From Octopus vulgaris (lineage: Eukaryota), in contig OX597815.1 in assembly GCA_951406725.2 (NCBI GenBank), positions 62,806,001 through 62,870,000 on the forward strand: 64,000 bases of DNA. Direction: 5' to 3'. How positions within the stretch are numbered: position 1 is the first letter of the stretch; the number at the start of each line of letters is the position of its first letter. Both the position numbers and the translations under genes were made by a program. Under the pieces are notes generated by a model. The model was not told the origin of the DNA. It ran no database searches and worked only from the letters and a program-made list of their open reading frames with translations. Below, one piece after another: positions 1 through 64,000 of the stretch.

Positions 1-247
1 GAATGACGCCACCTCGCTGGCTCAGCGAGCAGGCCAACAGAAGGAAGAGTGGGAGAAAGAGTGGTGAAAGAGTACAGCAGGGATCACCACCTCGTGGAGC
101 CTCGTGGAGCCTCGTGGAGCCTCGTGGAGCCTCGTGGAACCTCGTGGAGCTTTTAGGTGTTTACGCTCAATAAACACTCACAACGCCCGGTCTGGGAATC
201 GAAACCGCGATCCTAAGACCGCGAGTCCGCTGCCCTAACCACTGGGC
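1..247 (-). mobile_element. tRNA-derived SINE (5' part, runs off the window start), with internal (CTCGTGGAGC)x6 at 91-150
   Basis: Minus strand reads GCCCAGTGGTTAGGGCAGCGG...GGTTTCGATTCCC, resembling Pol III A and B boxes. The body is homologous to 41905-41940. Confidence 0.75.
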
Positions 248-364
248 AGCTCCACACACATATATAAATATATATATATATTTATATATATATATATATT
301 TTTTTTTCAGAATGTGATAAAAATCCAAGGCTGTGAAAGATTTCAGAATATATATAAATAGAAG

Positions 365-411
365 ATCTTACAGCTGTTTCCGGGATATTTTATATATCCC
401 TTTTTCGGAGA
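365..411 (-). ncRNA. Degenerate type I hammerhead-like motif
   Basis: Minus: tct-CCGAAAA-A-GGGATAT..ATATCCC-G-GAAAC-AGCT-GTA-aga. Stems I and II and palindromic stem III are intact; the CUGANGA box is mutated. Confidence 0.5.
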
Positions 412-477
412 CAGTGTGAGAAAATGGTTAGCAATAGTTATTTTAGATACGATATGAAATAGAGAGTGAAGTATATA

Positions 478-638
478 TATGATGGGCTTCTTTCAGTTTC
501 TGTCTACCAAGTCTACTCACAAAGATTTGGTCGTCCCGAAGCCATAGTAGAAGACAGTTGCCCAGGGTGTCACTTAGTGGGATTGAACTCGGAACCATGT
601 GGGGGAATCAAACTTTTTACCACACAGCCACGCCTGCG
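478..638 (-). mobile_element. tRNA-derived SINE family A, 5' head
   Basis: Minus: GCGCAGGCGTGGCTGTGTGGTAA...GGTTCCGAGTTCAATCCC...GAAACTGAAAGAAGCCC. Multiple copies occur in the window. Confidence 0.8.
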
Positions 639-652
639 CTTGTGTATATATG

Positions 653-1228
653 CAAGGGTTGGACAAACTAATGGAAACACCAGTACTTATTTTGTTGTAT
701 TTTCTAATCGAGATTAGTTGTTTATAATTATTCAGGTTGCTTATGCGTAAAGCGTATTGTTTAAACCCAATTCTTATCTTTTTCAGATATCTATATCTAT
801 ATATAATAAAATATGTGGCCTTACTGGTTTTCAAAGACGGTAAATGTTGGAGCTCGGAAGGCTAAAACTACAGAATTTTCCCGTGTTTCGAAAGGTACTG
901 TCTCTTAGATTATGACAGCATTCAAATAACAAAGGAAATTGAGCTGTGAAATGTGTAATTCTGGTCTGACGTCGATATGTTCAGAAAGGGACCGGAAAGT
1001 GTTAAAACGTATTGTTTCCAAAAATCATAGAACTGCTACAATGGAAGTGACTGCAGAGTGAAACCAATACCTTGCAAACCCAGTCTTGACCAAAACTGCT
1101 CGTCGTGAGCTCAATAGTGCTCGATATCATGGGAGAGCTGCAATTGCAAAACCTCTCCTTTCTGCCATCAATATGGGAAAGCGATTAAAATGGTGTAAAA
1201 ATCGGCATAAGAGGCCAATAGATTAATG
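653..1228 (+). pseudogene. Tc1-family transposon remnant (left TIR plus N-terminal HTH of transposase)
   Basis: TIR-like CAAGGGTTGGACAAACTAATGGAAACACC. Translation VSKGTVS...SERDRKVLKRIVSKNHRTA...RRELNSARYHGRAAIAKPLLS..KRLKWCK, interrupted by stops. Confidence 0.75.
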
Positions 1229-1231
1229 AAG

Positions 1232-1773
1232 AATGTTTTCAACCATTTTTTGCCTTTGGGCCCCTTTTAATTGCTATTCTATTTTGGTAGATTTCTAAAA
1301 TTTTTTCTCATTTCCTATTTTGTTTTTCACACTATTTATGTGCAGTAGTAGCCAAAAGTTTGCAACATGTTTAAAAAAATTAAAATTGTTATACCCAAGT
1401 ACAATTTGATTCAAATATATACAACGTAGAAATTATACTTACCTAATAACTGATCCAATAGGTCGATGTCTTGAAGAAAAAATAGGCAAAATCAAAAATA
1501 TAGTTCTAGACCAAATTGCTTACTTTTAATATAACTTTGGGTATTTTATAATTAATAATTCTCTATTTCAAATGTATGTTACACATTTTTGACCACGACT
1601 TTTTGTAGAACAATGTAAAATGTTAGAGAAAGAAACTTAGATGTTTCTTGTAATAAATACATCTAAAGCAAAATATTTTCTTGGACCCTTAGAATACAAC
1701 TCTGGATCTCCAATTAACTATTTTGCTTTCATGGACCACCAGATGTTATATGGACCCCGGTTGAGAACCACTG
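1232..1773. mobile_element. Non-autonomous hAT-type MITE
   Basis: Right end GGTTGAGAACCACTG (reverse complement CAGTGGTTCTCAACC) followed by CTTTAGAC. Degraded left TIR AATGTTTTCAACC. It truncates the Tc1 remnant. Confidence 0.6.
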
Positions 1774-2539
1774 CTTTAGACTGTGATACGAAAACTTTAT
1801 ATGCTCTACTTTTTCGAGTGGACCAGATGTTGACTGGTATTCGGCCTTCTGTTGTGTATGCCATCACTAAATGGAGAGTTAATCGATTTGGTATCATCAG
1901 GTTATATATCAATTTGCTTGTCGAATATTTCCGGAGGCTATAGCGATATTACATTAAATAAGAAATAATACCACTTCAGGTTAACAGGGAAATAAGGAAC
2001 ACAAGAACTCGTATATGTGGTATTTTTCAACTAAATCTTTTTATTCTAAGAAGGCTGCCAAGTGTTCTTTAACCAAAGTCTATCAAGAAAAATCTCTGAG
2101 ACGATCCCGCCTTTCATGAAGGCAAGGTGCTTATATTCTGCTCTGAATATCAAATGTCTGACTCCTATTCAATGATTTGATTCCGTTGTTCTTCACAGAG
2201 AAAATTTTAAAAATTTTATGGGAATATAAACCAAAAATAAGACTTTAAAAAAACGATAGATTCACAAAACCCGATGTGTTTTAGCAACAGTCTATCAATG
2301 TCGAAAGACGAAACCATACAACTTCTCAAGCTCAGATCGAAAAACTAACAACAATCTTCTTAATGTCTCTTTATTCTCATAAATTTAAAAGAATTTACTG
2401 AGTGTTTTATCTCTTTTACAATATTCTCACCTGCTTAATAAGAATCCTTCAGTCATTTAGTTCTAAACAGAATCGGGTCTCTACCAATGGTAGCCTTTAC
2501 TTAATGAAATAGTTATCTGCGTGAAGAACGTGTGTTAAA

Positions 2540-2955
2540 TGTGAGTTAGTTGAGTATAAGCTACCAGTGAGTTGCATGTAAGCTAACATTTAGTGAGTGT
2601 AGGTTACCATTAGTTTAAGATTAGTATAACATTTGAGTATAATTAGTTTAAGATTAGCATAACAGTTGAGTATAGGCTACCAGTTAGTTGATTGTAGGTT
2701 AACATTTAGATGAGTGAAAGATAACCTTTGGTTGAATGTACGGTAACATTTAATTGAGTATAGGCTACCAGGTACTTGAGGGTAGACTAGAATTTATGAC
2801 TGGAATGTCAACTGCCATTTAGCTAGCATTCAGGCTACCATTTAATTGGGTGTAAGTTGTATATATCACTGACTGTAGGTAGCCTTTTAGTTGAGTGTAA
2901 GTTACTACATTGTTAAGTGTAGACGAACATTTATTTGAGAGTAGGTTAATGTTTT
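2540..2955. repeat. Degenerate ~22-bp minisatellite (TTAGTTGAGTRTAGGYTAMCAT-like)
   Basis: Recurrent TTAGTTGAGTATAGGCTACCAG / TTAGTGAGTGTAGGTTACCA variants in tandem. Confidence 0.65.
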
Positions 2956-3964
2956 CTTAACTGTTGGTCGATATTCTTAATGTGAAAATTTCTTTTTGAT
3001 CAACGAAGGGAAAATTAATTAGTGCTAATGATAATAAGAATTATGTTAGACATTGTTGTATCCTTAATGTTGTTTTGGAGTGGTTGTGGGTTAGGAGAAC
3101 CTAAAATGTCATTTGACCCAAAGCTAAATGAAGGCATGCAAGTAGTGAGACAAATAATAAAGTTGGGTGGGTGCCTGCCTTTTTAAGCTGCCTCAACAAA
3201 GACAGCGCACAGCTAACAGGACCACATAATGGACAAATCAACATAGCAACATTTGATCTGGATTCTATGTTTAGACGAGAATTAGAACTCTCGAAATAAG
3301 AATAAACTAAAAACAAATTCCTAATGTGAATCATAAGCTTTGAAATTGTTGAATAAACTTCAGATAGCGAATGGAATTTACAAGTTCAGATGTAAATATC
3401 CAAGTTAAAAATTACAGAGGACACATATATGCAACACTTTACTGTCGACTTACTATGTAGCCACAAAAAGAAATGTTCGCAGCATACTTTTTTATTCGAT
3501 CCTACAAAATGTTTTGTAAAATATTCGTTGATAACAAATTCTAGAATATAAGATATTTATAAAACTTGATTAATCACAAAAGTTATATCAATAGTTATCG
3601 AAAGTTTCGATTAGACCTCTGATCGTATGTGACCAGGAGGTCGAAATTCTAATGTTGATGTACGGTGCATGAACTTAGACAGAGTGAAAGAAATGTACAA
3701 ACGAATATTTATACACCCTGTTTGTGATTTTTTTCAAGACAAGGTACGATTGCAAGCTTTCACTAAGTTAGCAGGAGTCATCAAGAAGAGATCAATATAT
3801 ACGTACTTGAAAAAAAAAATTTTAGATACATTGATAGCATTGTACCAAAACAGATCTTTTGTGGAATACGAGATAGTCTAAAATACTGGTAGGACGAATA
3901 AAAAGAAAATCGTCTAACCGAAATTAATGTTATTTCGGGAAGCACTCTTTAGTTTCAGGGAGGC

Positions 3965-4022
<58 letters not shown>

Positions 4023-4029
4023 GTGTATG

Positions 4030-4060
<31 letters not shown>

Positions 4061-4197
4061 ATATGTGTGTGTGTGTTGGATGTTTTTTAAACTCGTGTTT
4101 ATAAACGGAAATGCTTTTATACGGAACATGAATACACTAACACCGGTTGACAAGTAGTGATGAAGGACAATCACAAATAAAGAAACTCACACACAGA

Positions 4198-4235
<38 letters not shown>

Positions 4236-4806
4236 AAAGCAAAAGAACTAGTTGTAAAATCTCAAGAAAAGATAGAGTACCGGGGTAGTAGACTCTGGCA
4301 TACAGATGCTCAGTACTGAGGACGAGCCAAATAGCTCGAAACTGAGTCAGTATCACGATCCTGATAACTGTTACAGGGTGGTAAAGGTTCGCTACCCCTG
4401 CGAACAATATGTTGTATACAAAGGGTGCAGAGTGTCGCACCAATAACCAGCTGGGAGAGAATCTTCCTGGGGTTAAACGAGTAGTGACATTCAACAGCCA
4501 CTTTGATGTGGAGACTGGCTCTACTGTTTAGCATAATTACTACTCTATCTCTTCGTGAGATTTTACAAGTAGCTGTTTTGCAGGTTTCTTTCAGTTTCCT
4601 TCTACTAAATCCACACACAAATATTTGGTCGCCCCGATACTATAGTAAGAAGACACTTGCCCAAAATGCCACACAGCGGAACTGAACCTACAGGTATTAG
4701 GTTATTAGGTTGGGATGAAAACTTCTTACCATATACCCACACTTACGAATATATACATACATATATACACACATATATTACATATACATATACACACACA
4801 CACACA

Positions 4807-6957
<2,151 letters not shown>

Positions 6958-7840
6958 AATGAAAAATGTATGGTAAATAAACAAACTACATAACGTATAC
7001 TGAGTGTACAACCGGACGGGAGACAGACACAAAAGGTCCTCAATTCTTCATCAGTTAACAACCATTTGGTAATACTCAGTTTCGTTCCATTAATGATAAA
7101 ACTAAGGGTTTCACATATTGGCAGTGTCCGCAAAAATTTTTTCTGGGGGGGGGGGGAGAATTCAGGGACGAGAGCAAACAAATCAAAGCAAAACAACACA
7201 GAATGTGATTTAGGACGGTGGACAAGGAAAAACAGACAAGCAAAATACGGCCTTAGGGCAAAAATGTGTGTGAGTGTGTGTGAGTGTGCATCTGTGTCTG
7301 TGTGCGTGTGTATATTATATATATATATAAGATACATACGTTTAAATACACACATACATGCACATATATACACATACATATATGTGTGTCTCTTTTTATA
7401 TATGTGTATGTATACGTGTATGTATACAGAAAGAGGAGGTGAAAAGGAGAGAAAAGAGGGATGAAAGCGAGCGAAAGAGAAAGAGAGAGAGAGAGAGGGG
7501 AGAGACATTATATACCGTTTGAATGATTTCGGAATGTTCATAAAATACCGACTCTATTGCTGAAATAGATTTATCCCACCATTATTTTACAATCTTTCTA
7601 CCCCTACACCTTCCCTTTCACTGCCAAATACTTCTACTTTCCCATCACCAAAGATTTATATTTAATTTTCCTTTATTTTTCAATGTGTGTTGTTATTGTC
7701 GAGTAAGTCAATCTTACACCCCACCCTCTCATATACACACATACACGCACAGCGACATACACACATCCACGTATATGCTGCATACATAAATTTACATATA
7801 TATATATATATATATGTGTGTGTGTATGTGTGTGTGTGTA

Positions 7841-7879
<39 letters not shown>

Positions 7880-8166
7880 GTGTGCGTGTGTGCGTGTTTG
7901 ACGAAATCTGTAGATATACATTCGTGTGCAACCTAAACAACACTAAAAAAAACACGTCTGCAAGAATACGTATTGAGAATATTGAAGAGAAAATGATGTA
8001 TATTGAATGTATATTGTATGTGCATGCGTATAAACGCACACATACACACATACATATACATGCATACAAAGATACATACACACATACATACACCTCATAT
8101 GTTGATTGCATATATAAATATGTATACATATGTGTGTATACATCTACATGTGGATATGTGTATTCT

Positions 8167-8201
<35 letters not shown>

Positions 8202-8294
8202 TTATATAAAATATCTCTATATATCTCATATAGACATATATATACATAAATACATATATACATACACACATACATACATACATACATACATACA

Positions 8295-8366
<72 letters not shown>

Positions 8367-8736
8367 TGTACAGTGTAGTTGATAGTGTGTTTACGTATTC
8401 GTATTCTTCTAGTTCACTATTTTATATCCCATCTTTCGCTTTGTCTTCGTTTAAAATCAGATTAAAGACGCGATCATATCACCGGAAAAAGAGGGCCTTC
8501 TGGGAAATTGCAGCATCGATCCGTTTTAAGTCCTTTTTCGGAAATCAGCTTTTGTCTGGTAAACAATCTCAATGTCCGTAGAATATTAGAGCGGGTAATA
8601 TGCTACTTTAAAATCGCAGAGAAGATTTTAAAATTCTATAAAATCTGAATATATGGAATGAAAGCAAAAAAACAAAACAAAAAAACAAACAAACAAATGA
8701 CAAAATGCAGGAAAACAACCATAACGTGTGTCGTGC

Positions 8737-8780
<44 letters not shown>

Positions 8781-10809
8781 TTATACATACATACACACAT
8801 ATATACACGCATATATATATATATTTATGTGTGTGTGTGTGTGTTTGTGCATGCGTGTATGTGTATGTATATGAGTGTGTGGATCTAGGTATGGCGGTTG
8901 TGTGTGCATGTATATACATGTACGTATGTGCATATATATATATATGTATTGGTGTATGTATAGTGTATATGTGTGTGTATATATGCACATATCCTTAAAT
9001 ATTTCAAGGAAGCTCTATCTTACATATATATCTACACATATATATATACATAATACTTACACATAGACGTGCTTTCTTTACTGGAAGAGTATGTATGATA
9101 GTTCATATACACAACTACACCTACAGAAAGTAGACGCACGTTAAACCCTTCATAAGCACGCCCCCCCCCCCCCACACACACATATACACACACATACACA
9201 CACATACATACACACACGTACGCATACTTAGACACATTATTGGAATAAAAAAAATTGGAAAAGAAAAATTTATGTAGAAAATGTAACAAAGAGAATAAAA
9301 TAGCAAAATAGACAGGGAAAAAAATCTCTAAGAAAGAACGGTGAAAAGCAAGAAAATAACTGGAAAGCGAACAAGCGAAAAGGAAGGAAAGAAAGAGAAA
9401 AGGGGAAGAAAGAAAAAAGAACGAAAGAAAGAAAGAAAAGAAGAAAAGAAAGGGAGAAAAGAAAGAAAAAAGGAAACAAGAAGGAAAGTGAGAGGGAAAA
9501 GAAATCTAGAAGGAAGTAGAAATCTATGAAAAGGCGAATAAATGTAAACCAAAATACAAAATGCTACAGAAAAGACGTTAGAATTCTTGTGAAATTTCCA
9601 ACCGTTTCCGAACGGCAGCAGACATCGGTTCATTGTCTACAACTTGCTATTCTCTTCCACTCTTTCTATTGTGAATAAATACACACACACACACACACAC
9701 ACTCACACACGCGCGCGCGCGCACACACACACATGTATGTATGCATGTATATATGTGTGTATATATAAATGTATATATATGTATGATTTATGTATACACA
9801 TTCGTCTCTATTTATATATATGTATGTATACACACTCGCACATGCATATATACTGTTTCTTTCTTTTCTTCCTCCATTTCTTTCCGCTTTTCTTTCTCGT
9901 TTTTTCTTTTTCATTCCGACTTTTCATTCATTTTCACTTTTCTTTATGCTTTTCATTCATTCTTTCTTTCGTTTTTCGTTTTTGCATTTTTCCATCTACT
10001 TTTTTTTTATCAATTTGAATGCAATTTTTTCTTTTGATTTTGAGGGGCGGGGGAAGTGGATCGTTTCCTTTGGATACCGAGTGGGGAGAGACGGCGGGAT
10101 TTTTCTATTTTCTTTTTGTGTTTACTTGATTTATTTTCACTTCATGCGTTTATTTTACTATTTTTGTTTTGTTTTGTTAATTTTTACTGGATTCTTTCAG
10201 CTTTCTTTGAAATCAAGGAAATGCTGATGCTCGATTAGAAACGAATCTACAAACACACACACACACGATCACATACTCACACACACACACACGATCACAT
10301 ACTCACACACACACACACGATCACATACTCACACACACACATACGATCACATACTCTCTCACACACACACACACACACACGAACACATACATACACATAC
10401 ACAGACATATTACATGGATGTATGGATGACTAGTTGTATTTACATTCTTACGCACGCGCAAACATACCCAATATATACAGGGACATGAAAAGAATAAAAA
10501 CGAGCTATTAATATTCACACACCTATATTATGTATATGTGTGGTATATATGTGTGTGTATGTGAGTGTGTGTGTGAGAGTGTGTGTGTGTATGTATGTAT
10601 GTATGTACGTATACACACACATATATACATATATATATATGTACAAGTACATATATACGCTTACACACACACACGCGTATGTGTAGATGTATATACAAAC
10701 GTACATACTAAGATGTGTGTGTGTATGTATGTGTATATACATGTGTGTGTGTGTATATATATACGTGTGTGTGTATATATGTATATACATATATATATGT
10801 GTACGTATT

Positions 10810-10849
<40 letters not shown>

Positions 10850-10865
10850 CACCTACATAAATATA

Positions 10866-10907
<42 letters not shown>

Positions 10908-10961
10908 CCTACATAACTATATGTATGTCTCTCTCTCTCTCTCCCTGTATGTGTGTGTGTA

Positions 10962-11320
10962 TCTACGGCCATGCTAGAACACTGGCATGCTTGTCAGTTC
11001 CCTTAATTTCCCTCCCAGAGACTTTCCTCCATTTTTGGATCTGGTAAATCACAAGTGTAGACAACACCTCACTTCTTTGTGTTCAACCGCGGCTTCATCT
11101 GCTACCTCATAGACATTTGTTTAAGTGCTTTTTGAATACCTTCACGTCAACTTCTCGTAGATCTCCGAGAATTTTGGAGCAAGACATTGAAAATCTCTGA
11201 GTCTTTGAAGCCTAAGCTGCTGCAGTGCTAAGAGGGGACAGCTTTGATACTATGCTGTAGTTCCAAGTTTGAATGGATTGGTATTACTCTCCCTTCCAAG
11301 GTTTGTCGCAAGACTCTCCA
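10962..11320 (-). mobile_element. CR1-like LINE 3' remnant
   Basis: Minus translation CSSLGFKDSEIFNVL...EVDVKVFKKHL aligns with the C-terminus of ORF 43791-44465. Tail CAGTGTTCTAGCATGGCCGTAG. Confidence 0.65.
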
Positions 11321-11891
11321 TGATCGATCATATGCGTGCCTCTGTGTGTGTGTGTGTATACACAAACATACATAGATACACACATACATATATTCATACA
11401 CATGTACATATGTACATACACATTCACACACGCACACACATACATATATAAATGCATGTCTCTTGTATAAAATCCTTTCTGTGTGTGTGTCTTCTCGGAA
11501 CTCGGGCATCCTCCACCCGAATGCGCTCAAATTTGATATATTGATATCGATGGTATCAGGGCGTGTATAAGTCTTGAAAAAATTACAAAAATCGATTCCA
11601 GGTGAGAATGCGATCGATAAAGCCGTTTTTGCCCTGCTTTTCTTCCGTCAACCTGCACATAGCTGCACCTTCCATTATTTGTTGTTTTTGTACTGCTTAA
11701 AGGCACGTTTCTTTCTTGCCAAGCTTACTGTTTAAACCACGTTTGTGTTCTCCCAGTCAACAGTCTTATCATTACTGGTACTTTAAACTCTTCGGTTGCA
11801 TATGTGTGTGAATAAAATCGTTCTTCTTTGGAATAGAAAAAAGGTCTATCTTTATTTCTTCTTTTGTTAGTATCTCACATTTAGATCAAAT

Positions 11892-12052
11892 CAGTGTTTC
11901 TCAAAGGGGAGGCCTATGGGACGGTTGGACAAGTTGTTTTCAGAAAATCTGATTTAAATGTTTGACAACTCAGCACCGTTTATTGGACGGGGGCGTTTTG
12001 CTTCGTATTTCATATTTTGGGTCTTACGTCTATTCGGATCTTCAGTAGTTAT

Positions 12053-12097
<45 letters not shown>

Positions 12098-12154
12098 CAC
12101 ATATATATATATATATATCCATCCAAATGAGGGGTAATTTACTGTGTGTGTGTG

Positions 12155-12189
<35 letters not shown>

Positions 12190-12322
12190 GTGGTGACATA
12201 GTAGCCTGAGAAGGTAATGCGTGTTTAAAATTGTCTTAAATAACTGAGTCTGTGAAGAGTGAAGTTTGGAAGAGAGAAAATGAGTTTGTTCGCGTTGGAT
12301 GCGAATGCCTGGGGAACCACTG
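11892..12322. mobile_element. Possible hAT-type MITE
   Basis: CAGTGTTTCTCAAAGG ... CCTGGGGAACCACTG imperfect TIRs. No clear 8-bp TSD. Confidence 0.4.
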
Positions 12323-12959
12323 ACTAGAGTTATACAGTAGGGTGATCTGCTGAACAGAAATGGTGTGTTGTGGAGAATCCTTACCCAGGCAAATAGATAA
12401 GTTCGGACCTTTAAATTAGAGAATCAGACTCTACTATATTCCTCGCTCCAAATTCTCATCACAAACGTTGAGTCGTCCCGTGGCTGTGGTGAAAGATACA
12501 TTTTCTAAAATGTCAGCCGTATTTGATCCTGGAATATCTGATTGTGAAACACTCAACCGTGTTATATGTGTGTATGTGTATATATATGTGTGTTCATGTA
12601 CATACATACATACATACATACGCACATATATATATGCTTATATATGTATATGTGTACATATATGTGTATAAATACATACGTACATTAATATGTTTGTTTA
12701 TATGTATGCCACAATTTCTTCTGTAATCATGGGTTACTGTAAACACCACTACGCTTCACTTTTTTCTTTTAACTTTTACGTTAAGGATTTGATTTTTTCA
12801 TATTTCCGTATTTGCTCTTCACGCTTTGTTTGTAACAATACATTTCCTATATTGATCGCTATATCAAAAATCTTCCTGCACTTATCGTCTGGTTTTAGCG
12901 TAGCTATTTAATATTATTTTTGGTATCGGTGAGGGTGAAGGAAACCCCAGCATGTTGAT

Positions 12960-13300
12960 TTTTCCCGAACTATCAACGAACACTAAATATACTGGTCGTT
13001 GGCGTCAGGTTTGTTTCAGTTACCAGGAAATGGTTTGGACTTGGTATCTGCTCTTATCTATTTCTCTATAATGCACTCACTGTGTGTTCAGCTATTAATA
13101 TGGCTTCCTTGACTAATCTAGTTTTATGAATATTTCATATAAGATAATTTTGTTATCAACCCAAAGTTTTCTAATAATTTTGTTTAGTAATGTGTAACAT
13201 AATTGTTGTGAAGCCCTGTTTTTGTAGATGTAAGGTTTTTGGAGTAAGTTCTATGGTTTGAGCAATCGTTAGAGTCAGCATTAAATTAAAATTAGTATTC
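12960..13300 (-). mobile_element. Old PLE 3' remnant with decayed hammerhead
   Basis: Minus: KTRLVKEAILI (GIY-YIG C-terminal R..KEA..I motif), followed by cCTGACGC-CAACGA...TCGTTG-ATAGTTC-ggg. Confidence 0.35.
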
Positions 13301-15076
13301 ATTTGAATCTTAATCAGAGACTTGTGATTCAATGTTTATATGGTGGTTCATATTTTCCTTTTAATGAGGTGAATTATTGTCGAGATGATACAAAAGGTAG
13401 GTGAGAATTTGCTATATGAATCTTTAGTAGAAGAGACATGGGTCTTTAGACGTTAAGTTTTTTTTTATGGCAGGAAAATCCCACGGGAGTATTGTTAAAG
13501 TAAAACATTCACTAAAAACATAAAAACAAATAATTTGAGAAAAAAAAAACAATCTAGGAGACGCTTTTAATCTAAATATCCTGTCACAAAGCTAATCATG
13601 TAATTCCTAACTTGTCTAGTTTTGTAAAAAATACGACTGCTGTAGATATCAGGAAATGTTTATTATAACTGATCTGTACTACAAAGAATTACACGCAACT
13701 AGAATCTTTACGATTGTCTCATGAGCTATGATTCACCGTCACTGAAAGCTTCTCCTTCCTGACAAGCATCTTCGGAATACAAAAGGCTGCATCAAGACCA
13801 ATGCATAAGCTCAGGCGACCAAGACTCGCTGATATTTCCTCCTCTTATGTATTATAGTGTTTATCACTCCCTGGCCTTGCATTATTTATGACATTCAACC
13901 ACTCCTTTCTAGAACATCGATTCTTCGGAATTCTATCCTTGCGTATGTCACTCTTACAATCGTCACCAAGAAATTGTTCAAGAGAAACGCTAAGGACTTT
14001 GACTTCCTCGGCTTTGGTGTTTCTATAAAAGCTATGGCTGTAGTTTCTTCTGCAGGAGAAATCAGTAAAAAAGTCCATTCTGGCTTTTTAGATCTTGATA
14101 GAGCACTGGCTTACCATTGTCTTTTCAAAAACTGCTTCCTGTCCATATTTCTATGAACTTAAATTTTCATTGGGAAGAATAAGAAAAACAAAGCATGATA
14201 AGATTTGTTACTGAAGTCACCCCCCACTTCTCTCGACTGCAGACCCTTTCCTCTTATTTAAAAAAAATAGTTTAGATAAATTGTACAGCTATTTCCTATT
14301 ACCCATACACGTAAATGTACATTATCTATCTCATATCGCCGTACTAGCCCTCTTTCTAGCTCTGCCACCATTTCTATAATCTGCTCTCAATATTGTCATT
14401 AGTCCTTTTAAATTCTATCTAGAAACTTTACTTTGTTCCACTTTCAACTAATATATTAATATCTATTACTATAGTCTTAGAATTTTGGCACTTAGCTTGC
14501 TCACAAATAACGGTAAGTTCATGGATTGAAGCATTTTATTTCTTTATGATCTGAATTTTAAAATTTCCTGTTTTTCATCTTGTAAACTCTGTATCTTCTA
14601 CCAATTATATACAAATTTAGACAACTTCACTTTGACGTAAACTCATTAATGTTATACATATAATTGGCCCTGAAGATTTAATGGTAAGATATAAATATTT
14701 AAATGAATGTACTGATAACGGAAGAATGTTTCATTTTCAATTTAATTTTTATTTATTTCTAAAATTTAGTATTAATTACCCCTGAAAAAAGAAAAAGAAA
14801 ACAGCCTTATTGCCCTGGTGGGGAGTGTCATATTTCGCTACATTCAACAAATTATATATATATATAAAAGAGGCAGGCAACAGGTTGCTTAGCCACATAC
14901 CGAAAGATTAGAAACAGCAGTCAAAGACTGTTTATTTTTATAAATGAGACTCCACATGTGACATATTCCTGTAATTCACCGTTCCTACCGTTAATGGTTA
15001 TATTTACATGCTGAAATCTACCCGTAAATAATTGTTGGTTTTTTTAGAAACCATTAAAGATATTATTTACTCTTAT

Positions 15077-15148
<72 letters not shown>

Positions 15149-15289
15149 ATGTATGTATGTATGTATGTATGTACGTATGTATGTATGTATGTATGTATAT
15201 ATATATATATATATATATATGCATGTATGTATATATATATGCACATACAAAATTACATACATACTATATCCCCCACATCATAAGAAGTT

Positions 15290-16018
15290 GTCCGAAAATG
15301 TCATCATAGTATTACATACTGATGAAATATGATGTTGTAGCTAGAAGATTCTATAAGGAAATCCGTCTGAAAGATAACCCCTAGGACGAAGAAATAAGAA
15401 GCCACAGTATGGTGAAAGCCATAGCCACTCATAATAAAAAGGAGTACTGGTGGAATGTCCCAGTGAAAACCTCAGTAAAATGTAAGCACAACAGATCTGA
15501 TATAATGATTTGGGATAGAGAAGAGAAACTGTGTACAGCTGTGGAAATTAGCTGCCCTGCGAGTGTTAAGATGAAGCTGAAGATCAAGGAAAAAGAGAAT
15601 ACTTGCAGTTACTCTATCCAGATTACAAGTTCAAGTTTATACCTGTAATTATTGGGGCCCTGGGATAAGTAACACACTGCCTAAATACCAATCTTGAGAA
15701 ATTAGGTGTCTCAAAACCAGAAAGGAGAAAGCTAATTCGAAGACTATAGATCCAATTCATCATTGGAACTGTAAAATCTGCAAAACTTGCCAGGCGTTTA
15801 TCATTTAAATATATGAGCATGTCTAGATAAACACAAAGCAAAATATGCAAATCTTCACACATACATACATACATGCATACATACATACGTGTATACATAC
15901 ATACATACATACAAACATACCCTGTTGTTGATGTTGAAATTCCAATGAAAACCTTGAATATCGGTTAGAAAGCGGCTCTTTCTCTATTGGCAAGAAATAT
16001 TGAAATAAACTGAATGAT
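15290..16018 (+). mobile_element. RLE-type (R4-like) non-LTR retrotransposon 3' remnant
   Basis: YWWNVPVKT..KHNRSDIMIWDRE.KLCTAVEISCP and PVIIGALG match the restriction-like endonuclease PD..D/E..K region. Confidence 0.65.
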
Positions 16019-16539
16019 GATATAATACATACATACATACATACATGCATACATGATGGCTGCTCCCTCGTTATCGAGTTTGGCCATTGCACGAGGCTTA
16101 ACTGTTAACGGTGCTGTGATCGAACGTGACTTTTTAGCCCAGCTAAAGATCTACAATGTTTTGTACAGAATTGGCAGCTAAAACTTTTACCGTCAATAGC
16201 CGGCTGTAGTTGTAACTGGGCTTCATGGTCGGCCCGTGGCTATATTAGAAGACACTTGCCCAAGGTGCCACGCAGAGGGAATGGACCCGAAACCATGTGG
16301 TTGTTAAGCTAGCTACTTACCTCAGAGCCACGCTTGCGCCTATATATATTTCCATGTATTTGTTTCTTCATGTCCTCGTTATTCATGTTCACGCTTTTTT
16401 GTAGTTCTTTACTCATGTATGCACGGGTATATACATATATGTGTAGGTATGTATGTGTATTTATGTATAATTCTTCTCCTCCCCTTCACCATTCTCTATG
16501 TCTCCCTCTCCTTCCCTCACTCTTCCTCCTTGACTCTCT

Positions 16540-17028
16540 CATTGCTCACACGTGACCAGCGACTATCTTTCTTTCTCCCCCTTGCGCTACAAGAGACAAC
16601 ACACATTTTTGCCAGTCTCCTGTCAAAGCTTGTTTCTTCAGCGTTCACCACTTCACCTCGTTATGGTTTGACAGATCTTAAAGTTTGTTTTTACTGTCCT
16701 GTTTTTGTTAAGACTTTAACCTTCCGCAAATCCCAAATTTTATTTAATTTGCTTTGCAAGAACGACTGTTTAGACGAAGAGGCATCTTGTCCTAAACGTT
16801 CGAAATGCGGAGTAGATAAAACAGGGAACAACTAATTAAGGGATTGTTCTTTATGTTGCCTGTCTCGTTTCTCATTTTGTTTGTTTCGTTGTTCGAAAAA
16901 AGTTCGTTTTCCATGTTTTTGGTTTTTCATGTTCTCGTTTTTCACGTTGTTCATGTTTCTTGACGTCCTGTACCCATATATGCATGTCTATATACATATG
17001 TATGTAGGCATGTACATGTATGTATATA

Positions 17029-17035
<7 letters not shown>
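16540..17035 (+). mobile_element. Dispersed ~500-bp repeat family P, copy 1
   Basis: Shares the structured motif and the GTCCTGTACYCATATATGC..GTAGGYAYGTACAT end with 25100-25690 and 60780-61335. Ends in (TA)n. Confidence 0.65.
16755..16855 (+). ncRNA. Permuted hammerhead-like motif, copy 1 (core decayed)
   Basis: GCA-TC-TTGTCCT..CGTTC-GAAA-TGC...GGAACAA-CTAATTA. Upstream GAACG pairs with CGTTC. Confidence 0.55.
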
Positions 17036-17084
<49 letters not shown>

Positions 17085-17088
17085 TATA

Positions 17089-17145
<57 letters not shown>

Positions 17146-17306
17146 CAATACGGAGCAAATAATTCACGAGAAAAAAATAATTCACTTGCGAAGATATCAT
17201 TGACTCTGTTATTATCTAGTGTAATAATTTTAAAATGGTAATGACAAAATCAATAATATAGGCGATTGCAGCCTCGTCCCAAAGCATTAAATAGTTGAAG
17301 GCTTAA

Positions 17307-17929
17307 AATTAATCAAAGGACTTAACACTCACAACTCTTATTTAAATCGACAAAATACACTGATAATAACTACAGAAATTAACCGTCCAAAGGCAAACGG
17401 GCTAAGACAATCTCCTAACGTACATTGAACTATTTGGACTAACGTGAACCGGTTTCTGCGCTGGCATAATAGCCTCATCTTCCTCAGCACGCTTTACCAT
17501 AATAGAAACCTCCGACCCGTCGTGTTGAAGTCTGCGCTGCAACAGATTCGTTTTGTGCCGAAATTGCAATACGGAGCAAATAATTCATTATATTTTCTCT
17601 TATTTTTCTCCGTATTGAAATTATTTTCAAACTGATGGTTGCCATGATTTCGGCGCAAAACGAATCAGTTGCAGCACAGACTTGTACACGACGGGTTGGG
17701 AGTGTCTATCATGGTAACGCGTGCTGAGGAAGATGAGGCTATTTTGTCAGTCTAGAAACAAGTCTACGTGAGTCCAAATACTTGAATGTATGCTGAGAGA
17801 TTGTCTTAGTCTGTTTTTCTTTGGGAGGTTGATTTCTGTAGTTATCATCGCTGTATTTTGGCGATTTAAATAAGAGTTTTGACTGTTATTTCCAGCAGGT
17901 AGACATACTTAGTATGTCCTTTGATTAAT

Positions 17930-17930
<1 letters not shown>
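17307..17930. repeat. Long imperfect inverted repeat (foldback / MITE-like)
   Basis: 17307-17565 is the diverged reverse complement of 17647-17930, with an ~80-bp spacer. Confidence 0.85.
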
Positions 17931-17949
<19 letters not shown>

Positions 17950-17963
<14 letters not shown>

Positions 17964-18180
17964 CGTCTTCGTATCTGTGTTTGTCCTACTATTACCACTT
18001 GACAACCGGCGCTGGTGTGTTTACGTCCCAGTAACTTAGCGATTCGGCAAAAGAGACCGATAGAATAACTATTAGGCTTAAAAAATAAGTCCTGGGGTCG
18101 GTTTGTTCGATTAAAACCTTTGAATATGATACTCCAGCACGGCCGCAGTCACGTAACTAAAGTAACAGATTAAAAGAAAA
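17950..18180 (+). mobile_element. SINE family A, 3' half
   Basis: GCTGGTGTGTTTACGTCCC...GGCAAAAGAGACCGATAGAATAA...CCTGGGGTCG...CTCCAGCACGGCCGCAGTC. Confidence 0.8.
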
Positions 18181-19348
18181 GAACAAATGTATGTATCTAG
18201 CTTGGTATGTTAATAATTTCTGTCAACAAGCAAAGAACTCCAATTTTATTCCTCCTTTTAATTAATCTTCTGCATTTTGACACAAGTTTGTAGTGTAATG
18301 TCATGCGAGACAGAATGCGGCATACTACTGAACTAACACGTCACAGAATTAAATTCCATGATCTGTATTGAATAATTCAAGCTGTAATGATTCCTTAAAA
18401 CGTGACGCAAATATGAAGGCCAAGATGACGAGACTATTTGTTTAGTTACCAGAAACAGACTTGCCGCCATAACTCAGCTTTGGCTTTATGGAAACCTACA
18501 TGGTAGGTTTAATAGAAGGGTCACTAAGAGAAGCACCATTCGAATGTTAAGTTTTGCTGAATATTCCCATCGATTCCAGCTGTCGATGGAGGATACGACT
18601 AATCAAATTTTAGTTTCAATTGCAGATTCCATAATATGAGATTAAGAGTCACTTTTGCAGTTTCATACATTCATTCCTCAAGCATGGCTTTGCGTAACTA
18701 CATTGCCAAAAATAAGTTCACTGAACGAAATGAACTGTCTTAAGGGTATCAATGTGAAGTCCACGGTTGGATACCGTTTTATCAGTTGGAATGTAGAAAC
18801 AATTCGAGGGTTGTTAAAGCCAGACTTTGTAACATCCAATTGTATACAAGTGTAAATAGAAGCATGGACGCATGTAGGCATTCCTTGTATGTGTTGTGTG
18901 CATATGTATATATGTTTGTACTTATGCATGTATGTGTGTGCGTATGTATGTATATGCGTATGTATGCATCTTTGTGTGTATGTATGTGTGCGAGTAAGTA
19001 TATATGTATATGTATGTATATATACATACACACATATACACACATACATGCATACCAACACACACACACACAAACACACACACACATGTATACATATCAA
19101 GTATGAGAGCAGGAGAGGGAGAGGGGGGGGATTTACATCATTTACTTCCCTTTGATCGTAATCTGTTACAATTTTTCTGAGGCACGCTAGATTTAGCATG
19201 TTAACAACGTGAGATCCATTCAACCAATGCAAAGGGAGTGTCTCTCGCCAACGCGTACTTCCATTTCTTATTGTTTTGTTCCACCATGGCTGCCGTCTAG
19301 CGGAATGCCTATTTTAGAGGGTCGACAACGACACCTGATATCTTTCCT

Positions 19349-19562
19349 CGGCGAACTGGCACAAACGTTAGCACGCCAGGCGAAATTCTTAACGGTATTT
19401 CGTTTGTCTTTACGATCTGAGTTCAAATTCCGCCGAGGTCGACTATGCCTTTCATCCTTTCGGGGTCGATAAATTAAGTACCAGTTGCGTACTGGGATCG
19501 ATCTAATCGACTGGCCCCCTGGCCAAAAATTTCGGGTCTTCTGCCTAGAGTAGAAAAGAATA
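19349..19562 (+). mobile_element. SINE family B (Meta-domain-like)
   Basis: B-box GAGTTCAAATTCC followed by GCCTTTCATCCTTTCGGGGTCGATAAATTAAGTACCAG. Confidence 0.75.
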
Positions 19563-19873
19563 TATTTCTTAAACTCGAGGCCTTGTATTGAGTACACTTT
19601 CCATTAATTATTGATTACACACAGATGTGCGTGTGTATGTGTGTGTGTGTGTGTATATGTGTGTATCTGTGTGTGTGTGTGCATGTGGTAAAACAACTGA
19701 AGCATCAAGAATATTTGTCAGACGAGTGTTCAGCGGAACTCTGAGTAACAGCAAACAAAATGTCTAGTTTCAACTGAATAAATACATCCATCCTACAATA
19801 TGCACCGAGTACTCTTGTACTCTAGTAATACATCTTATGGTGTATATGTACGTATGTATATTCCATATGTATA

Positions 19874-19917
<44 letters not shown>

Positions 19918-19933
19918 TACATACACATACACT

Positions 19934-19984
<51 letters not shown>

Positions 19985-20474
19985 CTTGCCTCCGGTTCTG
20001 TTACGGATCGCTAACGAAACCGGATCCTCCTTTTCCGCTCTTATGCGCAAAAAGAGGGAGGGGAAAAATGAAAAATATTTTATATCACGGAAAAGAATGA
20101 CAATAACAGCAGCAAAAAAATTAAGAAGAAAATAAAGTATAGAGAAAAATACGAAAAAAAGTATAATATAAAAGTAAGAAAAAAAGTATAAATACAAAAG
20201 AAAATAAAGACCAAACAGAAGACAGGCATAAAACTTAAAAACAAAAAAATCGAAAAGAAAACACCGAAAAAAAAAAACAAACAAAGAAACAAAAAAACAA
20301 ATAAAATTTCAAGAGTTGGTTAGCAATGGTGTTTATGTGATCAGTCAAGTGTGACTTACCACCTCTAGCTGGTAGAAATAGTGTATGATATATGGTATAT
20401 ACGGCAAGTTGAGCGGATGAAATGGAGGGTACGTGTGTATATTATACATGTATGTACACACACACACACACACA

Positions 20475-20542
<68 letters not shown>

Positions 20543-21167
20543 TATAGATATACACATACATTTATACGAATATATATGTATATATGTGTGTGTGTGTGTA
20601 TATATATACATATATATATATATATGTATATATATGTATATATATATACGTTAGCATGTATATATATACATGTATATATATATATTGTGTGTATGTATGT
20701 ACATATATGTTAATGTGTACATGTGTATATGTGCATACTTATATGCCTATAAATATATATATGTTCATATAAGTAATACGTGTGTGTGCGTGCGTGTATA
20801 TAAACATGTGCATGTAAATCTGTATATATGTGTGTGTATGTATGAGTATGTATGTATAGATGGATGGATGGATAGATATACATATGTACGTATGTGGGTC
20901 TGTATGCGTGTTTATGGGAAGCGTATATAAGTATAACGAAGTAGGAAAAAAGATATGAATGTAAAGGAGTGGGTGTGAAGGTGATTTTTGAGTGGAGGAT
21001 AGCTTAAAGGTCAGTGTAGGAAAGTGAAAGTAATGTGTAGGGGAAGGGGGATTTGTGTGGTGGTTGAATGGGAACGAAAGAGAGAAAAGCGGAGAAGAAG
21101 AGAATGGAGAAAATGGAAGGGTGGGAACAGAGACGGATTGAAAGACATAGAAGAAGAGATTGAGTGT

Positions 21168-21214
<47 letters not shown>

Positions 21215-21349
21215 AAACGTTTGGAAGAGGTCCGGGAAGAACGAATTACGAAAGTGGTATGAATGGAAGGAAATTGTAAAAGAGAATTAAAGAATGAGAA
21301 GAGATAGATAGTCAGTCAGATAGATAGATAGACAGATAGATAGATAGAC

Positions 21350-21423
<74 letters not shown>

Positions 21424-21719
21424 GTAGATAGATAGATAGATAGATAGAGTGGAAGGGAAAGTAAGGTAGAGAAGGAAGAGATATGGTAAAGAAAAGAACG
21501 ATAAAGAAGGAAAAATTGAATGAAAGCTGGGAAGGAAGAAGTAGAAGGATGACAAAGAGGAAGGAAAAAAGAGAAACATAGATGTATATATATGGCTGGA
21601 GGTATAAAGCCACCATATTGTGCATCTTTTTGCGTCTTTGCTATACTGCACTCAGAGTATGAATGCATATGTATGCGTACGTATGCATACACAGACATAA
21701 GCACGTACACAGACACATA

Positions 21720-21882
21720 GGTGCAGGCGTGGCTGTTTGGTAAGAAGTTTATTTCCTAACCAACGGGTTCCGAGTTCAGTGCCTCCACGTAGCAAGTGTC
21801 TCTTAGTCTTCTACCATAGCCTTGGGCTGAACAAAACTTTGTGAGTGAATTTGGCAAACAAAAGCTGAAAGAAGCCCGTCGT
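21720..21882 (+). mobile_element. SINE family A, 5' head
   Basis: GGTGCAGGCGTGGCTGTTTGGTAAG...CTGAAAGAAGCCCGTCG. Confidence 0.75.
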
Positions 21883-21894
21883 ATATATATACTC

Positions 21895-22205
21895 TTCCCG
21901 CTGGATTAAGTGTTCGTTTCTCTCTTTGTCTTCTGCAATTTTATTTTTGGATCTTCTTTATATATGAAAAATTTTCCTCCGTCTCGCTGTTTTTCTCTCT
22001 ACAAAACGGAAAGTTGCATTATGGAACAGTCATTTTAATGAGATTTTTTATTTATTTATCATCCGACGAGATACGTCAGCACCACCGGATTCTCATGAAC
22101 TAGCTTTTGTGTGTCCCACAAGAGGAGTCGATGCTAGATGTGTCGAAACAATTATTGTGATTAGTAATATATTCTCGTATATTCCATCTTCTGTCTTTCA
22201 TTTGT
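21895..22205 (+). mobile_element. Repeat family Q copy 1, with hammerhead-like motif (22058-22161)
   Basis: Homologous to 46070-46365. atcat-CCGACGA-GATACGTC...GATGTGTC-GAAAC-AATT-ATT-gtgat. Ends in (TA)n. Confidence 0.55.
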
Positions 22206-22289
<84 letters not shown>

Positions 22290-22337
22290 TGTATGTATGT
22301 ATGTATGTATGTATGTATGTATGTATGTATGTATCTA

Positions 22338-23622
22338 CGAGGGACGTTCAATAAGTAATGCCTCTGACCCACTTGCAGTTATTTGATCTAGCTGAAATTT
22401 TGCATGTGCAATTATTTATATCTCTATAGAGTAATTAGCAAATTACAGCTCTGAATTGTGGAATTGTGGTTTCTGATTTACAGGTGTTTGAACTGAGTCA
22501 AGTGTGAAATGGAGCCTGTTGAGTGTCGAGCAGTGATCCGGTTTTTGTATTTGAAAGGACGCACACCACGGGAGACTTTTGATGAAATGAAAGTAACTTA
22601 TGGTGATGATGCCCCATCATATGACCTTGTAAAACGCTGGCATCGTGAATTCAAACATGGTCGGAACTCTGTGGAAACAGCTCCCAGATCTGGTTGCCAT
22701 TGATGAGGCATCTGTCCGTCAAATTGAGGCTGCCATTTTCGAAGATCGACGCATAATTATTCGCCAAATAGCCCATGAGGTCAAGATTAGTACCGAGTCT
22801 GTGGAAACTATCCTTCATGACCATTTGCATATGCAAAAGGTGTCTGCCAGATGGATTCCCAGGTTGTTCACGCCTTTCCAGAAGCAAGAACGTTTCGAGT
22901 GCTCGAGGGTGAATTTGGAGATGTGCCAAGAAGATGAGTCAACATTTTTCAAAAGACTGATTACACAGGATGAAACCTGTGTCCATCACGATGATCCAGA
23001 GACCAAAGCCCAGTCAATGCAGTGGAAGCACCGTGACTCACCCCCTCCAAAGAAGGCAAAGGTGCAGCCCTCCGCTGGCAAGGTCATGCTCACAGTCTTC
23101 TGGGACCAGGACGGAGTAGTGATGACAGATTTCCTGGCAAAGGGTACCACAATTGCAGGAGCCTATTATGCTTCACCTTTGAGGAAATTAAGAGAAGTTA
23201 TCAAAATCAAGAGGCGGGGCAAGATCAGCAAAGGCATCCTCCTCCTGCAGGACAACGCTCCGGTCCACAACTCGATGGTCGCCAGATCAGAAGCACAGGC
23301 GTGCGCCTATGAACTCCTCCCCCATGCCCCTACTCTCTTGACCTTGCACCCTCGGATTTTCACCTCTTCCCAGCCATGAAGTTGTTTTTGAAAGGAAAGC
23401 GTTTCCCAGATGATGCAGCCTTGATTTCTGAAGTCACGTTGAGGTTGGAGGACCAAGCTGGGTTCTTCTACAAAAACGGTCTCCAGAGCTGCATCAAACG
23501 ATGGTAGAAATGCGTAACTCTGGGTGGTTTCTATGTAGAAAAAGACTAATAACTGTGCCAAGTTTCGTTGCTCTACTGCTATGGGAAGTGGGTCAGGGGC
23601 ATTACTTATTGAACGCCCCTCG
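22338..23622 (+). mobile_element. Full-length mariner transposon (irritans/Himar-like)
   Basis: TA|CGAGGGACGTTCAATAAGTAATGCCTCTGACCCACTT ... AAGTGGGTCAGGGGCATTACTTATTGAACGCCCCTCG|TA. 1285 bp. Confidence 0.95.
22509..23549 (+). pseudogene. Mariner DD34D transposase, disrupted
   Basis: HTH N-terminus, WIPRL, ITQDET, SAGKVMLTVFWD, QDNAP, YSLDLAPSDFHLF. Frameshifts near 22700 and 23325, and a late premature stop. Confidence 0.93.
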
Positions 23623-25099
23623 TACATGACATAACATGTTAAGATAGGTAAACACTATCGCCCTGAGAAACCAAACAAGGAGAGCAGACATATTTACAAT
23701 TCCAACCAGGATTTCAGCCATAATAGAATCTAGACGGCTGCTAAAAGTAGGAGGGTCTGTAAAAGAGATTTTTGATAGAAGATTCTCGCAATTATAACAA
23801 ATTAATGGTCAACACTTATAACATATATTACTACAAATACTGCCAGGATAATCCTAGTAGTTGCAAAACATCTCTTTCGAATTAAATACAGATCAATAAG
23901 CTATGTACGGATATAGTGTTAAGAGAAGTTATACCTGCTTAGAAAATATTACTTCCTGTATCAAAATTCATAACCGAAATCGTACATACACACCGATTTA
24001 ACCGTAGCAATCACTGTAACAGCCGAAATCAAACCACCTTTCTGCTAAAGCTGTGGTATATAGAGCGACATTCATCCAATTCAACTGTAACTACATAAAC
24101 TATGCGACACTCACTGTTAACAATTTCAAAGGATGGTATAACCAACATCTGCACACCTTTATGTCCAAGAACAGGCAAAACTCTACTTCTTGATCCAATT
24201 CTATTTAGAAACTCAGAGACCAAGGACCTGACTGCCCAACTATATTTTGGAACATCACGTGTACTACGTCATCCTCTAATGAAATACGTAACTACAAACT
24301 CTGCCTTCAATCGAAAATTTCGACGTAATTTCCGATTTTGCAGTTGACAATTTCTCTAATAACAATTTCAACTAATCGAACTGGAAAATAACACAAGCTA
24401 GGCTACAACAAACGTGAATAATGATGAGTAGCCACCGCATCGTAACGAAAGCTAATCTCGGCTCAGTTACTGCTTTACAATTTAGAAGCATTATATGGTG
24501 ACAATGTCATCACGTGATCTGCCTCTACAGCTGGGAACCAATTTTATCAACTATCAATAAGGACCTGCCATTCAAGTTGTTTGCGCCGAAATTTTAGTTT
24601 ATGGTGAGCATCAGAATTATGCGACATGGGAGTTTTTCGTACTTATAAATCTCCGAGTAATCTCGAATTTAATGCTTTGATGATTTTCTTGACTTTTATA
24701 TTTGAACTTGATTCGGATGACGGATTCATTCTAGAATTAATCAAGCTTGTTCTGTTTTGGAAGGTTGTCATCGTTCAAGAATGTTCCTGTCGATGATTTC
24801 TTTCTTCTTACACTTTGCAAAATTCACACACTCACACAAACGCACCCACCCAACACACACATACACATACGCACGCACACACACACACACACACACATGT
24901 GTCTTTTGTTTCTTTTACTTGTTTCAGTTATTAGACTGCTGCCATGCTGGGGCAGCAGCCTGAAGGATAATAAGCCTGTAACTTATTTTATTGGTCCTTT
25001 TGCCGAACCAACAAGTTACGGGGACAGAAGCATATCAACATCGGCTGTCAAGTGGTGGTGAGGAACAAACATAGGAATAAACGAGCGCACACAGATATA

Positions 25100-25690
25100 T
25101 ATTTCCCGTCGTTCACCCGCGACGTCACTTCCGCTGCTGTCTCTCTCAAGGTAATGGACGACTTTTCTTCTTGCTCCGCTCGTCATCCATAAAAAATTCT
25201 GCGTTTGCAATACTTTTTTTCGTTCGGCGTCAACAGCCCTTCTTATCTTGTTTTTCCTTGTCCTGTCCTTTACTGTTTACAATTTGTACTGTCGTTACTG
25301 TCCTGTTTTTACCATTTTTTACCCCTCTGCGAAAAGATCTCAGAATTTTAATTGATTTGCTTTTTGCAGGAAGGAAAGTTTTCTTGTCGAAGATACGTCT
25401 CGCTTTTATCCTTCGAAACGTAGAGTAGATGAAACCTTTAGCGACTGAAGGAGGGTTTTTTTCTTTGTGTTAATTGTCCCGTACTCTATTTTTTTTGCTG
25501 TTTCTAAATCAATGTCCAGTTCCTTTGGTTTGTGTCTATGTTTTCGTTTCTCATTGTGTTCGACGTCCTTTTGGTGTCCTGTACTCATATATGCGTGTAT
25601 ATGTACATGTAGAGGTAGGTACGTACATATATGTTTATATATATGCATATGTTTTATTTTATTTATTAATATATTATATATATATATTTA
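25100..25690 (+). mobile_element. Repeat family P, copy 2
   Basis: Homology to 16540-17035 and 60780-61335. Confidence 0.65.
25365..25469 (+). ncRNA. Permuted hammerhead-like motif, copy 2
   Basis: TACG-TC-TCGCT..TCCTTC-GAAA-CGTA...AGCGA-CTGAAGG. GUC triplet at 25397-25399. Confidence 0.65.
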
Positions 25691-25699
25691 TATATATAT

Positions 25700-25996
25700 T
25701 CTTTTATTCTTCTAATTGTTTCAGTCATTTGACTGCGGCGAAGCTGGAGCACCGCGTTTAGTCGAGCAAATCGACCCCCGAGCTTATTCTTTGTAAGCCT
25801 AGTACTTATTCTATCAGTCTCTTTTGCCGAATCTCTACATTACGGGGAAGTAAACACACCTCCATCGATTGCAAAATGATGTTGGGGAGACAAACACAGA
25901 CACACAAACATATACCACACACACACACATACATATATATATATACATACATACATACGAGCATATATATATGTATATATGTATATATATATAAAC

Positions 25997-26050
<54 letters not shown>

Positions 26051-26230
26051 GTATATGTATATATATATATATACATACGACAGGCTTCTTCCAGTTTCCG
26101 CCTACCAAATCCACTCATAAGGCTCGAGGCTATAGTAGAAGACACTTGCCCAGGGTGCCACGCAGTGGAACTGAACCTGGAACCATATGATTGGTAAGCA
26201 AGCTACTTACCACACAGCCACTCCTGCGCC
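25700..26230 (-). mobile_element. Full-length SINE family A with internal (TA)n
   Basis: tRNA-like head, internal microsatellite, and 3' GCGGTGCTCCAGC..CAGTCAAATGACTGAAAC tail. Confidence 0.85.
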
Positions 26231-26231
26231 T

Positions 26232-26292
<61 letters not shown>

Positions 26293-26305
26293 TTTTCCCT
26301 TTCTC

Positions 26306-26340
26306 TTTTCTGATGAAGTGCTTTGCTCGAAATGTCAAAC
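26306..26340 (+). ncRNA. Minimal hammerhead in short PLE terminal fragment
   Basis: ttt-CTGATGA-A-GTGC-TTT-GCTC-GAAA-TG-TC-aaa. The downstream flank resembles the PLE 3' end. Confidence 0.6.
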
Positions 26341-26447
26341 TCCTCCTTTTCACCGAACGTCGAGATAATGCATTCCTTCTGCATATCCTCTTATTATTCG
26401 CTAATTTTATTTATTTATTTGAATCATTTGTTTGAATTGACTATATA

Positions 26448-27170
26448 CGAGGGGCGTTCAATAAGTAATGCCCCTGACCCACTTCCCATAGCAGTAGAGT
26501 AACGAAACTTGGCACAGTTATTAGTCTTTTTCTACATAGAAACCACCCAGAGTTACGCATTTCTCCCATCGTTTGATGCAGCTCTGGAGACCGTTTTTGT
26601 AGAAGAACCCAGCTTGGTCCTCCAACCTCAACGTGACTTCAGAAATCAAGGCTGCATCATCTGGGAAACGCTTTCCTTTCAAAAACAACTTCATGGCTGG
26701 GAAGAGGTGAAAATCCGAGGGTGCAAGGTCAAGAGAGTAGGGGCATGGGGGAGGAGTTCATAGGCGCACGCCTGTGCTTCTGATCTGGCGACCATCGAGT
26801 TGTGGACCGGAGCGTTGTCCTGCAGGAGGAGGATGCCTTTGCTGATCTTGCCCCGCCTCTTGATTTTGATAACTTCTCTTAATTTCCTCAAAGGTGAAGC
26901 ATAATAGGCTCCTGCAATTGTGGTACCCTTTGCCAGGAAATCTGTCATCACTACTCCGTCCTGGTCCCAGAAGACTGTGAGCATGACCTTGCCAGCGGAG
27001 GGCTGCACCTTTGCCTTCTTTGGAGGGGGTGAGTCACGGTGCTTCCACTGCATTGACTGGGCTTTGGTCTCTGGATCATCGTGATGGACCCAGGTTTCAT
27101 CCTGTGTAATCAGTCTTTTGAAAAATGTTGACTCATCTTCTTGGCACATCTCCAAATTCACCCTCGAGCA
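26448..27170 (-). mobile_element. 5'-truncated mariner copy, inverted relative to 22338-23622
   Basis: Near-identical reverse complement of 22900-23622, including the right TIR and TA. Confidence 0.95.
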
Positions 27171-28069
27171 GGACTTCGGCTAGAAATAGCTACATCCCTT
27201 AAATCATAGTCGTAAAAGTCGTAAAAACAGAAGGACATTTTGTTGTTCTAGATATTGATGGCCAAGATACAAATTGGTCATGGTTGGAAGGTCTTTGATA
27301 ATAGGTCTGCTCAATCAGAGTTGATATTAGGTTAAATAACAATAACAGCTTGAAATATACGACTTCTGTAGTTAGTGAATTACGGAAACCTGAAGTTCCA
27401 ACACAGAAGAGATTGTCGTCGTCAATAAAGGATCCTTTAAATGGTCATTAGGGATTCAGAGGAAATAGTAGCTAAAACGTCCCTCATGCTGCATTGCATC
27501 ATCTTAAATGCGGAAACGACACTTATCTTCATCCTAGGTATAGTTCAGTTCCCGTGGCATTGCCAAGATATGAACGGTTGACTCTTCCTCTAAAGACCGA
27601 GAATTCTTCAGATCATCGGCTGTGGGAGTAAAGAATATTCGTGCTATGAGTTATTTCTGCGGCATTTTGTTTCTCTCGTCGCTGTTGTTGTTGCTATCAT
27701 TGTTTTCGGTACTGATGTTGTTGTTGTCGTTGCTGCAGTTTTCGTTATTGCCGTCCGTTGATCCTAGATCAGTCTTAGTCGAACAGGTTCATGATCCAAG
27801 TTCTAGCCGTATCATCTCTCAGGTTTTCCGATATGCTCCCAAAATCCCATTGTCCCGAAATCCCATTGTACTTAAGACGGTTGACTGCGATTTGTTGGAG
27901 ACTTAGCAGCTATTTCTAGTATAACGGGAGATTACCTCGAGGCTTTCTTGTTTGCTGTTGTGCTGTGAGTAATCATGTTACAAACCCGTCTCAACCATTT
28001 CCATTCTTCAACGCTAATGTCACTGCCGTCGCAGTCGCAGACATCAACGTTACCCATGCAACCATCAGA

Positions 28070-28923
28070 CCACTACCACCACCATTACCACCATAACCAG
28101 CACAAGATCATCACCATCACCGCCACCACTTGCACCAGCCCCGCCATCATCATTACGACCACTTCTATTGCTATTATCACGCCACCCTCACCATCACCAC
28201 CAACCACTACCACCACCATAACACAACCACCACCACCAACATCACCACCACAACCATCGTCACCACCAGCGCAATAGCATCACCATTACTGCCAACATTG
28301 GCACTATCACCACCACCACCACCATCATTGTCATCAAGGCTACTACGACCGATACCTGTACTCTCCTGTTACCACTTAAACTCCTACTACAGCCACCACC
28401 ACCACCACCACCACCACCACCGCCATCGTCATCATCATCATCATTATCATCATCACTACCACCACTTCCGTCATTACAACATCACAACCAACTCCAACTA
28501 CGCATTATTACGAACAGCTCTCACCACCTCCTACCACCTCCCACCACCTCATCACCGCCTCTCACAACCGTCTCCACCTCTAACCACAACACCCGCCATC
28601 ACCACCGCCCCTCCCCCACCGCCATGGCTGCTACCGCCCCAGCCAGCCTCTCATTATTATGATAATTAGCAATTAATAGAACTAGATGCCTTAATTGAAG
28701 AAATTAAGTCAGCACCAAGCGAGTCAGTAATTCGGTTAGTTTTGCCTAACACTCCTACTTTGAATTAATACCTGGCATGGCGCCACAATTCACAGACATT
28801 CTAAACTTTACCTCCTACCCTTCCTTTCCTCCTGCTCCCCTTCTTCCCCTTCTGCTCTTCCGTTCTTTTGCCGAACCACCAACACCACCGTTACCGTAGC
28901 CACCGTAACAACTTCTAAACCGT

Positions 28924-28984
<61 letters not shown>

Positions 28985-29107
28985 GCTACTGCTGCTGCTG
29001 CTGCTGCTGCTAGTGCTGCTGCTACTGCTGCTGCTACTACTACTGCTGATGCTGATACTGCTGATGCTGGTGTTGCTATTATCCACAACCACCACAAGCA
29101 AAATCTA

Positions 29108-29158
<51 letters not shown>

Positions 29159-29288
29159 CACTGTTGCTGCTGCTGCTGCCACAACTAGATATATCGCAAA
29201 TGCTACTGATTTTTATTTTACCACCACTATCGACGCAACCGCTACAATTAGTAAACTTCGCCGTCTTTTTTACGACTACTACTAGCAT

Positions 29289-29349
<61 letters not shown>

Positions 29350-29350
29350 G
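28070..29350. repeat. Cryptic and perfect trinucleotide repeats (CAC/CAT/ACT/GCT)
   Basis: Directly visible. Similar blocks occur at 45480-45830, 55060-57230 and 58320-58640. Confidence 0.9.
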
Positions 29351-29569
29351 TTAGCATCGCTGCCTCAACTTTTCTCTTTCCCTTTCTCTCTCACTCTCGC
29401 TTTCTTTCTCTCTCTCTCTTCCTATTTATCTTTTCCCTACCTCAGGACACTGTCATATCAGACTGTCTTTTCATTTATCTCGAACCTAACACATCATATG
29501 CACAAACATCCATTTCCTTTCTTTCATCATCTCTACCTATCTGTCTTTCTTTCTCTAAGTCTCTTGATT

Positions 29570-29660
<91 letters not shown>

Positions 29661-30100
29661 ATACACATATGTATGTGTATTTATATATATACATATATAT
29701 ACATATATATATATATACGTATATATATATACATATAAATGTACACACACACACATATATATATCTGCATACACTTAGAAAACTTCACCGGCTCCGATTG
29801 CATGATCCGGCCATTATCTTCACCGAAACACGTGTAAGATGACGTAGTTAAAAATTTATGAACTGACTCCAGTTTTGTTTTTTCTACATATATTCACACA
29901 TATACACACAAACACATACAAGCACACACAAACACACACAAACACACATACACACACACTCACACACACACACACGCACACTCAAACAAACAAAACAACA
30001 AACACGCACACATATAATAGTATTAGATAGTCCTTGGTACAGTTATATATTTGAAAAATGAATAGAAATGCCTTTTCTGATCATTTTCCATTCCACACAG

Positions 30101-30146
<46 letters not shown>

Positions 30147-30914
30147 CACACACACACGTGCGCGCGCGTGCTTACATTCATTGCAATGCCCATTCTAGTC
30201 TTCCACTGGATTCTGTCATTTGACGACCACCATGCTGGGTAACATATTCTAGTATTCATACGCATTCACATTGACCCAAAACTATTTTCCCTCCTGTTTT
30301 ATCGATTTACACAATTGTTGAGTTGATAAGTAATTTGCTAATTTTATATTACAGTTTCTGAATGCTAATTCACTTGATTCAATATGAAATAAGCGTAGCA
30401 TTCTCTCTCAGTAGTCATCAGTCTTTTGTGTACATCAAAGTTGACATACCCTCTTGACTGGACATGTGTATAAACACGCGCGCGCGCATTTATACATATA
30501 CATTCAATTTAGGTATAAAACTTACAGTTTACATTAAATGCTCGTTACATTTACTGCGAAAACCGATCATATAAATTATGATACATCTGTAAATCCGTGA
30601 ATAACCGTAGATTATGTATAAAATATAAGCAAAAACGAATGGATTGAGCAACACACTCTATTGCATAATACTACAATCTTTTCATCGTCACTTTATCCGC
30701 AGATCATTGCCAAAATATTGTTATATAATATATGAAATAACACAGTGTATCAGTATTACTTCGGTAATATTGATAAGAATATATATACGTCACGGTGATT
30801 CAATAATAAAAACAGCGTGAAGTACGTATTCTATGAAATATGGCATGATGTAGCAAATATTTTGTGCTTATATCTGAAGAATTGACTCTTGCCAATATTG
30901 CTGAAGTAATACTA

Positions 30915-31125
30915 TTGGTTTCAAATTGCGGCACACGGCCAGTAATTTCGAGAGAGTGGGTAAGTCGATTGCATTGATCTTAGTGTACATATTTTATGAA
31001 AACCGAAAGGAAGAAAGGCAAAGTGCACTCCGACGGCATTTGAACTCAAAACCTAAAGACGGATGAAATGCTGCTAAGCATTATGCACGGCGTGCTAACG
31101 ATTCTGACAATTCACCATCTTTTTG
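30915..31125 (-). mobile_element. SINE family B, diverged
   Basis: Reverse complement of the 19349-19562 motifs (GAGTTCAAATGCC, GCCTTTCTTCCTTTCGG). Confidence 0.7.
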
Positions 31126-31544
31126 CTGAAATAATATTGGTACGATGTATTATTTCACATATATAATAATATTTTAGCAATGATCTGCTGATAAAATGAT
31201 TGTAGCATTACGCAATGAAGCGTGTTATGAAATCCACTCCCTTTTGCTTATATCATATACTTACAAACGCACATACATACATGAATAACAGGTTTCACAT
31301 TTGATTTTCAAAAGTGTTATGTGGAACTGTGTCGCAAATTTTTGTGCTGTGGCCGTTGTTGTAAAAGTGATTTGTTTTTATAGAAATAAAATTTGCGATC
31401 AGTTTCCCCGCTATGTTAATATGATAAGGTCATGTGGCAGCCAACGAGATCCCGTCAAAGCTTTTGTCCTATGTATATGTCATATACCATCCATAGTAAA
31501 AGGTGAATCGTTCATCACTGATGTTTTTTTAAAGCCTGTCCAGC

Positions 31545-31790
31545 CGTGCTTCGTATTTTTTAATAAATGAATGAATTTTTGTCATCGTGTTTGTTCTGTA
31601 GTATTGTCTGCACATTCATAATGTGGGAAGACAAGAAATTCAGGAGATTTGATTTTTGTACATATGTCCAAATGCTCACCGTGTGGGATTTGTCTGGGCC
31701 TGAGAGCTCGTATTTGTTGATGATGAAACGTTAATCTCATTCTTACGGTGACTTTGGCTTGTATAATGTAATCTTCGCTGCATCCTGTGC
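31545..31790 (-). pseudogene. PLE GIY-YIG C-terminal remnant
   Basis: Minus: RMRLTFHHQQIR...HGEHLDIC...FLVFP...SFIKKYEARL, frameshifted. Confidence 0.45.
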
Positions 31791-32446
31791 GTTTGATGGC
31801 ATGTATTAAAAGTTTTGAAGAACAAGTAAAGAAAGTACCAACTATGCACTGAACTCTACTGTTTAAAAAGTCTGGCTGTTATAATTGCGAAACTTCTTTC
31901 AACATTTTTGAGGACACATAAATTAAATCGGGATGAGTTTATACTGTAAAAAACAACACTTTCCTTGTATCAGACTAAAAGAATGTTCTGGGGTCGATTT
32001 GTTGGTTTAAATTCTGCTAGATGCAGAAACTATGCTCCAGCATAGCTGCGGACTGAAGCAAATAAAATATATATAAAAATAATCCGATTATCTGCGAGAT
32101 TTACTAGCCTGTACTGTGTTGACGAGTTCAAAACGTTATATTCATAGCATTTATTCAAATGTGCCTCATGCCTACAAACAGTTGGTCATACATTGAGCGC
32201 TGTTCATGGTACATTATTTATTCTAACAACCATCTATGCTATACGAAGAAGACAAAAACCTGGTTGCCGATTCTTATCTCTCCTTTCCGTTGAAAGTCGT
32301 AAACATCTGCTACTAGGAGTTTGTATTTTATCTTTGACACAAGGGGATGTTTCTATAAATAAATTATTTATTGCATACATTGTTCAATAAACACACATAA
32401 ACATACACACACACACGCACACATTCACACACACACACACACACGC

Positions 32447-32487
<41 letters not shown>

Positions 32488-32497
32488 CATATATATA

Positions 32498-32650
32498 TAC
32501 GACCGGCTTCTTCCAGTTTCCGTCTATCAAATCCAGTCACAAAGGCTTTGGTCGGCCCGAAGCTATGATAGAAGACACTTACTCAAGGTGCCACGCAGTG
32601 GGACTGAACCCGGAACCATGTGGTTCGGAAGCAAGCTTCGTACCACATGG
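32498..32650 (-). mobile_element. SINE family A, 5' head
   Basis: Same head sequence as 26080-26230. Confidence 0.8.
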
Positions 32651-32652
32651 TC

Positions 32653-32720
<68 letters not shown>

Positions 32721-32723
<3 letters not shown>

Positions 32724-34224
32724 CAGTCCGACCCGTCCACTTCACACCTCTTCCCTAACCGACCCCTCCCCTCTTTCAAACGAGCCCACAACCTTCGAGA
32801 CCTTTTGGTCCATAGCTCCTTCCCTGACCCTACCTCCCAACCCGGCTCGTTCCCCTGCTCCCGCCCACGTTGCCGCACTTGCCCTTACCTCTCCAACACC
32901 ACCCGCCTCACTAGCACCCACCATCGACCCTATCCCATCATCCACTCCTTCACCTGCACCTCCAGCAATATTATCTATTGCATCTCTTGCTCTCTCTGCA
33001 ATTCCTTGTACATCGGACAAACGGGACGCCGCTTGGCTGACCGGTTCGCGGAACACCTTCGTGACATCCACCTTGCGAACGACACACCGGTCTCACGCCA
33101 TTTCCGCTCCACCGGTCACTCCTTGCAACACCTATCTGTGTTCGGTTTGTCCTTACACAGAGGCCATCCGGATTCCCGTTTGCGCCGTGAACAGGAATTA
33201 ATCTTCTCTCTTCGCTCTTATACGCCATTTGGTCTCAACTCTCCCCCCTCCTCATCTAACCCCCTCTCCCCCTCCTCACCTATCCTTTCTCCCCCCGACC
33301 CCCACTTCTTCAGTCCTTCATCCTTTCACCCCTACTCCCCTTCCCTTCTTCCCTCTTTCTCCCTCCCTCTTCCTCTTCCCTCTGCTCCCTCACTCCCTCT
33401 CTCCCCTTCTCTCTCCCCCTCTCCCTCTTTCCTCCTTCATCCCTCTCCTCCCCTTCCTTCTCCCCATCCTCTCCTCTTCACCCTCCCCTCCCCCTCTTCT
33501 TCCCCCCCTTCTCCCCCTCTTCTCCCCTCCCCCTCTTCTCCTCACTACACCACATGACTTTACACATCACATCACATATGATGTGCCATACTAATACACA
33601 CACCAACTAATACATACTAATACGTACTAATACATACTAGTACATACTAATACTTACACCAACCCTATACATACACACGTCCAGACCCCGCATACGCACT
33701 TATACTCTCTCACACACACACACACACACCTATACATACCAATACGTACTAATACATACTAATACATACTAATACATACACCAACCCCATACATACGCAC
33801 GTCCAGACCAATCCCACGCACTGATACTCTCTCATACACACACACACACACACACACACCCTTATACATACTAATACATACACCAACCCTATACATACAC
33901 ATCCAGACCCCTCCCACGCACTTTTAGCTGGTCCCTCAACCCTATTATCTCCCCTTATTTCGCTCTCGCGTCTCATGTTTGATCTTTGACCTCTGGCCGA
34001 AATCAGATCGCCATGTTGATTCGTTAGCTACTGCACGCATTTTTTTCTCTCCTTCTTTCTGTGTTTTTCTCTCTCTGTGTATCTTTCTGTTGAAGAGCGT
34101 AGGCTCGAAACGTTAAAGACTTGTTTTATTTATATTTCCTGAGCGCCATACTAATACAATTGTTCGTTTGTTTTCCACCTGCCTTCGTCTTTTGTTTATT
34201 TTCATAAAGCTTCCCGTTATATAT
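32721..34224 (+). repeat. 5' pseudo-LTR (duplicated 3' 1.5 kb: Cys linker, GIY-YIG, UTR, hammerhead)
   Basis: Identical translation LQSDPSTSHLFP...PFGLN. Differences seen are one synonymous SNP (CCT/CCA) and indels in simple-sequence tracts. Confidence 0.95.
34082..34119 (+). ncRNA. Minimal type I hammerhead ribozyme (variant core CUGUUGA+A)
   Basis: TCTTT-CTGTTGA-A-GAGC-GTAG-GCTC-GAAA-CG-TT-AAAGA. Confidence 0.8.
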
Positions 34225-34846
34225 TATGCGCTCACGTGGTCTCACTTTCATCCTATATTCTACCAATACCACTATCAACACTTACCTCTACCTTGGATTT
34301 TCTTTACCTCTTGGATACTTACCATCGGCTGCACCTCTCTTTCGCGGATCAAAGTGACTTTGCATTGATGTGAAATCCTTAAAAAATATACCACGACGTC
34401 TACACATTTCTCACCTTGAACTTTCAACCTTGAACTTGTTCGCATAAACTGTCCCGTTTGTTGTATTTTTTATTTTCTCTTATATTACCACTTTTTTTAC
34501 ATTCATTTCATGCTTTCCACATTTTCCTGAATTTTTGTTCTCCTTTCCGTCTTTCTTCCCTCTCTGGATGTCCATACTCCGTTTCCTCTGCCTGCACCCC
34601 CCTTTTTTTTGCCTCCCCCTCTCTCTGCTTCCCTTCTTTCTTTCCCTTTTCCGTTTGCCCCGTCTTTTCTGCCCCTATCGCTTACTTATCTAGTTTTTTC
34701 ATACGATTATTATTTTTTTTATTTTTTTATTTTTTTTGTTTTTTTGAACGTTTGTTTTTTCCCCTTTTTTTCTATTTTTTTCATACGATAATTTTTGTTT
34801 TTTGTTTTTTTTGTTTTTTCGAACGTTTTTTTTCCGCTATCCCATC

Positions 34847-37800
34847 ATGCCGGATCCTAGGTCCTACCTCCTCACCCTCAATCACCGTTTGAAGGATCAT
34901 CTACGTTCGCTTCCTGTATATCGCCTTCAGCCGTCCGTTAATCTCTCTCTACTTCTTTTTAAAAAAACCCGCTTCTCTAGCCATGTCTCTTTCCTAAGCC
35001 GCTGCCTACATCACCGACTCATCCCTAAAGGTTTCCGCCTCCACTTCCACCCTGCTCTCCACTCGGATTCTTCCATCTTACCCATACTCCGCACCACATC
35101 TTACCGCCTTATGCGGGCCACCATTCGCTCCAATCTCTCCAAACTACAAGCCATCAACCGCCTTCTTCCTCCTGCTTTCTCCACCTTCTTCTCCTCTCTG
35201 CCGCCTCTCTATGCTCCAAACACGCTACGCTTCATTATCCATTTGAATCAACTCTTCCATCAATTTCTTTCTGATACCAAACTTCGTAAACTCCAATCAC
35301 TCTTCCATTCCACCCTACCCGACGCCACTACCCCAACTCCTCCACCACCCTTCTCCCCTCCCGATAGGCTCCATCCACCCACACCTAACCCCACTGCCCC
35401 TCCCTACAACCCCTTCTCCCCTCCCGTTAGGCTCCATCCACCTACACCTAACCCTACTGCCCCGCCCAACCACCCCCCCACACACCTCCCCAATCCCTCC
35501 CCCTCAGACCTCCACGAGACCTACCACCCCTCCTACTTCTATTCCACCCACCCCTTCTCCACTTCCGTCTGTTGTTACCATTCCCCCCGATCTTCCCCTC
35601 TCTGCGGCTGAACGCTCCGTCCTTGGTAGGGGTCTGCGTTTCATCCCCCTCACTCCATCCTGTAAGGAATTCCAGACGCGAGTTGATGTCCACAGCTTTG
35701 TGCGCCGTGTCCGGTTGGGTGCGCATTACCATGACTCGCCACCCACACCCAACGAAGAGGACGACTGCTTCACTGGCCTGGGCCGCCGACCATCCCCGTG
35801 GACGCCTGCCCCTGGCCAGATCCTAGCAGTGGATCTTTTCGCGGGCGCTTGTCAGCGTGCATTGGAGCGGTTCAACTTCTCCAGGCGCCAACGCCGCCTC
35901 AACATCTCCCCGGCTGAGCTCTTGGCTCTTCGTTCCCTCCAACGGCGCGCTGACATTATCATCAAACCGGCTGACAAGGGTGGAGCTGTAGTGGTGTGGC
36001 GCACGGACCTCTATAGGGCTGAGGCTTTCCGCCAACTCAATGACACCTCCTTCTATTCCCCTCTGCCCTCTAACCCCACACGTAGCTACCAACAGACGGT
36101 ATCCTCTACTGTCCAAGACCTCATCTCGTCCTCCCGTCTCCCCCGCACCGCATCCAACCTAATTGTGCGAACCCCACGTACCCCCACCATTTACTTCCTC
36201 CCCAAAATCCACAAACCCAACAACCCTGGCCGCCCCATCGTCTCCGCCTGTAACTGCCCCACGGAGCTCATCTCTAAATACCTCGACCGTGTCCTTGCCC
36301 CCCTAGTGGCATCTCTTCCCTCCCACATCCACGATACCAACCATGCTCTCCGGCTTTTCAACTCTTTCTCCTTTCCTCCCGGCTCCTCCAAAATCCTTTA
36401 CTATGGACATCCAAAGCCTCTATACTGTTATCCCTCACCACGAAGGACTGCAGGCCCTTCGACACTTTCTTGACCTCCGCTCTAACCCTGTACCTGACAC
36501 CTCCACACTCATTCGTCTGGCCGAACTTGTCCTTACTCTGAACTGCTTCTCGTTCGCGGGCGAGTTCTACCATCAGGTCTCGGGAGTGGCCATGGGAACG
36601 CGAATGGGCCCCAACTATGCGACACTGTTCGTTGGCTATGTTGAGGCCCAAATATTCTCTACTTTCACTGGTCCCACTCCTGAACTATATGGTCGTTATA
36701 TTGACGACATTATCGGTGCCACCTCACTCTCCCGCGAACATCTAGATTCCTTCCTCTCTTTCGTCCAATCTTTCCATCCAGCCCTCCACTTCACTTCCAC
36801 TATCTCCAACACCTCTGTCTCCTTCCTCGACATTTCGGTTAGCATTTTTGACTCCACTCTTACCACCTCCATTCACTACAAACACACAGACTCACACTCA
36901 TACCTCAACTTCTCTTCCTCCCACCCAGAACACACCAAGCTTTCCATCCCCTATTCCCAATTCCTCCGTCTACGTAGGCTCTGTAGTGACGACCATGACT
37001 TTGAGACTCAGTCTCAACGTATGGCTCACCACTTCACCCTACGTGGATACCCCCTCACCACTATCCACACCGCCCTTGCCAGAGCACGGTCCGTGGACCG
37101 TGTATCTGCTCTCTCTCCCCGAACCCGCCCTGTAGTCTCCCACCTCCCTTTTCCCCTCACTTACCACCCCACGACCCTACGTCTCCAACGCACCATTCTT
37201 CGAGCTTTCCGTCGTCTCCAGTCCGACCCGTCCACTTCACACCTCTTCCCTAACCGACCCCTCCCCTCTTTCAAACGAGCCCACAACCTTCGAGACCTTT
37301 TGGTCCATAGCTCCTTCCCTGACCCTACCTCCCAACCCGGCTCGTTCCCCTGCTCCCGCCCACGTTGCCGCACTTGCCCATACCTCTCCAACACCACCCG
37401 CCTCACTAGCACCCACCATCGACCCTATCCCATCATCCACTCCTTCACCTGCACCTCCAGCAATATTATCTATTGCATCTCTTGCTCTCTCTGCAATTCC
37501 TTGTACATCGGACAAACGGGACGCCGCTTGGCTGACCGGTTCGCGGAACACCTTCGTGACATCCACCTTGCGAACGACACACCGGTCTCACGCCATTTCC
37601 GCTCCACCGGTCACTCCTTGCAACACCTATCTGTGTTCGGTTTGTCCTTACACAGAGGCCATCCGGATTCCCGTTTGCGCCGTGAACAGGAATTAATCTT
37701 CTCTCTTCGCTCTTATACGCCATTTGGTCTCAACTCTCCCCCCTCCTCATCTAACCCCCTCTCCCCCTCCTCACCTATCCTTTCTCCCCCCGACCCCCAC

Positions 37801-38085
37801 TTCTTCAGTCCTTCATCCTTTCACCCCTACTCCCCTTCCCTTCTTCCCTCTTTCTCCCTCCCTCTTCCTCTTCCCTCTGCTCCCTCACTCCCTCTCTCCC
37901 CTTCTCTCTCCCCCTCTCCCTCTTTCCTCCTTCATCCCTCTCCTCCCCTTCCTTCTCCCCATCCTCTCCTCTTCACCCTCCCCTCCCCTTCTTCTCCCCC
38001 TCTTCTCCCCTCTTCTCCCCCCCCTCTTCTCCTCACTACACCACATGACTTTACACATCACATCACATATGATGTGCCATACTAA
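34847..38085 (+). CDS. PLE polyprotein (RT plus GIY-YIG endonuclease), two frameshifts
   Basis: FLSRC....IPKG, ERSVLGRGLRFIP, KPADKG, LPKIHK..GRPIVS, MDIQSLYT, GVAMG, RYIDD, FLD, CSRPRCRTC, NIIYCISCSLC..YIGQTGR. Frameshifts at ~35460-35570 and ~36398. Confidence 0.9.
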
Positions 38086-38572
38086 TACACACACCAACTA
38101 ATACATACTAATACGTACTAATACATACTAGTACATACTAATACTTACACCAACCCTATACATACACACGTCCAGACCCCGCATACGCACTTATACTCTC
38201 TCACACACACACACACACACACCTATACATACCAATACGTACTAATACATACTAATACATACTAATACATACACCAACCCCATACATACGCACGTCCAGA
38301 CCAATCCCACGCACTGATACTCTCTCATACACACACACACACACACACACCCTTATACATACTAATACATACACCAACCCTATACATACACATCCAGACC
38401 CCTCCCACGCACTTTTAGCTGGTCCCTCAACCCTATTATCTCCCCTTATTTCGCTCTCGCGTCTCATGTTTGATCTTTGACCTCTGGCCGAAATCAGATC
38501 GCCATGTTGATTCGTTAGCTACTGCACGCATTTTTTTCTCTCCTTCTTTCTGTGTTTTTCTCTCTCTGTGTA

Positions 38573-38610
38573 TCTTTCTGTTGAAGAGCGTAGGCTCGAA
38601 ACGTTAAAGA
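38573..38610 (+). ncRNA. Minimal type I hammerhead ribozyme, 3' copy
   Basis: Identical to 34082-34119. Confidence 0.8.
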
Positions 38611-38707
38611 CTTGTTTTATTTATATTTCCTGAGCGCCATACTAATACAATTGTTCGTTTGTTTTCCACCTGCCTTCGTCTTTTGTTTATTTTCATAAAG
38701 CTTCCCG

Positions 38708-38809
<102 letters not shown>

Positions 38810-39499
38810 TGATAGATAGATAGATAGATAGATAGATATAGATATAGAAATATACATACATACATACATGCATACATACATACATGCATACATACATACA
38901 TACATACATACATACATACATACATACATACATACATACATACATACATACATACATACATACACATTTGTATATATGTATACTTAGGTGTGACCAAAGT
39001 TGTTTAGAGTTATAGCCACAATTGATGTTTAAGTGCCGCAAGACCTGAAGAAAATTTTCCTGTGTTTTACGTTTTTCTTTTTTTTTTCTTTTTTCTTAAC
39101 CAGTGTTTGTATTTACGTACGGCAACTTAGATCAATAAAATAAGTACAAATCTTGAAAAACTATGCAATGGGGTTGGTGTCATCGACTATGTAGCCTTCA
39201 AGGCTGTGCCCCAGCATGACCGCAGTCTATAGACTGAAACCAGTAAAATAGAAGATTATGTTATAATTGTTACATACATTTTTTATGAGTACAATAATAT
39301 TGATTCGTGAATGTTGTTTTTTAAACCGTTAAATTGTATTGACTTCATATTTTACAGTAAACATTTTAACATATTTAATACGGTAATGAACTATAGAAAT
39401 ATTTAAGAAAAATGAGAAAATTTTCATTTCAGCAACATAAAATTTGACTGCAAAAAAGTGTAAAGGCAAAAAATATTCTTATTTTTTTAGTAATATTTA

Positions 39500-41160
39500 T
39501 TTATCATAGTAAATATCTATTCAAAACATGGAGGAAAGTATGCAGAAAAAATGCAGGACTCTACCTTCCATAGTTTCATCATAATGTTTTAATGACAGGC
39601 AGATAATAAAACACCTATCAGGCTTTTAAAACTGGTATTTACGGATGGTAAAGGTTTTGTGGATTTCCATCTTGGCTGTAACTCGTCGAAAATCTGGTTG
39701 ATAAATTGTGAAGGCTATGTAAATTATCCCCATCGGGTGATGCTTCGATTTCACATTAGTATATTGTGCTGAAAACTGATATGAGTCGCAAACCAGTTTA
39801 TTCAGGATATTTTATTTCTGGAATTTGTTTGCAGAATTTAATTGGGATTTGTGGATCATCTTGAGACACGGGTCCTGTTATTCGATTTCTACAGCAAATG
39901 ATTCCATAGCTAGTGGTTTGAGAGTTGGGAAACCGTTCTCGACCACATCAACCAATGAATGGATCTACAAGAAAAATAAAACAGCATTTCATCTTCTGCA
40001 AGTCATTAAACTTAGAAAATAAATTATCAAGCCATTTTTGTAATATATGCATTCTTACTATTTGTGTTTTTTCTTTCATTTCAGTAGCAGGGAATGTATC
40101 TAACCTCCTTCTGAAATTGAGAAAGTGACTCAAATTTCTTCAAAATCTGTCTATTTGAAAAGCATTTATATTATTACAAAAGCTGAAAATAGACTAAGAT
40201 GAGAAATAATATTATCCTTCCCTTGGAGTGCCAAGTTCAGAGTTTGTAGAGAATTCAATATCTCAGTAAAGAACATCAGCTATTGCTTCCATTCGTCATT
40301 TTTCAGTTAAGTATAGAATATTTTCTTTAAGAAGTTGATTACCACCCAACAACGCAAAAGAAAGATAGATCCCTGAGTTTATATTCAAGCTCCAGTTGCT
40401 CAATATAATTTCTGAACCGTCGGTGGGTCTTCCCATTTAAGTGGATGAAATTCACAATCTCAAGGACAGATTTTAAGACATCTTCATATATATGAAGTAT
40501 CTAATGCAGTTTCTCCGCCATTGCAGTAGCTTCATTTGTTGCAACCTTGACAATTTTATTCAGTGAAACACCAATATTTGTTAAAGCCCTGTCAAGCGTA
40601 TATTTTATGTCAACACCACGAGATACTTCTCTTAAGTCCAATATCTCTTCTTTCACACTTTCCTCTTGTATGTCACTTGATTCGTCAGCCGCTAAAGTGT
40701 AAGCAAGAGAATATTCTAAGTCATTTTGAATTTTGCTGACGTATCTCTCAGATCAGTACTGATTTGAGAAATACGTCTCTCTGTAGTGGCATGAAGCTGG
40801 TGCTTATGTTATTAGTCGTAGAAATTATTTGGATCTAACACAGTAGCAATATTAGTTATATTCTTCTTAACTTTGCCATCAGAATATGGGTGTTTATGCA
40901 CGAGCAATATTCCATGATATAAAAAACTTAGCTTCAGTAGATATATTACTGTCCTTGCTGAACGTTGTCAATAGTATTTACTGCGTTTTTAGTGATGATT
41001 TTAACAATTAACCTGTTTCTCCTTAATCCAAGTTGCTGGCAGATAAGGCAGAAATGTTTTACCTTATTTAGCAGTGAATGAAAAATCTTCTTTCCACTCT
41101 GGCTAACAACTTTTGCTTTCCTCTTCCTATCTTCGTTTTTACAGGTTGATGATGTCATCT
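39500..41160 (-). pseudogene. hAT (Buster/SPIN/GTF2IRD2-like) transposase remnant
   Basis: Minus: RKRKAK...FCLICQQ; LAADESSDI; GVDIKYTLDRAL..VSLNKIVKVAT..A.AM. Many stops and frameshifts. Confidence 0.7.
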
Positions 41161-41697
41161 TCCTTCGCAAAATTTTCACAGACACTTGTAAACAAAATTC
41201 GTATCCAATGACCACCAACTAGATATGGACATTTGAGCGGCTTGTATTACAACGTTTTAATGTACATGAGCGAGGTCGAGGCTAGTCTCAGTCTCGTTCC
41301 ACCCCTTTACATAGATGTTTAAACGTCTTAACAATAAGCTTAGTCTTCTGCAACCCTTGATCACCTCAAACGCGTTTAATCCCTTTGCTTTAGCATTAAT
41401 GAGCATTGCTTCATTCAGATGTAAGTTTATTGTCTGGCATTGTTTCTACTGGCCATTGCTCTATTAGAGAAGGAGAGACGCCATTATGAAGAATAAATGA
41501 TATCGATGTTATTCTAAAAAGATAATGTGACAATGGCCATTGCGAAAAGCGGATTGTAACAAGTCGCCAAAGATAACGAACGGAAGAAATCTCAAATATA
41601 TTTCCCACTTGTTATCCCTTTCGAATGTGTGTGATATAAGGTAACGTGCTTTGGAAGAGGGTGTTGAAAATAACATTCCATATGCAAACGACGCACT

Positions 41698-41734
<37 letters not shown>

Positions 41735-41777
41735 ATATATGGGGGTATATATATATATATATATATGTGTGTATATG

Positions 41778-41843
<66 letters not shown>

Positions 41844-41849
41844 GGGGGG

Positions 41850-42025
41850 AGCAAAACACTTCATTTCACATTGCTCCAGTCCCCCTTCGATCAGGGAGGA
41901 ATGTTGGCTGCTCGCCTAGCCAGCAGGTTGGCGCGTCATTTGAAGGGTAAAACAATGCAAGGCGCATTGCAACCAGCGATGTGTGACATCTGATAGTCTG
42001 GCCGGTCATGTGATCACGTGATGTA
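41850..42025 (+). mobile_element. SINE body and tail related to 1-247
   Basis: TGTTGGCTGCTCGCCTAGCCAGCAGGTTGGCGCGTCATT matches the reverse complement of 1-40. Followed by (TAAA)n. Confidence 0.55.
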
Positions 42026-42056
<31 letters not shown>

Positions 42057-42068
42057 ATATATATATAT

Positions 42069-42252
42069 AACAATTGCAGCGTGGAAGGTGTTTGTAAGCC
42101 ATTTAAGAAACACACAATTTTTGTCAGTGAACAGGTCGCGGATTTTAGCGACGAAAATATTTTGACAGATTAAACTTAAACGTTGAAGTGAATCGAACGG
42201 CTTTTGTGTGTTTCTTAAATGGCTTACAAACACCTTCCACGCTGCAATTGTT
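42069..42252. repeat. Perfect 49-bp inverted repeat with 86-bp spacer (MITE-like)
   Basis: AACAATTGCAGCGTGGAAGGTGTTTGTAAGCCATTTAAGAAACACACAA and its exact reverse complement at 42204-42252. Confidence 0.9.
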
Positions 42253-42310
42253 TTCGTTCCAGCACACGATCTCAGATCAAATCACTTGCTATGCGAGTAC
42301 ATCTCCATAA

Positions 42311-42350
<40 letters not shown>

Positions 42351-42519
42351 GATATTTGAAGAAAACAAGGATAAAGATACTGGCTGCTAAAATTCAAAGC
42401 GAAAGCTTCAAAAGACCACCAATTCTACAATAAATACACTCACGAGCAATGTAATGAATATTTTAAAAAATAGGCCTACCTTCAGGATGGAGTATGGAGG
42501 CAACTAATAATACTTCACA

Positions 42520-42709
<190 letters not shown>

Positions 42710-43049
42710 CCGGGTTATAACTTACATGGGAAATATTGTAAGTCAGAAATGGAAAGAAGGGACAGAAAAAAAACCATTCAATACAATTTTATGTTTGAGT
42801 TTATTTGGAGTAATTAGGGGACGCTATACCTAATATATAATTAGAGACAGTGACATATTTTTGCCTTATTTAGCTTCTATATCAACTGTGATAAAAAAAA
42901 GAGCCCAACCAAAATATTTCCATGCGTGACAGAAGCTGCATACGGCTTGCTATCCGCAGTTTTACCACCCCTAGTATATATATGCATGCATGTATGTATT
43001 TATATAGATATATGTACATTTATATACATATATCTGTGTAAACATTTAT

Positions 43050-43087
<38 letters not shown>

Positions 43088-43238
43088 ACACATATATATA
43101 CATATATGCATATATACATATAGATTCAAATGAATATGGTACTTAAGTCAGATGCACCAGAATTTTGTATGGTACTATCCATATAAATCCACGGGGTGAT
43201 TATAATCAAAATAAGCAGCAAATATTTCTTCGGTAATT

Positions 43239-43323
43239 TGGTACGATCGTTTCATGCTACATCATTTTATTAAACATTGTAAGTATTACATCAGTTTTAA
43301 CATGTTGAGCAATCTTCAGCCAT
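43239..43323 (-). ncRNA. Type I hammerhead motif, intact core, long loop II
   Basis: Minus: tgg-CTGAAGA-TTGCT...AGCAT-GAAAC-GATC-GTA-cca. Confidence 0.65.
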
Positions 43324-43788
43324 TTATAGAAGTCTTCCATCAATGGGACAATACATATACTTATTTCAATTTCGTTTGCTAACAATATAAAGAGGGTAGA
43401 TATACATACAGAGAGGTTGGATTGATTGTCAAGAACATGATAGAGTTAGAATTTATCTTCTGATTGTAGAATTTTTCCTTTTGTTATTTGGATCTGTTAG
43501 AGAGGAGGAAGGGATTTTCTGTTGGGTGGAAACAAAGAGTTTTTCTATTTATAGATATAGGAAGGGATAAAATAAATGTCAAACGTTATTCATGTTGAAT
43601 TTTAAAATGTAGGGGGATTATAGACTATTAATGTCTTAGATGTTGCCTACAACTACTTAGCATCCTGATCTTATATCAAGAAAACTAAGCAAATACCCTT
43701 TAGATAATTAACTAAATGATCTCAATACATTTGTATCTTATATAGTAATAGAAAATATAGAAATCATTTTACAAATATATATATATCG

Positions 43789-44532
43789 ACATGAGTGGTG
43801 ATACCTCTTTCCAAGTGCACATTACCAGGATGGCGACAACGTGCAGACGACTGGCTGGGTGGATCCTAAAAACATTCAGAACCAGAGATAAGGAAACCAT
43901 GATGGTCCTCTGGCGGACATTCGTCCTCAGTCGCCTGGATTACTGCTCACAGCTATGGTCACCCACCATTGTAAAATTAACAGCGGACCTTGAAGCAATC
44001 CAGAGAAGATTCACAAAGAAGATCGTCTCTTTGCAACAGCTCAGCTACTGGGAAAGGTTGAAACAGCTAAGACTCTACTCCCTGGAGAGAAGACGGGAGA
44101 GGTATGCAGTAATATATGTCTGGAAGATCCTGGAAGGAATTGTGCCAAATTTTGGCATTGTAAGCTACACCAATGCTAGAACGGGACGACACTGCATAGT
44201 GCCAAAGATCCCAGCAATGCCATCACGCTTCAGGACCAGCTTCTGCAACAGCCTGGGTTTCAAGGGCCCACAGCTTTTTAATATTCTCCCAAAGAGTCTG
44301 AGGAACTTGCACAAAGTAGATGTAGCGGTTTTTAAATCAAAGCTGGACATCTTCCTGTCAAGAGTCCCAGATGAACCTACCTCACGGCAAGAGGTGCAAA
44401 TGAGAGTAGCTATATCAAACTCCATTCTTCACCAAGTGACACATATTAAACGAGGTTCGTCGTAATAACAGTGTAGCACAAAACGGCGGTGCATCAGCAT
44501 GGCCGCAGCTCTGAGCTGAAACTAGGAAAAAA
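43789..44532 (+). mobile_element. 5'-truncated CR1-like LINE (ORF2 C-terminus 43791-44465 open, plus tail)
   Basis: SRLDYCSQLWSP, LEAIQRRFTK, SYWERLKQLRLYSLERRR. Confidence 0.88.
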
Positions 44533-44676
44533 TATATATATATACATTTGCTTTAATATATATATAATAATAATTGGCTAGTAAGTGGTGATTATTTTAA
44601 TAAGTTGGATTAAATGAAAATTTATGTGTATATATACATATATATATGTATATATATACATATATATATATATACA

Positions 44677-44742
<66 letters not shown>

Positions 44743-44767
44743 CATATACACACGCATATATTATACA

Positions 44768-45272
<505 letters not shown>

Positions 45273-46069
45273 AATAATATATTCACAGACAAAGACAGAA
45301 AGAGAGCAACATATATACATATACATATCTCCATCCGATTTGAGCCCCAAGATCGCCACCACCACCACCAGCAATAGATACTACAGCCTCAAAATCATAA
45401 CAGGCAACACAATCACGACCGACAACATTAAAAAATGTCTACAAATCTAAATATGCAACTAAATATGATCATCATAAATGTCCCCACCACCACGACCACC
45501 TTCTACTCTATCATCATCATCATCATCATCATGTTCATCATCATCATCATCATCGCCATCACCACCCCCACAACCACCACCGCCATCTGAGCATCACAAA
45601 CAAAGCTATATTGCCAATAGCAATATCATCATCATCATTGTTGTTGTAAACAAGTGACCGTCACCGTCATTATCGTGCTCATCTTCATCACCATCATCTT
45701 CATTGTCATCATAGTCATCATTGTCATGATCATCATCACCATCATCTTCATCGTCATCATTATCACCATCATCATCACCATTATCATCATCATCATCCCC
45801 ATGACACACACCACCACCATCACTTCTACGCTATTCACTGCCTGATCCATTGTTGTAACACAAATGCGATTCACTGTAGAATGCTGTGGAGTTCATCGTC
45901 CAGAGTTTTGTGTGTCTGACCTGGGGCGAATGACATTTGATATGAATTGGCAGAGTGGAGATGTCGTACTGAACAGGTGGTGGGTGATGACATATAGGGA
46001 GGATGGAAGAGAATTCGTGGATTCTGAGGAAGAGACAGAAACAATGAGAAAAAATGAAAACAGTTAGTA

Positions 46070-46361
46070 TATATTGGATTGCGTGTTCGTTTCTCTTTTT
46101 GCCACCTGTGATTTTTATTTTTGATCTTCTATATAAATGAAGATATCTCCTCCGTCAGGCTGCTTTTCTTTCAACAAAACGGAAAGTTACATTGCAGAGT
46201 TGTATTTATTTATCACCCGACGAGATGCATCTGCACCGCCGAATGCTCCTGAACCAGTTGTAGAGTGTTCCACCCATAAGGGATCGATACTAGATGTGTC
46301 GAAACAGTTATCGGGATTAATAATAGGTTCTTGTATACTCCATCTTCCGTCTTTCATTTGC

Positions 46362-46365
<4 letters not shown>
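46070..46365 (+). mobile_element. Repeat family Q copy 2, with hammerhead-like motif (46212-46317)
   Basis: atcac-CCGACGA-GATGCATCT...AGATGTGTC-GAAAC-AGTT-ATC-gggat. Confidence 0.55.
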
Positions 46366-46447
<82 letters not shown>

Positions 46448-46504
46448 GAAGGAAATGGAGATTGAGAAGTTAATAATTGTGCATTATTAATAGCAAAGTG
46501 GTCA

Positions 46505-46588
46505 TCTTCATTGACAGACGTTTTTATTATTGTTCAATAAGCATTAAATTTACATTTATGCGACATGAGTATCATATCATCAGAAGAA
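46505..46588 (-). ncRNA. Degenerate hammerhead motif
   Basis: Minus: tctt-CTGATGA-TATGAT...ATAATA-AAAAC-GTCT-GTC-aatga (G12 mutated). Confidence 0.5.
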
Positions 46589-46699
46589 AAAAGATGTAGA
46601 TTTGGATGCTATATGTGTGTTTGTGAATTCATTTTAGAAGACGGCTAAAATGAATTCACAAACTGTGTCTTCTAAAATGAATTCACACTCTTGTTTATG

Positions 46700-46915
46700 T
46701 GTGTTTGATTTTGCTTTTATACCTCAAGCTGAACTGCTGAACTCTACTGTGTCTTTTTTCATTCTGTCTCTATTTTTCCTTTTATTCCTTTCTGTCGAAG
46801 AGCGTATGCTCGAAACGTAAAAGACTTTTCTATTTTTCCCGAGCGTCAATCTAATACACTTGCTTGTTCCCACACCTGTCTTCCTCTTTTGTTTTTTTTA
46901 TAAATTTCCACTACA
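46700..46915 (+). mobile_element. Short PLE 3'-terminal fragment with hammerhead (46787-46825)
   Basis: CTTT-CTGTCGA-A-GAGC-GTAT-GCTC-GAAA-CG-TA-AAAG. The downstream sequence aligns with 38610-38710. Confidence 0.75.
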
Positions 46916-46916
46916 A

Positions 46917-46950
<34 letters not shown>

Positions 46951-47459
46951 TCATTCTATCCCTCTGCTCCCTACCTCTCTCTGTTCCTCCCACGTGATCG
47001 GTGCTCAGCCAAGTATGATCTTTTTTTCTTGCCCTGACCGCCGCTCGCACAACACCTTATCTTCCTGTCACCTGACCTTCATCTATGTTGCCACAAGACT
47101 TCCACTTCACACGCCAGCTTAATTTAAGTTGTCCTTTTAGTCTAAACATATCTGTTGTTATTCTTGTTGTTTGTATTTGTAATCATGTAACATTTTCTCC
47201 ATTTTCTCGATCTTTTGTTCGTGTTGTCGCACATATTCGCCCGTTTTCTTCCAAAAATTTAATGCACTTAGCTTAGGTTTTTGGGACCTACCAGTTTTGT
47301 ACAGTCTCAAGTGTAACAGAAAAAAACTGTCAAAAGGTCGGAGGAACGCATGAGTAGTCAACAGCCATCCAACAATATGTGTATATGTATATACTGTTTT
47401 ATCTTATTTTACTTATATTTCAAATTTGTTGTATTTAATTTCATTAGGGGCAGATGGGG

Positions 47460-50127
47460 TTTCTTAACCTTGGTGAAGACAAGAGAGGAAAACTCTGATA
47501 TAAAACCAGGTCTTTGATTACTGAGGGTCTCCTTAATAGGGCTGCACTATCTGCAGACTCTGACTCATAGGGTAGACTAGGCATTCCAGTTTGTTTCGAG
47601 CGGCTTGTCTAGGAGATAGAAACCTCTGAAAAAAATCCTGATGTGTGTTGTTCTTGGTATTATGACACGTGTGTGTACCATATTCTTGCTATCAGCACTT
47701 CCAAATGGTATGGCTGATTCTACACAAGCCTTCAACACTTAAATCAAATCATATGCGTGGGTTTTCTGACAACTTACATTTACTATAGCATAGCTTTAAC
47801 TTGAAAAAAAATCCAAAAATCCCCTGGTGAGAGAGTGAAAGCGGCAGGGACAGGTAAAGGCGGCGAACATTGGGTGATGGCAGTTCCAGTACAGAACTTG
47901 TAACTGTGTTGTCCGTGTCCTCCAGTGATGACAAAACAGGTCTATTTAGACACAGTACTGCTTTTCCCAACAGGGGGAGGGGCGGGAAAAGGAGCGCCAA
48001 ACATTGCTTACTCACCTTAAACTTGCCAGCCCACTACAGCTGTCTGTCTATTCAGTAACGCAGTCGAAACACGAAGAAATCTAAGAGTATTAACTTTGGC
48101 TCTTGAAATGTGCGCACTCTCCAAGACAGTCACCCAGCACCACAATGAAAAACAGCACTGATTACCCTTGAACTAAAGAAATACAACATTGACATAACTG
48201 CACTCAGTGAACACTGTTGACTGATAAATCTGACATCCTGAAACGCTATAAAGATCACTTTGAAGACGATTTGAACTCCTCCTCAGTCACTAATGATGAC
48301 GTCATAATGTGCAATCCACAGCACGCTGAAATACCGGAATTGTCTGATCTCTTCTGGTAAAGTGCCTGACAGGGATGCTGTCCCTCCTGAAATCTACCAG
48401 CATGGTGGACAGAAGAAATTGCATGACCTCTTCATAAATATTTGGATGGTAGGCCTTGTACCACAGTCCTCCAAGGATGCCTCAATTCAACATCTTTATA
48501 AGAACAAAGGAAATAGAAGTATCTGTGATAACCATTACGGAATATAGCATCAGTCTATTGCTGGTAAGATTCTTGCTCATCTCATTCTTGACAGGATCAT
48601 TAAACACCTTGTAAATGATAGCTATCCAGAATCACAGTGCGGATTATGCTCTGGTCGTGGCACTGTCGACATGAGATTTTTCCTTCGACAGGTCATGGAG
48701 AAGGTACATGGGAAAAATCAAGAGTTGTTCATGGTATTCCTTGACTTTACTAAGGCCTTCGACACTGTTAACTGTCAAACACTATGGAAAATTCTGAAAA
48801 AGCTTGGTGTACCTGAAAAAATGTTGAATGTTATCATATCTTTTTATGAGGGAATGAAGGCTTCTGTCGTGTCCGGTGAGGAATCTTCGGCTTCTTTTGA
48901 CGTTACAAACGGCACAAAGCAAGATGGCCCTTGTTTTTTTCGCACTCTTCTCTTCAGTGATGCTGAGGTATGCTTTTGGCCTCATATAAAGTGGTGTCAA
49001 ATTCCAGTATGGAACAAGTGGTGGACTATTCAATCATCAGTGTTTCAAAGCCAGAACACTGCTACGTACCAGTATTATTAGTGATCTACTTTTTGCAGTT
49101 GATGCTGCACTAGTAGAGACATCCTTAAAGGGAGCTCAGGAACATGTAGACCGGTTTTCTGCTGCATGTAAAGCTTTTAGTTTGACCACCAGCATAAAGG
49201 AGACAGAAGTAATCCACCAACCTTGCCCTACTCCGAGACAAATTCGAGGTGTCAAGCAAAGGTCACCGGTTCACAATTTTTCTGGCACTCCCATACATGG
49301 TGATGGGAAAACCTAAATTATATGAAGTAATTTACATATCTTGGTAGTAAAATGAATTCGAGCGCTTCCTTTGATGATGAAATTATCAACCGTCATGCAA
49401 AGGCAACCAATGTTTTTGGCAAGCTCTGTTATCGCCTATGAAATGAAAGGGGCATCAAACTTGACCCCAAAGTACAGTTCTATAAAGCTGCCATTCTTAC
49501 TACTCTCTTGTATGGCTCAGAATTTTAGATACCATATAGATGACACATTAACCAACTAGACATCTTCCACAAAGACTGTCTGAAGACAATCTGCGGTTAT
49601 TCATTAAAAGACAAAGTTTCTATTGCCGACCTGTTTAGTAAGTGTAAAATGGTGGAATCGAGAGCTTCCTTATACAATCACAATTGCGCTGGGCCGGCCA
49701 TATTGTCAAAATGAGTAAAGAAAGAATACTCAAAGTCCTCATGTACAGCCAGCCTAAGAGTGGGAACAGGAATATTGGTCAACCAGATATAAGGACAAGC
49801 TGAAGAGTAACCTCATAGAAATGAAGATAGATCACAACACCTTTGAGCAAACAGCCTTGGGGCGAACAAAATGGAGATCGTTGTGTCAAAATAGTATTAG
49901 AAACTTAGTTGCAACCAGCATTAACAGGCTTCAGGATGCAAGGCAGAGAAGAAAAGCGGGTGTAAATATACCATGAACACTGACCTGTTATCCTCATACT
50001 TGCAGGATATGTGGGCTTTTTTGCAAATCATTGGCGGGACTTAAATATCACATTCGACATAAGCATTATGGCCGACAATGAAATAGTAGGTCGTCGGATC
50101 CTCATACATAGAAACCGACGGGAGAGT

Positions 50128-50132
<5 letters not shown>
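47460..50132 (+). pseudogene. RTE-clade LINE, decayed and internally deleted
   Basis: NFGS*NVRTL (APE start), IDITALSE, PESQCG, LDFTKAFDTV, YLGS, QLRWAGH, and a C-terminal C2H2 (CRIC..HIRHKH). Confidence 0.88.
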
Positions 50133-50221
<89 letters not shown>

Positions 50222-50373
50222 CATATATATATATACAAATATATATACGTGTACACATAGACACACAAATACTCAAACACACGCACACATAGATATGTAG
50301 ATAGAAAGATATAAATATATATGTAGTGTTAAAGACTTGGTCTTTGAAGCCTTTGCCTCTGTCTTATGTTTAA

Positions 50374-50405
<32 letters not shown>

Positions 50406-50470
50406 ATGTATATATATATGTGTGTGTGTGTGTGTGGGTGGGTGTTTAAACGTACACTAATTTTTATATT

Positions 50471-50547
<77 letters not shown>

Positions 50548-51590
50548 GCAGAGAGATAGGAGGAGAGAGAGGTGCAGAACTGAAGGTGAGAAGTAGGAGA
50601 GCGAAAGACAGGTTGTTCGAAACAGAAACTAGTCGATGAAAGGACGGCAAAAGGATAAAATAGGTGGGAAAATGATTGTGAGTGGGATACATCAGGGAGA
50701 AGAAATAACTGAACAGAACGAAAGAATGAAGAAAATCACTAAAAGAAGAACGATAGGAAAATAAATCCCCTTCCACCCACAAATAAACGATAACTTCCTT
50801 AATTTGTCTTGGAGAAATGCAACCAATACGAACAATAATATTAACAACATTAGCTACGACATGAATTGCTGAGAAGCAAATATTCAGTGAATCAAACAAG
50901 CAGACGATCAGTCCTCTCTACAATACTCAACACGCAACTCTCTCTTTTTCTTTCACCGCGAAGTAAATGATACCGTGGAAGAAAATATATATAAAACAGG
51001 AAACAAACAAATGAATATAAAATCATTGGAAAATATACAAATAACACGCCACCATAGTACTTCAATGACGTAAACGTATGAGCTACAATATTAGACCAAT
51101 CAAACAACGAGACAGGAGCGTCACTGCTTTCTGTGGAAGGACATTTTGCTTAAAAGCAGACGATAAGTTTGGGCTCAATTATCGACAACTTTCTGAACGA
51201 AAACAATTGTTTGCTTCGAGCTCTTTTTATATCATTCATTCATTCGCTATCTCTCTCTTTCTCTCTTTCTCTTTCTCCCACTCATTCTTCCAATGAATCA
51301 TTCATTCCTTCATTTAGTCTCTTTTTCTATTGTTATATTCTTTCTTACATTACAGTTTCCTGTTACACTCGTCTCACTTCCATATTCAGTCTTTCAATTC
51401 TTCTTTCATTCATTTTGCTTTCATTTTTTGCGTCGTCTTGTTTTGTCCTTCTGTCTCTCAGTCAATTTTTTCTGTCTTCAGTCATTAAATATTCCTCTTA
51501 TATTTGGTCATTTTTATATTTCTGTTTACACAATTTCGATATCTATCATTCCAAACAATCCCCCCTCTCACTCTCTCTCCTTATCTAGCT

Positions 51591-51651
<61 letters not shown>

Positions 51652-51690
51652 TACATATATATATTATATATATAATATAAATATGTATAT

Positions 51691-51789
<99 letters not shown>

Positions 51790-51886
51790 CATACATACAT
51801 AATATACAGCAAGAAGAAAATGGAGGGGTTCAAGAGGTGGTATTCATCAACTTATAAACATTATATTATGTCTATTTATTTTTATT

Positions 51887-51940
<54 letters not shown>

Positions 51941-53356
51941 GCATACATACATATATACATACACACACACACAACACAAACCCGTATAAATTACTGTTCC
52001 AAACTGTATAATACTTCATAAGAATTCTATAGATTTTAATCTACACTGTATGTATAAAGAAATGGATCTCAGTTACTTTCGACGAGGAAGATTCAATTGT
52101 TCGATCATACTGGACTTCGATCTTCCCATTGAAAGAGTATAAAAGTAGCAGAGTATTCTTCAAACTCGCAGTGCCTTAATGTGATCGATAAATAGTATCA
52201 GTATGACACAGAGTTCCACGTGAGTAAACTTCTAAACTATAGATATAATACATCAGACAGGCTTTCTCACAGTTTCTGTCCGCCGAGTTACACTCATAAG
52301 GCTTTGATAAAAAGTACTTATCCAAATTATCAGTGTATGTGAACGAGGGCTTGCGATCGAAACCCGAGACGCCACGATTGCGTGATGAACTTCTTAAGCA
52401 ACTTTGTGTGTGTGTGTGATAGTATAATCGATTCAAATGAGGAAAGGGGAAGCCAAATCGATGTGTGTGTCTGTGTCTGTCTGTGTGTTTAAGCATGTAT
52501 ATGCCATTATGTGTATGTTTTGTATCGGGACTTCTGTATTTGTTACCTTAGTGTCGTGCACTAATACAGTGATATATAGAACCACGGAACGGGGTAGGCA
52601 CCAACTGTCTCCACGTAATGTATTCCCAAATACTCTGCAAACAACTGTAATCAATCCAAGACAACTTTCAACGAACTATAACAACTTCTCAACAATGTCC
52701 TGCGACTCCATGAACTCAGGAACGACACCTCTCGACTTCCTGCGATTTCTCATCTCTTGCTCTCAGTAAAACACGCTGTTACTTATACGAATTTCGCTAG
52801 TCCATTCTTACAGGGGATGTCATGATTCTCGCCATAACATCTCCCCTTTTGAGATTCGACTTCGGTAGGAAGTGCACTTGCTTATTTAATTTTATTCTAT
52901 ATTTTTTCTTTATTACCTCTCCCTTTTTTGAGATTTTAATTTCCTAAACATTTTTTATATTTCTTTCACTTAGGGACTATTTCTAGTCGTTCTGTTTACT
53001 TACGTTTTATATTGCTGATCCGCCTAGGTTCAATCTCTTTTGGCATTGAAACATGGAACAAGTAACAAACTTCCATCGGTCTTTCTTCTCTTTCTTCGGC
53101 ATGTCTAGTCTTCAACTGGTTGATATGTGGTTTGTGCTCTCCTATTTGACCTTTTATTATGTAAATTGTATTGCCTATTCTTTTCGTCACTATAATGTCC
53201 TCTCAACCTTGTCTTCCATTTTTATATATTTTGAAATGAACTTTATCTCCCACAATAAAATACTTTGGGTTTTCCTTATAAGATTTTTTGTAGGTAACAA
53301 TCTATCAAAAATTGATTTTAACATCCGAGTAAACATCACACACACACACACACACA

Positions 53357-53416
<60 letters not shown>

Positions 53417-53899
53417 TACATGTATGTATATTTGCCAAAAGAAGATACTCTAACAACTGGTAACTCACTTAAGTTTCATTTATTTTTAAATCTAACCTAC
53501 CAACCATAATGAAGAGGACCTGACTGAGCTTTTGAACAAAGGAAAATTGTCCTGCGGTTCTACTGAAAGTTAAAAAAAGTTGAAGTGCAAAGACGGTTTA
53601 GGTAAGAGTTTCAAACTGATCCACCTTTGCGACCCACCTAGAATAGGAATAAAGTTTAAGGCAAATGGAACTTTTAAAGCTTCTAGATTTTTATAACGTA
53701 AACATATTAGAGCTCTCGTTGGTAAGAACATTCGAAGGGTTCCTTTGGTGAAATGGTTACAACAACTGTCAAGCTTACAGATGTGGTTTCATGACTTACC
53801 GGCAGTTTTAAAGTATTTCCATTCAAGAAGTTTTTAACCCAGTATCCTAAACGTTATATATAGCTTTATCTCTTTCGATCTCCATCGTTAAAAATAATC

Positions 53900-53960
<61 letters not shown>

Positions 53961-54720
53961 TCAGTGTAAAATTACTTCCGGTTCTGACGTCTTTTTATAT
54001 AGGTAGTTCTTCATCTCAGTTGTCCAAAATAGTATCTAATCATTACTCTACATTTAGGCTTATAAAAAAACGTAACAATACTGGGCTTAGTAAATTAATC
54101 TGGCATCTAAAAGATGTTAATACACAATTTAATTTGGAATGGAATATTCTCTTTATATGTTTTCCGTGTAAATCTTTTGGTTCGCTTTGTAACAGTGAAA
54201 TGTACTTTATCCTGTTCTCAGGAATCCCCTTGTAAACAAGTTTATATAACGCGTTTATCGTTGCAAATATTGGCAGAAACATACCTTTAGTTCCTATGAG
54301 TGATTTCTACCATTCTATAAAATTCGACCTTTGACTGTCTTCTTACATTTCACTTCCACTAAATATATCTACGTTCATGCCTTTAAGCTTTATTCTAATT
54401 CAGCTCTATATCTCTCTACTATTAGTTTCCTGCTAATTTCTTTCTTTCTCCTCCTTCTCTTTTTATAAAATAGCTCTGTGTTGTATCTAATAACCGTTAA
54501 AAAAAACTTGATAGCGTTGCCTTCATCGTATACGCAGTCATCACTTTCTGTTAAAATGTCTTATTGATGTGCTTGGTTTCTTTCATTCCCTGATGAGAAG
54601 ATTGCATTGTTTTGCACCAATTTATTCCTTCTGGAATAATACCAATATTGTCTTCGAAACATATGTCGAAAGTAAAAGAATTTGAATAACACCTGCGTTT
54701 AACTCCATTTATTTATCTAT
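53961..54720 (+). mobile_element. PLE 3' remnant (Naiad/Neptune-like GIY-YIG) with hammerhead at 54585-54672
   Basis: YIGSS..NHYSTFR..TGLSKLIWHLKD..LEWNIL..LCNSE; CTGATGA-GAAGA...TCTTC-GAAAC-ATAT-GTC. Confidence 0.65.
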
Positions 54721-55368
54721 ATATATACATACATATATATGTGTGTATGTGTGTTAATTTATGCATGGAGTTATACGTATGTGTATATGTATATCCATAT
54801 GGTCATATGTGTGCGTGGTTGTATGCATCAAGATTTCATATGTTCTGTGGCTGTCCTTAAGAAATGCAGTAATAAAGCAAGTTTTATAATCGACAACCTA
54901 ACACACACATATATACACACACATACGTAGACTTTCTTTCTCTTTCGTATTTCCTTCTCTCCCCTCCCATTCTCCATGTCTATCTTTCACTCTCAAACAT
55001 TTATTCTCACATTTTTAAACTCGGCTCCAAATTGTTTCATTCATATTTCATCGAAATGTTTTATGATTGTTATGATAGTTGTGGTGGTGGTGGTGGGTAA
55101 CAGTGATGCTGATGATAATGGTGATGGTGGTGGTGGTTGTGGTGGTGATAGCAGTACTGCTACTAAGAGGGGTGTCAGTGATATTGGAGGTGGTGATGGT
55201 TTTGATGGTGGTGGTACAGTGAACGGAAAGAATGGTAATAGTGGTACAGTGGTATGTAGGACTATGTAGGGGTAGGTGGGAGTAACAGTGCTTCTAATAA
55301 AAGATGGTGGTGTTGGCCATGTCAGTAATAGTAGTACTAGTAGTCGTAGTAGTAGTAGCAGCAATAGC

Positions 55369-55429
<61 letters not shown>

Positions 55430-56130
55430 ATGCTTTTGTTGTTGTTGGTTGTGGTAGTGATAGTGTTAGCTGGTAGTGATAGTAAAGAAAGGTGGCAGTT
55501 ACAGTGTTGCTGCTGGTGGTGGTAGCAGTGGTAATAGTAGTAGTGGTAATTGTGGTACTGAGAGTGGTGAATTGATAATGGTGGTGGCAGAGTAGTAGTG
55601 AAAGTAGGATCAGTTTATTGTAATGTTAGTGCTGTTGGTGGTGGTGGTGTTGGTGTTGGTGGTGATCATGAAGGTTGTGTGTTGTTGTTATTGGTTGTCG
55701 CAATGGTAGTGACGGTAGTGGTAATGGAATGGGGGGTGATGCCAATGCTGGTCATGAAAACGGTGGAAAAGATAGACATGGTACGGGATGTGTTGAGATC
55801 GGGATGGTAGTTGTTTAAAGAGAACGTGTCTGTAAATGGTGGCGATGGAGTGATGGTTGTCGTAGTAGTGGTGGTTGTGGAGATGATGACAGTGGCGCTG
55901 GTGGTGGTGATGGTAGTGGTTGTGGTATTGGTGATGGGGAGGCACGAGAATGATTCAATAATGGAATAATTGTAGAAACGTATGTATAAAATATGAGAAA
56001 GATGGTAATAAAGAAAATCAACACGAGAGAAGGAAAGGAAGAAAGAAGAAAAGAAAATTATTAAGACGGAAAATGTAAAAAATTTGAAAAAACGGAAGAA
56101 AATATGAAGAAGCGAACGTTGGAATGAATG

Positions 56131-56180
<50 letters not shown>

Positions 56181-56196
56181 TATGATAATAATAATG

Positions 56197-56274
<78 letters not shown>

Positions 56275-56706
56275 GTAAATGGAAATCATAAATATTAAAA
56301 TGATAAAGCCCTAATAAAATAGAAAGACCAACATCAATAACAATAATATTAACAATAATAGTAATAAAAATATAATCACATTAAAAATGATCGTGGTCAT
56401 GACTATGATGATGATGATGATGAAGATGGTGGTGGTGTTGGTGGTGGTGGTGGTGGTGGTGGTGGTGGTGGCAGCGGCGACGGTGGTGGTGATGGCAGTG
56501 TTTGTGGTGGTGGTGATGGAGGTGTCGGTGGTGGGGTCGTTGTTGGTTGTGGTGGTGATAATAAAGATTGCAATAATAAAGATGGCAATAATAAAAATAT
56601 AATGATAATGAAATAATAATTAATAAACGGGAAAAAAAACGAAAAAATCAATATCAAAACAATAATAAACAAGTATAATAATAATAACAACAACATCAAC
56701 AACAAC

Positions 56707-56759
<53 letters not shown>

Positions 56760-56889
56760 TAAGGGCATATAGGAATAAAAGAATACACATATGAATGTAG
56801 AAATAAAACGAATTATAGAAATGGCGAACAATTCGGCAGCACACCTACATTCCCACACCACGCGAAGTATATACATAATTGAATTGATG

Positions 56890-57000
<111 letters not shown>

Positions 57001-57002
57001 CC

Positions 57003-57080
<78 letters not shown>

Positions 57081-57589
57081 AAGAAGAAGAAGAAAGTGAC
57101 GTCGACGAAAAATGATGATAACTTTGAAGATGATGATGATGATGATGATGATAACGACGAGGACGACGGTGGTGAAAGCGACAGCTATGATGATGGCGAG
57201 GAGAAACGAGAGGGAAGGAGCAGGCAGATGACGACGATACCTAAAGTGACGATGTTGCTAAATCGATAAATAAATAATTCATTAAATAAAAATATAAAAA
57301 ATGGATACTAAAAAGAGAAATAAATATATTTTAATTTTGAAATATATGAAATAACAAAAAATATAATTAGACACCTTTGCCACCCACACAAATACTCACA
57401 GACACACACTTTTATATATACCTACCTACCTACCTAACTACCTACCTATCTACCTACCCACCCACCAACCTATCTACCTACCTACATAATACCTATCTAT
57501 CTATCAATATTTCTATCTATCTATCTTTCTTTCTATCTAACAATCTATCTGCATATGTGTGGTCTATAATCACATACGTGTTGTTGGTA

Positions 57590-57895
57590 ATACTTTTCAT
57601 TCTGTGGACTTCTCCGTTTTCCTTTATGACGAAGAGCTATGCTCGAAACATTAAATACTCTCTTATTTTTCCACCTTTACCGAACGTCAAACTAACACAT
57701 TCCATGTGCACGTCCTTTTGTTGTTTTGTTATCGTTATTTATGTTCGATCATTCGATCTCACTAGATATATATCGCCATGATAGATCGCTAGCCACTACA
57801 CATTCTTTATTTTCTCTCCTTGTTTCTTTCTGTGTTCCTTTCTGTGGAAGAGCGTAGGCTCGAAACGTTAAAGACTTTTTCACTTCCCGAGCGTA
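57590..57895 (+). mobile_element. Two tandem PLE terminal fragments, each with a hammerhead (57621-57657, 57837-57875)
   Basis: ATGACGA-A-GAGC-TAT-GCTC-GAAACATT and CTGTGGA-A-GAGC-GTAG-GCTC-GAAACGTT-AAAG. Flanks align with the PLE 3' UTR. Confidence 0.7.
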
Positions 57896-58784
57896 CACAC
57901 ATATGTATGTGTGTATGTGTCTGAATGTTAGAATGTAAGATGGTATGTATGTACATATGCATGTATGTATGTATGTATGTATGTATGTATGTATGTATGT
58001 ATGTATGTATGTATGTATGTATGTATTTATGTATGTATGTATGTATGTACTAGCTCCTGTGGAGGACTCTTCATTGAGCCTTGAGCCCAATAATGACACT
58101 TCATACATTGAGTCCATATCAAATTTTATTAAACTTGCCCAATATTTTTCAAGCAATGAACAGTTTTCGTCACAACAATGATTATAATAATATGTCGACT
58201 TGGAACTTATTGCAAAGCTTCATGAAAAACTACATTTTTTTGTCTTCCCATTCGGGGGTTAATACACTTTTTTTCTGTCTAACCTCTTTCTTTCTCTCTC
58301 TTTTTGTCGATTGTTTTCAACCATCACCATCACACGTACCACAACCATCACCACCACATCTGTCGTACACACACTATTCAGACTTCTGCTGCCACCACCA
58401 TCAGTACCTTTGACTTCGCCGCCCCCTTCTCCACCATCACCACTGGCTTTCACATCCCTTACTATCAGTGTTATGCTTACCGCCTCAGCTACAACCACCA
58501 CCACCACCGCCGTCGTCGCCGCCGCCGCCACCACCACCTCCATCATCATCATTGTCGACTCCTCCTCTATCACAACTACAGCTCATACTATTTCTATCAC
58601 CCCATTACCATCTCAGCTGTCAATCTACTACCGCCCTCATCGTCTCTGTGCTTACTATTACTCTCACCCCAGCAAGAGGAGTAGAAGAAGTGTCATTGAA
58701 TAGGGAGAGAGTGAGTCAAAGTTTGACACTCTGACACACAGCAATTCATTTTGGCATTTATTATAGATATATACATGTATATTT

Positions 58785-59046
58785 TAGTTTTTATCTTTTA
58801 CAAGCTTCGGTCTGCTATACTGGGGCATCTCCTTTCGGCGTTATTGGGTTTCTTTCCTGTATTGCTTTTAGTGAGGACGGAGCTCCTCATTGTGTTTCCT
58901 GCTACGAAGTGGGTTTATCTGGTATTTCAGATAAAAATTTGTCCAGACATTTTTTGAAGACCTCCACATCTACAACACGCAAATTCCTGAGTCCGTCTGG
59001 CAGAATGTTGAATAGGCGTGGACTCTTGAAACCCAAGCAGTTACAG
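58785..59046 (-). mobile_element. CR1-like LINE 3' remnant
   Basis: Minus: CNCLGFKSPRLFNILPDGLRNLRVVDVEVFKKCLDKFLSEIPDKPTS. Confidence 0.75.
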
Positions 59047-59803
59047 ATGAAGAATATGTATATAAGATAAAACTAAGTTAAATGAAACAAAGCAGGGCTG
59101 TCTTTGGCGTCAGTTTGGTGACAAAAATCTTCTAAAGCCTACACGCGATATAGTCTTGATCAATGGAAATTATTTCTGCTTCAAGAAAAAGCCACCTGAC
59201 GGCAATTGTAAGTGATGTAAATGAAGCGGGAATTTAATCTCATGCAATCAACAATTCTCCGGAATTAATATGCCAATTTCTGGAGTTAAGGGGAGATAAA
59301 GTAGAAACACCTGATGTACACCTCAGTGTATATGTATGTTTATACCTCATTGAGCGTCATCAGCACAGCGTTGCCATAATTTGAATATGAACAGTTAGAC
59401 ATAGAGATAGAGACTTGTACATAAACTGATGTTTTGTTGTTTCTAGAAATATGACTGGTTAATTCCGGAGAAATGCTCATAGCTTGTGATTATCTCCCCT
59501 TATCATTGAAATCTATGGCAGTTATTGTTCGGTGCTTGATTACCTTTCTGTTATGCACTCCATATTTGTGTATGAGTGTATATGTATGTATGTATATGTG
59601 TGTGCGTGTGTGTGCCTGTACATATAAATGTTGATAAATAGATTGATAGACAGACATATTAAAATGTACATGAGTGTATGCATGTATGTCGTTGTAACGT
59701 ATAAATACACATTGTACATATACATACATAAGTGTGAGTGTGTGTGTGTATGTGTGTGTGTGTGCACGCGCGTGCGCGCAAACTGAAAAGAGTTGCCTAT
59801 TAG

Positions 59804-59838
<35 letters not shown>

Positions 59839-60292
59839 TTTCTCATCTGAAAACAATATTATATTAATATTAAAAAGGAAATCAAAAATAAAAAATATAT
59901 ATAATAAAATAAAACAAAAATTACAGAACTGAAAGAATATACGAAACGACATTGACAATAGCAACAACTACACTTCAGCCACCACCACCACTAACGCCAC
60001 CATCATCACCACTGACAATTTCTCATGGTATTTGGCAATTGACCAGTTTTCAATCTATAGTGAATGCAGGAGTAAATAAAGAGAAAAAAAGCAATAATAA
60101 ATAAATAAAAAGAGCCAAAATGGTTGCTGGGCTAAGCGTTCTGTGTACTTAACTCCATCAATGTCGCCGAAATTAATGCCAAGTCATTGTTATTTATCTC
60201 CAATATGGCGACAGTGGTTACTCAGAAACACAAGGTCGATTTTTTTTATTTCTCTCTCTCTATCGCTCCTTCTTTAACTCTTAATATGCTTT

Positions 60293-61335
<1,043 letters not shown>

Positions 61336-61554
61336 ATATGTATGTATGTATGCATATATTTTATTTATTACACTATTGTCTGACTGAGCGCCTTCGCGTC
61401 GATTCGATTCGATTCGTTCCGTTTCGTTTCGTTTCGTTTCTTCTTCTTCTTCTCTCAGTACAGTTTTTATATATATATATATACAGAGTGGGCCAAAAGT
61501 CACGCACCAAAATACTGGAGACTTTTCTTTACTTCAGTCAAAATACTTATTGGT

Positions 61555-61692
61555 AATTTATCCGCTCTGAGTTCAAAATTCCGCCAAGGTCGACTTTACC
61601 GTTCACCCTTTCCAGGGTCGAGAAAATACGTACGAGATGAGCACTGGCCCATGAACTCCATCATGCCTTTGTTCCAGAATCTGAAACCATTA
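61555..61692 (+). mobile_element. SINE family B fragment
   Basis: GAGTTCAAAATTCCGCCAAGGTCGACTTTACCGTTCACCCTTTCCAGGGTCGA. Confidence 0.65.
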
Positions 61693-61766
61693 TGATTATT
61701 GTTGTTGTTGTTGTTGTTGTTGTTGTTCTTCTTCTTCTTCTTCTTCTTCTCCTTCTTCTTCTTCTT

Positions 61767-61870
<104 letters not shown>

Positions 61871-61887
61871 CATCATTATTATTATTA

Positions 61888-63288
61888 CTTTTTTTTTCTT
61901 CTTTCAAATTTGCTTCCATTTCTTGCCGGGTTATCTTCCCGACTCCTAGGGCAAAGAAACTCATAGTATACATTGGTAGGCCATTAAACTAAACTCAATA
62001 GTTCGTTCATTTTTTTTTTTTAAGTTAAATTAAAATACATGGGTAGTAATAATTCTCACATCGACAATGCTCTTCTCAATACGTGTGATGTACCAGTTAA
62101 GACAATCTTTTGCACTTCTTGCAGGGATGGTAAGCCAGGGATCATTCTCATTTAATGTTCGGTACCCTTCTTGATCATTCCTAGTGCTCCTACGATCACT
62201 GGTATTGTAACCACCTTGAGATGCCACATTTTCTCAATTTCAATGAATAGGTCTTTATATTTTCTGAGCTTGTCAAACTCTTTCGCTGAGATATTATGAT
62301 CACAGGGGATGCTCATGTCGATCAATAAGCAAACTTTATTGTTTTGGTCTTTCACAACAATATCTGGTTTATTGGCCTTGATGGTTCGGTCTGTATGTAC
62401 TGGAAAGTCCCACAGAATGGTTACATTTTCTCCTTCAGTTACAGCCTCAGGGTGGTGATTATACCACTTGTCGGCAGTTTTGATATATTAATGCCGACTT
62501 ATTAGCCAGTGGAGATATTGGCCAACTCTGTCATGTCTTAATTTATACTCCACTGGTGCTAAGACTTTACATCCAGAGATTAGGTGGTCCACTGTTTCAA
62601 TCATGTCGTTGCAGAATCGGCATTTTGGGTCTGCTCCATTTTTCATGACATTGGCCTGGTAGTTCCGGGTTAATAGGCTTTGATCTTGAGCAGCCAGGAT
62701 GAAACCTTCGCTCTCTGCTTTTAGCCCTGAGCTCCGTAGCCACTGATGGGTTTGCTTCTGGTCAACATCAATTTGTTTGCTGCGGGCCACATATTTGCCG
62801 TGCAGAGGTTTCTCCTCCCACCTATCCGCCAATTGCTCGTGCGCTTTTTTCGTTGCCATTATTTTCACCTTCTTTGCAACAATAGTTGCCATACTTCCCT
62901 CGGGTTGTTCAGTTTGGGTATCCTGCACGAGATCAATAGCAAATTTTTTGCTTTCCTTTATGATAGAATGAAGCTTCTTTCGTCTCTTGTGATGTTCCAC
63001 GAGATTTAGCATCCAGTCATTCGTTATTTCAAGATATTTGGCCAGTCCAATTGTGGTTGTTTTGTAAGCTAGTTCAAACTGGATCAGGCCTCGACCTCCT
63101 TGGGCTCTGGGAAGGTAAATGCGATCTACGTCTGCCTTTGGGTGGTGCATCCTATTACAACTCAGCAGCTTGCGTATTTTCTTATCTATATTCTTTACTT
63201 CACTCATATTCCAGTTCAACACATTGTAGCTATAAGTAACAACTGGAACTGCTAAGGAATTTATAGCTAACACCTTGTTACGTGCATT
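61888..63288 (-). mobile_element. 5'-truncated R4/Dong-clade non-LTR retrotransposon
   Basis: AINSLAVPVVTYS, GGRGL, CRFC..ETVDHLISGC (CCHC), RHD, NKPDIVV..LIDMSIP, KYKDL. One stop and a frameshift. Flanked by (TTA)n. Confidence 0.9.
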
Positions 63289-63307
63289 TATTATTATTAT
63301 TATTATT

Positions 63308-63899
63308 CAGTAGTTTTATTTTTTATAGCGTGCTTTCACTTCACTACCGAGCACAGCTCTGTGTGCCTTGGGTATGTGCTGTGATTTGTTGTGATGCTCT
63401 GATGGTTATTGTATGGAAAGTGTTCTGCGTAGGATGTGTGCAGTGCCTAGTAGTGCAATTTTCTGTATGTTATATGTGTTTGTAAGTCCTGGTGTTTTTG
63501 TTATGTATTTGTCTGAATATTTTTTTATCATGCCTAATGCACCTACTATGATAGGAATTGTTTCTGTTTTCAGGTTCCACATTCTAGTTACCTCTATTTC
63601 CAGGTCTTTGTATTTTGAGAGTTTCTCCATTTCTTTTAGAGACACGTTGTCATCTGCCGGTATTGATACATCAATTAGAAAGCATTTTTTTCTTCATGAT
63701 CTCTGACAACTATATCTGGTCTGTTGGCCTTAATTTCTCTATCTGTGTGTATCGGCATATCCCAGAGTATGGTTGCTTTCTCGTTTTCTGTGACCTTTTC
63801 TGGTGTGTGCCTATACCATCTTTTTTCTGTTGTTATTCCATAATGTTGGCATAGCTTCCAATGTATGTAGGTTCCAACTCTGTCATGTCATGTCTGTGA

Positions 63900-63900
<1 letters not shown>
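63308..63900 (-). mobile_element. Second R4/Dong-clade family, 3' fragment
   Basis: HDRVG, NRPDIVV, LIDVSIP, KLSKYKDLEIE..IIVGALG. Different 3' UTR from the neighbour. Flanked by (TTA)n. Confidence 0.88.
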
Positions 63901-63988
<88 letters not shown>

Positions 63989-64000
63989 CATCATCATCAT

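Follow-up and report, generated by a model that had tools for sequence, protein, structure and literature searches.

A predicted non-circularly permuted hammerhead with a variable hinge in Penelope-like elements of Octopus vulgaris

The element and its genomic surroundings

The window analysed here, a 64-kb stretch of Octopus vulgaris DNA, holds three copies of one structured RNA motif, which we name after their positions, and a decayed copy of an unrelated family with the same layout:

25103..~25690, + strand: 5'-truncated copy of a non-coding Penelope-like retroelement, with boundaries taken from 30 genomic copies (25k copy)
16719..16842, + strand: second motif copy, B16 subfamily, with a k-turn consensus hinge and a decayed core (16k copy)
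61027..61148, - strand: third motif copy, C61 subfamily, with an intact core, a 10-bp outer helix, a 4x5 internal loop and no k-turn (61k copy)
7042..7163 (approximate), - strand: decayed copy from a third, unrelated family, which shares the six-helix layout and has no k-turn

The full unit of the 25k family measures ~850 nt, often lies head-to-tail, and carries an AT-rich 3' tail inside (TA)n. A piece of the element's own tail precedes 15 of 17 full-length heads, copies occupy (TA)n insertion sites, and many of them are 5'-truncated or inverted; the partial-tandem (pLTR) structure, inversions and (TA)n targets by which Naiads are recognised are all present. Because tandem heads, (TA)n sites and 5' truncations with inversions are marks given in passages of PMC8557442, we label the family a putative non-autonomous Penelope-like element. 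A closer assignment to the Naiads (Craig et al. 2021, PMC8557442) would draw on layout and insertion habits, the letters being unlike. The family resembles the Naiads, as parts of that paper describe them, in its (TA)n targets, head-to-tail partial tandems and 5' truncation with inversions, whereas it is non-coding, and the corresponding passages contain no permuted fold; its 3' motif has the layout of the Naiad_Ovul motif in unrelated letters. Non-LTR retrozymes and minimal type I Penelope hammerheads, according to excerpts of PMC4209133 and bioRxiv 10.64898/2026.07.22.740005, are likewise non-coding, tandem-prone, hammerhead-bearing Penelope derivatives, but theirs are circularly ordered type I hammerheads with a short palindromic stem III, whereas the octopus motif is permuted and has a full stem III. 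A type I hammerhead in each tandem unit, which together with a circular RNA intermediate marks non-LTR retrozymes, was not found in the 25k family, where the order is permuted; the excerpted preprint deals with type I hammerheads only.

Across the 2.8-Gb O. vulgaris assembly, the core pattern YTCGAAA-N22-40-CTGANGAAGG occurs 8,979 times as an exact match, compared with 34 occurrences of the reversed pattern. Rfam at gathering thresholds gave no match in the 64-kb window, and BLAST against phage sequences returned short chance matches only. At the loci examined, no coding ORF was linked to the 25k-family unit, nor specifically any ORF with an N-terminal GIY-YIG and a C-terminal RT, and an autonomous partner was found neither there nor in genome ORF and endonuclease searches. 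Three candidate partners were rejected: a decayed Penelope ORF beside locus L040 has no motif downstream, Naiad-like endonuclease matches were only decayed fragments, and a young Penelope family with a C-terminal endonuclease has a different 3' end. Elsewhere, loci L354, L355, L356 and L359 hold a young Penelope family with 784-codon open frames, whose 3' end bears a type I-like motif with an altered core.

Several further features were observed in the window. The stretch CGACGTCACTTCCG at 25118-25134 (+), doubled in longer copies and followed by a splice-donor-like AAGGTAA, is presumably CRE/ETS-like and represents a possible internal promoter. The 25k copy is flanked on both sides by the arms of a 728-nt inverted repeat (22900-23627 and 26443-27170; 99% complementary), which contains mariner-type transposase fragments (PF01359). 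A near-complete Penelope-like element at 33900-38712 (+) has a C-terminal GIY-YIG-like region, a frameshifted RT (weak RVT_1 match) and two pLTRs. Both pLTRs carry a minimal type I hammerhead-like motif, at 34087 and at 38578, and motifs related to these occur at 46792 and 57842. A canonical type I hammerhead-like motif at 4316-4345 (+), with CTGAGGA, a 5-bp stem II and GAAAC, is probably part of another Penelope pLTR.

Layout of the motif

The motif in the 25k copy resolves into the following elements, with the basis of each reading in brackets where it goes beyond the letters:

25321..25326, + strand: strand x (ACCCCT), which pairs with e just 3' of the core and closes the motif (95% paired, nearly invariant; e is partly fixed by the search pattern)
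25327..25369, + strand: hairpin P0, between x and a (92% paired, 5/7 pairs changed on both sides; recovered by folding)
25370..25374, + strand: strand a (GAAGG), the stem II 5' strand supplied from upstream, with G25370 as would-be G10.1 (pairs with 25410-14)
25375..25387, + strand: strand b, the 5' side of the outer helix (= helix 'I' of type SGC), and an irregular stretch up to the hinge (complementarity, covariation)
25388..25393, + strand: bulged strand of the hinge, C(-1b) GAA(L1-3) G(1b) A(2b), a k-turn consensus in the 25k subfamily
25394..25399, + strand: 5' strand of stem III, U16.1 (25398) and C17 (25399), with the predicted cut after 25399 (GUC) (stem III 95% paired, 4/5 pairs changed on both sides)
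25400..25404, + strand: stem I strand d (TCGCT), then a 5-nt linker (93.5% paired, 5/6 pairs changed on both sides)
25410..25418, + strand: strand a' (CCTTC) and the GAAA core (sequence and covariation)
25419..25425, + strand: 3' strand of stem III (CGTA), then hinge G(2n) A(1n) G(-1n)
25431..25439, + strand: strand b', the 3' side of the outer helix, with no linker before stem I
25440..25456, + strand: stem I strand d' (AGCGA), core CTGAAGG and strand e (the family core is CTGAAGA)

These strands follow one another as x-[hairpin P0]-a-b-hinge-stem III-UH-stem I-linker-a'-GAAA-stem III'-hinge'-b'-stem I'-CUGANGA-e, and the subfamily majority lines hold the hammerhead core CUGANGA, GAAA and NUH together with stems I-III. 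As judged from its sequence, the motif is a non-circularly permuted hammerhead in which the order runs site-GAAA-CUGANGA. The pairing of stem II, on which the initial annotation was silent, takes its 5' strand from upstream and not from the bases after CUGANGA: a and a' are 96% paired with 3/5 pairs changed on both sides, and the a' variants CCTTC, CGTTC, CGCTC and TGCTC track the upstream a strands GAAGG, GAACG, GAGCG and GAGCA. Helix x/e and P0 are inserted between A9 and G10.1 without leaving any base unpaired. Linkers of 0-2 nt connect the outer helix b/b' to stem I and to stem II at their distal ends. A stem II built from the AGGG that follows CUGANGA was tried and rejected, this stretch being 81% paired with a' and showing 0 double changes; it pairs instead with the upstream CCCT strand, which P0 joins to the stem II strand. 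Since AGGG and a' can still form 3-4 G-C/G-U pairs, both folds may exist.

Covariation was measured in 26 hand-picked natural copies of the 25k family. The six helices are 90.7% paired, with double-sided changes in 22 of the 33 pairs, scores that relatedness among the copies inflates; covariation lay above all 500 shuffles in 3/5 measures and above all slid controls, and the measure of 'further pair types' did not exceed the shuffles. Among 98 genomic core matches, about half of which are 5'-truncated, 19 score positive for all six helices and 37 do so for stems I and III, while viral contigs, used as a chance control with a near-identical core pattern, gave 0/106 passing even stems I and III. 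Single-sequence folds, computed without pseudoknots, are not unusually stable (z from -2.3 to +1.1), and RNA folding of one copy (L018) recovers x/e and P0. The window's own 25k copy is likely impaired, as it has G at A9 (25451), where A stands in 30 of 32 aligned core-holding copies. A splice acceptor at 25369 (CAG/G) was considered and rejected, B16 copies often reading CGG and S6 copies TGG.

The type-SGC hammerhead (HRIMA-1; Eckert et al. 2023) is self-cleaving in vitro; how its stem III connects to helix I was left open in the passages of PMC10085705 cited here. The octopus motif shares with it the site-GAAA-CUGANGA order, a stem I-stem II linker of 3-5 nt, an extra helix that bridges stems I and II at their distal ends, and a short link from stem III to that helix. 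It differs in that the stem II 5' strand lies upstream, whereas in SGC it directly follows CUGANGA (block C), which breaks the assumption in that paper of an indivisible block C; in addition, two helices stand between A9 and G10.1, and both strands reach the extra helix by way of the hinge. The same passages place non-circularly permuted hammerheads in metatranscriptomes of unknown hosts, plus one doubtful bacterial case, and report no SGC in genomes of known organisms, whereas the octopus motif is genomic, animal and high-copy. The words 'kink' and 'k-turn' do not occur in main-text passages of PMC10085705, and a literature search, mostly at abstract level and with few subscription journals, found no paper on a permuted hammerhead from Naiads or octopus, nor on one that carries a k-turn.

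Hinge states within and between families

The initial annotation had read a k-turn consensus into all three window copies, and two of these readings hold. In the 25k copy, C25388, the bulge GAA (25389-91) and GA (25392-93) face GA (25423-24) and G25425, next to a stem III of TACG/CGTA (25394-97 / 25419-22), and in the 16k copy, whose core has decayed to CTAATTA, the hinge is C-GAA-GA-GGCA / TGCG-GA-G. We take this GAA-GA/GA-G form to be the core of Kt-7. The 61k copy had been given as C-GA-GA/GA-G but actually reads C-GAGA-CGTG / CACG-CTG-GA-G, with 3 extra bases between stem III and the 3' GA and a 5' strand that has no 3-nt bulge. Its GAGA is found in the window copy only when set against its 31 closest relatives (GAGT in 29/31, GAGG in 1), and recurs in a small side branch of the tree. 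A reversed k-turn with a 2-nt bulge is possible on paper for the 61k loop; no test supported it and it was rejected.

The second co-varying helix proposed beyond the hinge is complementary in all three copies in mutually different letters, but it shows the weakest covariation of the six helices (in one fixed alignment, 75% paired with 4/6 pairs changed on both sides, partly through register shifts). In the 25k copy 8/9 pairs form between AAAGTTTTC at 25375-83 and GAAACCTTT at 25431-39, one base to the left of where this helix had been placed. Beside the bulge, the helix is reduced there to a single C-G pair followed by the mismatches U.U and G.A, after which the outer helix begins; the B16 majority line has two pairs beside the bulge.

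For a census of hinge states, we took the first 100 listed of the 8,979 core matches, selected by a pattern lying outside the hinge. Of these, 99 were recovered; 46 passed a filter that asked for an intact 5' side (stems I and III, strand a), and 53 were dropped as truncated, decayed or chance. Only 17 of the 46 intact copies have GA/GA, so the hinge bases are not conserved family-wide, the outcome that the initial annotation had itself named as refuting its reading: 14 carry the full consensus, another 3 combine GA/GA with a -1 pair that is not Watson-Crick, 8 are GT/GA, and 21 have other loops. GA stands directly after stem III in 56 of the 99 pattern matches. As several dropped copies are GT-type by eye, the k-turn share of 17/46 is, if anything, overstated.

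On a tree of 50 rows, from whose alignment the hinge bases were left out, GA/GA falls into two clades with GT and other states in between. The consensus hinge occurs in the 25k subfamily, part of B16, and S6. Nested inside the 25k clade (100/100 support) is a young subfamily, on average 1.6% from its own majority line (6 copies), in which both GA steps have become A-U pairs next to a GAAG bulge; the k-turn is therefore not needed for spreading. As far as these copies indicate, the k-turn is a lineage-specific option and no conserved part of the motif.

The base pair at 3b:3n is Watson-Crick in 16 of the 17 GA/GA copies. Since such k-turns fold poorly in metal ions alone according to the rules set out in parts of PMC8191799, these copies are predicted to be poor folders in ions alone, which is compatible with assistance by a protein or by the fold around the hinge, and also with no folding at all. 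The GT/GA hinges would lose A2b, which, as passages of PMC5061560 describe, accepts one of two near-universal cross-strand hydrogen bonds of k-turns.

Two further families share the six-helix layout in O. vulgaris. The 3' motif of Naiad_Obim/Ovul (the second family) has 921 genome pattern matches versus 60 for the control, in letters unrelated to those of the 25k family; a primer taken from the published Naiad_Ovul consensus has a single exact match. The hinge of this family, in 16 intact copies from 30 loci, shows a k-turn consensus of opposite polarity, with both GA steps in 14/16, U at L3 in 16/16, U.U at 3b:3n in 15/16, and variable L1 and L2, a pattern that we take to be that of box C/D and U4 k-turns. 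The five bases downstream of CUGANGA pair with a' at 1-3 of 5 positions in intact copies of this family. The third family gave 542 first-look candidates in the genome, and its majority line (25 loci) holds all six helices and no GA/GA hinge. Strands x and e have other letters in the second and third families and are still complementary. All three families have an asymmetric loop, bulge or junction directly outside the short stem III, and all three, unrelated as they are, keep the core bases and the not-G rule at position 17, as do the subfamilies of the 25k family.

Standard k-turns kink by about 50 degrees with A-minor cross-strand hydrogen bonds and bind L7Ae/Snu13, as the octopus hinges may do. 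Set against standard k-turns (H. marismortui Kt-7, U4 snRNA, box C/D; as presented in passages of PMC5061560 and PMC8191799), the 25k and 16k hinges agree in their 3-nt bulge, G.A and A.G pairs, and C:G at -1b:-1n. The second family agrees in its (A/G)(A/G)U bulge and U.U at 3b:3n. The octopus hinges depart from the standard in their non-conservation within a family, the weak canonical helix (25k), the Watson-Crick 3b:3n, and a polarity that differs between families.

The same layout can be read by eye in Naiad consensuses from the supplement of PMC8557442, namely those of Beroe, three Acropora, two Octopus and Eulimnadia, as well as in three further cnidarian-region Naiad records. These readings, made by eye and not computed, cover part of the 54 Naiads and find the layout in at least those named, which represent four phyla. 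Their hinges include 3-, 5- and 6-nt bulges, extra junctions, and, in the clam-shrimp Naiad_EuTe, only a 1-nt bulge between stem III and b/b'. Naiads are reported in the passages cited of PMC8557442 to lack canonical hammerheads, some being marked 'HHR_core' or 'HHR_half_core', and it is in these elements that the permuted layout seems to be present.

Cleavage and the fold of the motif

We asked where 25k-family copies end at their 5' side, using 93 copies anchored at the 3' tail, one of them cut by a locus edge. In 21 of the 93 the 5' end lies 0-19 nt after the predicted cut, and 3 ends fall in the 60 nt before it; the 21 ends among 69 at-risk copies compare with a background of 0.048 per 20 nt (p=6e-12). 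Removal of the nine ends at +5..+8, which show TA microhomology, leaves p=1e-4. The peak is spread over -1..+19 with its mode at +7 and not at 0, and at +7 the element offers TAT to a (TA)n target. Position 17, on which the copies were unselected, is not G in 46/46 intact copies. The peak of 5' ends is indirect evidence of cleavage, and the motif likely cuts its own RNA after position 25399.

On balance we lean towards a monomeric, caged permuted hammerhead with an interchangeable hinge, for which the k-turn would be one solution, cleavage and kinking both being predictions. The motif would correspond to the validated type SGC, circularly permuted by an opening within the inserted helix; b/b' would link the distal ends of stems I and II like the SGC helix 'I', yet both of its strands also enter stem III. 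In hammerheads, stem I lies alongside a near-collinear stack of stems II and III (passages of PMC6155905), so that stem III would point away from stems I and II and the RNA of a monomer would need to double back between stem III and b/b', at the hinge. Because no more than 0-2 nt separate the outer helix from stems I and II, a sharp turn would be needed in the monomer at the very site first annotated. The proposal that a kink makes the permuted topology feasible is thus borne out in part: the outer helix does adjoin the distal ends of stems I and II, but the k-turn itself is not conserved. K-turns are replaced by other bends in homologous RNAs such as lysine riboswitches (passages of PMC5061560), and the bend site here takes several forms: two clades carry the k-turn consensus with a GAA bulge, the second family carries a reversed consensus resembling box C/D, and the remaining hinges are GT/GA loops, plain bulges, internal loops or extra junctions. 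Hinges with an intact consensus would likely adopt the k-turn fold when assisted by the cage or by Snu13, help that the Watson-Crick 3b:3n would call for. Tandem transcripts would be trimmed by cleavage, and reverse transcription, with its priming site in the AT-rich tail, would often run off at the cut and give rise to the peak of short copies. Observations that count against this reading include the 1-nt bulge of Naiad_EuTe, which would be too straight for a monomer unless b/b' melts, the weak 25k helix beside the bulge, the unremarkable fold z-scores, the spread of the 5'-end peak with its mode at +7, the pairing that AGGG can form with a', the dispensability of ribozyme cleavage for insertion in vitro in another Penelope element (passages of PMC11167929), and the failure to find an autonomous partner in the searches made. 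A bolder form of this reading, possible though on the doubtful side, would see an unrecognised reverse-order hammerhead branch in animal Naiads, with a caged four-way junction in the catalytic core (a seventh arrangement beyond six) and k-turns of either polarity arising independently, on which host Snu13 would switch on cleavage.

The rival readings partly overlap. The ribozyme might form between two tandem units, one unit's loop (cut site, a', GAAA) meeting the next unit's free ends (a, stem I', CUGANGA). The stem III arm could then stay straight, and the hinge would serve only to space the parts or to mark the site for a protein. We regard this reading as unlikely. The tail piece ahead of 15/17 full-length heads would suit such a pairing of units, as would the description of Penelope hammerheads as dimer-type in parts of PMC4209133 and the tolerance of the hinge for very different sequences, down to the 1-nt bulge of Naiad_EuTe. 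A loop, bulge or junction just outside the short stem III in all three families and k-turn consensuses of opposite polarity in two of them speak against it, and single type-SGC constructs cleave in vitro, some without a linker between stem III and helix I (passages of PMC10085705).

The GA/GA match could also be incidental, the hinge being a floppy purine-rich loop with no k-turn fold and no L7Ae/Snu13 binding while the ribozyme still works. Position 2b speaks for this, being A in just 25 of the 46 intact copies and T in 16, as do the alternation of GT/GA states on the tree, the weak adjoining helix of the 25k subfamily, and the poor ion-induced folding predicted from the Watson-Crick 3b:3n. 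The constancy of U at L3, of GA/GA and of U.U in the second family, with L1 and L2 varying, speaks against it, as does the identity of the GAA-GA/GA-G form with the Kt-7 core; we consider an incidental match improbable to a similar degree.

Less probable again is a conserved RNA structure whose cleavage is lost or too rare to matter, and which would serve as a binding or pausing site for an element protein, with the 5'-end peak produced by pausing and TA microhomology. The mode at +7, where TAT is available to the (TA)n target, would be expected then. In passages of PMC11167929 the Penelope ribozyme of Anolis needed protein for cleavage, was dispensable for insertion in vitro and gave no reads ending at the site, and we found no natural hammerhead with helices between A9 and G10.1 in print. 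This reading is countered by the excess that survives removal of the microhomology class, by the sharp drop of ends 5' of the site, and by the core bases and not-G rule kept across subfamilies and three unrelated families. The strong form of the initial annotation, a conserved k-turn that enables the permuted fold and lets Snu13 control cleavage family-wide, has the consensus in 25k, part of B16 and S6 and the reversed one in the Naiad_Ovul-type family in its favour, but 29/46 intact copies are without GA/GA, the C61 clade and the 1.6%-divergent young subfamily spread without it, and a third family has no k-turn, so that non-conservation largely refutes it and we consider it very improbable.

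The k-turn by itself matters less than the initial annotation assumed, though it may offer a handle by which a protein could control the ribozyme; the weight is carried more by the ribozyme layout. If the motif cleaves, non-circularly permuted hammerheads would be abundant in animal genomes, and the thriving of Naiads without canonical hammerheads (as parts of PMC8557442 describe them) would reflect a blind spot of search descriptors. On a single scaffold the hinges form a natural series of k-turn, reversed k-turn, bulges and junctions, so that the path by which stem III reaches the stem I-II helix becomes accessible to direct tests. Several nematode Naiads in the supplement of PMC8557442 resemble type CSG by eye, and one arachnid-region Naiad record resembles true type SGC, its stem III meeting helix I without a linker, so that Naiads would hold several reverse-order permutations.
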